Origin: Auanema rhodensis
Taxonomy: Eukaryota; Animalia; Nematoda
Reading direction: 5' to 3'
Length of the DNA: 64,000 nt
NCBI GenBank assembly: GCA_964057225.1
Contig: OZ059894.1
Location: 17,360,001-17,424,000, forward strand
Position 1 is the stretch's first letter; the number at the start of each line of letters is the position of its first letter. The notes beneath the pieces are model-generated. The model did no database searches, had not been told where the DNA came from, and saw only the letters and a list, made by a program, of their open reading frames with translations. The translations under genes and the position numbers were made by a program. Shown one piece after another: positions 1 through 64,000 of the stretch.

Positions 1-833
1 TTTTCTCATAGGGAAATTCGGTAACATTGGTCGAAATTAATATAGATAAGGCCATATTTCCTGTAATATAGTTTTTTAATAGTAATATCGAAAAGCGACA
101 TCGAACAATATGTGACAGTTATAACACTGCAGATAAAAGGGGAATACAATCTTCAAAATAAATATATTCTACATCAACTGAAAAAAAGATAGGTTATAAA
201 TATCAAATAAATGTTATCAGGAATTTTCACTAAAAAATCTTACAAACATCTATAATATAGAAATAAGAAAAAGTTTCACTTTAGAATTCTTATTATCCTA
301 TGTTTCATACGCAATTGCGGACATGTCGAACTGACAGGAGAACATGAATTAAAACAGATTAAAAACAAAAACAAAACTAAGTATTAGATATATAAAACTG
401 AGTTGATTGTCTTTTAAATTTTGGCACTCAATACGAAGTTATTTCATTCGATGTCAATGAGAAGAGAAACACAAATCATAAAAAAAACTTTGCAATGCAA
501 TTCATGTTTTACCGATGAGATCATTTGAGTTCAAGAAAGCAACAGTTGTTATCCATGCATTGAATACAGAATGGTTTTTCGGGACCATGATCGATATAGT
601 GTCCATGGTGACCATGTGAGGAAAAGCAAACCAATTAAGGACATCTGCTCCCGACATACATTAGGAAATAGAACACCCTATTGATCTTGCATGTTTTAAA
701 TCAATTGTATTATTTTACGTTCAAAAATTAAATGGTAATTTATTAATAAATTTATTGAGTATATGACAATTATTTTAGATATTTTATAAAATTTATATTA
801 TTATGTTCTCAATTGGAATGATAAAAATTGAGA

Positions 834-3800
834 TTAAAGTCTGTATGGAATGCGACCATCTCCTCCTTTTCCACCCATATAAGCTAAAAAATGTATGAAT
901 AAGAAACTTAATTAAGAAACAGTGTTCTTACTTGGGGTATTTGGACAAGCATTTGCTGGAACGCATTTTCCTTGGTTGTTACGGAAGAAACCAGAGTTGC
1001 ATACACAAGCTGGTGGATTGCAAATTTCAATGCATGCAACTGGTCCCTTAAAACCATATATGATCTATGAATATTAATTTTGTATACTAACCTTTCCAAT
1101 GTGTTCACACTTGGCTTCACAAAGGTTACCACAATTGTTGACACTTTCATTTTCTGGGCAAGAAAGGTTAGTATATTTGTTTACATTTGGATCTGGAAGA
1201 ATCATTTCATCACCGTAGCCATCTGAAATCGGATGATTAGAGAAGTATAAACTATGGTTTTCTACTTTGTTTGACACATTGATCAGCTGGAACACATGCT
1301 CCAGAGTTGTTACGGTAAAGTCCTTCCTTACAAGCACAGGCTGGAGGTCTGCAATCCTTTGTACATGCAACCATCTAAAAAATTAAATCATCATTAAGTT
1401 TTTAGAAATTTTAGATTACTTTATCTATGTAGTTGCAGTTTCCTTCACAATGATTACCGCATTTGTTAAGTACTTCATTGGCATCACAAACTGAAAAACG
1501 TGAATAAAATGGCCTGTAATGTTTTTAAATACCTGGAGTCTTGGGAGGGCATTGATCAGCAGGAACACATTCTCCATTATTATTACGGTAAAAGCCTTGA
1601 TCACATCCACATGCTGCAGGTCGGCAGTCCAAAGTGCAAGCCCGTAGTTCACCTACGAATTCACAGGAGTTTTCGCAATGATTTCCGCAATGAAGTAAAA
1701 CTTCATTAGGTCTGGAGCAAGCTGTAATAATTGAGTTTATAAATTCTTTCAATAGAATAACATTGATTTCTAATTACCTGGAGTTCTAGGTGGACAAATA
1801 TCAGCAGTAACACAATCTCCATTAGCATTACGATAATATCCTTCTTTGCAGGCGCAAGCAGGAGGACGACAAACAGCAGGGCAAACGCGGAGCTAAAACT
1901 CGATAATATGTTAACATAAGATTTCAGAAATAATTGCATTAAATATCTTACTTCTCCGGCGTATTCACAGGTTCCTTCACATAGGTTTCCGCACTGATTG
2001 TACTCTTCGTTTGGTTTAGTACATACTGAAAAAAAAAGTTATTTCACGAATTAACGTCTCAGAGCCAGACTCTGGATATCACAATCACCGTCATCTCCAG
2101 AATTATATGATGGAAGGCACTTAGGTCCAGATGGGGATTCAACGCACTCTTGACCGGATGGGCAGTCAACGGTGGCACATGATGGATCAGCTAAAAGTTT
2201 GTTGTAAATTAAACATAAAGTAATAAAGTAAATTCTTACGTCTACGTGGTCCACATTCTGGTCCGGATGGAGTATCAGTACATATCCCAGCACATCTAAT
2301 ATTAGCGCAGGTGATAGATGGTTTAGGTACTCCTAAAAATTGTTTTGTTAAAAAACTCTATCCAAGCTGTTCAAACCATTTTTTGGACGGCATTCTGGTA
2401 CTGGTGAACAAGGCATAGTGTAACAATGAACTTGAACTAAAACACATTCCTCGTGAGCTTCACAATTGCAGTCTGAAATAAAGAATTATATTGAGATTTA
2501 TATTTATTTATAAAAATTCTTTTCTATGTTATTTTTACTAACTAAGATTTAGAGTATTGATATTTGTGTTTGTTCCACTGTTTGGGATACAGAGAGGACC
2601 AATAACTGTATCTTGGCATCGGTTTCCAGTTGCACAATTAGTAGTGGCACAAGTTAAAGTTGGTTTTGGAACTGAAACAGTTCACATTACTATGCATATT
2701 GTATAGTTAAAATAATATATAAAATATAATATTATTAAACTAACGAGTAGGAATGTTGCCAGAGTTTGTTCCTGGAACACACATAGCTCCAGTAGGAGTG
2801 TCGATACATCTGTGTCCAGAGCGACAATCGACTAGTTCACACTTAGTTCCTGATTTACAAGAATGAATAAATTGAAAATTGAAATATATTACCTTGGGAA
2901 ATAGAGGTATTATCGGTGCTACTTCCAGGAACACACATAGCTCCAGTAGGAGTGTCGATACATCTGTGTCCAGAGCGACAATCGACTAATTCACACTTAG
3001 TTCCTGATTTACAAGAATGAATAAATTGAAAATTGAAATATATTACCTTGGGAAATAGGGGTATTATCGGTGCTACTTCCAGGAACACACATAGCTCCAG
3101 TTGGAGTGTCAATGCATTTGTGTCCAGAGCGGCAATCAACTAGCTCGCATTTGGCTCCTAATATGGAATTTTAAGTATCCATGATATAAAAAAACAATTA
3201 CCTTGTGGCTTTGGTGATTCAGCCTTGTGTCCAAATCCGTTACGACGACCGTCTTCAACATTGTCTAAACATTATAATTTAAGATATAGGAGAACATAAC
3301 AGGCATTTAGAACTGAAATACAACAATAACACAGTGCGCAGAAGACGAACCAGTGTAAATGAATGCAGGGATACATTTAGCTCCTTCTTTAGTTTGTCTA
3401 CACAATGAATCACTGGGGCATGTTATACCGGCACATTGGCCAACTGAATCGGGAAAACATATCAGTAAAGTTAATTTTCTAATTATAAAGCTGGGTTTTG
3501 CTATATATGTGTTCGAAACCACAAGGCTTTATAACCTAGAACGAACCTAAACACAAGGGACCTCTAGGAGAATCTTTACACTTAAAGGAATCGGGACAAA
3601 CAATATGAGCACAAGTGTAAGCTAGAAAACAGAAAGAACCAAACATGAAACGCAAACTTTAGAATAATTCTATAAAAACTTACGTGGTTGGAAATCAGAA
3701 AGAACTGTAAATAGAAAAATCCAAGATTCAGCTGTGGTATTTTGAATAGCAAACCTTGTTCAAATGGATTATAGTGTGGAACACATTCAGCACGATCCAT

Positions 3801-6800
3801 GTAATCATAACAATTTCCTTTGCAAATTGACTTCAAGAAGCTGGCACAGAGTGCTAGAGGTTTCACGGCGATGCTATTTTTTGGACATTTTGATCGTGCA
3901 ACACATTTTCCAGTTTGATCACGAGCAAAACCTGCCTTACATTGGCACTTAGGTGGTCCGCATACCGCTGGGCAAACCTTCAAATATACAATAAAAATTT
4001 TTTTTTTACTGCTAATGCTTACCATCATATCGTTAAAACATGAATCATTACATGAAGAGCATTCACTCCATTCCTCATTAAGTTTACATTCTAGAAAACA
4101 AAGTAAATATTTTTAAACAAAAATTCAAAGCTTACGGGCAAGAGGGACACATTGTGCTTGAGGGTTACATGGAAGGGTAAAACAGTTGACTTGGACGGCA
4201 ACGCATTTTTGAGCACTTGTACAATCGCATCCAGCTGAAAATACGATATTTAAGGTATTTCAAAAGTAAGAACGATTATAAATACATAGTTTCGGTAAAA
4301 TAGCTGGTCTTATATTATCAGCTAAGAGAACAGGAGCTGAAAATATAAAATATAAAGTATTATTATTTTGCCTAAATATACATCTGATTGGTCCGATTGT
4401 ATAGAGGTTGGGCTCACAACGTGGTCCTGAGCTTGTTTCAACACAAGTTGTTGTAGCGGTACATTTTACGTGCAAGCATCCCTCTGAAAATAATATTCTT
4501 TATGTCATAGCTATCAGAGACAGAAAGTTGAAATGCAATTATCATCAACCAGTTCTGTTTAAAAATGCAACAAAGATGAGTATGAAAGAAGGTCACGTTG
4601 ACGTCATACGTTAAGTGTTATTTTTGTACCCAAAGATTGAACCGGTTGAACTATGACGAATTATTTTTCATTAGGAAAGAAAGATTAAACTATTTGATCA
4701 AACGTACTAAGAATACGAATAGGTGTAGCAGTGACACGAAGGTTATCATCAAGAAGAACAGGCCCGATAGTGTACTGAGATTGCTCGCAAATCGGTCCGT
4801 TCTTTGTCTCAACGCAGACAGCTCCTGCGGAACATTTAACCGTATGGCATCCAGCTGATGAAAAATAGAAAATTTATTCAAATTAAGAGTAAATGTCTTA
4901 CTTTGTCCAAGAGTAGCTCTGATGGGAGAAATTGTGGCATCGATTGGTGCAAATGTTCCTCTGATAGGTTTGACTGTTTCCCTGATAGGTTGGATTGTTT
5001 CTCTGACTGGTGATATCTGCTTGATTGGTATTATCTGCTTGGTTGGTACGTCACTTTGGAGAGAGCGTCCATACAAGCATTCAGCACGATCTCCATATTC
5101 CACACAAGTTGTAGCAATAGGACATTGAAGATGTTCACAATTATTAAGATGGTTTGGAACTCCTGGAGCTGGACGAACAGAACAAGCTTTGGACTATAGA
5201 AAACTGATATGAGTTGCATGATAGGTATGAAATCTTACGGGTACACAGATTCCGGAATGATCACGTACGAATCCGTTTCTGCATACACATTTTGCTGGTT
5301 TACATTCCAAAGTACAAATCTATAAATGTTTGCTTTTGTTTCAAATCAGATCTATTAATTATAATTATATGTTAACTTATTAGAAGAACTTTCATAAATT
5401 TAGGAATGTTGTTGTATGTATGAAAAATATAAGTGTTCTTGATAATTAAACTTACTGGGGAAGGATTAGAACAAGTTGGTTCACAAGTAGAACAGTCTGC
5501 ATAAACTTCATTAGCAGAACACTCTGAAAGTAATCGTTTTGCAATCTGTTTATAAGGTTAGAAGGTCGATGTTGAATCGGTGAAAGAAAACTTTTTAAAA
5601 ATTAGTAAAACATCTCTGACCTCTGATCTTTTTGCATTCAAGAACTGGAAGACATGGTGCTTTAGCACAAACAACGGCTCTGGCTACACACTTTTCTCCT
5701 GCGACACAGTTGCATTTAACTAAAAACAGAGTTTTATGGTTTTTTTATAAAATTTTATCTTAATTAAATTAAAAATATGATGTAGTACAGTACTTGGATT
5801 AACAGTTTTAACTTCTCCGTTCTTGACACAAGTAGCTCTTCCTCCGAAAGATTGGCAAGTTTCTCCAGATTTGCAAGAGGCTGAGGTGCAAGGGTCAATG
5901 GCTGGAATTGTTATCATTCAGGAATGATTAAGAAAAACGACAATATACCAATTCCATCAACACACACAGCATCTTCTCTTCCGTTTCCAGCACGACAGAC
6001 TTGATTGTTTCTACAGAGTAATGTAGTACAAGACAAAGGTGGACGACAATGAGCATTAATTCCTTCTCCTTCGATGCAGCTTCAAGTAATCATTTTATAA
6101 GTTTTCCTGTTTCAAGTTTAATATTTCTTAAAACTTACATTTGATTATTTGGACAACGAACGGTCTCACAAGATCTAGCAACTACGCAACGAGCGTTATC
6201 CGCGACAATTTCGCATCTGAAATCACCAAGGAAAGTATTACAAACTTTTTACTTTGATTAGTTTAGTAAAATGGATTAGATCAAGGTTATTTTGGAATCA
6301 ATTTGGAAAACTGTATCATTGATGTTATTGAACTGAAATTTTGCAGAAAATCCGTTGTTAATTAGTAAGAAATAATTTGCCGTGTAGATATATATGTAGT
6401 ATACTAATTGTGGGTTTATACACTTTTCTATAATTAGAGTAAAGGATTCCCACCTTTGTCCAGATGGGCAGTTAAGTTCTTCACAAGTTCTATGAAGAAT
6501 ACATCGAGCAAGCCCAGCTTGAACTACGCACTTGTACCCAGCATAGCATTGCTTAGTTTCACAACTTGTTTCATCATCACGCAAAGCTGAAAATACGATA
6601 ATTGTATATATTAAAAAAACATCAAAATCAATATTAATTGGAATTGGAGTTCATAATTATTACCAGCAACACAAGTTGGTCTATCAGCACATGGTGGGTT
6701 GTAACATTCAGATTCTGGAGTAGGTCTGAAGACACAACGCTGTCCAGCGGAGCACTTAGCGGTACAATTTTCCTCATTTCCTAATGAATATTTCAAACAG

Positions 6801-7868
6801 TGGCTTAAAGGAATAAACTTACCATTTCCGTAAGAAATCTCACATTTAGCATCTTTATCAGGGAAGTCGACGCATACAGTTCCCACTGCACAACTAGTTG
6901 AAGCACATGTGATTACTGGCTCGCAAGTAGCAGTCTACAATTGCATAATAGTTGAAGTTTATAAGTAACTAAAGTTACATTCGTATTATAAGATTCTACA
7001 CATTTAAATCCAGCACTGCAGTTAGCGGCAGCACAAGGATCAACACACTCTGGTCCTTTAGGAGTTTCACGACACCTAAGTCCTGTATTGCACAAAGTAT
7101 TAGCGCAGCTTATTCCTAAAGTCAAAATTTTCAAAAATAATTTTAAACGTTTTTGGAATTTTTCATTAACTAATAATTTTTCTGTGTACCACTAACCTGG
7201 AGCACAAGTGGCGTCATCGTTGGCATTGTCTTGGCACATGTACCCAGTGGGGCATGATGTAGTAGCACATGTGTGATATGGTCGACATGGCTTGTCCTAA
7301 GTTTAGTTTATTTACAGTTGAAAATATATTGTCTTACAGATCCCAAAGAAGCATCACAAATTTCCCCTACTGCACAAGTCACTGCACTGCAAACGTCATA
7401 GGATACACATTTTGGACCATTTGAAGTGTCAACGCATTTATCGCCAGGAATACACAAGATATCTCCACACGAAACAAGTGGGACTTAAAATAAAATAAAA
7501 ATCTAAACTCGAATATCAGTTATCAATATACCGTCAGGAACGCATACTCCTTTTTCTCCACATGGTGGATTGTAACACTCAGAATCAGGAACAGGTCTAG
7601 ACCTACATCTGTGACCGGCAGGGCAGATCCGATCACAAAACGCTTCTGGAAACAATTCAATATTTGATAGTGAATGAAAAAAATGAGCAATAAATTTATT
7701 AATGAAATTTATAGAAAATATTATAATGTACTAACCTGGTGTATGAGCTTCAGCTAGCAGTACCAGCACTGCTGTAGTGAAAACCTAGAAAAAAAAATAT
7801 TTTTGATTAATAAATTCCACAGGGTAATGATATTGCCCAGAGTGGATACAATGACTAACAAGCAGCAT
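834..7868 (-). CDS. Large secreted cysteine-rich protein with multiple TIL (trypsin-inhibitor-like) domains and short follistatin-N-like repeats; many exons
   Basis: Spliced start MLL|VFTTAVLVLLAEAHTP (signal peptide). TIL domains such as CPENESVNNCGNLCEAKC, CSRPNEVLLHCGNHCENSC...CRPAACGCDQGFYRNNNGECVPADQC. Many 4-Cys repeats (CATVDCPSGQECVESPSGPKC). Ends ...GGDGRIPYRL* at 834. Not every junction was phase-checked, so two genes cannot be fully excluded. Confidence 0.8.
2774..3155. repeat. Tandem 154-bp exon+intron duplication (about 2.5 units)
   Basis: GGAACACACATAGCTCC recurs at 2774, 2928 and 3082. Unit = 111-nt exon plus an identical 43-nt intron. Confidence 0.9.
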
Positions 7869-7962
7869 ATTTGAGCTGATTAGCAGACGGATAGATGATC
7901 AAACCCCGAAGCGAGTCTCCCAGCCAAATCTGAACAAATGCTCTGAAAACGAAGCAGTTGGG

Positions 7963-7971
7963 TCTTTATAT
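7963..7971 (-). promoter_or_regulatory. TATA box of the TIL gene
   Basis: TATATAAAG on the minus strand about 95 nt upstream of the ATG at 7868. Confidence 0.6.
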
Positions 7972-9014
7972 AGACATTTCCAATCACGTTATAAATGACG
8001 AGGTCATTTGCCTAGTTTTGTAAAAAGAATCATAAAAATACTATTTCCTATGTTCTTATAAGGTTTTTAGAAGTTAGTGTGGTTGACGAAGCGTAAATTA
8101 GAAATGGTAAAACATCGTAATTTTTCTAGTAATAATCACAATTAACTACTACTCATATGTACATGTTCAAATAGTATATACACTTGTATATATTTTAAAA
8201 TACACAAACTTAATTCATTCGATTTTCAGTTAAAATCTTAATTATAATCTGATATATAGATGAATTAATGTAAATTGAAATATAAACTTAAATAATATCA
8301 GAAAAGTGGAAGTTAGAACTGGGTTATATATGTTATTGAGTCATATGCCTGTTTCAACAATAAATAGGCCTATTTAAATGGAAAAAAATTGAACTGTTGT
8401 ACTCACTAAGCGAATGAAAATGATGACTAAGCGCAACCAAAAAAAAATATAAAAAGTTCAATGTAGTCAATATTTATTCTTTCAGCGATATCAATTGTTA
8501 TTATCTACTAATTTTTATTTAATTGGACGAGGATAACAGATAAATGATCAAAACAATTGTTCATTCATCAAATAAGCTATAAAAAATGATACAGCATTGA
8601 TGAAACCACGAGTTGTGTTTAAGCTAAGACTTTTTCAAAAAATTATATGTTCGTTGATTCCTTTGAAAAACAAAGTTACACGTCATTGAAATTCAATAGG
8701 ATTCAGCTTTGATATATTGTAAAGATTAAGATATATCAGAAAGGATTTCGAAAATTTTACACCAGCTTTAACATATCTATGCTTGATATGTATATATAAA
8801 ATAGAAATTCTTATAATAGATTTTTTGAAATCTTATTAATATTAATATTTACAGAAATCGGGTATAATGAAATTATCCGAGAATTAGAAAGGTTTTCATT
8901 GAACTCGTAAGTATAACTTTGACTTATATAACATAGTTTAACGCTCAACATGTTCAAAATTATATCCTAACATAATTTAGAAAAGTTGGAAATAGATATA
9001 ATCATGAAAACGTT

Positions 9015-9580
9015 TTAAGCATATGTTATAATTAAAACAATTGTTAAAACGACAGCAGTCAGACAGAGAAAGCTGAGCACGGCGAAAACCATTGACAATC
9101 GTTGATGGCGGCTTAAAATACTCTTTCTGAAAATGTTTGAACAACGTCATTTGTAAACATATACAATGTTTTACCGAAACTGGGAATCTTTTTTTTTCTT
9201 TTGTATTTTTGTTTTAGATGATTTAATTTGTTTTTTTTTCTTTAAACCTGTTGGCATTGTTACGGATAGTTCACTCGTACCTAATGCAGACGCAGGCGAA
9301 TCAATCTTTTTTTCTTCTGAAAATATGTTTTCTTGCACTACTTTGACACAAACAACGTTCGAATTTGTTCAATAAAAAAAGTTCAAATAGTGATCATATA
9401 CCAGATCGAATTGCTGATTGGATAGCTGATGGAGCGTGCGACTGTAATGAGTTCTTTTCTTCTTGCTCATCTTGAGTTTCTGAATATGGCTAAACAATGC
9501 CGAATAAAATCCAATTTCTTGAAGATTGAGTTAAGAAATAATGAAGTTGCGTACTTTATCATCCATTTCGACCGTTTGGT
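9015..9580 (-). CDS. Putative small tail-anchored membrane protein
   Basis: Terminal exon after TTTTCAG reads KSILSRHQRLSMVFAVLSFLCLTAVVLTIVLIITYA*. Further acceptor/donor-bounded exons at about 9248-9316, 9401-9479 and 9555-9580, but their phases could not be joined cleanly. Confidence 0.35.
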
Positions 9581-10070
9581 CCTGAATTGGTTTTAAAAAT
9601 TAAATGAGCCACGTAGTCATACACGTGAAGTTAAATGCTCTTTCGTTTACATAGTTAAGTATGATGAGTATTATTGACTAACGCTATTGAAAAACCTGCT
9701 AAAATACTGGTTTCGAACCCTTTTTTTGAAAATTTGGTTTTTTAACAGTTTCTGAGAGTTTCTCTCTCAACCATTTTTATGCTTGAAAAGCAAAAAAAAT
9801 TTATTTCACTTCCTTCTTTATTTATTTGTTCATATTTTGAATTTTATGAAATGCAACCTATCCTCTTTAGGGAAAAAGTAGAAATGATGATAAAACGTTT
9901 AATCATATTTTCACATTAAGTTTTGCCAAGTTTCCCAAGCTTTTGCTTTGAGATTTTACGATACGCTTCAACAAAAAAGATGCTGTTGATTCACCAATTT
10001 ATTTGAAACGACAAAAAGAAACAATAAATATTATATAAATATATACAAATAAATCAAGATAAATACAATT

Positions 10071-11042
10071 TTAAGCAATTTGCCATATTCCACTATATTT
10101 TACAACACAAGTGTTATAACCACATAATGTTGGACAACATCTAAATAACAAAATATTTATTTTAGTTCCTTTATGTAAATCAAACAAACTAACTTTCGAG
10201 GGTGTAATGTACTTTGTGGGCATTCTTTATCCGAATGACACCATGATGTAGTTCTAACAGCTAAGCATTTAACATTTAAGGTATAAGGATCGGGACAAAC
10301 TTCTACTTCATTTGCCCTAGATGAAAAGACTAAAATGATTTGTTTAAAATCAATAAAACTTCAGAAAGAAAAACCCATTCTGTTCAGATAGCTAGTTGGT
10401 TGAGATACTCCTACATGAATGCACATATTATAGTTGCATCCAGTAGGACAGCACATTGAAGCCATTGTAGACGATCCTCTACATTCCAAATCCGAATTAC
10501 ACCTTTAATATAGCGATTTTTTGAACTTTAATATCATTAAGTAGTATACCAGTTAACACCTCTAGTTTTTCTACAGTTAATGTTTAGACTAGTAACAGAT
10601 GGGCAACTAAATATGATTAAATTCTGTAATACATTGATTTTCTCAAAATATTTTACCGTGCTCTGGAAGGATCGGTGCAGCAGCTGCCAGGTGTAATACC
10701 ATTTGAGCAAATCATGCCTGATTCACATCTACTAGATGACATACAAGAGTGAAAATAGTGGCGGCACATAGGTAGAGCATCAAAACCTATAATAGAAAAA
10801 AACATTTTGAATTTGCGTTTCTCAAGATGAAGAAAATAGTTACGTGGGACAATTGGAGCTGATCTAGATATAATCTGAGGAGCAGGGGTGTGTCCACATT
10901 CAGGTTTTATAACTCCTAAAATATTTTTTTTTTTTGATTTTGGGATAAAAAAGCAAATGATACCTATTTTTTGATAATAATCACATAATGACAATGATCT
11001 GGAGGATACAACTAAAACTGCGCCAACAATGAGAAACAGCAT
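10071..11042 (-). CDS. Secreted WAP (four-disulfide core) domain protein, paralog 1
   Basis: Signal peptide MLFLIVGAVLVVSSRS. Two 8-Cys WAP-type units: CPSVTSLNINCRKTRGVNWCNSDLEC...CCPTGCNYNMC and CPDPYTLNVKC...WCHSDKEC...CCPTLCGYNTC. Confidence 0.8.
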
Positions 11043-13085
11043 TATTCTATGACAAGCAATTTGAATGACTATGTTCTCATGCAGGAAGAAAAGAAAAAAA
11101 ATGAAATGAAACGAAATTCTCGAAGAAGATAGAACCTCAAGAAACGCTATTGGATAATACATATGCCATGAAGGTGAAGCTTGTCTGACCATTAGAATTT
11201 CATAAAGTTTTTGTCAATATTGACAAATGAAATGAACGGAAAAAACTGGCTATTTGAGGCAATTCTTTTTATTTTCAATAGAAAACGGTTAGAAGATAGT
11301 TTATGAGTTTAATAGACAACGATGATATAAGATGAGCAATATTCATGATAAATTTTAATACATAAAATATCAAGAAATGTTAAATCTTCTGGGACTGGAA
11401 AAGCTTGACTCAGTTTACATTTTTCAGCGATCTTGGCAATAGAAACTTGTCTAACCTGTTTAGAAAATTACTAGATTTGAAAAATTTCACAAATCTTGTC
11501 TTACGAATTACATTTGAAATGTTTATTCGTAGAAAAACTTGTCAAAATATAAACGAGAGTAAGTATTTGAAAAGAAGATCTTTATTTTCTTTTGCTTTAA
11601 ACATTTTTCAAACGTATGAGATTGATTTTGAATTTTCTCTAAATTGGCATAAAAAATATTCTATTTACGGTAAAACATATTTATATAAGCTGAAAAACTT
11701 CAATGAAAGCAAAATTAGAAGAGACAAAGTCATGACACCCTCGAACGAGCTTGAACCAAAAACAAATATATCAAACGATGAGGTCAAGAAACGATAAATT
11801 CAATGAAAGAGAAACAGTTCGGAGAGAGATAGACTAGACCTCCGGCTGACAATCAGTTCCGCAGCTAATTTGATAGTAAGAAGCCGAAGAATGAGCCAGC
11901 CAATTAACCGGAAAGGCGGGGAGAAATTCTGGAGGTGAGAACAAGAATAAGCAAAATAAATAAGATTAACAGATAAATCGAGTGGTTTGAAACCTCCTGC
12001 AACCGGAAAAGTGCAATCGAGCCGTAACCAAGATGATGATGACCGGAAGAGACACAAAAAGCTAAATTGAATGCATAAATTATATATAATTTTGATATTT
12101 GCGAAAAGTGGGAAAGATCTGTAGTAAAATGATCAATCTTTTCCAAAAATTTGTTCTACTTTGAATCTTCTATCATAAAATTGTTTCGTTTGGAAGCAAT
12201 TGGAAGATTTTGAAATGTTAGATAAACTGTCCTCCTGAAGGCATCAGGGTTTCTTTTGTAGTAGATGATCGGCAACCGGATGGAGGCTTACTATTCATGC
12301 GGATGTTTACTTTACCAAATGAAAAGACAGTGTAGTCTGTCTTGTTTCTACGAATTTCACGTGTTAAATATTCAGTATTTCCTTTTTCTTGATTTAATTA
12401 ATATATATATATATCAAAGATGATACAAGTTTTTAATCATTTATATGACGGCTGTGATCATGATCTATTGAACTTCCACAACAAAGATCACAACCTAGTT
12501 TGGCACCTTCTTATTAAAAAATGTTTGTTTTTAATTTTATTCTGTTTAAAAACTGAAAATATCAATAGAGAAATCTTTCAAACGAATTTCAAAGAAAGAA
12601 TCGCAAAAAAGTGAATCACAGGGTTTCTTTGAAAATCTCATAATGTGTTTTGTCAGCAACGCAGTCACAAACCATGTCAAGAAGGGAACCTACTGAAACT
12701 CTATATTGAATAGTTTTATTATACAGTGCACAGATTCTTCCTGATTTATACGGTAAGAGAGTGATGTCATTATGAGGACACCGTGGCGAATTTGGGAGCG
12801 AAACTAGCATCGTCCTTGGCACGTTTCCCTTGTTTTTCTACAATCTTCTACATGAAAATAAAAAAATCGCTGAGCGATTGTTGTTGCTTATTTATTCATT
12901 GCTTTCCGTAGTGTATAAAAGGGACACATCAGGTTCCTTTGAAGTCAATTGTCCGGCTACACGTCTCTATAGAATTTCACTGTATGAAAATGTCCAGTTT
13001 GCCGTTTCCGGAAAAAAGAACTGGTGTATTCAATAGTAAATGGTTTCAATTTATGTTCGATGTTCACCGATGATGTTTGAACTTT

Positions 13086-13261
13086 TCATAATTTTATGAA
13101 AGGAATCTGAAAAATATATTTCTTCTTTTAAAAAAATTTGAGTCTTTCTAACGTATTCCCAAATTTCCGAATTCTGATGGGAGTGTGTTTTAACAAGCCA
13201 GATATATTTCAGCTTAAAAGCAGGGAAGTGCCAAGTGCTTGTATTTAGACGTTACCGCCAT
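13086..13261 (-). CDS. Possible 28-aa micropeptide (MALKYIWLVKTHSHQNSEIWEYIPFIKL) or spliced lncRNA
   Basis: TATATAG at about 13319-13325, then ATG GCG, a 43-nt intron, a 60-nt exon, a 46-nt intron ending TTTTTCAG, then 6 codons and TGA. Both introns are phase 0. Confidence 0.3.
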
Positions 13262-13623
13262 TCAATGGCGATGAAGACAACACGGATGAGAACAATTGAG
13301 AATGATGACGGTCGGACCTATATATTTTGAAGGTGGCTCGCAACGAGAGAGAAAAGAATTTATTTGATTAAACAATTTAATGAATAAGAAGACAAAATTC
13401 GTTAGATGACCGGTCCTTCCCGAACGAGAATTTAGACCTTAAATCAAAGAACTTCTAGCTGCTCAATAGATTCTAGATCCGAATTACAACTTGACTGGTT
13501 GTATAGGTGGTAGGAAAACATGAAGATTAAGAACAAAAGTATAACTATTCATCTTAGATCATCTTTATAAACAAAAAAATAATTCAAGCATACAAATTGT
13601 ATTGTAATAAATCAATGATAATT

Positions 13624-14796
13624 CTATTTACCTATACTATAAACTCCTGACGCCAAGTTGATACAAGTATTGTATGCACATGGTGTTGGACAACACAATC
13701 GTCGGACAGTAGAAATCTTTCCCTGACCAACTTTTCTACCAACCTTAAAAGTAATCAACAGAAATCTTTTATTTTATTATGCCTCTTCCTGCTGATTGAG
13801 TCTTCCTTACCTCACATTCGCTATCGTCTCTGCACCAATTTGTATGCTTTCGGTAATTTGATACACACTTCATTTGCATGGAATCGGGGTCCGGACAATC
13901 ATTATTTGAGACGAATCGAATTGCTAAAACCAGGATTTATATTTTCGGACTAACTGTTTTTCATCATAATCTAAATTCGAATTTATAAAATCACCGTTGT
14001 CATGAACTATGCTATTAGTTTGTAGACACACATTGAAGCCACATCCTAAAAGAAAAATAGCCCTCATGCTCACAAGAATTTTTAATATGTATGATAAGTT
14101 AATATAAATGACTTAAGGTTTTACCTGTATCACAGCATAATTGATTGGAGGTTTTAGCACAATCTTCGTTAGTTGTACACCAACTTGTTGTTCTGGTATA
14201 GTAAAACTGTGGTTGGCAGACATATCCTAAGTCGGCTGTCTTAGGACACAATGGAACTAATCTAAAAAGTTATAAACATACGATTTGAATCAAATGATCA
14301 TTATTCACCTCGGTTTTACATAGTTCACTGATGTATGAAGGCAACATCTTTTAGGAGAGAAATTACCTTCACAGCTGTATTTGGAGACACAACTATGATC
14401 ATGCCGGCATTGCTGTAAACATGTTTTCAAATGTAATCAAGTAATTTTTTGTAGGGCACCTTGTACTCTGGACCATTACACATTTTCAGCTTGCTATCTT
14501 TACTGGGACGTAAGTGATTGTTTTGTAAAGATTGAGCACGACGTGATTCATCCTTCTCGATATTAAATATGATGGAAGCTAGTGGGCTCATTGTAGGTCC
14601 AACTGAAAAATCAAAATCAAAGCTTTCTTCTAAAGCATCAAAGATCACGGATTGGAAAGTTTTGGATACCTGTTATGTATTCCTCTAAAGAACAGTCTTG
14701 GCTAGTACGTCCAATCAATCGTAGATAGTCACACATTTTTAAAACTTGCAAAGAATATGGAAACATCAAGAATAAGATTAAACCATATTTTGGCAT
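13624..14796 (-). CDS. Secreted WAP domain protein, paralog 2
   Basis: Signal peptide MPKYGLILFLMFPYSLQVL. Shares CDYxxxIG near the N-terminus with paralog 1. WAP units CPKTADLGYVC...WCTTNEDC...CCDTGCGFNVC and CPDPDSMQMKC...WCRDDSEC...CCPTPCAYNTC. Confidence 0.8.
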
Positions 14797-15628
14797 TCTT
14801 GGTTCCGATTATCGAGATTCAGCTTTATTGACTAACTATATCTTCGAATGACACGGAAAGCGGATGTTCTTAGTCTTGAATGTAATAGATATCAAGAGTA
14901 ATATTTGTATTTATGGAGATAAAATAGAAAATCAGAATAATTTTAGCCCACTGCAAGCTTAATTTAAATTATGATGAGTTGTCGATACTGTTGTAAAAAA
15001 GCTCACACAGAACATCAGCAGAAAGTTTTAAGTTGCGTAGCTTCTTTTTGGCGAACAATTCGTTTAATTAAATCCGTTTTGAAGAAGCCTCTGTAGATTT
15101 CTTTTATCCTATTCATATCTCAAATTCCCTTAGAAAGAAACATTTCAATTGGGAGTGGGCGAGAGATAGTTAAAGCTTATGTTTAACTTCTTCATTGAGA
15201 ACAACTTTGAAAAAGCCTAGGATCAACTCATTTCGATTATCTTGAAAAGAAAGAATGAACGATGTTATTGACATAGAGAAGCATTCATAGAAAAACTTGA
15301 ATATAGAGCTCTATGGGCTTAAAATAAATTGTCTTCTGCATTAGATTATCAAAAAGGCCCCTATTAAAGTTGCATTGTTTCTTGATTAATGCGTGAATAA
15401 CTATTGGTTTTTGAACAACTGAGAATTGTACCAAACAAAATCTATAAAATCTACAAAGTACAAATCGATTCAAAAAGTGTAGAAATATCTTTAAAATCAA
15501 AGATAAAGAAGTTGATAATTAGGGTATTATTCTTTTCCATATTGTCTTGCATCTTTCTAACCTTAGTTTGCTAAGTTGCTTGTTGTGAACCTGTTGTGCT
15601 TTTGTATTATTAAAGGGCACTGCTCTAA

Positions 15629-15669
15629 GCGCGCTCCATAACATCACGCGCGAATTAGCATATTTTGAA
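15629..15669 (+). promoter_or_regulatory. E2F/CDE-like plus CHR-like (DREAM/DRM) promoter
   Basis: GCGCGC at 15629, CACGCGCGAA (TTCGCGCG on -) at 15645-15654 and TTTGAA at 15664-15669, 50-90 nt upstream of the ATG at 15721. Confidence 0.5.
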
Positions 15670-15720
15670 TTTACGTGCGTTGTGTACAAAATTTATCCAT
15701 ATTTAAATTAATGAAATAAA

Positions 15721-17280
15721 ATGGGTCGCATTATTAAAAAAGAGGTGTAAGTTTTTCTCTGTTTTTTATTTGTATTCTCGTTTTTGCCTTATCTTCAGTT
15801 CCAAGCCAATTATTAAAAAAGTCAGTAGTAATCAAATTACTAAACCGTTAAGTAAGGAAGAACTTATACAGCGTCGGCGCGAAACGCAAAAATTCTACTC
15901 GTATGATATTATACACTATTTGTTAAAATTAAAAAGAATATTCAGACAAATGTCACTAAATCGTGTTACAAAAGAGGTTTCTCCTGCGCGTTCAAAAATG
16001 CCTACTCCATCGTATGTTTCCACTAATAGCTTTCTATCTTAAGTTTTACACATGTTTCAGAGTTCCTAATAAAAATGTTGTCAATAGAGTATCAACGACC
16101 GTAAAGAAAACTGCCAAGGTAACTACTTTACCTGCACGCTCAGCAAGGTAATATTTATTTTTTTAAACTAATTCATGAATATTGTTACTTTAGCGCGAGT
16201 TCCCTCTCAAGAAAATCTGATAGATTGGCTGTAAAATCTTTGACGAAAAAAGAAACACCTCTTTCCTCGAAAAACAATTTTGAGTTTAAATCAAGTTCAA
16301 CAAGTTTGCAAATGATTAAATCTGGAAATATTAATATTGGCAATACTGGTAGATTGAGCATGAAAGTAGGTTTTAAGTTGTCTAAGTCTAACGTTAAAAT
16401 TGTTTACAGCAGCAAAACTGGAGGAAAGGGGAAGCACCAAGATTCTCTCTGTTACCATTAGGTATAAACGTTTTTGATAAAAATACGAGTGATGCAGATA
16501 AGCAAAAAGTTTGGTTTCTTTAGCATTATTAAATTATTTCATCTTTTTCTGGTATACGACTTTATGCGAAATCAAAATGGTGAAGACACCAGGAGAAGTT
16601 CAATTTGGGGAACTCCTGGAAGAAACAGGCTCGTTCGATTCCAAATTGAAGATGCCATCTCAGAAAACAATGAAAAATTCGAACAGGTATTTGAATGAAG
16701 TGTAATAGGTTTCTCTAATTTTATTTAGGAAATCCCACAATCTCCTATTGAATTAAATCCTGTTGTAGTTGTTTCTGAAAATAGTGCTATACCGGCTCCT
16801 CAATCTATACTGAAGAAAAAGGTTCGAACTCTATCATTTTCTTAAAATATATAGTGTTACAGAAGAGATTATCTAAAGCTTCTCAAGATTTTATCGCTCA
16901 GAGCTCAACAAAGAAGACAGTACGTTCTGTAGTTTCTGGTAAAATTAACACATATTGTAATATACGGTATACAATAATTTCAGATGAAAATAAAGCTCCT
17001 ATAAAATTGATTCTTTCAAGTTCCGAGGAGTCTGGAAATGAGCAGGAGGAATTTGTGAAACCTGTAATTACTCCAAAGAGGAGAACTTTGACATTTTCCG
17101 ATAGCTCGAAACCTATAGTAGCAAATGCTCATCAGTTTTACAGGTATTTATATTTATTTAAGTATTGAGAATGCATCTCTTTTCAGTATGATCATGGATA
17201 ATCAATTCTTTTTCCAAGAGTTGAACAAAACTCAGTTAAATGAGATTAAACAAATGCTTAATTCTCATATGGATTCTTGA
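15721..17280 (+). CDS. Basic, low-complexity protein of unknown family with PP1-docking (RVxF, SILK) and CDK-type motifs
   Basis: Multi-exon frame MGRIIKKEVSKPIIKK... to ...KQMLNSHMDS*. Motifs RLVRF, QSILKKK, TPGR, TPKRR, DENKAP. Confidence 0.65.
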
Positions 17281-18108
17281 TTTATTGTACAGTAAATTGT
17301 AGATTCAATTTTACTGCTGTCTTATGTAAGTTCAATCATTAGATCATTTTAAAAATTATTTTTTTCGAGTATACTAATTTTGTACACTACTTGCACAAAC
17401 GTTTGTATATTTGCTCTACTCAATAAAACGTTTTGTATATGAATTATATAAAAAAAGCAAAAATAGCATATATTTTTTCAACGTTTTAAAGGAATATTGC
17501 TTTGCAGGTTTGGACGAAATTTTAACTGATAGAATGTATTATTTACTGGATTCAATTTAGATACACAATTTTCATCATATGTTTTGGCAGGAATTATTGT
17601 TAACATTTTCTGCTCAAATAGTTTATTGATATTGTAAAAAAAGTTTTTGTGGGTTGTATATATATATATTGTGGTTTTAACAGATCCTATGATTAACTTG
17701 TGTATAATATTGACAAGCTTTATTATTCTGAAAAGAGTTTATTTTAATCCGTTAATTTTACATTCTGGTATCTATTTTTTCTCCGTTTTCTTATCACCCT
17801 TCTCATTATGTATTATGAAAACAAAATGCAGCAACAACAGAAATTTTGAATATTGAGAAAATTGAAGCTTTTTCATGTATTTCCGCGTTCCTTTGCGTAT
17901 TGGTCGTAGAATATTCATATATATAATATATGTATTCAGTATTCAATTACCTCTGCTTCTTACTTTTGTAAATATTTTTACCTCAATTGTATTTATGTCA
18001 AAGAGATAAATCCTTTTTCGCGTTATCGTCTTTCATTTTGTTGTTCTCTTTGGGGGAGTTTATACTTCAGATATTAATGATTTTCTAAAAAGATAAAAAT
18101 TTAGTTGT

Positions 18109-21100
18109 ATGATACCATTATCTAGATGTTTGACTAGATTCAGGTCAGTTCGACTGAGGAACTATGTTAATCCAGCTTATTTACAAGATAGGTATGTATT
18201 TCTTATGTTTTTCACACTCAGCTATAGGATTCAATGGATGCTATTATATTTCAGGATAGAACATAGAACAGAAGATGAAATTTTGCTACGAACCAAAGAT
18301 TTTAGAGGAGTTGCCCCTAGGCATATAAGAGTATTTTTATTTGACTTCATTTTTTTAGCATTTATGGTCTTACAGAATTCGAAAAATATTACCCCCGATA
18401 TTCATTTAGCACATATAAAGCACACATTGAAATCTAGTGGTAGAGTATCCAGTAGCTCATTTTTCAATAATGTGTTAAAAGAGATTGAAAATAATAATGG
18501 TTTTGTTTACAAATAAGTCTTAAAAAAAATTTTTTTAAGGAGTTTTACTATCAATTTTAACAAAGTTTTCTGAGCAGTGGGTACCAATGCTATTAATAAG
18601 CTGCGGAAATTCTATGTCCAATACTCATCGATCTACTAGAGAAATAATTTTAGATAGATTATGGAATGCTTTTTTGTACCACAGTTTGTTTTGTTTTGTT
18701 TTTTCTTCTAATATACGTTTTTGAGAGATACCTATATCAATATCGTCATATAATAATCGTTTACGGTCTATGCTGGATAACAAAATGTCTTTTTCCGTCG
18801 ATGAAGAACTTTCAGTATTAACGGAAAAATTGTACTTTTAAAGTTTTCGTTTGGAATTTTTGATAAGTTCTACGAGTTATAGAAATTTAACAGCCAATCA
18901 AGAAACGTTTCAACTTTTACTGGAAAGGTTTTCTCATCTAGGTGATATTGATGCCTGTAGAAATTTGGTTTGTTTTAAACTATAATGAAATTCATTAATC
19001 TTCTCTTAGGTTTATGAAATGGCTAAAAACGGCTGTATTGTTGATTCAAAGTGTAACCAGTCTTTAGTCTATTGTTTTGCTCTTAGAGGGCATGATGCAA
19101 AAGCTGACTCTTTGGTTGAGGTTACAATCATTTTGAACACTATGAATTTGTTTTGCATATTCCAGCAAAGTAAATCCAAATACAATGAAGAAGCGCGAAA
19201 TTTGGCAAATGGTGCATGCGCTAAAGCTGCGGCTTTCAGAGGGAATACTGCGAGGCTTCGACAGGTATCGCCGTTTGTTTTGACGATATATGATATTATT
19301 ATTACAGATTCTTAGGCGTTCTGTTAATAAAGAAAAAAAACTCACCATCTCCTCTGATGATTTATTTGAAACAATATGGCTTCTTTCAGAAAATGGAGAT
19401 AGACTGAATGAACAAAAGAACATAGTAATTATTGAACAAGTAATTTATTTACAAAGAACTATGCTAAAATCTGTTTGATATCTTTAGATTCTTAATGCGA
19501 TGCCTCACTCTAAAGGATTTTTTCATCTTCTTGTAAGAGAAATTGAGCGACATATATCTCATGATCATTTTTATTCTGCTATATGCCTTTTGGAAGATGT
19601 CAAACGTGTTTCTGACTGTTTGAAAAATCAGCAAAGATCGAGTAAGTATAACTGTTTCTGAGCGTAATGTGTATTGTACTGTTAGAAATAATGGAACAAC
19701 TTTTATCCCGGTTAAGCCATCAACTTATTCGTAATCAGGTTCCAATAAGCCAGGTATTAGATATTGCTCACAGAATCGTTGCTCTTTTCAAGAAAGAACC
19801 TGTTGGGTTAGGCTCTAAGATAGTTTCAATGGTAATTCAAGCATTTATAGATCTCGTTTTCATGATAATCTTCTCCATGCAGCACTAATGTACAAAGATC
19901 TTACTATAGATCAACGAATAGATTACTTAACTGCATTAGTTGACGTTGTTGATCACTCAAGAGAACGCCCACATATTATTTTACCTTTAATAGTTCTGTA
20001 GGTTTCGTACCTCCAGTTTTTTTATTCGATAATCACAGATCGCCAGATGTTATGGAACGGCTGAAGGTTATATTTCGATGTCATATTCTGGGATATAAAG
20101 ATATATCTTCGCTTGGTAATGAGCTTATTAATCTAATTCTTCAGCCCATTTTTGGTAATTTTTCTGATTTTTATTTATTTGTTAGAACACTATTTCAGAT
20201 TATTCATTGGCTGCTCGACGTGAAACAAAAATGCAGAAAAGTCATAAGATTCTTAAAAGCTTCAAAATACCTGATAATGTGATTTGGAATCTTTTTCATA
20301 TCTGGTATAAACAAAGAGTTGATGAAGAAAGCAAGCTTCCAGTTGAACAACTTCAAGCACCAACTGCAAATGAGCTAAAAATGTATGCTGATTATAAACT
20401 ATGAATATTGTCAGAAGAGAAATTTAATTTTTTTTCTTACAGTTGGCTTCGAGAGCAGTATTCTCCAATTTTCGAACAAGATAAAATAAATAATTCTTCA
20501 GTAAATAGAATTATGCCTACATATGATCGTTTAAAAGCTATAATAATTGATGAAAGGGTTTGTTAGAAATGAAAAGCATGAGGAAAAAAGAATCAATTCA
20601 GGATGCTGCAAAAGCTGTAACCTTTTTAAACCGATGTGGCTGGCCAGACGATACCAATTACGCCGAAATTGGATCACAATTGGTTGATCTTGTCTTGGAC
20701 CTAGAAGACTGGCCTACAGTAACAAAAACCCTTTCCTCTTTGTATGTTTAACTGAGTTATATATTTCTTTTATTCTAATTTATAGGTCATCGCAAAGTGA
20801 ATCATGGACGAAAACGCATGGAGAAAATTTTTCTCCACTTAAAAATAATCATTTGCTTTCAATTTTACGCCGTTTAGTTCAAGAAGAAGGAGAGTTCTCT
20901 ATTAGACGACTGATTGAATTCTCATATGAACTCAAGGGGATGTTCCCGAATGGTAGGTATTAAAGATTAAATAAGACTTGAGCGCTGGTTTTTAGCTGTG
21001 GTCTCATACGACACATTTTTCGACACTCTTTATGAGTACAACAGGCTTTTTCATAAAATTTTCGAAGTTGGTTTTGTTTTTGTTCTCGACAGGATACCCG

Positions 21101-22209
21101 AATTTCCAGAAGTTGACTGAATTAGATGTGCCTAAGGTTGATGAGAGTATGGAACTCCTCCGAACTCTTATTAAATTGGATATATTATCGTTGCACGCGA
21201 ATGAAACATTAACAACTGTGTTTGTTAATAATGTTATCAAAAAGTAAATGAATTTCACGAGTTTGGTTATTAGGTTTTTGATTATAGAATTGGTCTCGAG
21301 GAGGGAGTTAATACCTGGATGAAGTTTCAATCAAGTTTGTCCTGTTCTAACGCTATCGTAGCACTTATCCGACATTGCTTAAGTAGAAATGATGATTTAT
21401 CTACCAAACGTGTTCAATACAGTATGTTTACCTATTGTTAATTAAATTTAAACTTTTGTTTAGTTCTGCATAAAGCTCAAAATTTCACATCTCAATCTCG
21501 GGTGCATACCCTATATTGTGCTGTCTTGTTGTCATCTAGAAAATATGAGGAAGCCGTTAAATATATCATTCAACATAAGGTATGCATTACTGCTCTTTTT
21601 GTATCATTACTTACTTTTTTTGTAGAATAACATTAATCCAAATGATTGTATATCATCTTTCAAATTAATGAACGCTTTAAAATTCAAAAGAGTAAGCCAT
21701 TACATGAGTTTAAAATTTGAAATATTATTTAGCTGGATGAGGAGTTTGTGTATAATTTTATTGATTTGTTCTTAACACACTCAAGCATTATTAGCGACTG
21801 TTCCACAATTAAATCATTGCAAGTCGAATGTATTAGGATTTGTCGTAAGGCTCAAAATCCTTAAAATAATGAACACATTTTATTTTAAGAACTTCATGAT
21901 GCTGGTCCACTGTCACTAAAAATTTATCAAAGATTTTTAAAAGCTGGCCTCGACCTTGAAGATGATGAAAAGAAAAAACTGTGGGAAGTTGTTGGAAAGC
22001 ACGATGAATTCGCTAGGTAAATAAGTAACTTTTTTCGTAGCCATCTTTTTTTTTTCAGAAAATGGCTATATCTTCCCGATGGCATGCTCCGTCTAGGTGA
22101 AAATGATCCGATTAATCAGGAACGAGATACTTTTGAAATTCATAGTAAACTAAGAGCAGATATTGAAAGTATGTCATCATCGGATTCAAAAAAAGAAATA
22201 ATTAGTTAA
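18109..22209 (+). CDS. LRPPRC: LRPPRC-family mitochondrial PPR protein A (full length)
   Basis: Arg-rich presequence MIPLSRCLTRFRSVRLRNY. The segment LLISCGNSM...LDRLWNAF...SSYNNRLRSMLDN...ANQETFQLLLERFSHLGDIDAC...LVYCFALRGHDAKADSL matches, from recall, the LRPPRC N-terminal PPR block (LLLRSCG...HYNALLKVYLQN...[22 protein letters not shown]). Confidence 0.8.
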
Positions 22210-22305
22210 GATTTCATATCAAAATAGTTTATTAGAACATATTGTTATTTGTTACTTGTTGTTACTGAATCACACGGGTTTTGTATTAAAATTTATTTTA
22301 TTTCT

Positions 22306-22896
22306 TCAACCCCTGATAAGTATGATAATAATCAAAATGTAAACATAACATAGTTTGCAATCTATTGGATTACTTAAACTTTCTTGTAACCCCATCAAAT
22401 TTCTGTTCAGAAGACCTTGACTTTGTGTGTTGCAATTAGTAGTGTTGCAACAGCAAAATTCAGCTCTTGACAGATGCTCTAATTTAGCACCGGGATATCC
22501 ATATTGAATTGAAGCAATAACATCTAACTAGAACGGCATCAGTTATCATTAAGCAGTATGTGAATAGCAGAACCTTTCCAACTTCAGAAAGTTGTGTGAA
22601 ATCTTTACATGAATTGTCTAAGCTATATACGGCACACGCACTTCTCAGAGAACAAGATCTTTGAATGCCTTCACTTATTCTACCAGACATATTAACAGCA
22701 AGGTAATGAAAATAACAATCCTAAATTGTTTATTTCGTTTATTACATTGTCGTCATAACTTTGGACTGACAGTTTCGAAACGTGAACACTTTTTTGATCC
22801 AAGACCTAACAGATCATCAGTATCCATACAGGATAGTGCCTTGCCTGAACCAAGAAGACTAAGTAGAACAGCCGCGTAGCAATATATTCGAATCAT
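22306..22896 (-). CDS. Ly6/uPAR (three-finger)-like, probably GPI-anchored protein
   Basis: Three exons: signal peptide MIRIYCYAAVLLSLLGSGKA, LSC start, IQRSC, terminal CCCNTTNCN motif, hydrophobic C-terminus CYVYILIIIILIRG*. Confidence 0.75.
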
Positions 22897-23544
22897 TTAT
22901 ATGCTTGTTCTACGTTACACGTGTTATTACGTCAAAAAGAAGTAAACATTGCTTTGAATATCGTTAAGTTCAATAAAAACTATTTATTCTTATTTTCTTA
23001 TGTAATCCAAATAATAGATATGATCCATACCAGTTTGAAATTGAAGCTAATTAAGATTTTAAAACATTAGCTATGTCTATTTAAGAATCAAAAATTCAAT
23101 GAAACTTTGCCTCGCTGTTTTCTAAACTTTTTCCAAGTATTGTTTCAACTTTACTGTAGAAATCAAAAAGCTTCACCTACGGGCGGTCGGTCGAAGTTTT
23201 AACGACGCGCTATTGCGTATTGAAAATAATTGATCTGTAGCTTTTAAGTTTTAATATTATTTAATTTATGCCATTGAAAGCTATATGTATGTTTCCATCT
23301 TCTTTATGTGAGAAAAAAAAACAAATTTTTTATAACAAATGCAAGTGCGAAAGAAAATAATTTTACTAATCAGTATAAAATTTGTGCTTTATATCGTTGT
23401 TCAGACATCCTTTAGTATCCAGAAGATCCTTAATATTTTTTGAAATTTCATTTTCAATTTTGTATTACATAGTATTCCATAAATTTCAATTCTTCAGGTA
23501 ATAAAATTATGAGCAGGTAGTCCACATATCTAATATGCAGAAGA

Positions 23545-26395
23545 ATGTTTCGTTTTTGCATTAACGGAGCCTTTAGGTATTTTATAATAGTTGAATAATA
23601 TTCATAGATATGTTAAAGATATTTCCAACAATACGGAGTGCGCCTCACTAGATTTCAATATAAACATAACGGATATCTTCTAAACAATCCTAAATCACAG
23701 GATAGGTATAGTACTGAACTTTTATTGTAATAGTATCTTATTTTAAGTCATTGGTTTATCAGGCAAGATGCCTCATTAGGTTCATATGAAAATGATCGCT
23801 TCTTCCCTGATATGTAATTAATAGAGTGGTGTTCTTATATATTAAATCCTATGTTCTAGTACTTCTTTTGACGATTTTGGAATTCTCTCTCTGGATCGCT
23901 CAAAGTCGTCTGAAACCGTTAGTACCCTTGGTGAAAAGTCTTTCATTGATAACTTGTTAAGGTAGTTAAAAACTCTTTCATTTTTCCATTTGTTCTTTAG
24001 AAATGATGCTTATAATGTATGTGATAGTGTTATTCCAACAACTGTTGATATCAAAGAAATGGGAGAAACTGGTGATGGTATAGAGCAGCTTGAGGTTTGT
24101 GATCTTACTGTTAGTATCTGTATTGCAACTTATTTTTAGATTCTCCTATCTGAAGGATATGATGTGTCGGCTGTTATAAATGATTTCCGTAGCTCACAGA
24201 TCTCTGATATTCCTAGTCAGGAAAATGTTTTAAACAAAGAAGAAGTACAGGAGAATTCTGAGTAGGAGTCATCTGTAGTTTAATATATAACTATGCGTTT
24301 ATAGTTCTCCATATCTACTACCGAAAGATATGAATCTGCCTTATAGATCACCAAGCTTCATTCCTTCAGAAAAATTATCTACTCGTGTATATTTGGGGAA
24401 CAAACGAAGGTTAAATCGTATGGTAAATCCTTTGTCTTCCGGTATTTTTTCAACTTTTATATGTTTTGGTTCTAGTCGTTTGTTTTAGATTTCACCAACT
24501 CTTCCGAAACTGCTGTACATAGTGCTATACCTAAACGCATAGAAAATCAAGTTGCTATTCCTGAAAGATTTGATTCTGTCGAACGATATGAGAAATGCAC
24601 GATCGAAGAAGTTCAAGCTGCTCTTAGAATCGAGGTATTTTCTTATTCTGAATAGTTCTCAGTTGCAATTGCAGGACATATCGCCTTTAAGAAATCTGCT
24701 TATGAGTAAACAATGGCCTGCAACAAGAGATATTAATTCTATTATTCCTATTGTGTTTGATTTCATTGTTAAATATTCGAAGGATACCGAGGAAGCTTTG
24801 ATGTTTTTCCGTGACTTGTAAGTACTTGCTTACGTTTTATGAACTATTTTGTTGATTCAGTGCTGCATCCAATAGGAGGTCATTTGTTAGAGATGAAGCT
24901 GTTCTTGATTTAGCTTTTCGAGCCGTGAATGAAGGTGGAGTACCTTTGGCTACTCAGCTTCTCATTCAAGTCAGAAACATGTTTTTGACCAAAGCACGTA
25001 AGTATATTATCCGAAAACATCATATATCTTATCCTTCTTAGCCATGTCGGCCAATAATAAAGCTAAATCAAGATTGGTTAAATTATACAAATCATCATTT
25101 GAGAAAGGTAACTTTGCTAAATTATAGTGCACCAAAAAGCAATTTTGTTAAGGCTCGGTTGAAGAAGCTCAACTTTTAATGCAAACTCTTCTTGACAAGG
25201 GCTATTCGACAAATGTTCAACCATTCCTGCGCGTGGCTGCTCAATGTCTGATAGAGAAACAGTATGTTTTTAATAATTACATTCCTGATAATATTGTTCA
25301 CTTTCAGGGAATCCTTTGGTTTGGTATTCGCAAATTGGTCGAAGTTAGCTTCCTCATATGGTGATATATCAGGGTCTGAATATGTGTTACAACATGCTCT
25401 ATTAGATTCGGATGCAAAACAGTCTGCCCTAAAAATAGGCAAGATTTTTTTGTTATTTTAAAAATTGTGTTTTTCAATTGCAGGTGAAGTTCTGAAATTC
25501 ACCAAACTGTATCGTCATCCGTTCAAGAGCATAGCTGATATAATTTGTGCTTATATTCGTTTTGGACAAATCAACAAAGCTTATGAGTTAATGTCCAAAG
25601 TATGTTATTTGATTTAGCTTGTTCTTCAGAAGTAATTTTAGTTGTCTATTTCTGGAAAGTATTACTATTTGCCAGTCGATCAATTTTTACAAGATGATGA
25701 TGGATTAGCTCATATAGAAAATTTCGCTGGTTTGGTTTCTAAGTGTATGTATGGGGAGAAACGACGTGGTGGTTCCAAGAGCAAGGATACCTGTGTGGAG
25801 GTATGGTGCAGTACGTAAATCCTCGATTGTGGGCGGGGGTCCCTGGTTCGAATCCGAGGACGCGAATGTGATAGCAGGCGGATCGTTACTGATTTGCTTG
25901 TACTAAATAATTCGCAATAATAATGAATTGGAGTCAAACTTGCCTGATATTCGTGTCAGGTTGGCTCAAGAACCAATCAACAATAGTTTTTTTTTAGAAT
26001 GTAACAGTAAGTACTGAATTAATGAAAGTACTTGATGCACATTGTGGTACTTCTTTTGCCACTCAGTCCTCTTTTGTTAGTCTCAAGAAGAAAAATAGCA
26101 AAAAGGAGCATAAGTGAGTTTTCTCTTCGAGTTTAGTATCAGGTATGTATTTATTTCAGGAAAATGCATCGTGTTGACGATGAACAGCTCCATAAACTTT
26201 CTCGTGATATCCAAGATGCATGGATCATTTTAGCAGGTATGCATATATATATTTTTGGCGGGTTGTAAATCATCGGATTTTTTCTTAGAATCTAATAAAA
26301 ATTACGAATCAGCTCAAAGGTTGCTTACTTGGTGCCAAACACATCGTGTTGAAATTTCATCAAATCTTTCAAAAAGAGTATCTCAACTCAAATAG
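23545..26395 (+). CDS. LRPPRC-family protein B (acidic N-terminal region plus LRPPRC C-terminal helical module)
   Basis: Presequence-like MFRFCINGAFRYFQQYGVRLTRF. EEAQLLMQTLLDKGY...VFANWSKLASSYG...IADIICAYIRFGQINKAYELM resembles the C-terminal module seen in genes A, C and D. Confidence 0.65.
25797..25860 (+). pseudogene. Degenerate tRNA-like element (His/GTG-like), probable Pol III internal promoter
   Basis: A-box-like TGGTGCAGTACG at 25804, anticodon-like stem CCTCG-ATTGTGGG-CGGGG, B box GGTTCGAATCC at 25845-25855. The acceptor stem does not pair. Confidence 0.65.
25861..25955 (+). ncRNA. Putative box C/D snoRNA (intronic)
   Basis: Terminal stem CGCGAAT/ATTCGTG, C-like box GTGATAG at 25868, D' CTGA at 25889, C'-like ATGAAT at 25923, D CTGA at 25944. 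Lies in an unusually long (197 nt) intron with a T9 run at 25987. Confidence 0.6.
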
Positions 26396-26602
26396 TACAT
26401 ATTAGAATAAAATGCTGACTAGAAACGTATATTTTCGATTAGGATTATCTTGTTATTCATATTGTTGTTAATTGTTATTTTATAGATTCATTGATAAATT
26501 TGTTAAATTTACTATATTTTGATATTGTGTGTTGGTTTCATTCCATATACCTGAACTAGTATAATTTGTATTTTAATGCTTTTTTATCTAGCTTGGCTTG
26601 CG

Positions 26603-29600
26603 ATGCTTGGGCTGAGTAAGAGTGGTTTGAGACGGTGAAATTTTCTCTCAATATGTTTTCACAGTTCTCCTTTTCAGGTTAACACGTCAGAGAAGATTCT
26701 TCGCTGTTGCGACGAATGCTTCAGATTCTGCGGGCTCAGAAAATGTACCCAAAAAGCACCAGAATCACAAATCTTCTATTAATTTATCGGAAGAACATAT
26801 AAGTCTTCAGAACAAATATAGAAAAAGTTTGGTAACGAAAGACTTAAAGACTATTCATGAGCTTATCGATGCGTAAGTGATTACCTATTATTTTTTTTAA
26901 TTGTTTTGCTCTGAAGTGTCGAATGGAAAGATTCTGCTGTCATAGGAACCACTCTTAACTTTTCCATTAGTTTGCTTTCTAGTCCTTCGCAGAACATTGC
27001 TTCTCTTTCTGATAGAGAGTTGGGTGTGGTAATACTGTCTATTGTAGCTGTACATAATTCATGCCCATTAAGATTATTTCTATTTTTGGCGAAAAAGCCG
27101 ATTCAACACCTCCTTCGAAACGATCTGAACATTTAAAAAATGCTATCGATATTTTAAATGAACGAGGTATATTGAAAGAAAATGCCTTTACTATAAAAAA
27201 ACTTTTAGGTGCTGTATTGGGCCCTCTTGCTAAAAATGCTATTCTTCGTGCCAAACTTGATAATGGTGAAACAGTTAATGTGATTGAAACGCTTCAAGAA
27301 TGGGAACAACTCGGCCTCAGTCCAAATGAAGAAACTTATCAAGTTTTAGCACGTTCTTATGCTCTGCAAGGAAATGTGCAAGGCGTGATGTAATTTTATG
27401 ATTTAATGTTGAGCTAACGATATCGTTGAATTGTAGTAATATTATCAACCATGTGAAATCTTCTGGCTTAACTGTTAATGATGTCTTGATTGAAAGTATG
27501 CTGCATGTGGTGGCTAGGACAGGATCATTCGAGCAATCCCGCAAACTTTTAGTGGTGAGTATGGAACATTTTTTAAAATATTACTTAATAGTGATGTATA
27601 GAAGTTTTCCACTCCTGCAAATGATGTCAGACTTCGATGTGCTATTGCCAAGGCAGCATGTGCTCGTGGTGACTACAAGGAAGCAGTTGAAATTGTTACT
27701 GGTATTCCTTCAACTTCCAAGCCAAACATAGTGAATTTCAAGTCTATCGTATTTAGCAATTTTATATCATATTTAGATTGAAAATAACAAGAATATACTT
27801 GAACTGTATTTGGATTTGTTAGAGGCAGATCAAATCTCTTTATCCGAAGAGCTTAAATTATTCCTGACTACCATTCCTGATGGAAGTACACTAACAGAAT
27901 GGCACCAAAACCCTAAAGTTATTGCCAGAATTCGTAAAAGTAGATATGAGGGCAAGATTTTACCTGCTTTGAATATGTACAGCATTGTGCATAGTGCCTA
28001 CCGATCACCAAGAGTTGAGGACTTGCTTCGACAGTCTGCCTCCAGTTATTTCCATGGACCTGGAATAACCATGAAAGACGTAGACTTTATTACAAAACGA
28101 CTTCATGAACAAGGATTAATTGGGTTTTTATCATTTTACAATTCTATAGATATATTGTTTTCATTCTAGTGACGCTGATATATTTTTACTTGATTCGAAC
28201 TTACCAAGTTCTCTATTTATTCAGCATTTTAATAAAATCCGAAATAGTGATAAGATCTATTCTTACTTAGCTACGGAATCAAGCAAACGATACAAATTTG
28301 CTAAAAGACTCTGTCAACCTGTAAGTTTTATGATTGATGAAAAATGTACTGTCTATTTTGCAGTTGGTTGACGAGAACTCTAGCTCTGAGGAACGCGCAT
28401 TGGCTTTAGCTAATGTAGGTATAACCTGCCTCTCACCTTCCAAAGAAATAAACGGTGCCGAGTTTTACAACTTACTTTACAAGCTTGGTGGCCACGGTAG
28501 TGTTCTTTTAAAAACTCTATTGCTATAACTTTTTATTTTTAGATATCAACCTTGTCATCAAAGCTATCCAGAAAGTACCCCAGAACTTCATACGTAAAGA
28601 ATTTGCTACTGCTTTTGTTCAAAAGCTATTATCCGATTCAAGCGATGCCTTAGCAGATGAAAAGCTTAATCAGTTATTGCAAAGGTTTTTACATATAGCT
28701 GTATTCAAAAAATTTAAATGACTTTAAGTGGTGCTGTACGCTCTATAAATGCATCTCGTCTCTTCAAACAACTCGAAAAAAGAGTTTTGAATCGACGTCG
28801 TAATGAAGAAGAAGACCAGCAACAACTAAAAACTGTTGCATCTTTAATCGCTCTTGATTTTCCAGGTTTTTTCATTTTTCATTTAGACTTTACGTTTTTA
28901 ACTGTAATATTCGGAATTATAAGTAGTTACCGAACCTTTTCTATTCGATTACGTGGGTGGAAACTTAATTGCAACCGCTCAAACTGCTAGAAGATTAAAA
29001 ATAATTGTTACACGTATCTATGCAGACTAGAATTTTTTAGACACAAACACATGCATCCCAGCAATTGTTTTTACTTTTTATAATTTCAGAAGGAAGAGCC
29101 AAAGAACTGTATGCTGTCAATCATATTGTGAACTTACTCAAGAATGAATCTGTTGATGACGAAAGAGCTCGTATTCTGATCAGCTTTATGGAAAAAGAGG
29201 TTATATCCTTAAGATTCCAATTCAAACTGTTCGATGTTTCCAGGAAAGAATCGGCATACCATCGGCCTCGTTAGTGGAAGCACAGAAAACACTCCGTGAT
29301 CTTAAGCAAGACGAAAAAGCTAACCTTTTATTCAAATTGAAGAGAAAAAATACAGTAAAATTCTTTTTCTTCTTTTTCTTCGTATATGAATCATTTAGAC
29401 TCATTCGCGGTGGATGGATTCAAGCGTGGAGAAATTAGAGGAAGAGTGGCATAGAATACGGTCTGATCCTAAATTCTCCAAAGATGTTGTCTCTGCTCTT
29501 CATGATGTATTTTTCCGAAAGTTGCATACGGAAAAGGTTACAGCTTTTCCAATAATTCATCTTACACATATTATTCAGCCTGCCAACCACAAAATTATTT

Positions 29601-31107
29601 TGAAATATTTAAATACAGTTAAGAAATTGGAGAAGGGCATTCCTTCATCTACTATTCGTTTATGGCAAATGGGAATGATGTCTTCATTGGAAAAGAAAGA
29701 CATGGATGCTGCTTTTGGCTTATGGGAAATTAGGTTTGTTATTCTTCGTATCAAAATGAAATACATGAGACTCTAGACCAACTAGCCAACCAACTTTGTC
29801 GGATCATGCTCTCTGCTATATTTCGACTTTGTTTGTCAATGGTGATATCGAAAAAGCGAACGTCATTTGTGAGGATCTTCGTGCATCAGCAGCAATTATT
29901 TCTAGTCGCTCACTTGAATCTGTAAGTTTTAAAATAAAAATTTAAAAGTTAAAAAAAAAAAAAAAATTTATAATTTAATCTTTAGGTTAGCAAATTATTA
30001 GATGGTACCCCTGTAGAAAAATTGAATACTTTGACGGAATACCTATCCAACAAATTTGGATTAAAGGCTGCTATTGCCCGTCGCATTGTTTATCATGTGA
30101 AGATCAATGAAATGAATCAGCTAATTGAGAGGTAAATTACTGATCATATGATTTTATACAAATAGTTATATTCTAGTGGCAAGTTAACAGAAGCTTTTGA
30201 TATTGCTTGTGAAGAATCACAGATTACTGGAAGTCCTTTTGGGCATTTTGAGCTTTTTGCTGCTGCATTCAAGAAGTAACGTTTATTCAAAATGTGAATC
30301 CTCATGTTTCCGATTTAGTGGAGATGGAGCTTTAGCCAAAAATGTTCATAATTTGATTAGAAGTTACGTTGGCCAAAATAATGCGACTCTTGATACTGCA
30401 TTGGCTTTCCTATTCGCTGGTCTAAATCAAGAAGCTATGAAGCTTTTCAGTGTAAATACCAACGCTTTCTAAATTTCAGTTTTTTTCTTTGTTTTAGAGT
30501 AAAGGTTTAACAATTACCTCTCGTAAACTTCGTCATTTTGTTAATCAATGTGTGAATGGAAATAAGGTAATTTTAAATTTAGTACCAGCTATTTACAATA
30601 AAACTTCCAGCCTGAGGTTCTTAAAGGTCTTTTTATGGGATTGAGTGAAGGTGAAAGAGCCTCAACTGTAGATTTAAACGATTTACTATTGGCCCTGTGT
30701 AAAATTTACTGTGAGTTGAATTTTTGTTCTTCTATCTTTCGAACCATAAATCATTGTCATGTTTTAGATAAGGCAAATGACTTAAATGCCATTGCTAACT
30801 TAGAGCAGGAAGTAATAAAGCGTTCCTTCCCTGTAGACGAAAAAATTAGAAATGTATTTGAAAGTGTTGAAAAGCAGGTTTGTGGTTTCGGATATTGAAA
30901 ATTTCTGTTTTTCAAACTGTTACAAACTGCTAAGTAACTGGTGAACTTGCTTAATACTTTTGGGTTTCATTTCGGATCAATTGTTCGACAAGCTTTTTTT
31001 TTATACAAAAAAACGTAGTTTATGTTCCAGTTAGTTAACAGTTGTACCAGGAATTTTCTAAAAGGCTATTAATAACTTTTTTTCAGAGGAGGTCATCAAA
31101 GAAATAA
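26603..31107 (+). CDS. LRPPRC-family mitochondrial PPR protein C (full length)
   Basis: Presequence MLGLSKSGLRRLTRQRRFFAVA. PPRs GLSPNEETYQVLARSYALQGNVQGV...LIESMLHVVARTG. C-terminus LDTALAFLFAGLNQEAMKLF...KLRHFVNQCV...LLLALCKIY matches the LRPPRC C-terminal module from recall. Confidence 0.8.
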
Positions 31108-31375
31108 TCATCGTTAGTTGTTTTTGATATTGTATTGTACGAGTTTTGTTTTTTTATTGTTATAAGTGTTAAATTGAGATAAATATTTTATGATTTAGGA
31201 AGCTCTTAGATTGTTGAATAAAATTGTTGTTTTTTGTGCACATATTGTCGGTGCAAGTTTAATAAATATTCTTTAAAAATATTTTGCAATTCAGTTTTTT
31301 TCGTATTCTCTCAATTATAATACCGTAACTTTTTTCGATGTCGCTAAGAATCAATGAAATAAAAATTCAGATCTA

Positions 31376-32866
31376 ATGGTTCTTTTCGGGTGTTCGGTGT
31401 TATTACGGAGATTGGTAATAACTTCATAGATCATATTATTGATATCAGAATAAATTTAGAGTCTTCGTCTTAACCATACAAATGCATTTAATTTTGGAGA
31501 GCTAGTTTTTTTAGCTAGACATGATCTGCCTAAAGCTTTAGAGAAGTTATCAGAAGCGAGGTCGCTATCCTTTTTGCGTTTTCTTAATATGCGCTATAAT
31601 TCAGATTGGATCATGATATCCCAGATTGGGGAATGATTAAAATAGCCAGTCAAGGATTATCAACAACTCTTAAAATTGAGGAAGTTAATAAGCTTCTCCA
31701 ATCGCATTATAACGATACAGGGGCAGGGAATAGGCTCGGTCAGATTTCTCTTATTCACTCGTAGATAAATCTGTATTCTAGCTAGGAAAGCCAATGTAAC
31801 AGAAGATCAAGTCATTGCGGCTTTGAATCGTATTTTACAATCTCAAAATGGCCTAGAAAAGTCTATAAAATTTTATAAAATGCTCATTGATCTCAAGTTT
31901 TGCACAAATAAGGACAGGTTTATTTTACCAATTGTAGCATGTGCGTTAGAAAAGTAGGCTAAATTGCACTTTTGTTCTTGATTAGACTTGTGTTCTTTCA
32001 GAAATGGTCTGAATGAGACAGTTCATATTTTGAACGAACTTTTAGAGTTTGGTAGAGTGAAGTCATTGGCTATAACACTATGCACATTACAAAGAAGTTC
32101 ATATAGTACATCTAATGAAAATGATAAAACAAAAGGTTTACTCTTGTTTATATAATTTATTACTAATTATATCAAAAATAGTTTTTGATTTTATAACTAA
32201 ATATGCGAAGTCTTCAAAAGATTGGGTTGTTGGATTTGTTATGTTTGAAAATGGTCACGGCGTGAGATGGGCTGAAGATATCTATGTTAGTTATTATAAC
32301 AAAGATTTGCTTTTTCAAAACAGTTTTTCATTTTCATTTTGCAAAATTTGTAGAGCCGAAAGATCAATTTAACAGCTGAAGGTGTTCGATACATGTGCAT
32401 GCTGGCAAAGAGACTGAAATCAGTAAGTGCCAAGCTGTCAGATTTGATCTAATTTATTGAAATGCTGACGTTTTAACATCTTAATGTTTCAGACCGAGGC
32501 ATTGAATGAAATGTTGAAGTTATCGTCATTGCTGAAATTGGATACTTCCGCCAAAGTTCAAATTTATGAACATCTCATTCAGATATACGGCAATTTGAAA
32601 TTAGTTTATTCTTAAGCATTCTTTGAAACATTTTACAGGAAAGCGAGCTGAATTAAATGATTTAGAACGTATTGGTGAACAAATTGCATTAGAGGAAAAC
32701 AGAGAAGAATATACTAAATCTCTTTATCAAATTAAGCATTTTTACAAGTAAGAGTTCATGTCTTTGTTCGTATGAGATGACTCAAGTTGTACTTATTCTT
32801 GACCTTTCCAGATGTGCCGATAGACAACCGAGTGAAAAACTTTTAAAGATTATTCGAGATATCTGA
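31376..32866 (+). CDS. LRPPRC-family protein D (short, C-terminal module only)
   Basis: Presequence MVLFGCSVLLRRLSLRLN. KFYKMLIDLKFC...FILPIVACALEKNGLNETV...LTAEGVRYMC...EALNEML...IYEHLIQIYGK aligns by eye with the C-termini of genes A-C. Confidence 0.65.
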
Positions 32867-33560
32867 TATAAAATTTGTGATATTTCCTGTGATAATTAAT
32901 CATGAAAAATGTTTGAGAACTTTGAATTAGGTTGAAAAATGACCTCGCAAATGTGAAAAACTAGGAGTCAAAGCAATGTGACTTGAAGTATCTTTATCTT
33001 CTGCACTTTATACGAATTGACTACAGTTAATGACCAATGAAATGATCTATGAACAACCATTTATCAGAATGACAAATTCAGGAAAAGCCATAAACAGTAA
33101 CATCTGGATTCTACGACAAAAAGTATTATGCAGACAAAGTAGCAAATGTAATCGCATGAGTTCACACTCTTTATCTTCCTATACATGTAAAAAGTCCTTC
33201 AGAAAAACTGTCCTTTGTGAACCATTAGAACACCCACTCCACCTACAAGAACGGAGGAAGTAAGGAGTGGAGTCGTTTGCGTCGACTAGGTCATATGCTC
33301 CACGCTTCGTATAGATGCAACCCAGTTGAACTAACTTGACCACAATTTTTGGTAAAGATGTTCGTTCTGAGAAATAACAAGTGAAAACTCTCTCAAGTCG
33401 ACCTTATCTCTAATACTGTCTGCGAGACCGCGCCCGATTATTAGAAATCAGACCAGTGCGAGCAATTCTGTAGCGCCAACGTCGTCTGCACTTTCTGTAT
33501 TACCGCCCCTCTTTCCGGTCTCGTGGTGTGCAACCCTGGACGGCAGTTATTCCCATTGAA

Positions 33561-33593
33561 CCCCCCCCCCCTTGTCCTGATACCTATATAAAG
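33561..33593 (+). promoter_or_regulatory. C11 tract and TATA box of the astacin gene
   Basis: C11 at 33561-33571 and CCTATATAAAG at about 33583, roughly 150 nt upstream of the ATG at 33740. Confidence 0.6.
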
Positions 33594-33739
33594 AGCGACC
33601 AGACCCTAAGCTAGACACATCAGTCCTTTCTCCACTCCAGTCCTATCTCGGCTTTCCGAACGGAAGTCGACGAATCAAAGTTATCTCTGGAACATTCCTA
33701 TCTCTTATACTAGAGTTTTAAACTCTCCGTTCAAGAAAC

Positions 33740-35869
33740 ATGCAGCTTTCTCGATTTAGTCTTGCTGTTCTATTTGTATTATTGGTAAGTTAGAAAAGAA
33801 TATTCCTTTAACCAGTCTTCAAGCTTGATACTTCTATCTGAAATAAAGGACTTTATTCATTTCATTTCTTTTCAGGGCATCAACTATGTCCAAGCTGATG
33901 ATAACACTTCGATCAGATCGAAACGTTTGGCTATTCATCCTTCTAGATGGAATATGAAGTTAGTTCTCTTATCATATCTCTCATTTTCTATTTTCTTTGC
34001 AAAAAATAGTTTTTTTTTAATTTTGCAATTTCAGTTTGTGGCCCAGTGGTGAAGTACCATACGATATTGCACCTCATTACACCTTGAGAGAACGTGAAGT
34101 TATCTTATCTGCTATGGCTGAATTTCACAAAGTCACTTGCATCCGATTCCGTCCTCGTAATGCAAACGATCGTTTCTATCTTCAAGTCAATAAATACTAT
34201 AATTTGGAAAGGTATATCACACACAGCTGTTTCAGTTTTTTCCAATCTAATATTTTATCTTCAGATGCTTCTCCTACATCGGACGTCAAACCGGCTTCAT
34301 GTTCCGTACTAGAGAAGGAAACTATGAAACCAGGTGAGCATTTGAAGGTCTTGAATGGAAATATATATAAAAATGCTGTATATTGACAAATGTTTGTTTC
34401 AGAATGAAATTGGACCCTACCTGCTTACTATACAATGGACGCGGTACTGTTATGCACGAGCTTATGCACATTCTCGGATTCTATCACGAACATCAAAGGT
34501 TGGTAATCAATCATTTTTGATGTTCATGTACAACATTTGTACCCTCTCCACAATTATCAGTCCTAAATTGCCAGGTTTGGCATATATTTTCGGCAATTAG
34601 TTTGAACTTGTTGAAAGTTTTGCAAAAGTCTACCAAAGTGCAAGTAATGCAGAAATTACACTATATTTCCAAAATTCAGTATTATCTAACCAAGGGATTC
34701 AACTAAAAATATAATACGAATTTGACCATTTATTTTGTTTTCTTCAGAGACGATCGTGATCCCAGAGTAGGCCGCTTGAGCAACCACTACAACTACAAGA
34801 TCTATCCCAGATAGTACGTTTTCAGTAAAAAAATAGTATATACTAATTTTGACCATCTTTAGCTCCTCTTACTACATGGGAGCCTATGATCCAACTTCAA
34901 TCATGCACTACAACTTCCCTGGAATTGTATATCCAAGAACTTACTTCTCACCATCTGATATCAACAGAATCAACAGCCTCTACAAATGCAAGGTAAATAC
35001 ATAAGTAACATATTTTTAAAAGAAAAACTATTGGCCACACATTACGGAGTAGCACTTTACTTTTGTTTTTCTAATCCCCAAAGAAGTCTTCATCTTACTA
35101 GGTTTCCTTGATATCTGAAGCATAATAGCGAGGACAAAAGAATGATAGATGGAGGGACAAAAAAAGAAAGAGAGAGTGAGAGGAGAATTCAATTGAAAGA
35201 TTTTTCTTATCATCCCTTTCGTAGTATTTTTCTTCTATGAAACTTTAATTCTGAAAATACGTGCTTTGACCAATCTTCTCTCTTTATTTTGCACTTCATT
35301 TCCTGAAAATGGCCTATAACTATTGACGGGGGCCCACGATACAGCCTACGTAATCAGTTTCTTCCCGTACCCACTTGTCGATTTCGTTTTTAGAACTCTT
35401 TCTCTCGCAATACTCATGTTCAATATCTCCCAGACATATATGCTGTCTCTTACGGGTCTGTCTGGTGCAAAACTTGTTTTTTCTTGCGACCCTTTCCTCT
35501 ACCGATGTAGTGTGACGTACCGACGTCAGTAGAGACCTGCACTTCGTTACCCCCCTGTCGTCAGGGTCATTTAATTCCAGTTCTTTTCCGGATACTGGTT
35601 GGATCCCACCTGAAATAGGATTGTTCAATCCTCAAGGCCACACCTCTGTTCCATTTTCGATTTTAACAATAACGAGCACATAAATTTCCATAACAAAACT
35701 ATCTATGCACACACCTACTCACGATTTACAAGCATTTTAAACTTTTAGTTTTTAGAGCAACCTCGTTACCAAGCCAGTCGATCCTACGTTCGAAGAAGTC
35801 CGGTCTTCAGAGGATGAAGCTGTTTCCGATCCCAGCATCAACAACGAACTACGCAGGAAAAGAGTTTGA
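33740..35869 (+). CDS. nas-3: Astacin zinc metalloprotease (catalytic domain only)
   Basis: Signal peptide, RSKR furin site, [60 protein letters not shown] Met-turn, INSLYKC. Closely resembles NAS-3 as recalled. Confidence 0.88.
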
Positions 35870-36622
35870 AGACACTACTGCTTCAAGTCTTATTGTTTTC
35901 TAGCTCCAACTTGACGCACAATGTTGTTTGTTGTTGTTGTTGTTTCATTATTTATGGACGCTGTTTTAACACTAATTATTATTTAATTTATATATATATA
36001 TAGCATAATTCTGATTCTAGGCCAAAATATTTCTATGGTCAATTGTATGCACTGCTAATAGTTTTGGTTCTAAGTTCCTTATTTGATATTGATCTCTTTT
36101 CTTAAGTATCAATTGTGTATTGTAGCCATTCTTTCTTTTCTATGTACAGATTATATGAACAAAATTGTTCCAAAATAAAATATTAAAACCAATACAAAAT
36201 GTTTTGATTTTTAATAATTTTAGGTGAAATATTTTTTTCTGGGAATTATACGATGAATGCTTGATCATATTTTCGAATCTATTTCTGAAAAAAAAGAAAA
36301 AAGAGAAAAACTGATAAAGAGAAAAAGCAACAACTAAAAATTTCTACTCTTAGTACAGCATGTACTTAGAAACTCTTTACTGTAGTTTCTATATGTGAAT
36401 TGTTCATTTCAGATTTCGGTGGATCATAATTGCTTGACGATGGCTTGGCCTCATTGTAATAACTGGGCAACTTTCGCCTCCCCCACTCAGGTTTCCACTT
36501 GTACTCCATCCATTTTTATAGAACTTGAGTATATCTTAGTCTGTATTCGGAATTATTCTCACTCAACGTACCTCTTAGTTATTTGTGCCATTACAGCTTC
36601 ATTTTCATGGTCATAAAGTATC

Positions 36623-37604
36623 ATGGTATTTTATTTTCACATATTAATCAGATGAAAAATATTTATTTCAGATTTTTAGACAGACATTCTTTATTATTGT
36701 TGTATTACATGCACATGTAACCTCTTTCTTTATCGGCGGCGGCGGTGGATGTGGAGGAGGATGTGCTCCTTTCCGGCCACCGCCATGCCAATGCCCGAGT
36801 CTTCCACCAGTCCACTGTCCCTTTTCACTTCCACCACCCCCATTTCCACCTTCACAACCCTGTGGTTGTACTCGTCCGGTGAGCTTCAAACTTAAATTAT
36901 ACTGTTTTTGAGTTTGTAAGTTTGAACTATTTAGCCGGTAATTCTTCCGCCACATGCACCATGTGGTGTTTCGAATTCATATGCAAAACCAACCTCATAT
37001 GGCGCTAGTATGATATTCAGTTGGTAATTATTATAATTATGCTATCTGCAGGCTATCCAGTAGCTCGAAACGATAAAGTTCCTGAATTTGTTCCAATACC
37101 AAAAGCAAGTTATCGAGAACCATGTAGGATTTTATTTGTCTGATCAATGTCTAAATTTTCTGGTTCAGATAATGATAGCTATAAAACAAAACCTAAATCG
37201 AGTACATCATACGATACTGCAGAGGTATAGTCAAAAAAAGAAACTCGATCAGAAAATTACTTCATTTTAAGGAATATTTATCGAAAGGAAGTTACAGACG
37301 AGCTTTAGCTTCTCAATCTATTGATACTAAATGCTCCAGTGAAATTTTGAAATCAATTATGAAGGAAGTAAGGATCAGATGATTTTTTTAGTTTTCAAAA
37401 TATTTTAAATATTCATTTTTTCAGCAAATTTCATCAGATTCTCTAACACGTTCAAAAAAACAAATCGCCGATGAAGCTAAGTCTGTTTTTGGATATAATT
37501 TCGATGTTATATGCAGTTCATCACATTTCACTTATCTTATTGCAAGTAGTTTATATTGTGAACTAAAAGTACAGGGAGTAATTTGTTTAGCTTATCAGCA
37601 TTGA
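36623..37604 (+). CDS. Ground-like (hedgehog-related, grl family) secreted protein
   Basis: M|IFRQTFFIIVVLHAHVTSFFIGGGGGCGGGC, Pro/Cys-rich segment, ground-like domain KCSSEILKSIMKE...SKKQI...FDVICSSSHFTY...YCEL...CLAYQH*. Confidence 0.88.
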
Positions 37605-40165
37605 TAACTTATAAATTGACTTATTACTTATGTTTATATGTATATATAGTATATAGTATATATATATATATATATATTATAATATTCATGCAGCTGTGTC
37701 TACGTGTATGATGTCAAAATCTTAAATGCATATGTATAAATAGGAAATAAATTTAAAAATATAGATTAAAAATCAAAACTTGCAGCATATTTAATTTCTT
37801 ATTCTTATAATTTTTCTGTATTTTTTCTTATGATCTACAATTATGTTAAATAACAAAGGAGGAGCTTAAACAATTTTTCAATTTATAAAATATTAAACCG
37901 TATAAACCGAATACTTTAAATTATAAATTAACTTCTACAAATATATTTTTAACTTTAAAACTTTGATAGTTGACGTTCTGAAATATAAAGGAAATGTACA
38001 ACCGTATTGTTCAACCGCAACCCTGTTATATTGAACTTTCAATCTTTACGTGATAATTGCACGTAAAATATAGCATTCAAATTAGTTTAATTGGTTGATA
38101 CATTATTCTAAACAATTAAATTTTGCAAAACATTGTTTCATTCAGATGAAAGAATATTTTAAAATTATTTCTTCTACATTTATACAAAGTATTCCATGAT
38201 ATGAATACAAAAATCATTCTTTAAGCAATCATTTACGTATATGTATGTATAAATAGGTATTAAAGGAGATAATTTGTTGAACATAGAACATACTACAATA
38301 ACTTTTTTTCTCTTTAACTTATTGTCAATGAAGAAGAGAGTACTTAGAAGAAAGAATAATCCAAAAGAAGTTTATCGGATCAAAGAGCAATTCGTACAGC
38401 CTTATATAGTTACATGTATTTGATATTGATATTGCTATTCGGAATATCTATTTTTTATTTAAAATTCAGTTATTTTCTATTGTTATAATTAATAAATAGT
38501 TAATGATTTCGTTATGATTTATATAATATTCAATGAACTATCGTCATTTTTTTAACCGGGACCCATAGTTTAACTTAATCTTTGTTGAATATATTAAATA
38601 AAATTAAAATTACTAAGAAGTTTTCTCAGCTTCTCGAAAGTATAACGAATTATGACATTAATGAAAAAGGAACTACCATTAATCAAATTTTTGATTTTTC
38701 AATTTTAATTTTTTCTTTACTCATAATTTTGGAATAAATTTCAAAAAGTTAGACACAAACGTTACGACAAGTCAATTACGACATGTTTGTTGATGGAAAT
38801 TCAATTACAATCCAATCTTTTGGATCTATTTGATAACTTTATTTCATTTATATTCTAAAGCATAATTTGATAGAAAACATTTTCAACATTATTACCTATA
38901 TTAACACTATAAAAGCATATATTCTCAAATTTTGTTCAAAAAAAAGTTATATACTTCCATTACTCGTATCTTTTTTTTTTTCAAAAAAAAAATTATCAAA
39001 AGGCATATCCAACTATGTATTTTCTATTCATTTATTCTTTATGTTGGATTGAATTGAAGGTTGCTTCGATTTAATCCGAAAACAATACCCCCACTATTCC
39101 ATAAAGTATTAGATTTATTACTTTTAATACTATATTCTGTCTCATATAACTATATTTTGGTCGAAACTTTTTTTTTGTTCTATGTTAAAACTCTTTTTTT
39201 TTATATTTGATTGTATTCTTATCAATATTCTTAGTATTTTTAAGTTAAATTATACTATAGTATATTTTTGAAAAATAACTAAGTAACAATAAGCACCTGT
39301 AATATGTTTTTCGCAGATTTTCTCAAATCCGAAAATTTCGTAGGTTTGAGAACAAAATAACTGACCGAAGTTCACATATTCATGTCTTTGTTGATCTAGC
39401 AGAGAAACATCATGTTTTTATTCTATTTGATTGTGTTTTCAATAACAGTAAGTAAATTTTTTTCAAATTTTATCCATTTTTGTAATATAAATTATGCGCA
39501 GTTTTTCAGATTTAAGTGATCACTATTCAAATTTTTTCATTTTTTTTATTCAGTAAAAGCTGAAATAATTTCCTTTTCGGCTTTTGTCTTGTAACTAGCA
39601 TGTATACTTTCCTTTTATTCATTTAGTAAACTAATTTACAGAGATAAATTTTTATATTTATATATTTTTCTCTTACAAAAACATTTTCAAATCATTTTAA
39701 CTTGACTACAATATTACAAATCATGTTGAACTACTTAATATCATTGAAGCTTACTGGCTTGAATGATTTATAGAAATGTCATATTCTCATTAAAATCCTA
39801 CGTAATAGCTGGTCAGAAACTAACAATCAAATATCTCATTCTATTAATTTTTATGTATTTTTGTTCGTTGAATCAAAAAAATGATCACGGAATTATTAAA
39901 TTTGGTGTTCTGTCTACATTTTTCTATGTATGCCTTTGTGATACTTCCTGAATTTAATTTCGATTCGTATAGTTGGTTTCTCATAATATTTTTAAATGCG
40001 AACAGCATGTGTGTTGTTTCAATCTCACTTCTTGTGAAAGTTGTAGCTATTTTTGAATATAGAAACCGTTTTTATAATTATCTTTCACCTTTTTTCAGTT
40101 CACTATCCCTAGCAATCATATTAATTTAAGTTATATTTACTGTTATTATTCAAAACACACATGAA

Positions 40166-41650
40166 ATGGGCTGTGGTAAATCGAAAGTAGAAGACACAGA
40201 TACTCCTGAAAAGATAAATGTTGAAAAAATTGAAGAAATCGCACCAAAAAAATCAAATTTGAAAGTACGTTTTGGAACTGGAAAAATTAAAGAAAAGAAA
40301 ACATATTTGTATTTATATATTTTTCAGATATCAACACCCGAAAATAATAATGATAGCAGTCCAAATTTAAATAATAATAATAATAATATTGAAGAGGCAG
40401 ATTCTTATTCAAATATTCGGCTACTTCTTTTAGGTAATTCTTTCATTTGTAATATCATGACATTCGTTTATTCGTGATTATAGGAGCGGCTGAATCTGGA
40501 AAAACAACATTATTGGAACAGATTCGCTTATTATATCAGCAGAACTATTCTGAAACGGAATTATTTCATAGAAAATCATTTACATATAATAATATTATGC
40601 AATCTATAAGAAATTTAATTCGATTGGTACAATCATCTCAGGGTCAATTTCATGATCCAGAAAATAAGGTTTTTTTATAAAATTAATATATTTTTGATAT
40701 TTTGTTTAGATTTTTGCTGATTTAATTTTGGAAGAAGATGAATGTCAATATGGCTGTTTTCGTCCAGATATATCAAATGCAATAGCTAGTGTTTGGAATG
40801 ATAAAACGGTTCAAGATTTATATAAATCAAGAAGTAGCATAAATCTCAATGATTCCGCTAAATAGTAAGCAATTCCGTTCAAGAGTCGTTTGTTCTTCAA
40901 TCAGCATTTTACTAGTTTTCTGGACAGTCTCGATCGAATTAATAAATTTGATTATAAACCAACACCTCAGGATTTGATAATGATTTATGTTCCAACAATT
41001 GGTGTGCAAAATGTCGTTTTTCATACGAATAAGAAATCATTTCAGTCTGTTTTTACTATAATGAGAAGATTTATATTAAGAATATTTTAGATTATTTGAT
41101 ATAGGAGGCCAAAAAATTGATCGAAGAAAATGGGCAACAATGTATGATGGAATTGATGCTATATTCTTCTGTTTAGCTGTATCTGAATATGATCAAATGA
41201 TGACAGAAGATATGAACACGGTAATAAACAAATTTATTATTATTTTCTTAATTTATAAATTTTTAATTTTTTCAGAATAGATTAGCAGATGGTTTGAATT
41301 TATTAAAGAAAATAAGCGAAGAAAAGAAATTTGAAAATATTCCATTATTTCTATTCTTGAATGAAATAGATGTCTTTTTAGAGAAACTTCCTATTTTTCC
41401 ACTTAGTAACTACCAATCAGCATATCAAGGTTGGAATTATAAGACTTTTAATAATAATTTTATAAATTTAATTCACTTTCTAGGTAAATCTGACAACGAC
41501 GCTTTAAATTTCATGGAACAATTAGCTCGAACAGCAGTAAGTTCCAGAGATCCTTCATTACTCTACGTATATAGAACAACTTGTATCGATACTAAGTCAA
41601 TGTCAAAAGTTCTTGAAGATGCTTTCTCGAATATCTTAAAAGGAAAATAA
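40166..41650 (+). CDS. Divergent heterotrimeric G-protein alpha subunit (gpa family)
   Basis: MGCGKSK acylation motif, RLLLLGAAESGKTT, YKPTPQD, FDIGGQKIDRRKW, AVSEYDQ, FLFLNEID, TCIDT. Confidence 0.92.
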
Positions 41651-41891
41651 GAATATTTCATTTTAGATTCAATTTTTTTAATTTTGTGATGTATCCTTTA
41701 AGTCATTTTAGCTTATTATTTCAAAGTGTTTGAGTTTTACATCTCAATTTTAATTTTTTAAAATTGATAATATTTTCTTGTCAAACATTTTATTAGTTAT
41801 TACTATATCGTATTCTTTCACTTTTTCATCTTAAGCTATTAAAATGACTAGAATTAGAAGAATAAATAAAATAAAATAATTTAATTATTTT

Positions 41892-44305
41892 CTATAATTC
41901 TGTGTTTATTTGAATGAGAGATTTACGACAAGCTGGAACGGATGGAGGACAAAATAAAGTTGGCATCTTCATAGCTCCCGCGGCCTTTCTTCTAAAAAAA
42001 AAGGAAAAAAATTAAAAATTAAAAAATTAATTATATAACTAACCTTTTTTCATTATTATGTACCCAATCAGAACTTTTACTTATCCAAAATTCATCAACA
42101 GTATTTTCATTTTTATCAATAGAAATTTGCTCAACATGAATGTGTGTACGATTAGCAACAGTCATAATGGAATAACCATAATCATTGTTTCTGAAAATAT
42201 AAAATCATAGACCTATACATGAATATACATATATATTTAAAATTAATTGTTTTCGTTCAATATACATATTGTTTATGAAAAAATAATTTTTGATTTTTAA
42301 ATAAAAATCAAGAAAGATAGAACTGTTAATCTACCTGGCTGCACTCCAAGGCCATGGAGCTCCAAATGTAGCATTCGGAGAATGACAACCCTGTAAAGCC
42401 AATAATCAGTTTTTTATAATTGTAATATAATTTTTATTTATATATCATTTATTTCTTTATATGGTGTTGTTTAATATAAACTACTTACAGCACTTCCAGT
42501 GAGCACATAGACTGGTGCAGGAGAATTGTTCAAGTATTGACTCTAAATAAGTTTCTTTTATCTATTTATACACAATGTTTTTTTTTACTCCAGCCCAATA
42601 TTTTCTATTAGCAATTGGCCAATTACGCTCATAGGCATGTTCGTGTCCCCAAAATCCGAGATCAACACCGTATTTCAGGTATAACTGTTCTAATCCAGGC
42701 ATATCAAGCCATCCTTCACGAATCTAAAAATAAGCGTGAAGATTCTGTGAAAAAACGTTTTTTTTGTTAATTATGACGTTTTCACAGCGAAATTTCTATA
42801 GAAAGGTCACAGAAAACTGGAAGTGATGCCATTAAGGATCATGCAGAACAAGGAATATCATCATTAAAATTCACGTAACTAATATTGACATGTAAGTCTT
42901 TCTGATTCAATTTTGACAAAACTTTAAAAAAAAAAAATAAATTCTCAGGTAATCTGTATATTCAAAATCATAATAATCATAACAAACCAATCTATTTTCA
43001 AAGCTTTTACATTCAGCAGAATTATCGTTGCTGCAATAAAATGGACGATGCTGGAAAATAACAACCCACGGTGTGTACTTGCGATTGGCATTAGCTTTCT
43101 GAATTTTTTGAAGTATATGTATATACTTCTGGTTTTAATATTATTTTACCTTTAGTTCTTTATCTAACCAATTATATTGAGTTAAGACAGGCTCCATTCC
43201 ATAATAATTGTAAGATCCATAGTTCTCAGTACTGACACCAACGTATTGAATTGGTCCAATACGGAAACTGAATAACCAGATTATCTTTAATAACTTTTTC
43301 TGTTTTTTTTTAATTGTTTTTTTTGAACTAAAAGTAATTTCCTTCACACCTATAGAATTGATTATCTCCGTAGCCATTACTGGGCATCCAAAAACGTTCA
43401 CGGTAATGAGAAAAGTTTAATTTATCATCTTCATGATTACCAGCAATAACCATATATGGCATCTGAATGTATGATCTTATGATTACAGATCAAATTACAG
43501 ACTATATAATAGCTCTCAGACATTGTTTACTTACAGTGGAGATTAAAGGTTCTAGTTGATTCATATAATCATCACCGTTTTTTCCCTTATCAGTATGCAG
43601 ATCATACGAAATATCACCTTAGAAAAGATTAAGTATTGCAATTCTTTTGAAAAAATATGAAAGAGATGATGCAATGATCACTTACCAACATGGATTATGA
43701 AATCGAATTTTCCAGCTAAACCATTACGAATAATACTTTGTGTTGAATTTCCATGGAAAAATCCTAAATCTCCAAAAACACAAACCTGAAAATGCAATAT
43801 TGAACATGTAAAGAACAGAAAAAACAAAACAAAATACCCTGTAGCTTGCTGGATTCATTGCTAATGTTTTGAAAGAGAATGAACGATCACCAATCTTATA
43901 CCCTAAAATAAAATTGTAATCAATGATAAAAATATGTTATAACTTACAATATTTAGTTGAAGGTTTTAAATTTACCATTAAAGCTCGATGAACATATCTT
44001 GTTACTCCTTCATAAACCCATTTCTAGAAACAAAATTATCTTTGTGAAAGAAAATGATTTGATACTCACCTTGTTGGTTCCTTCACTCATTTTCATGTCA
44101 GAGTTTTGACCATAATAAACTATTGTTGTATCTTAGAAAGAATACAATATACATGCATAGCTCAAACAAAAATCTTGCCTTTCTCCATTGTTATCCAACT
44201 TACTCCCATCATGCTGTAATTTCCTTGGAATGAGAGATGCACTTGCTCCGGTGCAGCTTGAACTGCGATAGCACATGCCAAAACACATAGTGCCAGCCGC
44301 AACAT
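41892..44305 (-). CDS. Purple acid phosphatase (ACP7-type), secreted
   Basis: Signal peptide, PEQVHLS and all five metal-binding motifs: GDLG, GDISY, GNHE, QHRP, GHEH. Confidence 0.93.
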
Positions 44306-46809
44306 TCTGAATTTGAGAAGAAATAAACATAAAACAAGAAAACCAAAAAGAAAAATCAAAGAAATCTTTAAAAAATTTGAAACTTTGAAATAAGAAATAG
44401 TATTGACTGAACAGTCTAGTACAATATAAATTGATTTGATCGCACTGAGCTTTAAACTCTTAATCATGATGTAAATCGGCTTAATTTAGTAGGAATAGAA
44501 ATGATCATCTGCCTGTTCATTCCTAAGAAGTATTGAATGAACATATATAAACTTATATTAATGTATAAACAAAGAAATAATAGAGAATAAGTTCTTTATA
44601 TTTGTATAACTTGATGATCAGTTCAACTAAAAAAAAAGAAAAGAAAAAAAATTGAAAAACAGAATATTGAATTGTCGGATATCTTTGTAAAGTTAAAATA
44701 TATAAGAAACTTGTCTCAGAATCGTGCAGATGCACTTACAAAGGACAATGAAGTTACATATGGTTTCAGCTGTAACGCTCGAAGATAGTTTAGCTTATCT
44801 GCAACTTTCAACAATAAATGCTGAAATTGGAGGTCAAGTTATATCAAATGATGATTCACCACCTGGAGTAATATTGTCACGAAAGTTGATAACAAGTTCA
44901 TATTTCATGTATTGTATGAATGTCAAATATTTATATAATTCGACCTAAATCTGATTGATATTCTATTTTAACATTTAAAACTTTGTAATTTATCATTTCT
45001 CTTACTTTTCTGACAGAAAAAAGTTTAATTTGAGAACGATAGTGTAGGTAAAAGTGACTGCCAATACTGAGTAAGCATCAAAAAACTTCAACATGAACAA
45101 TCTCTCAGAGTAGATTACTCTGTATTTTCTACCTTTTTTTTGTCTAAATTAATGACAATGTTAGACTGAACTCAAAAAATCTTATTCAAGAAAAAGGAAA
45201 AAAAAGTTTGCTAATCGTTCATTGACATCATCGATGTTATGTCTCCAGTATCTCAAAAAATCTCGATGATTCATTATAGCTCCGTTCATTATTCCGACAC
45301 GGTCTTTATTATTTCTCTATTCATCAAATTCTTGTCTTTAAAATGTGAAAAATTAAATTGCTTTCTTTACTTAACTGTTTTGCAGATATAGAATCTATTG
45401 AAATCTCCCAAACCTTCTGAATCCTCAGGTCAGCTGCAAATACTCTGTGGGCGGAGCCTAACCATATAGGACCAAATGGTTTTCATTTCTCATATTTGTC
45501 GTCTTTGCCTCCCAGTCCTCCTCATGCATACATCCATAGAAAGATTTTGTGCTATATTTTTTTTAATTCTAGTATTAGCTAAAACGGAAAGGGTTAGTTT
45601 ATTGTTTTTTTAATTAATTTTTAATTTACAATTTTAATTCTTTTATTTTATTTTTTTATTTTAATATTCTTTAACTACTTTGATATCTTTATTTTAAAAG
45701 ATTTTATTTCTTACAATTTTGTTCATTTTTTCTATTTAATTCTCCAAAAACCTCTTGAAAATTCTACAGTACTCTATAACCAAGAGGAAATCTGTGACTC
45801 AACTTCAAAAGCATTTCTTAGGCTTAACATGAAAATAACTTCAAATCGGATAAAAGTTTTTTGCACATCAATACGTGGTCATATATCTTGAAATTCTAAA
45901 AATTATAAATAAATTACACAATTGCCTCAAAATGATTTGAAAAAAACATTTCTACACAATTAATATTCACACATGTATATTTATTTCTTTTAAAACTAAT
46001 TAAATCGTATTTAAACGTTTAATTTAGCACTATGAGGAAATTCTGCAGAAAAACATTTAGTATTTTGATTAGAAAAGGAGAAATGAAACAATAGATGTTG
46101 AACGATGAAGAGGAACACTTTCACCCCACATTGTCACTCATCTCTTGTTGCTATCGTATCATCACATTTGGTCTTGCAATTGATTGAAACTAATAAAGAA
46201 AAAAGAAAACTTCAAAGGATTGAGATTGAAAGAACTTGATCACCTCATTAAAGCTTTGTTTTCGCCAGACAAAACGTCTGATATTCAGAGCGGCATAGAA
46301 TTTTGTCCCTATTCGGTCAGAAATTCTTCCGACACCTGTTGAACCAGATGTTAACGAATACAAACTAACATTGAGTCTGATTTGAGTCAAAAACTTTTTA
46401 GCCTTTGGATATACCAGCTGTAGAAAGTTGAGTTGATTCATAGTAGTTTCGATTGCGAACTGTGAAATACTTGGATTGAAGTTGTTGACACTAGAATTAG
46501 AAGCTATACAACTGTTCTTCCAGCAAAAAAATTGAATGATTTTCTTTTTCTCATTGAAATTCATTGAAAACAGTAGATTTTCATCCTCATTACTTATGCC
46601 AAGTATCTCTTAGTTCTGGTTAAATTGTTCCGAAAATTTTAAGATATAACCCCAAAGCGCCAATCAAAGCCATCTTGGTACAAGGTGTTAAGTGGCAACA
46701 CTCTGATATATCTGTTTCCGACATTCTATTAATGCTTACGGCATTATCTCAAAAGCATAATAACCTTATTCCTCTTCATGACTATGTCGATATTAATACC
46801 TTCAACTAT

Positions 46810-49800
46810 ATGTATATAGTTAAGGTTTATATGGCATTGTTTATCTTATTCACGGTTTAGATAACATAAGATTTCCGTCCTTCAGAAGACAATACGCTTG
46901 CGCAATAGTTTGTCATGTAGTCCATGTTATTCCGACAAAATCTAAATGTACTTACATTGTCATCTCCATTTCCTTTATAGTTACTTAAGTAATTGAATAC
47001 AACTAAAAAGGGAACAGTATTCTAGAATATTATATATAAATTAAATAAATCTATTGATTATAATTATATTTCAGGTAGTACCTGTGACTCATGTAGCTAC
47101 ATTTGAAATACAAAATTTAACTATCAAATGGTCAAATCATGAATGTTCGGACGCTGTCGAAGGTTATTTCATCTATATTTTCACCAATAATACCATTATT
47201 TCAGATTGCGTATATAAACTTCGAATATGCGGGGGAGTAAGCTTTCGAAAAGCTCCAATGAATAGAAATTGCCCATATCTATATCAGACATATGATATAT
47301 CGTCCAATACATATCCGAATTCTTTAACTATTCCTATACGCATACGTTGGCCGGAAGTAAGCTTTATTCATTGTTTTAGAAATAGAAAATCATAAATTTT
47401 ATCGTAAATGGGTCATCATCTGCCACCAGTAATAGCAGTCTCATTTCGGTGAAAGGGACTGAATGCCATCATAATTCTCAATACAGTAGTGTACAGGCTC
47501 TATGTTTTGAAAATATTTCAGACAATTTCCAATAATTTTGCAAAAAAATTGGTAATCTATGATTTTAGTTTTATTTTTAGAGAACATTCAGATATGTTCA
47601 TATAAAAAGTGAAAAATGTTCGAAAATTAGTTAGCGTTCTATTAACATCTGTTTTGGCGCCGTTTTATTCATTTCAATATTTCTTTTAGATTTCAGTGGT
47701 CTCAGTGTATTTTCAAATATAGTTTTCATAATGAAAAGAAGAAAGAGACCTACTGATTTTATGCCTTTTTGATTTTTGCTTACATTTCTTCTTTGCATTA
47801 TTGAAGTTATGCGGTACTTTTCTTTCAAGTATTCTCCTTTAATCCTACTTTTCTCACTTTTAAATATTTGTAGGCAAATACTATATCAAAGTATGGGAGA
47901 TAGAGAACGAATGAAAGTTATTAACTGTTCTACGTTGTAAACAACGTAATGGACATTCAATCAAATTAAGAGATTGTAATCAGCATGATATATTCAGCTG
48001 TTGACCTACAACTTGAGCAGCTTGAACTAACGCCAGTTCATGTACTCAACACTTCTTAATGGCTCGCAGCTGTGATTGAACTCTGCGGGTTACGCAATTT
48101 TGTCAGAAAATTGTCAAAATTCGACTCGTAAATTTGGGATTAATAAGCCAATGATCAAGTCATCGAATGAGGATAGCGATTACTATATGGCGGTTGAGAT
48201 TTGATGGAAAAGAGATGAGGAGACAGGGATCGAAAATAGTTGATGAAGAGGAAATGGATGACAGTTGATGTCTTTGAAATTCAACCAGAAATGACCTTCC
48301 ATGATACATTTACTGAGAATGTCTGCCGGAATCTGACGAAATCATAATGATGAATTGAGCATGAAAGAAAGAAATATCGTCATCTGAGATAATGAAGATG
48401 TTCTATTCATAGCTATAGGAGATTTGTCTATATTTAGCAAATAAATTTCATTCATATTCCATTATGTCAGAATATATTTTGAAAATGAGATGAAGATTAA
48501 TTATGAAAATAAAAATATATTATTCAAATCATTCTTAATATTGAACAAATAAAAATTAATTTTTTTTTTCAAATTATGAAGATATATTATAATGATTTTC
48601 TGTTTCAGACACCTTGGCATCTTACAATTAGTATTTTGAGGAATTATCATGATATTCTATTTGAATCATCTGCTTTTTATGAAAAACATACAGCATCTAA
48701 TGATTGGGAAATTGTGAATTTGGTATTTTTATAATTTTTAATTCTTAATTGCTTTATATGAATTATAGAAAACATCGACTACTGATATCAAATTCAATTT
48801 CAAAATCGAATGTCAACCTTTCATGTTTGGACCTTCTTGTGCAACATACTGTAATGACAAACAGCCAGAGTAAGCTAATACAGTATTCAAACAAATATAT
48901 TTTAATACTCTTTTACAGTCCTTTAGGTGGCCACTTCAAATGCTCCTCTTTAGGGGATCGTTTATGTGCTCCGAATTGGACAGGCTTAGGCTGTAATGAA
49001 CCTATCTGTTATCAGAAATGTGTAGAAGGACAAGGCAATTGTACACTACCAAACGTTTGCAGGTAATTCTTTTAAAAATGAAATAATTGTCGTTTTGAAC
49101 GACATATAGTTAAAGTAATAGTTTATACATGTATTGTACTTTAACTTTATTCAATCATGATAAACATGATCTAAAATAAAAAGAGAATAGAAAACGACAA
49201 TTTTGTGAATTCACTCTATTCCGAGGAAAAAAATATTGACTTGAACAAAAAAAAAGAAAAAATGACCAGACTTTGTACTTTCTAAGTAAAATTTGGATTG
49301 TCTACTATTTCTAAAATGAATCAATTTAGATAATAAATTCTATTGTTTCCTTGTTTATCGAAAAATATTTTTGAAACTTCCTCTACGCTTTTCGTCTTTG
49401 ATATTGAGAGATCGAATTGTTTTGTATCATCATGTGCTACCTACAACATTATCCGGAAAGAGAATTTTTCAAAATTCATAGAAAAACATTCGAAATCTCT
49501 GTTTAAATCTGTTTTTGGAGTGTAAAACTTTAATTTGAAAAACGAAAGATCATACAGATGATAGTGGCTTCAAGTAGGAAACTGAATTTTTTTTCGAATT
49601 TTCTATTCAAAGATGATTTTAGCAGATTAACTAATGATTCATATGAATAGTTCATCATAACCACATCCGTTTGCACTTTTCAATAAAACAAAAAATCTCA
49701 ATTACATGATGTATAGAATATTTGAAAAAGAAAGTATTTGGAAATCTAATTGATGAAGAAATTTAGAAAAAGATTGAAGTCAACTGTTTTCCTAATTTTT

Positions 49801-50867
49801 TTTAATTTTTATAGTTGTAACCGTGGTTGGAAAGGAGCCTCATGTGATCAATGTGTGCCGCTCCGAGGCTGTCAACATGGGTACTGTAACCGACCCGGAG
49901 AATGCATATGCCATGAACATTGGACAGGACCAGCTTGCAACATGTAAGTCATTATATCTTATCTTTTCATTTTTACTTGTTTGGAAATGAAGGAAGCAAC
50001 TGAACAAATCTTTCGAGAACTATAAGGAAAAACTTAGTTTTATCAATTTTCAGCGAAGTTGATTACTGTAGAAGACATGCTGGAATATGTTTAAATGGTG
50101 GAACATGCTCATCCGCAGGAATGGAAAATGGATATTACTGCAACTGTACAACTGAATTTGAAGGACAAAACTGCGAAATTCCGGTAAAACAATTGATTTT
50201 TCTGTTTGTTTTTTTAACAAAAAAGTCTTGTTTTTCAGAGAGATCCATGCAGCAGTATCGATTGTGGTAAAGGATTATGTGTTAATGAAGATGGTCATCC
50301 ACGATGTTATTGTCCACCTGGAACATTCTGTACAGATTTAGATAAAACAGGAGATTTAGAAAGCAATTACATGCAAACATCAGGTGTGGACATATATTTA
50401 AGTGAAACATAAAGATGAATTTAATTCTTTTTTAGCTGCTGAATTCATTTGGTCACATACATTTTCATCTATTTTATCCTTACTTTGTCTTGTATTTGGT
50501 TTAATAAGTTTATTGGCTGGCTTTTATTATCTTCACAGAAAGGTGAATTTTTTTAGTTTCCCTTTTTAATTTTTACATTTTTGCAGAAATTGGCGCAGTC
50601 TGATAGCAGCATAGAAAGTATTGGCAGCATAGAATCAAGCTTTTCAAAGGAAAAGAGAACAGCATTGTGCGGTATGCCCTTCTTCTTCTTTTTTTCTTTC
50701 ATCAGCATCTTTTCTCTTCTACAAAGCATTAGTTTTTTCTATTTCTTTCAGATGATTTGATGGAACCGCCCCCAAGCTACAGTCTACTGGATGTATCAGA
50801 GAAATCTCCATCACCACGAATATCAAGAGAATCCAGAAAATTTATATTTTCATCAACAACAGTGTAA
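46810..50867 (+). CDS. apx-1: DSL-family Notch ligand (APX-1/Delta-like): C2-like domain, DSL, 4 EGF repeats, TM, PPxY, PDZ-binding end
   Basis: DSL domain [18 protein letters not shown]...[22 protein letters not shown], four EGF repeats, [25 protein letters not shown], tail ...EPPPSY...SSTTV*. Start codon (46810 or 46831) and orthology are tentative. Confidence 0.88.
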
Positions 50868-53800
50868 ATTTTTATTAGAAGAATTCAATGCTGACATAAT
50901 TTTAGTTTTATTCCAAATTTTTTAAAAAATAATTTTTAAACTACCTCAAGCATATCTTGTCTAGCTTAGAGAATATAATTTGTAAAAATCAACGAAAGAG
51001 CTTATTTACTATATAATATTCCTCTTTTTCTTATTAAAAAGCATAATTTCTTATTGTTATTGTATTGTTTTTTTTTAATTTAAGTCAAATATTTCAACGA
51101 TTTAATGGGTTAATGTACCTTAATCAACGGGTTTTTTTCAATACGTTAATTTAAACGATATCTACTCAGTGTTTTTGAAATATTTACTGTTAATTATTTA
51201 TTGTATAATTTGATTTTTGTACAAAAAATACAATATTGTTTCATAAAACTAAAAATAAATTTGAAATTTGGCTTGTTTCTTACAATTCATAGAATAACAT
51301 TTTTCATGGAATTCATTATATTGACAATAGAAGACGTCAAGAGAAAAAAGACATTAAAGGAAAAAACAATAAATTATCGAATTAAATGTCCTGAGGGAAA
51401 ATAAAGTTGTAAGATGAAAAATTCTTTGAATTTCACCGAAATGAGGTAATACAGTTGATATTTGTGTTCCGACAAAGAAACATTGCGGTAACATAGACAT
51501 AATTGCAATTTTGAAGTACAAATGTCTCAATTTCAATTATATGATAAAGCATTATGAATAAACAGAAAAAAAGCTGATATAATCATTAATACATTAATTA
51601 ATATACATATAATTATATTATCAGACTTACATTTTATGGCTAATATGTACAATAAAAATTAGAGAGATTTTGGGAAGGAGGTGGGTTATTAGATGCTCAC
51701 CTGTTGCCAGATTTTTCTAATTTTGATGTGTTTATGATGAGATTGATTAATAAATAAGACCTATTACATGTCATAATAGCGATAATATGATGATTAATGA
51801 CAAATTCATCAAAACAGCTGGCATTTACAAGAAAATATTCACAAAAAAATGAAACAAATTGTTGATCTGAAGACATGCTCTATAAGGTTTTCTTCAGAAC
51901 ATTATATATTCTCAAACATGATTGCGTCATACTATTGTTCTTTAACATGTTAATATTGAATAATTAGTTCAAAGAATTGTGAAAATATTTTTATATAATA
52001 TATAATTAGTAAAAATTTATATTCAATTATATTTAACGGCTATATGATCCTAATAAAATACTATTCAATTCACATAAACGATAGGTCAACCCAACATACA
52101 TGCTGAGTGAAAAAATATCTGAAAAGAATAAATCTGACGATTCATATATCATATAATTTAAAGAAGAGAAAAGTTCTACTTAATTCTCTCGGTATTTCAG
52201 TATATCAATATCAATTGTCTAATATAATATAACAATTATAAATTTGTTTATTACATGAGGAAGTGTCTCATTATGCGATTTAGTGCTAACAAGGCTTCTG
52301 AAAAGTGAAAAGCTTCCTAGCGGTTTCTTTGATGAAGCAATAGGAGATGTCAGGCCAATCGGAAGCCTTTGAAGAAGCTGAGTAGAAAAATACGATGTGC
52401 AATCGCACATGGATACAGTTGCTTCTGACCTTAGATAGAGATTGTATTGCAGTTGTTTCTATGAACAAGCTAAGTGAAGATGAGAGAGAAAGAGATGAAG
52501 AAAATATCATCAGATACTATTGTACATATGTATATTTCTTCTTTTTATTTACTTAGATGTTTATTCAATAATAGTTGCAACTGTCAGCTGGTAAGTCGGC
52601 TTCTTTATAATAATGACGAACTAAAAAAGGAAATATTAGACATTACATATGGAAAAAAGGCGAATTGTGATAACTACAATGATGATCCTCACGAGTAATT
52701 CAATTTTTTTGATAAACAAACAAATTACATAGAAAAACATCTAAAATCTAAGTTTTCAGACAATTCTTCTCATATATTTCAGTAACTATCTTACAATATT
52801 CCACCCCATTAAGCATATACATCCACCTCTTTCGGAAATTGGAGTCACCTTCAGAAAAAAATTTTACCGCAAAAGGCTAACAATTGGCTTGGACACCACA
52901 CATGAAAAAATATTAGAAAAACATTTAAACCGAAAGGATTTCTTGTCATACTACTCAACGCCTTATTGTCCTTGTCGATTTCTTTAGTTATTTTTTGTTG
53001 AAATTAGAAAGAAAATCATGTTCATCATTTCTCAAACTTTTAAAGCTTAACATTAACATATAACAAAGTATGCTGATACGAAGTTAGTTAACAAGTTGGC
53101 GGGTGGATGAAGGAATTTACAATTTTCCAGCTGACCTATAATCTTTGAGTAATGTGCGTGATGAGACTCCAACAATACTTATGATCTCATAAAACTCTTC
53201 TAAAGTAACTCTCATGATCGTCTTTGTCTTCTCTCATCCAAATCAACATAATCTCTTATTGTTCTTTTATATTCTTCTGATTCTACAACATATCTGACCG
53301 ACAGCTTCTATACCTATGTGCTCTAGTAGCGGCAATTGCATAATCAAGTGCCTCTCCAAATGGCGCAACTTGTAGACTGTGTCGGATATGTTCAAAGCAT
53401 GGAAGCCAATTAACCTGAAGCAATATACGGTATATGACCCTCAAAGCTTGCTCTAGGTGGTAAATGATCGGACCAAAAGAATCAATTACGGAAACTAAAA
53501 TGAAAGGAATAGATTAAGATTTAGAGGATTACGGTCAGTATGTGATAGCTGTCAGAAAGCTATTTAGGTAATGCTTAGTCATCACATAGTATCATTGACA
53601 TGAAAAGAAATTCTGAGAAGTGGTTGATTGACATAAAAAACTGAAAATTTCAAAGAAAGTTTAAGAAATATAGGACATTTCATTTTGATAATTTTGAAAT
53701 AGTTTTATCTAAAAGACGGACATTCCTCATTATTCATTCAAAACATTTGATTGGCATATTTTAGATTACTCATCAACAGTTATTCGTGTTCGACATATAA

Positions 53801-54629
53801 TATCTGAGAATATGACGAAATAATGAAATATCCTAAGTGAAGAAATTTTAAAAATATATACTTTTATAGTAAAAAAAACTTCAAAATAACCAAACTATTC
53901 TATATAATAACTAACTCAAAAATGAAATATCATCTAATGAGGCTTATACAACAAGTATAGAGTGAAAAGATTTGTAGGTCAAATTGTTATTTAATACAAC
54001 TCATAAATCCATTATCTTCCTCATATCGTCATATCAAATTTCATTAAGACAGTTGTTTTTTGGATAAAATTAACTATGATTTATTAAAATATTAATAGTT
54101 AGTATATTATAATAAAGATTGTAACAGTTATTCAAATATAGTTTTTCTTAAAATAAAGTTTGTTCATGGTCAACATTTACCTCATTTCTTTCATTTTTAT
54201 GGTAAATACAAGGTGTTCTCCTCTATCTTAATCCTAAAAAGATCTACTCATGAGATTAGACGACGTCTAGCTGTGCTTATTCAAGCAATAGACTCTGACA
54301 GAGTACGGTAATGAGTCAACAACCGGATGCAGGTGGCTGGCAATTAGTAGAGAAAACACTGAACCATTGAATCTTCCATTATTTCATAACAAGCTCATTC
54401 TAAATTAGCTTCTCCATTTCCTTTACCACCAATTCCTTAAATTAACTAAAATCTCGCTCATACGTGATGGAACACGTGGAATAGTTCTTCTCAAGAATCT
54501 CAAAATCCTACTTGAGATCATCTAAGTATGAATGGTAATTAATCCAACAAATTATTGAGTTTAATAGAATCTTAAAGATTAGTTTAAGACGTAATGAAGA
54601 AGCATAAGAGGATGTAGATAGGAGATGAT

Positions 54630-54690
54630 GAGAGCGAGAGAGGGAGAGATAGAGATAGAGAGAGATAGAGAGAGAAAGAGAGAGAGAGAA
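54630..54690. repeat. Imperfect (GA)n/GAGATA microsatellite
   Basis: GAGAGCGAGAGAGGGAGAGATAGAGATAGAGAGAGATAGAG..., about 650 nt upstream of the BH3-only gene. Confidence 0.85.
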
Positions 54691-55163
54691 GGAGTACAGT
54701 AGTTGAATATTTTCACTTTTTTCTTTTATTTTTCATATTCTTATATATTCTTATTCAATTTATTTTCAATAATAATGATTATAGCATTTTAGTTAAATTG
54801 ATTCAAAAGGTGAAATTATTTTCTTTTTTCCTTACCATATGGCAATTTTATAGTTTGTTTCGAGCTTCTTACTAAACTACTTCCAATAAATATGTATTAT
54901 ATATAATGATAGAAAGAATAGTAAAAGAGATACAAAAGTATTTGGAATTGTATGAGAATTTGAATATATATGGAAACGTTAACGACTGTGACATCTCAAT
55001 GGACGAAATCTTTTCAAGTATTTGTCAGTCTCATTATGAAGACAATTCAATGTATCTCCTTATAAGCTCTTAACAGATACTTTCTCATCAAATTCTTTTG
55101 TTTTTCCACAATAATGCTCTGACTGTGCCATGACATCCGGCTTATTGTTTCGTAGGCATCCGA

Positions 55164-55335
55164 TTCCCACGCTGGCACGATAGGGGGCGGAGCTAACATC
55201 TACAAATGGGCGGAGCAGCTGATGGCTTGCGATGCTGTTTCATGGTTATTTCCACCTGCTAGCAGTCAACCAGCCGGTTTATTTTCTCCCAGCTTCGAAA
55301 CCAATTAAGGAATCTATTCAAGCCTAGACTTGTAT
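55164..55335 (+). promoter_or_regulatory. Proximal promoter of the BH3-only gene: CSL site, two GC boxes, E-boxes, p53-like element
   Basis: TTCCCACG (CGTGGGAA) at 55164, GGGCGGAGC at 55185 and 55208, CAGCTG at 55216, CACCTG at 55253, ATTCAAGCCT-AGACTTGTAT at 55316-55335. Confidence 0.55.
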
Positions 55336-55344
55336 TCTGAACAA

Positions 55345-57181
55345 ATGATTGTAAGTTCTTTTTTTTGGTTTTTTTCTGTTTTTTCAACATTTTCCCTTCG
55401 ATCTTCTTGCATTTTCACGTAAACTGTTCATTTATATATTACATTTATTTATTGAAAATGACAAAATATGAATTAATTTTTCATAAAAAACGCAGAAAAA
55501 ACATTGAAAATGAGTTTTTTCAATAAAATTTCCTTTTTTCCTTTTTTTAAATTTTGCTTATTCTTATGATACTTAATATTTTCAGATGTTCACAATACCT
55601 TCTACATACCGAGACAGTGGCTATAATAGTCCTTGCTCTCCATCCACTTCAACAAGCTTCGACACACCCGTACGAGCTCAAAGGTTCGCCGCCGCAATCC
55701 GACAAAAATTGGATTTTTCCTCATCATGGTCAGTCAGTACTGTCAGTGTGGCCACCCAAACAGGTGATTTATTCATTTTTATTGTTTTTAAAGGGTTTTT
55801 AATGGTTTTTCCTTTCATGTATCAGATCATAGACCTCCCTCTAATGAAATATTATAAAGATTTCATTAGATCTCATAACCATATAGTATAAATATAAACA
55901 TCTAAAATATAAGATTTTCCTATTTCATTCTGCTATTCTTTTTATTTTACCGACTACTGTTATACACGGTTAATACTATGAAGAAAACAAAAGGCTGTAT
56001 ATAGCGTGCCAATATGCTTTTCATAGTCATTCGGTGAGATCTAAAAGAATTTTCGAAGCTAATCTCATAGTTATACAGTAGCTGCTATTTTGTTTATTCA
56101 ACTCCTTTCTGCTCATCTTTCCGAAACTGTCTTCAGCTCGTTTTTTTAACGTAAAATCCACTTGTTCACCTATTCATGTGAAATGATGCGGAAATCAGCT
56201 GTAATATGAGTGAACCTGTCTTTAATAAGATGTTAAAAGCTGCCAATTAAGCTGACCTCTGGGTGTATTGTGCAGACGATTAGGAAGACCATTTAACCTT
56301 ATTTTCTATTAATAAGACAGAGCAAATGACATCTATGCTCAAATCTCTATTTATTTATTTTTATCTTTGTTATTTCAGTATATTTGGATCCCATTTGCAA
56401 GCGGATAGCCAACCGTTTATCTCAATTAAGCGACGAATTCGATCAGGAATATTTCCAACCAATAGAAAAGGTAAATTTTAAAATTTCTATTCAAAATCTT
56501 CGCTAACTAATCCTATTAAATGAAAATTAGCATATTATGATTTGCATAATTAAGTAAAAGTTATGAAACCTATTCAAGCATAAAGTTTATATAGTTAATA
56601 ATTTAGAACAATACGAGCTAGGATTAACTTAATACATAATAGCCTTATTAGGAGAATCATTACTAAACGATGTATCAATAATTTCAAAACATGTTGTATT
56701 CTATCAACTCTATCCCTTTCTCTTATAGCTTACCGATTCATTCAAACCATCTGCCTATTTCGTAGTTGTGTTCAAAACTCATTGACGCTGTCTCAAGCCT
56801 AGAACATGAACAACCACTGACCTTGGGCTTTGTTACTCGGCCATATTTTCTCCTTCTTGTCTACTGTTGACTAAATAACAAGTACCGGAAACACATGAAA
56901 GAATCTTTAGTATAGTTAGGCATAGTTAACCCTTTGATCGTATTGTTTTACTGAGAAAATACTTGAGATTTACTTGTAATATAGCGTATCCTCTCATACT
57001 TACGCCTATTGCTTTCAAGTTTCTTCATACAATATTACATAGATTACCGTACTTGATATATGACCTAAATGAAAATTATATTTACTATAAATATTTTATT
57101 AATATTTTATATTTTCAGGAATGCTCCAATGATTCTATCATATCAATTTTGGAAAATGTGATCAAGTTGTTATTGTTCTAA
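55345..57181 (+). CDS. BH3-only pro-apoptotic protein (EGL-1/CED-13 class) with BIM-like motifs, 112 aa
   Basis: Exons 55345-55350, 55586-55763, 56379-56470 and 57119-57181 splice in phase. BH3 IANRLSQLSDEFD, upstream DSGYNS and VATQT, tail IISILENVIKLLLF*. Confidence 0.8.
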
Positions 57182-60100
57182 CTTCTAAATCTACTATAGC
57201 TATCATACAAATCACATCTGTGCCAAAGGCTACATCTATCAACCAGCTCTTCTCTAAGTCATTCAAAGCAATTTGTGCAACATGATTTTTTGGGCCATTT
57301 TTGCCTAGTTATGTACATACAAAATAAATATATTCAATTTTACAATTTGTTTTCTTAAGTATTTTAAGATAAATATGGATAAGCTTGAGCTTAACCTTAC
57401 ATACATGATACAATTACTTAATATTTTCTTATTTGGATATTTATATATAGATTAATCTGTCAGTAACTATACTTGATACTCATTCTCAGCAGTCTGAATA
57501 AATAATCTGTGTAAGCTTTAGTTGAGAAGTCTGAAAAATGAGGAATATCCTTGTCACCTCGACTCCCACCTGTGTCAATATGCCACTACCAGCCTATCCC
57601 AGAATCCCATCATTTTACCAATATGTATATTGAAAATAATAGTTTATGAACAAATAAAGAAGTAATTAACTAATTTTTGATGATAAAACTGATTAATAAA
57701 TCTTTTAAATATATACAGACAGACACAATTATGATATGTAATTCAAGATTTCATCACAATAATTCTTGAGGTAATTGAATCTTCAGCTGTTATGGCCGTA
57801 TCTTCCTCGTCCTATACTCTCTACCTCATTTCAGACTGTTGTTCTGACACCTCTGTTTTGAGAGAGAAGATTAGCACCTGTGTGCAACACATGTCCTTAT
57901 AATATGAACATATGTATATATGTTCGTACTGAAATCATCTAGAGTATCAAATTTACCGTAATCCAATAATACATCATTGCCTATTTCTGTTTCTATTAAT
58001 CCATTTACATAAGTAACTATAGAATGTTCATAGCCATAGGCAACAACGAAAAAAAAGATTATGGATTACTGCATAATCTACTATAGATACATAGATGAAT
58101 GTATCTCAACTGACATCTGGCAAATATGTCTATCATGAACTATTCTTTCAATCTCTCATTCAAAAACTCACACTCTCATGTCTCTCTTTTCCTTTTATCT
58201 AGTAAAGTGGTCAAGATTTGACATCAATCACCGTTTTTTGCTCTTCCTATGTCATGCTCATTGTACATTCGTCACTCTCAATCGCCTAATTCTTATTACG
58301 ATTACACACAAAAACGCCTCAGGGGTTTTGCACCAGATGCCGTTCTCGAACAATCACATATGGAAATAGTCCTGTGCTTCAGCTCAACATATATCCACAT
58401 AAGATCAACCAGCTGGTTATATAGCTATTTTCTAACAATAGTTTAGATTATAGAACACAATACTTTGTCATTTATTCTTCTTGAAAATCATTCATCGGCA
58501 TCCTCAATGCCTTCTATATTCATGTGCATCTCTTCCGTTGATTTATTTTATTACAGATGTGAAGAAACAAATTTTCCTCAAAAATTTCACTTTCTATCCT
58601 ATTTCTCGTAACCGCTTCTCATGTAGTACCTTACTGATATTTATGTTTCTTTAATTGTTTTCTCTAACAATTAGCAACATTTCATTTTGTAATTAATAGA
58701 TCTTTCTTAAACCGGCATCTTAAATAGGCTACGATTTCGTGTGAAATAGTAAGAACTAATGGTATTTAAAGAAATTTCTTAAACAACTTCAATGTTCAAG
58801 ACGGAAATCTCATATAAGGTTTACTTGTTAGTAAAGCAAATGAAAGTGCTACGGTATCACATTCATCAAATTTGACATAATGAATTTCATGTGTCGGGAC
58901 TTACCGAAACAGCTCCTTTGACGATCATAAACTAAAAATTACGTTGCTTTCCATATTAAATCATCAGCTGTCTTGTAGGTTAGGATCATAAGTGTGCCGC
59001 CGCAGCGTAACATACCCTAGAGACATCATTACCGTAATCGTCAAGACAAGGCGCACACGACAGACGTTAATTCGAAAATAACGGCGCATGAGCTTTGTTC
59101 TTGCTCATTATAGTCATAAAGAATAAGAAAAACAGAAGAAATATGACCAAAAACAGTTAATTGGTTGTCTGATTACATAATTCAGACGAGTACCGTCAAA
59201 CAACAACAATCAGTGAGTGACAGCAACAAAAACTTACCGAGCTTTAGTTGTATAGTGGAGAACATTTTCTTATAATAAGCGATGTAGTAGAGATCAGATT
59301 ATACCATAATATTCAAGAAACTATTACTACTCTACTTTTCTTTTTTAAATATTATAGAAAATCCCTATATAGTCAGTTCTTCCCTTATGGTTGAAAAACG
59401 GACATTCGGTTTTTATGCCACACGTTACATTTCCGTTGAACCATATTTCATCGTTTTGCTCTTAATGGCTATAGGTTTGATCTATGACGGTACGTCGACA
59501 GCCGATTTCCATATTCAGCAACATGCCGCTCAGTTTCTTTGCCGATCTATTGTGTATAGGATTCGAATCTTGCATAATAAAGTGACAGATCGCATTACGC
59601 AAATTTTGTTTGTGTTTACAACAGCTTAGACCAGTTTTTATCCGAAAAATTATTTTTAAGGGCTTTCAATAAGTTTTATACAATTACATAATACCGGAAA
59701 GAAGAAAATGTGTGAATAGAGTTTATGGTTCAAATATTTTAAAAAGGAATTTTTTTTTGTATTTTTTTTTGAAATTGAAACATTAGACACATTACATAAT
59801 CTAATATAAACTAATTAAATTGAATTTAGTCATCTAGAAACCATGAATATAATTGAGTAATAGGCAAACAATACATGCCTCGACGTCTACGTGACACACC
59901 TGTCTCCATTATCTGTAGACTAAATTCATTAGAATCATTACTATGAAGCTGAACCATTTTATAGCTCAATATAAGGATGCTTCCGGAAGGTCGTTCGGAA
60001 ACGGACTTCCTAACTCTCGTTAATTTCGCGCATTCAACTGCAGAATTACGAGATATTATCCATACAGAGACAACCATAAGCAGTCTTGTTCAATTATGAA

Positions 60101-61328
60101 CAACAACAGCGTTAGAACAATAATGGACGTCCTCACACCTGCATCTCGACAATGGAGTATAGAGAATGAAGAGAGTGCTAACAAGATAGAATGAGAAGTA
60201 CTATATAGAGGATTAGATGGCCAATAGCTCTCATTATGATTTGCAAATTTCATATGGTGGCTCTTCAAAATATAATATTAATGATATCTAGAGTAATTAA
60301 CTATGAACCAGCTTCATTTGTTTTTTTTTAAATCTTAATATTCGTTTAAACAAAAATATTCAGAAGTCAAATAAAAAAGAATTTGAAATATTCTGTGACT
60401 TCGAAAACATTCGAAACCGGAAATTGACTCTTGGGATCTGAAAATGATACAGGGATGTCCTTTTAGTAATATTAACGAGGAAAAAACCTTGAATAAACCT
60501 TAGAATACGAATAATGATGTATTATGCTGAGCATATAGGAAGATATCATGTTCCTATTTACTTATTTGTTTAAACAAATGATTGTTATTTGCCAATAAAC
60601 GTGATTGTTAGTAGAAGGGCATCAAAATTGACACCTAATCATGCAATGTTATAACTCAAAAATACATAGTTCTGTTGTGCGCGAGAATGAGCATAATCTT
60701 AATACCACATCATAAAGTACTTCTTAAAATATCAATAATGAGGTCAGGAAGGTTAACGAAACTTTAATTTTGCTTATATTCTAATTAGCATAATTCACAA
60801 CGAAAATTCTCCTTCAGTTTTTCAAACCATTTTCCATCTAAGCTTGAAGCAGAGCGGTTGATTTTTAGACAGTTCGACTGTGGAACTTATTTTCGGTAAT
60901 TTTCGAAAAAAATTTTCCTTTCGCTCACGGTGTGGGATGTAAGTTAATATAGAAATATCTTTAGCTTGAGATGTATCAATATATCATTGATATTTGATTA
61001 TCAAAATAAGGATTTGGCGCGAAAATCTTCGCAGGCATGATTTTGATGTAATCTTTTCATTTTTATCCTGGAGCAACCTAGAGATAGGTGACTTTTATTA
61101 TTTTTTAAATTAATTTTTTAAATGTTTTTATTTAATAGTAATACTTTGGAATTATTCAATCAATATACGATTAAGACCTTTCAAGACCGCATTAACTGAA
61201 AAAGAGCTATTATTTTCTTTTTATATCTTATGTAGTATAATAATGTGTTAAATGTATTCTCACTGTATGTATACGTTTAGGTTTTTCATTATATTTATGT
61301 TTCAGAGGTTTCTATTTTACAAGTACTC

Positions 61329-61939
61329 ATGACCAACGCTGAGTTTAACAGTACTGTGTTAGCTCCTGTATTTTTCCCTTCTGCTCTCTCTCCTTCCAAG
61401 ATGGTAGAAGGTATGCGTTTTTTATAATTTCTATATTTAACTTTATGTTCAGAAAGCGTTAACAAATACGAATCAACATTTGCTGATAAAAGGAGTTGTT
61501 CGAAATCCTCAGGTATATTGCTGTTACATTAATTATTACAAAATTATTCATTTTAGATTTTCATAATAATTGTAAATGTTATAAGTGTGTAGATATAGAT
61601 ATGCGTATGTTTTTTTTTAATTTTTAGACAATTGGTTTTTATATTTCATTGCAGACCATTTGGCTCTCTCTCCGGAGGTATATAGAAAGCGGAACAAAGA
61701 AATTGCTCAACTTTTATACAGGAAAACAGAAGAATTTGATAAGACATACTTCAATTCAGGAGTTAAATTGTCTTCAGTAGGTTCTTTCAATTGTTTCCAA
61801 ATTAATTACGTTTTTCAGCTCTGGGGATGTTTTGTGGACCTTTCAGCAAAAATTGTTTTAGATTATTTTCTATAATATTAGCATTTACAATTTTTAGATT
61901 CTGTACAATCATTCTTGTTGTTTTGCATTCCTTGTCTAA
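61329..61939 (+). CDS. Small protein with a degenerate BH3-like motif (probable paralog of the BH3-only gene)
   Basis: Exons from the ATG at 61329 splice in phase to HHLALSPEVYRKRNKEIAQLLYRKTEEFDKTYF. Last exons are ambiguous (stop at 61875 or 61939), hydrophobic either way. Confidence 0.6.
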
Positions 61940-62511
61940 TCTATTCGTCAATATTCGTATCTTTGTAAGATTCTCTATTTCAGATGTTCTATAGTTTTAA
62001 TTCTAATACCGTGTTTGTATTTGCATCTTACAAATGTTTTAAGTTTCTTCCGGAAATGCTTTAGGAATATATGGTGCCTTGTTTCACTTTTTTAGTGATT
62101 TCATATCTTCATACGTCTACTGTCTTTCCTTCATCCAGCATGTAATAATTCGTCTTGCTAGGTTGAGCTGAAGTTTATACATTACCCTTCATTGAAATCC
62201 TTTGGTGAATGTTGGTTAGCTTTCTCATATGTACATAACATTGATATTATTTTAAAGATAATTAGTTCTTTATTCTGTATTATCCGTAGGATTGTGTTTT
62301 TGTTACCATTCGTTTAGTATTGTGAATTCTATGCGAAATTGAATAAAGTCTGCTTCGGCAAACTATGTTTTGTATGGTGCTCCTTCACGCTCGGTGTGTT
62401 TTATATTGGTCGCAAGCTGGATTTGAAATATCTTTATAAGTAGTAAATTCGATAGTTATATTAAGTATCAATGAGTTCTTTTATGAAATTATTATTTTTT
62501 CTGTTCAGCTC

Positions 62512-64000
62512 ATGTTCTTTCGATATAAATTAAACCATAGCATATGTAGGAGATTTTGTGTTGATAATGTAAGCAGGTTAGAAAATGATTCTTGGTTTTA
62601 TGTTCAATCATTTTGGTATTTAGATCATTCGATGTCGATTTAGTTAGTTCAAACTTCGCAAAAAGAACAGAATGGGCTTCAGCCAACTTTGGCAATTCAG
62701 GTAACGGCATATTTCATGATAAAGTCATGTAATATTGTTTCCAGGAGCTCCATTTCGTATGGTTCTTCCTCCGCCAAATGTTACCGGAAAGTTACATATT
62801 GGACATGCATTAACTGTAGTAGTTGAGGATTCAATTTGTAGGCATCATCGAGCGAAAGGAGGCGTTGTAATATTATATTTATTATGTGTTGCTTTATAAA
62901 TCTTTAGGCTATATGGACACCTGGATTTGACCACGCTGGTATAGCTACTCAATCAGTTGTTGAAAGAGAGTTATGGAAGGCAGAAAAAAAATTACGACAT
63001 GATTTGAGTCGGGATGAATTTATATCGGAATGCAAAGCTTTTTCGACCAAGTATTTTATATTGAAACATATATATTTCATTATTCTTTTAAGAAATGCTG
63101 AAGTGATATCGTCTCAATTGAAACGCATGGGTGCTACATTAGATTGGGAAAATTCGTACTACACTTTAGATGATGTAAGCCTTTATATTTATAACATTGA
63201 ATTTATAATCACCGATTTGATAGAAATTCTCTTCTGCTGTAACGAGAGCCTTTGTCAGCCTTCATAAAGATAATAAAATATTCCGTGATAAAAGAATTGT
63301 TCAATGGTGTCCCCAGCTTCGAAGCTCTCTCTCTGATCAAGTAAGATAAGTTTTAAACTCAATTAGTGGGGAACAGAGTTAAGGAAGTTGAACGACTCGA
63401 TGTGGGTTCTGGAGAAGTTCTAACGATTAAAAAATCTGAAGGAGGTAGTAGATCAGTTAAGGTTGGGGTGATGCATAAAGTGAAATATATGGTGAAGGAT
63501 TCTCGTGACTGGTTAGCCAATTTGAAAATTCTTTTTATTTCAAATGTTTAGCTTAGAAGTGGGGACAACACGTCCTGAAACCTTATTTGCTGATGTTGCT
63601 CTAGCTGTGCATCCTTCCGATTCCAGATATTCAAAGTTTTATCTCGTAGTAATGCAATTACGTTTTGAAATTTTTTTAAGGTTTATTGGGAAGTTGGTGG
63701 AGCATCCTCTTATCGGTGGTCGCTTCATGCCTGTAATTGCTGATGAAAGCGTTAAAATGGATAAAGGAACCGGTAAAAGTTTAATAGCAATGCTTTCATG
63801 ATTTTTCAAATTAAGGAGTTGTAAAAATTACTCCTCATCACGATGGTCTAGACTTTGCAATTGCTTCAAGACATTGGGACGAAATTTCTTCTGTTGATCT
63901 TTCTAGCAAAAATAGGTTAGTTTTTACTTTATCACTTAGGCTGTAAAGTTTTTAAAAGCTTTAATATTCACGTTAATTCTAATTTTACATTATTCATCTG
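62512..64000 (+). CDS. vars-1: Mitochondrial valyl-tRNA synthetase, 5' part (runs off the window)
   Basis: Presequence-like [30 protein letters not shown] (HIGH), [56 protein letters not shown]. Confidence 0.93.

Follow-up and report, generated by a model that had tools for sequence, protein, structure and literature searches.

Organization of the locus

Four intron-rich genes, A, B, C and D, lie one after another on the + strand of the 64,000-nucleotide stretch of Auanema rhodensis DNA analyzed here (the window). A first-pass annotation of the letters had placed four co-oriented genes between the A start codon at 18109 and the end of the D stop codon at 32866, and both outer coordinates are exact. 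The genes, and one unusual intron, are as follows:

18109..22209, + strand, gene A; about 1000-1020 aa in 24 modelled exons, presequence-like N-terminus (forced-start splice-aware dynamic-programming model)
23545..26395, + strand, gene B; 648 aa in 18 modelled exons (dynamic-programming model)
26603..31107, + strand, gene C; 1054 aa in 23 exons, 3′ UTR to about 31236-31267 (spliced RNA contigs)
31376..32866, + strand, gene D; 337 aa in 10 exons, presequence-like N-terminus (spliced RNA contigs)
32590..32638, + strand, GC-AG intron in D; the sole splice that keeps the frame and fits the 138 covered bases in bin 32480-32679

The structures of A and B are ab initio splice-aware dynamic-programming models without RNA support; nearly all of their introns are 39-63 nt long (40-63 nt in A) and resemble the RNA-verified ones, of the two models only that of B is supported by orthologs, along its whole length, and A likely contains a further in-frame intron at 19121-19165. 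C and D are each represented by separate spliced RNA contigs, those of D being 1.0-1.2 kb. Fifteen of the exon joints in C come from RNA contigs and the remaining joints fit the contig record offsets, and the nine joints of D were reconstructed from RNA-contig coverage together with record offsets, giving a reading frame that closes. The GC donor in D was adopted because GT-only splicing could not close the gene and RNA coverage pointed there. The distance from A to B is 1.3 kb. No exon-level similarity is visible among the four genes, in agreement with the earlier remark that they share no DNA similarity, and Rfam and tRNA scans of 16-35 kb, including the two long C introns, gave no matches.

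All four predicted proteins have basic N-termini, with the first acidic residue at position 27 in A, C and D and at position 39 in B, and to that extent the Arg-rich, acid-poor presequences described earlier are supported. These presequence-like N-termini suggest that all four proteins probably act in the mitochondrial matrix, a call made from N-terminal composition.

Gene C and its relationship to LRPPRC

Gene C is, by sequence comparison, the nematode LRPPRC ortholog. Worm proteins P0002, P0010, P0011 and P0015-18, among which the UniRef name LRPPRC occurs, align collinearly with the predicted C protein over about 1040 aa (30-36% identity, blastp), and C is the only one of the four with full-length collinear homology to LRPPRC-named proteins; A, B and D have none. 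A C-family profile ranks human LRPPRC at the top (8.5e-32, 113 bits), with generic PPR proteins scoring 58 bits or less, and covers two collinear regions of the human protein, residues 127-255 and 833-1006, that correspond to two segments of C:

26999..27604, + strand, PPR block of C, residues 104-245; human LRPPRC 127-255, 46 bits
30190..30826, + strand, C-terminal module of C, residues 864-1031; human LRPPRC 833-1006, 37.4 bits, i-E 6.7e-9

Full-length collinearity and the profile match together confirm the earlier claim that the LRPPRC family is present here. Exon-wise Pfam scanning of A, C and D is insensitive, the exons being too short, and gave only sub-threshold PPR matches on C, such as PPR_2 on exon 27211-27387 (E 0.001, 19.5 bits, below the gathering cut-off of 30). 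That was the best score against the Pfam PPR models, none of which was matched at gathering score, and the orthologs of B and D gave no match to them. Exon-wise PDB sequence searches returned nothing useful.

C resembles human LRPPRC, which is found with SLIRP, in its collinear matches, its presequence-like N-terminus and its all-helical PPR architecture. It differs in that C is 1054 aa long and ends where human residue about 1006 lies, the human protein continuing for ~390 residues past that point. There is no SLIRP-like RRM gene seen at this locus, and for the human complex no counterpart of B or D is described.

Gene A, a candidate second LRPPRC-type protein

Gene A is a candidate LRPPRC-type PPR protein by virtue of one segment near its N-terminus:

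18557..19120, + strand, PPR block of A, residues 101-243; blastp against C-family proteins 4e-12, C-family HMM 44.9 bits

The hmmsearch match places A residues 101-243 on positions 105-246 of the C-family HMM and hhalign gives a probability of 96.5%; by eye, the block can be aligned without gaps to the human LRPPRC segment (SCG, R.W, S.YN and GDI positions). The proposed N-terminal PPR block common to A and C is thus upheld, and at equal positions (A 101-243, C 104-245). Single A exons alone are non-significant, and beyond the PPR block there is no similarity between A and C. Against the C-module HMM, A scores 2.0 bits, a value reached by 11 of 300 shuffles; a by-eye alignment of the C-terminal region of A to the LRPPRC module was dropped, as the HMM test did not back it. 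The description of A and C as two full-length family members therefore holds by size and N-terminal block only, A giving no C-terminal module signal.

LRPPRC-family proteins number two in C. elegans and two in Brugia (Bratic 2011, PMC3192837); the C. elegans genes are C14C10.4 and C04E6.11/let-463, and Drosophila likewise has two, BSF and CG14786 (PMC3192837, PMC5844317). These nematode and arthropod sets are like A and C in that they consist of two long, mutually very divergent LRPPRC-like genes, and A is probably the already published second nematode LRPPRC-like gene, as in the C. elegans pair of C04E6.11/let-463 and C14C10.4. The cosmid names of that pair imply separate places, whereas A and C are 4.4 kb apart on one strand. 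A-like sequence is missing from the upstream flanks of B-C-D in three other genomes inspected, and A was rejected as a member of a conserved cluster for this reason.

Genes B and D

The B protein opens with a basic N-terminus; residues 61-180 are net-acidic, and everything from residue 257 onward belongs to a helical domain. Residues 35-647 align with P0001 44-626 (8e-68, blastp), and B also aligns with P0020. The N-terminal PPR block is missing from both B and D; its lack in D, and in B the acidic region in addition, had been recognized correctly from the start. In hhalign comparisons with the C family B reaches P 0.06-0.09, and against the C-module HMM it has a marginal 3.1 bits, reached by 2 of 300 shuffles, at the start of its helical domain and not at its end. 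B has no detectable LRPPRC relationship, only a generic PPR-like fold. A short motif, VFDFI.KY.K, is common to B and D. Pfam, NCBIfam and PDB sequence searches with B and D, orthologs included, gave no hits and no named family, and B-family and D-family profiles searched against PDB sequences reached neither human LRPPRC nor any other chain.

Gene D is 36% identical to residues 919-1206 of P0009 (3e-59, blastp), and part of it is weakly similar to C:

32024..32697, + strand, residues 157-303 of D (its C-terminal half); weak similarity to the C module

Comparison of D 157-303 with C 864-1031 by hhalign gives P 7e-5 to 8e-4 and a probability of 25-62%, with reversed controls at about 0.4-0.5, and D scores 9.8 bits against the C-module HMM, above 300 of 300 shuffles; helical repeats can inflate such scores. 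The match, 142-145 columns long, stays in a single location whether or not sequences from the window are included; it is lost on reversal, and two differing sets of sequences both reproduce it (identity in the window-based alignment is 13%). Misplaced short-exon rows of the MAFFT fragment alignments were left out of the profiles. The N-terminal half of D matches nothing in C, and D-family profiles, one of which spanned that half only, failed to reach human LRPPRC up to an E value of 10. In our reading the C-terminal half of D probably descends from LRPPRC sequence. The suggestion that every gene ends in the same C-terminal module thus survives as a weak signal between D and C, and fails for A, which is null, and B, which is marginal.

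Predicted folds of the orthologs point to PPR-type solenoids for both proteins. PPR proteins (Z 9.9-11.7) head the structural matches of the D ortholog model, which has 18 helices (pLDDT 77); the helical domain of the B ortholog (pLDDT 72) best matches PPR or PPR-like proteins, and all fold matches are at Z <13, which for repeat proteins may reflect only a common arrangement, values of 9-12 being usual among them. Both models are built of 9-11 helical hairpins, as is expected of a solenoid of the PPR superfamily with its tandem hairpins of about 35 residues. The closest structures are generic P-type PPR proteins (PPR10, designer PPRs, mitoribosomal rPPRs and the CIA84-like chain 7zkq_C), from which B and D differ in having no sequence similarity to them and no gathering-score Pfam PPR match.

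Conservation of B-C-D and operon-like signals

B, C and D are closely spaced, and the intervals between them contain four signals:

26406..26411, + strand, AATAAA poly(A) signal, 11 nt past the B stop codon
26590..26591, + strand, AG acceptor at the C mRNA 5′ end; likely trans-splice site, 11 nt before the C ATG
31261..31266, + strand, AATAAA at the C 3′ UTR end; RNA contigs stop at 31236-31267
31369..31370, + strand, AG acceptor upstream of D; likely trans-splice site, 5 nt before the D ATG and about 100 nt past the C mRNA end

The RNA contigs of C reach 238-241 nt upstream of 26917, corresponding to exons 26678-26872 and 26592-26634, and those of D include 280 nt before 31782, made up of 31371-31414, 31460-31560 and 31605-31738. 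Each ATG has an AG acceptor 4-11 nt before it. For both B-C and C-D the distance from poly(A) signal to next trans-splice acceptor falls in the ~100-400 nt range of nematode operons. Further likenesses to such operons are the common strand, intercistronic gaps of about 100-190 nt, an AATAAA and then an acceptor close in front of the following ATG, and mature mRNAs that are separate; a difference is that there is no spliced-leader (SL2) sequence in the assembled RNA contigs here. The spacing, poly(A) signals and acceptor sites suggest that B-C-D is probably an operon.

Each of the four annotated genomic loci checked has the B-C-D order, on one strand and with short gaps. The annotated B-C and C-D gaps are about 200-460 nt in C. 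auriculariae, Necator and Cylicocyclus; A. duodenale also has this order, its B-C gap being wider, at about 660 nt, and its D model partial. The order is implied in further species by public gene models that merge B with C (P0001, P0020), C with D (P0009, P0011) or all three (P0024), and the arrangement is kept across Caenorhabditis, Heterorhabditis and strongylids. Judged from these annotations, B, C and D are an old unit common to rhabditine nematodes. A physical cluster had been proposed for all four genes; B-C-D is linked at all four loci, but A is unlinked in three.

Interpretation

We favour, with moderate confidence, a reading in which the LRPPRC ortholog C is tightly flanked by the PPR-like genes B (upstream) and D (downstream) in an old, probable operon, with A as a second LRPPRC-family gene. 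B, C and D would be made together from the one operon. LRPPRC elsewhere binds and stabilises mitochondrial mRNAs and hands them to the ribosome, and by extension this is the likely role here, with B and D as accessory or partner solenoids; the linkage of the three genes in other rhabditine nematodes fits a shared job. We infer the operon, the mitochondrial location, the physical partnership and the RNA function alike, and the formation of a heteromer and a tie to unusual mitochondrial gene expression are purely conjectural. In humans LRPPRC is a disease gene, that of French-Canadian Leigh syndrome, and C. elegans mma-1, which we take to be C14C10.4, serves as its model.

The original proposal was that all four genes are LRPPRC paralogs from old tandem duplications, with B and D truncated to the C-terminal module. 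It draws on the N-terminal block shared by A and C, the resemblance between the C-terminal half of D and the terminal module of C, and for B the 3.1-bit match and the VFDFI.KY.K motif. A language-model feature search with parts of the B and D orthologs also has LRPPRC clusters among its neighbours, but these scores are uncalibrated for protein parts and serve as leads only. We consider the proposal very unlikely, since B compares with the C family at only P 0.06-0.09 and matches at the wrong end of its helical domain, A gives no module signal, the N-terminal half of D matches nothing in C, and A is missing from the B-C-D flanks of the three other genomes. Membership of the family stands for C as ortholog, is probable for A by its N-terminal block (44.9 bits) and is tentative for D, whose module likeness is weak; B gives no sign of it. 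The reverse position, that B and D have no LRPPRC ancestry, evolve fast as independent PPR-like proteins of the mitochondrion and are neighbours of C only through the tendency of nematode operons to collect mitochondrial genes, would explain why neither has Pfam, NCBIfam or PDB sequence hits, why their folds match generic PPR, TPR or HAT solenoids, and why the solved LRPPRC N-domain ranks low among the structural matches (Z 7.1; Foldseek rank 19 for the B model). The likeness of D to C would then be repeat-driven convergence, but a match of 142-145 columns at one fixed place, seen with or without the window sequences and vanishing on reversal, argues otherwise, as does the order of B, C and D kept from Caenorhabditis to strongylids, and we regard this origin as somewhat unlikely.

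A further possibility is gene fission: the C-terminal third of an ancestral LRPPRC of ~1400 aa would have broken off to become D, which stayed directly 3′ of C, the two being co-expressed. For C, collinearity with human LRPPRC ends at about residue 1006, beyond which the human protein has ~390 more residues, and D, with its 337 aa, directly follows C in all genomes and merged models examined. The C-module profile also touches human residues 1260-1351, where the D module would fall, but this weak match (1.7 bits, conditional E 0.002) is non-significant alone, D-family profiles find no human LRPPRC match at E up to 10, and D carries a start codon and a presequence of its own; fission appears unlikely. 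A more elaborate version is quite unlikely as a whole: the rhabditine LRPPRC would be split into C (the first ~1000 residues) and D (the former C-terminal third with a new presequence), with B as a lineage-specific PPR-like partner, in a multi-chain assembly made from one transcription unit, and C. elegans ril-2 (C14C10.3) may be one of the partners. The ril-2 product is described as novel and lacking obvious homologs, and its RNAi gives the kind of longevity phenotype that mitochondrial genes typically show (PMC1183531). The cosmid numbers make ril-2 a neighbour of C14C10.4, and its orthology to B or D is a guess.

Under the favoured reading, C flanked by B and D in a probable operon, two uncharacterised PPR-like proteins may accompany the worm LRPPRC ortholog in every case. 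These partners would then bear on knock-down phenotypes, on RNAi specificity within the operon and on comparison with the mammalian LRPPRC-SLIRP complex. That each nematode has two LRPPRC-like genes is already known (PMC3192837); the family assignment offered here, a PPR-like solenoid and LRPPRC neighbour, is for proteins that are unnamed or wrongly merged in databases.

Gene models and transcripts

The first-pass annotation had placed four genes on one strand, and they lie as it described:

18109-22209, +, gene A
23545-26395, +, gene B
26603-31107, +, gene C
31376-32866, +, gene D

The window is AT-rich with introns mostly of ~44 nt, and a self-written splice-aware dynamic programming gene finder with an intron-length prior, trained on the window itself, models multi-exon + strand genes across 18-33 kb. 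Spliced RNA contigs from four public runs of a single study cover the region with no mismatches, and provide 15 GT..AG joints in gene C. Loose contig ends at 26917 fit an upstream C exon at 26678-26872, and contig pieces show that the final C mRNA exon starts at 31087, with a 3′ UTR extending to 31236-31267; the complete model has 23 exons and encodes 1054 aa. Gene D is represented by its own contig of 1.0-1.2 kb with a depth unlike that of C, and its nine joints were rebuilt from the 280 nt of contig before the piece 31781-31953 together with the covered bases per 200-nt bin. Of the RNA-supported introns in C and D, 31 are GT-AG and one, in D, is GC-AG, the sole solution that keeps the frame:

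32590-32638, +, GC-AG intron of gene D

With this intron the D translation closes, giving 337 aa and ending at 32866.

Genes A and B are ab initio models. B has 18 exons and encodes 648 aa, and orthologs back the model over its full length, with B residues 35-647 matching 44-626 of the public nematode protein model P0001 (8e-68) and the B N-terminus matching a second such model, P0020. A has 24 exons and encodes ~1020 aa, or ~1004 aa with 19121-19165 counted as a further intron. This segment, treated as coding in the A model, is a probable extra in-frame 45-nt intron (GTTACA...TTCCAG), and translates as VTIILNTMNLFCIFQ, disrupting the PPR spacing. All spliced proteins were built locally; the queries for database, family and folding analyses were single exons or orthologs recovered by the searches.

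Two C introns, 28866-29089 (224 nt) and 30878-31086 (209 nt), are long compared with the uniform ~44 nt. An open frame in the first was miscalled as an exon by the gene finder, but RNA depth there is zero, and Rfam and tRNA scans of both introns gave no match. In C, the 64-nt intron 29922-29985 contains a flagged repeat (29929-29978) at which the contigs are apparently cut.

Genes C and A and the LRPPRC family

The longest exon of C (115 aa) finds 14 matches among 1.8 billion representative proteins, none above 36% identity; those with names are mostly from nematodes, and some are called LRPPRC by UniRef. C is collinear over ~1040 residues, at 30-36% identity, with strongylid proteins of 1047-1057 aa, an ORF from a Logan transcript and a C. 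auriculariae protein. A C-family profile built from nine such proteins, with the window sequence excluded, was searched against the PDB sequence set, and human LRPPRC is the top match (8.5e-32, 113 bits), with generic PPR proteins scoring at most 58 bits. Two stretches are collinear, profile positions 117-245 with human LRPPRC 127-255, and 866-1041 with 833-1006. Because human LRPPRC ranks first and the matched stretches are collinear, gene C is, judged by sequence, an LRPPRC ortholog, differing from the human protein in terminating at a position equivalent to ~1006.

A and C were said to share an N-terminal PPR block, and this is borne out at the same position in the two proteins (A 152-285 against C 154-268; E 3.5e-7, pairwise blastp); no other pair among the four genes is significant by blastp or phmmer. 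Compared with the C family, A 101-243 matches at 4e-12 (blastp) and at 44.9 bits with the C-family HMM, which scores 46.1 bits on human LRPPRC over the identical profile span, and by eye the human segment and the A block align without gaps. Beyond the PPR block no similarity of A to the C family was detected, and exon-wise searches with A were blank. Both C. elegans (C04E6.11 and C14C10.4) and Brugia have two LRPPRC-family proteins, on long branches (PMC3192837); C04E6.11 is the essential gene let-463, labelled 'Unknown' elsewhere. Most simply, A would be the counterpart of one of these two known nematode proteins.

Families and folds of B and D

Neither B, D nor their orthologs match Pfam, NCBIfam or PDB sequences. 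B matches the N-terminal parts of two merged models, P0001 and P0020, in which the C-terminal parts resemble C. D matches residues 919-1206 of P0009 (36% identity, 3e-59), a segment flanked by a C-like part on one side and an astacin domain on the other, and can be aligned to the end of P0011 as well; in P0024, pieces of B, C and D follow one another in this order. An AlphaFold2 model of the H. bacteriophora D ortholog has 18 helices (pLDDT 77, pTM 0.59), and PPR proteins head its structural matches (Foldseek E 5e-4; VIA Z 9.9-11.7). For the helical domain of T. colubriformis B (pLDDT 72, pTM 0.45) the top matches are PPR or PPR-like proteins, with Z up to 10.7. The solved LRPPRC N-domain is lower among the structural matches (Z 7.1; Foldseek rank 19 for the B model). 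These models show the B and D orthologs as predicted PPR-type solenoids, such Z values being no more specific than that for repeat proteins. LRPPRC clusters are also among the language-model neighbours of parts of the B and D orthologs, with scores that serve as leads only.

A possible shared C-terminal module and the origin of D

The basic, acid-poor N-termini described for the four genes are present in all of them, and the acidic region of B corresponds to a net-acidic stretch at residues 61-180. The same C-terminal module was also ascribed to all four, and here the outcome is divided. Comparison of the D and C families places D 157-303 on C 864-1031 with P 4.7e-4 (hhalign, 3 sequences), changing to 7.3e-5 when C. 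auriculariae and strongylid fragments are added and to 1.2e-4 with A. cantonensis; the match is at the same place without any window sequence (P 7.8e-4), and reversed-alignment controls give P 0.39-0.53. An HMM of the C module scores 9.8 bits on D, where the top of 300 shuffles is 5.5. The C-terminal half of D thus plausibly carries LRPPRC-derived sequence. For B (3.1 bits, equalled by 2 of 300 shuffles; hhalign P 0.06-0.09 between the B and C families) and A (2.0 bits, equalled by 11 of 300) these comparisons give no evidence of the module. The first-pass observation is confirmed in part, and its interpretation as an LRPPRC-family cluster is partly supported.

For D, these data are compatible with two origins: either C was duplicated in part, at its 3′ end, or an ancestral ~1400-aa gene underwent fission. 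Fission is favoured by C stopping at human LRPPRC ~1006, by D, at 337 aa, always being the next gene downstream of C, and by the C-module profile grazing human LRPPRC 1260-1351, a match that is not significant alone. D-family profiles do not match human LRPPRC in the PDB sequence search.

Gene order and a candidate operon

Loci of C. auriculariae, Necator, Cylicocyclus and A. duodenale have B, C and D annotated in that order on one strand. Gaps of ~200-460 nt separate B from C and C from D in the first three; A. duodenale has ~660 nt between B and C and only a partial D gene model. In N. brasiliensis B and C form one merged model, and unannotated D-like exons follow C. The ortholog identities were confirmed by tblastn and HMM mapping, and B and D are conserved and adjoin C in all cases examined. 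A-like sequence is absent from the upstream flanks of the three other-nematode loci checked.

Within the window, AATAAA lies 11 nt past the B stop codon, and an AG acceptor 185 nt beyond it (26591) marks the start of the C mRNA. The C UTR ends at AATAAA 31261, followed ~100 nt on by the acceptor at which the D mRNA begins (31370). Each of the four ATGs has a splice-acceptor-like site 4-11 nt before it, that of B at 23540. The RNA contigs show no spliced-leader sequence. Since this layout of signals and the conserved order fit one, we propose that B-C-D is a candidate operon. If so, the three proteins would be co-expressed and might be imported into mitochondria, where B and D may act with LRPPRC (C) on mitochondrial mRNAs. 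No + strand gene is modelled in the 1.3 kb A-B gap (22210-23544), a possible B-C-D promoter region.

Public models P0001, P0009, P0011, P0020 and P0024 fuse B+C, C+D or B+C+D, and in C. auriculariae C is joined to D through a tiny bridging exon, with a stop codon skipped; these mergers appear to be artefacts of annotating closely packed genes. An astacin-like metalloprotease gene lies 3′ of D (~33740-34386, +), and its H. bacteriophora counterpart is fused into P0009 (astacin domain 1209-1360). Other nematodes carry a Metallophos (PF00149) phosphatase gene beside the D ortholog or within its large intron, as in these four loci:

L001 23921-27575, Metallophos region
L003 27639-30520, Metallophos region
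L004 24325-26270, Metallophos region
L006 25592-27714, Metallophos region

D exons flank this gene on both sides in C. auriculariae, and the window has no Metallophos gene near D.

LRPPRC and a second nematode LRPPRC-like gene are already known. The B-C-D conserved unit, the PPR-like character of B and D and the faint kinship of D with the LRPPRC tail are apparently undescribed, and a literature search found no paper tying mma-1 to its neighbours. RNAi of C. elegans ril-2 (C14C10.3), called novel with 'no obvious homologs', lengthens lifespan (PMC1183531). Because cosmid numbering puts it beside the LRPPRC-like C14C10.4, ril-2 could, on that numbering, be the ortholog of B or D.

What the first reader, a model, noticed from the sequence alone, without database searches (positions are those of the whole stretch)
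55345..57181. BIM/BMF-like BH3-only protein hidden in four small exons
Seen: the spliced product is MIMFTIPSTYRDSGYNSPCSPSTSTSFDTPVRAQRFAAAIRQKLDFSSSWSVSTVSVATQTVYLDPICKRIANRLSQLSDEFDQEYFQPIEKECSNDSIISILENVIKLLLF; the ORF track misses the BH3 exon. Established: LxxxsDxF is the BH3 core (EGL-1 IGSKLAAMCDDFD, BIM IAQELRRIGDEFN), DSGxxS is the beta-TrCP phosphodegron, and xTQT binds dynein light chain LC8 in BIM and BMF. Inference: the order degron, TQT, BH3, hydrophobic tail is the BIM layout. This suggests post-translational control of apoptosis (LIN-23/beta-TrCP turnover, DLC-1 binding, membrane anchoring) beyond the mainly transcriptional control described for C. elegans EGL-1. TQT-bearing BH3-only genes may already be reported in other non-Caenorhabditis nematodes.
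Basis: partly seen in the sequence, partly recalled or inferred. Interest (0 to 1): 0.85.

Follow-up and report, generated by a model that had tools for sequence, protein, structure and literature searches.

The report
EGL-1-type death gene with LC8 motif
A small four-exon roundworm gene, confirmed by spliced RNA, encodes the local version of the cell-death trigger EGL-1. Unlike the C. elegans protein as I recall it, it keeps two short conserved motifs that in the mammalian killers BIM and BMF control stability and sequestration.

Summary

It belongs to a clade V nematode BH3-only family. I recovered 16 relatives from Auanema, Diploscapter, Pristionchus, Caenorhabditis auriculariae and strongylid parasites. 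Intron positions are shared in the six loci I mapped, and four rhabditid loci share flanking genes. The family profile's best solved-structure match is C. elegans EGL-1 (E 0.0025). Pfam EGL-1 is the top hit for four members but always below threshold.

Only seven columns are invariant family-wide: D-S-G and P of DSG[YF]x[SN]P, and L, D, F of the BH3. ATQT is invariant in all free-living members (four genera) and absent from all ten strongylid sequences. The window's VSVATQTV outscores validated LC8 sites, including BIM and BMF, on a matrix built from phage-selected binders.

So the degron-like, LC8-like and BH3 elements are real, selected motifs; what they bind is untested. The C-terminus is an amphipathic helix, not a membrane anchor. 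No sequence homology to BIM or BMF beyond the motifs was detectable.

EGL-1-like genes in clade V were reported in 2026. I found no report of the TQT or DSG motifs. Verdict: new variant of a known kind.

The parts
55345..55350 (+). Coding micro-exon 1 (Met-Ile). The 5' UTR extends upstream to at least about 55248.
   Evidence: ATGATT|gtaagt. The junction 55350|55586 appears in contigs of 3 runs, and the X2 contig continues 52 nt beyond 55300. MIMF- also starts the JU1783 and C. auriculariae proteins.
55586..55763 (+). Exon 2: disordered N-terminal half carrying the DSG, SFDTP, IRQKL and TQT blocks. It ends in a phase-1 intron right after TQT.
   Evidence: An intron lies a few residues after the TQT position in every mapped locus; phase 1 is readable in JU1783, P. 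pacificus, D. pachys and C. nassatus.
55613..55633 (+). D12-S-G-Y-N-S-P18: a DSGxxS-type motif, candidate beta-TrCP/LIN-23 phosphodegron.
   Evidence: D, S, G and P are invariant in all 16 family sequences counted, as conserved as the BH3 core. Residues 12-30 are identical to JU1783 although synonymous sites are saturated. The consensus DpSGXXpS is taken from PMC13097077.
55742..55763 (+). V55-S-V-A-T-Q-T61 (V62 is split across the intron; it is completed at 56379-56380): candidate LC8/DLC-1 binding strand.
   Evidence: A58, T59, Q60 and T61 are invariant in 6 free-living sequences from 4 genera, while the rest of the linker is about 20% identical. PSSM score 22.6 bits; the flank score is reached by 0.05% of random flanks. 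It differs from phage-selected clone VSRATQTV at one position.
56379..56470 (+). Exon 3: the BH3 exon.
56405..56440 (+). BH3 core I71-A-N-R-L-S-Q-L-S-D-E-F82.
   Evidence: L75, D80 and F82 are invariant in the family. The family profile aligns this region to EGL-1 of PDB 1TY4 (E 0.0025), followed by BMF, PUMA, BAD and BIM BH3 peptides. In the orthologue model AF2 predicts helix 66-87, and residues 71-80 average pLDDT 89.
57119..57181 (+). Exon 4: C-terminal amphipathic helix (SIISILENVIKLLLF, 57134-57178) and TAA stop. The 3' UTR runs to at least 57300.
   Evidence: AF2 predicts helix 95-109 in the orthologue. Kyte-Doolittle 19-residue maximum is 1.18, and the hydrophobic moment is 0.44.
56729..56885 (+). 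Alternative exon inside intron 3, seen in one low-depth contig. It would replace the C-terminus by LTDSFKPSAYFVVVFKTH and a stop.
   Evidence: X1 record 2 carries the end of exon 3 joined at 56727/56729. The acceptor and first 60 nt are 80% conserved in JU1783, but with a 1-nt indel.

Best explanation
This is the EGL-1-family BH3-only death activator of an Auanema-like rhabditid nematode. The closest available relative is Auanema sp. JU1783, at 73% protein identity over exon 2.

The protein is largely disordered. Its single amphipathic BH3 helix (IANRLSQLSDEF) most likely inserts into the groove of the CED-9/BCL-2 orthologue and frees CED-4 to activate the CED-3 caspase, as EGL-1 does in C. 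elegans. That step is inferred.

Two short linear motifs upstream of the BH3 are under strong purifying selection. An N-terminal DSG[YF]x[SN]P is most likely a phosphodegron read by SCF-LIN-23/beta-TrCP, which would keep the killer short-lived. A [VA]ATQT[VDE] strand is most likely bound by the dynein light chain DLC-1/LC8, which would dimerise or sequester the protein. Both roles are inferred.

The TQT site appears ancestral for clade V. It is present in Pristionchus, Auanema, Diploscapter and Caenorhabditis auriculariae, and it was lost in strongylid parasites. By my recollection only, it is also absent from C. elegans EGL-1.
For: Transcript and splice junctions. Product.

Family: a profile search of 1.84e9 proteins returned nine family members, including the query row from JU1783, plus three repeat-type hits that I discarded. 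A word-indexed search added six more. All share the same block order.

Orthology: the three-coding-exon structure and intron positions are shared in the five orthologue loci whose full structure I mapped (JU1783, P. pacificus, D. pachys, A. ceylanicum, C. nassatus) and in the window; the C-terminal exons of C. auriculariae also match. A ValRS-like gene lies downstream in the window, JU1783 and C. auriculariae. A Reeler-domain gene lies upstream in C. auriculariae and Diploscapter.

Link to EGL-1: the profile's best PDB match is 1TY4 chain C, C. elegans EGL-1, at E 0.0025. Pfam PF11430 is the top hit for P0001, P0005, P0006 (19.9 bits) and P0011.

Selection: dN 0.22 against saturated synonymous sites (pS 0.735) versus JU1783.

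Motifs: invariant columns are D12, S13, G14, P18, L75, D80 and F82 in 16 sequences, and A58-T61 in the free-living ones.

LC8 fit: VSVATQTV uses a phage-selected residue at every position. It scores above 53BP1, Nek9, Swallow, dynein IC, BimL and Bmf. DLC-1 is described as 95% homologous to DYNLL1 (PMC3789177).

Structure: the TQT region is disordered and the BH3 is a confident helix in AF2.

Context: EGL-1 protein is actively removed from mother cells before division by an unknown mechanism (PMC13545084). C. elegans EGL-1 itself keeps DSGFFDDS 12 residues before its BH3, verified against the 1TY4 chain.
Against: PF11430 never reaches its gathering score of 21.2 bits, and the window's own BH3 exon gives no Pfam hit.

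Elegans-group Caenorhabditis EGL-1 sequences were not retrieved by either search, so orthology to C. elegans egl-1 rests on a weak profile match and on C. auriculariae.

The LC8 site lacks the K/R at position -3 of the classical [K/R]xTQT class. Diploscapter's flanks are unremarkable on the phage matrix (19% of random flanks score as high).

P. mayeri has DSGFSN, without the sixth-position Ser.

Loss of TQT in ten strongylid sequences shows that it is dispensable for the core function.

The RNA evidence comes from one study and from contigs, not raw reads.
Confidence: 0.6

Rival explanations
1. The gene is an EGL-1-like BH3-only killer, but the conserved motifs do other jobs. The T-Q in ATQT could be a PIKK (ATM/ATR-type S/T-Q) phosphosite that couples the protein to DNA-damage signalling. 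DSG[YF]xSP and the following Ser/Thr-Pro run could be a proline-directed or CK1/GSK3 phospho-cluster that tunes CED-9 binding, not an LC8 strand and a beta-TrCP degron.
For: The motifs are short, and conservation shows constraint, not the partner. S-P dipeptides follow the DSG block. Position -3 is not basic as in the classical LC8 class (PMC3078936). Strongylids keep DSG but drop TQT, so the two motifs are separable.
Against: The whole octamer, not only T-Q, fits the LC8 preference. V-5, S-4, V-3 and A-2 are all phage-selected, and only 0.05% of random flanks score as high. A PIKK site would not require the second Thr or the preceding Ala, yet A, T, Q and T are all invariant. D-S-G with an aromatic at +3 and Ser at +5 is the canonical beta-TrCP consensus (PMC13097077).
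Confidence: 0.2
2. The protein carries a BH3-like helix but is not a dedicated apoptosis trigger. It could, for example, be a regulator of another CED-9-independent process, and the resemblance to EGL-1 would be motif-level only.
For: All database links to EGL-1 are weak (E 0.0025 in PDB; Pfam below threshold). BH3-like motifs occur in non-apoptotic proteins. A degenerate tandem paralogue exists.
Against: The size, the disorder, a single BH3 with all four hydrophobic positions, the small residue and the Asp, and the C-terminal helix all match EGL-1-type proteins. The top 15 PDB matches are EGL-1, eleven BH3-only peptides and three designed proteins. Members of the same family, from Pristionchus spp. 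and Cylicocyclus nassatus, were taken as EGL-1-like in PMC13760059.
Confidence: 0.1
3. The TQT and DSG matches have no function of their own. They would be inherited sequence in a slowly evolving part of the protein.
For: TQT arises in 2.6% of shuffles of this protein. The motifs were picked out after the fact.
Against: The linker around ATQT is only about 20% identical between genera, while A, T, Q and T are invariant. Synonymous sites are saturated even between the two Auanema-like species. D, S, G and P are four of only seven invariant columns in 16 sequences.
Confidence: 0.05

Closest known systems
C. elegans EGL-1 (Pfam PF11430; PDB 1TY4 chain C) and the 'EGL-1-like' homologues of clade V nematodes described in PMC13760059 and PMC12983753
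   Same: Both are small disordered proteins of about 100-115 aa with one BH3 (EGL-1 has IGSKLAAMCDDFD; here it is IANRLSQLSDEFD) and a short hydrophobic or amphipathic C-terminus. EGL-1 is the best PDB match of the family profile. EGL-1 also has a DSG motif, DSGFFDDS, upstream of its BH3. The family includes proteins from Pristionchus and Cylicocyclus, genera whose EGL-1-like homologues entered the 2026 expanded model.
   Different: Here the DSG block sits at the N-terminus, about 55 residues before the BH3, whereas in EGL-1 it is 12 residues before it. An ATQT LC8-type motif is present; by my recollection it is absent from C. elegans EGL-1, but I could check only the 45 aligned residues of the 57-residue PDB chain. 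Pfam's EGL-1 model does not reach threshold. The papers I searched mention neither dynein/LC8 nor this motif.
Mammalian BIM (BCL2L11; BimEL/BimL)
   Same: The order of elements along a disordered chain is the same: phosphodegron for beta-TrCP (Ser93/94/98), then the LC8/DYNLL1 site (CDKSTQTP at residue 110), then the BH3, then a C-terminal hydrophobic segment (PMC4695108; PMC3078936 Table S1). Diploscapter CDAATQTD and C. auriculariae CNAATQTD even share the Cys at -5, and Diploscapter the Asp at -4, with BimL. BimEL is degraded in mitosis, and EGL-1 disappears from mother cells before division (PMC4695108, PMC13545084).
   Different: No Pfam BIM family matched at E<=10. No vertebrate protein was found in the 1.84e9-protein scan. 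The BIM BH3 peptide scores only E about 1.2 against the family profile. The C-terminus here is too short and too polar for a tail anchor. I could not obtain a tool-derived full-length BIM sequence, so no direct alignment was made.
Mammalian BMF
   Same: BMF has an LC8 site with Ala at -2 (EDKATQTL) upstream of a BH3 (IARKLQCIADQF). After EGL-1, that peptide is the best-scoring BH3 peptide against the family profile (E 0.67). Diploscapter has ...LADQFN, as BMF has ...IADQFH.
   Different: The match is not significant on its own. No BMF Pfam hit was found. BMF is not known to me to carry a DSGxxS N-terminal motif (my recollection, not tested).

Membership tests
BH3-only proteins | BH3 motif h1-x3-h2(Leu)-x2-h3-[G/A/S]-Asp-x-h4 | tested here: met
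   I71-A-N-R-L75-S-Q-L78-S79-D80-E-F82. L, D and F are invariant in 16 family sequences.
BH3-only proteins | The BH3 lies in an amphipathic helix within an otherwise disordered chain, with no BH1/BH2/BH4 domains or Bcl-2 fold | tested here: met
   In the AF2 model of the 73%-identical orthologue, residues 1-60 have pLDDT about 50 and helix 66-87 is confident, with residues 71-80 averaging pLDDT 89. There is no Bcl-2 Pfam domain. The hydrophobic moment of the BH3 region is 0.61.
BH3-only proteins | [quoted passage not shown] | not testable with these tools
   This needs binding and killing assays.
EGL-1 (Pfam PF11430) | Score at or above the Pfam gathering threshold (21.2 bits) | tested here: not met
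   The window's BH3 exon gives no hit. P0001 scores 14.9 bits, P0006 19.9, P0011 16.3 and P0005 13.1. PF11430 is always the top family but always below the cut-off. PMC13760059 reports the same limitation of this Caenorhabditis-only model.
EGL-1 (Pfam PF11430) | Specific sequence relationship to C. elegans EGL-1 | tested here: inconclusive
   The family profile's best hit among 177,635 PDB sequences is EGL-1, at E 0.0025 over 37 residues. The other BH3 peptides score E 0.7-1.5. That is significant but short.
EGL-1 (Pfam PF11430) | Positional orthology with Caenorhabditis egl-1 | tested here: inconclusive
   The syntenic orthologue in C. auriculariae has a ValRS-like gene downstream, as in the window. 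Synteny with C. elegans egl-1 itself could not be checked with these tools.
BIM / BMF | Detectable sequence homology to BIM or BMF families outside the BH3 | tested here: not met
   No BIM or BMF Pfam family matched at E<=10. Apart from three repeat-type hits that I discarded, only nematode family proteins were found at E<=1e-3 in 1.84e9 proteins.
BIM / BMF | LC8/DYNLL-binding TQT motif N-terminal to the BH3 | tested here: met
   This is met at sequence level only. VSVATQTV lies 9 residues before the BH3 helix, is conserved in 4 genera, and outscores the BimL and Bmf sites on the matrix. Binding is untested.
BIM / BMF | C-terminal transmembrane tail anchor (BIM) | tested here: not met
   The best 19-residue Kyte-Doolittle mean is 1.18, below the conventional threshold of about 1.6 (my knowledge). 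The tail contains E, N and K. The TM-like tail of the Diploscapter protein is read-through of the conserved intron.
beta-TrCP / LIN-23 substrates | DSGxxS consensus in a disordered region | tested here: met
   The window has DSGYNS. DSG[YF][NS]S is present in 16 of the 17 aligned sequences (P. mayeri has DSGFSN). D, S and G are invariant.
beta-TrCP / LIN-23 substrates | Double phosphorylation, F-box protein binding and phosphorylation-dependent turnover | not testable with these tools
   This needs biochemistry and genetics.

The most novel reading that the evidence does not exclude
EGL-1 and vertebrate BIM/BMF descend from one bilaterian BH3-only protein that already had the architecture phosphodegron, LC8 site, BH3. 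On this reading C. elegans is the derived case. It lost the LC8 site and rearranged the N-terminus, which would explain why EGL-1 has looked like an orphan. Its retained DSGFFDDS would then be the handle for the unexplained pre-division degradation of EGL-1.
Probability: 0.3. Interest if true: 0.85.

Novelty: new variant of a known kind. Interest (0 to 1): 0.66.

Why it matters
C. elegans EGL-1 founded the genetics of BH3-only killers. Even so, its relation to mammalian BH3-only proteins is unresolved: PMC8998228 could not decide between divergence and independent origin. Its control has been described mainly at the transcriptional and miRNA level.

A 2026 study showed that EGL-1 protein is actively removed before cell division by an unknown mechanism (PMC13545084).

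The family defined here supplies two concrete, conserved candidate handles. One is a DSG-type degron, as conserved as the BH3 itself and still visible in C. elegans EGL-1. The other is a near-optimal LC8 site in free-living relatives, including a basal Caenorhabditis and the genetically tractable P. pacificus.

That makes two things directly testable: post-translational control of nematode cell death, and the evolutionary link between EGL-1 and BIM/BMF. The absence of TQT from all ten strongylid sequences is also a clean natural experiment.

Tried and rejected
- Pfam on the window's exons alone gave nothing useful.
- phmmer of the orthologue against PDB gave only spurious L18 and Nup145N matches. 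Only the family profile reached EGL-1.
- The word-indexed search with P0001 found only P0001 itself.
- Three hits of the big scan (P0002, P0007, P0010) match in 4-9 separate stretches. P0007, the one I read, is a tandem repeat. I discarded all three.
- I tried to obtain a tool-derived BIM sequence or its degron peptide from papers and supplements and failed. The BIM degron comparison therefore rests on published residue numbers, not on an alignment.
- Synteny around strongylid members was uninformative.
- Rfam found nothing in 51000-62500.
- The membrane-anchor reading of the C-terminus was rejected on hydropathy.
- The TM-like tail in Diploscapter PAV85436 was rejected as read-through of the conserved intron.
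- I did not type full-length EGL-1 or BIM from memory. Only a 45-residue EGL-1 query was typed, and it was verified residue by residue against PDB 1TY4.
Full report
**Observation**

The region is AT-rich (about 31% G+C) and has nematode-type splice signals. On the + strand, exon 1 (55345-55350, ATGATT|gtaagt), exon 2 (55586-55763), exon 3 (56379-56470) and exon 4 (57119-57181) all have TTTCAG-type acceptors and GT donors.

Each contig skips 55351-55585, 55764-56378 and 56471-57118 with GT..AG ends. The run type is only guessed as RNA, but intron-less contigs settle that.

One low-depth contig joins exon 3 to an alternative exon starting at 56729. That would give a different, short C-terminus.

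**What family it is**

A search seeded with exon 2 found one protein, a 110-aa unnamed product of Auanema sp. JU1783 (P0001, 73% identity over exon 2) with the same layout.

A profile of the two was scored against 1.84 billion proteins and gave 12 hits at E<=1e-3. Nine are family members of 101-191 aa matched along most of their length, including P0001 itself. Three are repeat-type hits that I discarded. The sources name the eight new ones as Diploscapter pachys (two copies), Pristionchus mayeri, Caenorhabditis auriculariae, Ancylostoma ceylanicum, Cylicocyclus nassatus (two) and Trichostrongylus colubriformis.

A second, word-indexed search with the family alignment added A. duodenale, Ostertagia, Haemonchus contortus, H. 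placei, P. pacificus and a third Cylicocyclus copy.

All share one block order:
- M[IL][MFVL]x at the N-terminus;
- DSG[YF][NS][SN]P;
- SSF[DE]xP;
- [IV]RRKLx[FY];
- in some members, [CR][DNE][AV]ATQT[DEV];
- R[IA]xxRLxx[LM]xDxF[DE]xEF;
- a short C-terminal helix.

**Orthology**

Several lines support orthology:
- The three-coding-exon structure recurs in the five orthologue loci whose full structure I mapped (JU1783, P. pacificus, D. pachys, A. ceylanicum and C. nassatus) and in the window. One intron falls a few residues after the TQT position, in phase 1 where I could read it. Another intron follows the BH3 exon. D. pachys has one extra intron, and its annotation reads through the second one. 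In C. auriculariae only the two C-terminal exons could be mapped.
- A ValRS-like gene lies downstream in the window, JU1783 and C. auriculariae.
- A Reeler-domain gene lies upstream in C. auriculariae and Diploscapter.

Against JU1783, synonymous sites are saturated (pS 0.735) while dN is 0.22, so the protein is under purifying selection.

**Relation to EGL-1**

Pfam's EGL-1 model (PF11430) is built only from Caenorhabditis sequences, according to PMC13760059. It is the top Pfam hit for four family members (E 0.00066 to 0.093) but never reaches its 21.2-bit threshold.

The family profile searched against all PDB sequences gives C. elegans EGL-1 (1TY4 chain C) as the best hit, E 0.0025, aligned over the BH3 and 15 residues beyond it. 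BMF, PUMA, BAD and BIM BH3 peptides follow at E 0.7-1.5.

Two 2026 papers already report divergent 'EGL-1-like' homologues across clade V, including in Pristionchus, Cylicocyclus and Haemonchus (PMC13760059, PMC12983753). Auanema was not in their taxon set. Neither dynein nor LC8 is mentioned in PMC13760059. No paper in the library combines EGL-1, TQT and LC8.

The gene itself is thus a new member of a known, recently delineated family. It is not a separate BIM/BMF-type gene standing beside EGL-1.

**The motifs**

Across 16 sequences only seven alignment columns are invariant: D12, S13, G14 and P18, and the BH3 residues L75, D80 and F82. The DSG block is therefore as constrained as the BH3. 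It fits the beta-TrCP consensus DpSGXXpS (PMC13097077) in 16 of the 17 aligned sequences; P. mayeri has DSGFSN.

C. elegans EGL-1 keeps DSGFFDDS 12 residues before its BH3. I checked this residue by residue against the 1TY4 chain.

A58-T59-Q60-T61 is invariant in six free-living sequences from four genera, including the outgroup Pristionchus and a basal Caenorhabditis. The surrounding linker is about 20% identical. TQT is absent from all ten strongylid sequences; Ostertagia retains ASQTV.

Using the 25 phage-selected DYNLL binders of PMC3078936 (Table S2), I built a position matrix. The window's V-5 S-4 V-3 A-2 T Q T V+2 uses a selected residue at every position and differs from clone VSRATQTV at one position. 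Flank scores on this matrix:

| Octamer | Flank score (bits) |
|---|---|
| Window VSVATQTV | 10.3 |
| 53BP1 | 7.2 |
| Nek9 | 3.2 |
| BimL CDKSTQTP | -5.0 |
| Bmf EDKATQTL | -7.7 |

The window's total score is 22.6 bits, and only 0.05% of random flanks reach its flank score. Every nematode octamer scores at least as high as BimL.

The valine at -5 is the affinity-enhancing residue identified in that paper. The AATQT of Pristionchus, Diploscapter and C. auriculariae matches the 53BP1 site VSAATQTI. Diploscapter's CDAATQTD shares C-5 and D-4 with BimL.

AF2 on the orthologue, run with the family alignment, predicts a disordered N-terminal 60 residues, a confident BH3 helix (66-87) and a C-terminal helix (95-109). 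That arrangement is what an LC8 strand-addition motif and a degron require.

**What is not supported**

- The C-terminus SIISILENVIKLLLF is amphipathic. Its best 19-residue Kyte-Doolittle mean is 1.18, so it is not a tail anchor. This agrees with the CED-9-dependent mitochondrial localisation of EGL-1 reported in PMC13545084.
- The apparent TM tail of a Diploscapter protein is intron read-through.
- No BIM or BMF Pfam family matched, and no non-nematode family member surfaced in the large scan. Common descent with BIM/BMF remains a hypothesis based on motif order.
- The published BimEL order is beta-TrCP phosphodegron at Ser93/94/98, DKSTQT at about 110-116, then the BH3 (PMC4695108; PMC3078936 Table S1). 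I could not retrieve a full-length BIM sequence with the tools.
- That C. elegans EGL-1 lacks TQT is my recollection. Only the 45 aligned residues of the 57-residue PDB chain were checked.

**Mechanism proposed**

Shown:
- an expressed, spliced, selected gene that encodes a disordered protein with a canonical BH3;
- membership of the clade V EGL-1-like family;
- two further motifs under strong constraint, one of them a high-scoring LC8 motif.

Inferred:
- the BH3 binds CED-9 and releases CED-4;
- the phosphorylated DSG block recruits SCF-LIN-23 for turnover;
- DLC-1 binds the TQT strand and dimerises or sequesters the protein.

BimEL is destroyed in mitosis via its degron (PMC4695108), and EGL-1 vanishes from mother cells before division by an unknown route (PMC13545084). 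Together these give the degron reading a concrete test. DLC-1 already has a genetic link to germ-cell apoptosis in C. elegans, though a cell-non-autonomous one (PMC3789177).

**Surroundings**

The gene sits in about 4.5 kb of upstream and about 4 kb of downstream sequence without annotated genes in JU1783. That sequence contains at least 15 blocks of 73-85% identity. The six I examined have no open frame in JU1783 and no codon periodicity. They are candidate regulatory modules, so transcriptional control is likely elaborate here too.

About 4 kb downstream lies a tandem paralogue whose BH3 is broken at three key positions. A relic of it is detectable in JU1783.

**Verdict**

The gene is a new member of the EGL-1-like family. 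The conserved DSG and LC8-type motifs make the family a new variant worth experimental follow-up.

Noticed in passing
window 56729-56885 (+): An alternative exon lies inside intron 3. One low-depth contig (run X1) joins the end of exon 3 to 56729 and would end the protein with LTDSFKPSAYFVVVFKTH. The acceptor and first 60 nt are 80% conserved in Auanema sp. JU1783 but with a 1-nt indel, and ACAAGTACCGGAAA at 56875-56892 is also conserved. It may be a regulated or poison exon, not a conserved peptide.
   Followed up: partly
window 61329-61939 (+): A tandem paralogue has a degenerate BH3 (EIAQLLYRKTEEFDKTYF: h3 is Lys, the small residue is Thr, and Asp is replaced by Glu) and no DSG or TQT. A relic is detectable in JU1783 at L001:15288-15380 (tblastn E 3.5e-4), so the duplication predates the split of the two species.
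   Followed up: partly
window 51681-55280 and 57449-60653: At least 15 blocks of 73-85% identity to the JU1783 locus lie in intergenic DNA, for example 54225-54422, 57449-57578 and 59416-59623. The six I examined have no open frame in JU1783 and no 3-base periodicity, while synonymous sites of the gene are saturated. They are candidate cis-regulatory modules of the death gene.
   Followed up: partly
window 62607-63887 (+) and about 47189-50868 (+): A valyl-tRNA-synthetase-like gene lies downstream. An EGF/DSL-domain (Notch-ligand-like) gene lies upstream. Both are colinear with the JU1783 locus, and the ValRS neighbour is also kept in Caenorhabditis auriculariae.
   Followed up: partly
L002 (C. 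auriculariae CAD6197671) and L004 (D. pachys PAV85436, PAV78861): Public annotations of orthologues look wrong. The C. auriculariae model carries a 78-aa N-terminal extension before the conserved MIMFAM start. The Diploscapter models read through the conserved intron after the BH3 exon, which creates a false TM-like tail.
   Followed up: partly
P0015 (Ostertagia ostertagi), residues about 70-76: At the position where free-living relatives have ATQT, Ostertagia has EASQTV. This is possibly a decaying or variant LC8 site in a lineage that otherwise lost it.
   Followed up: no
Cylicocyclus nassatus contig CATQJL010000001.1: Three family members (P0008, P0011, P0019) lie on one chromosome-scale contig, and two have nearby accession numbers. 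This is consistent with the copy-number expansion reported in PMC13760059.
   Followed up: no
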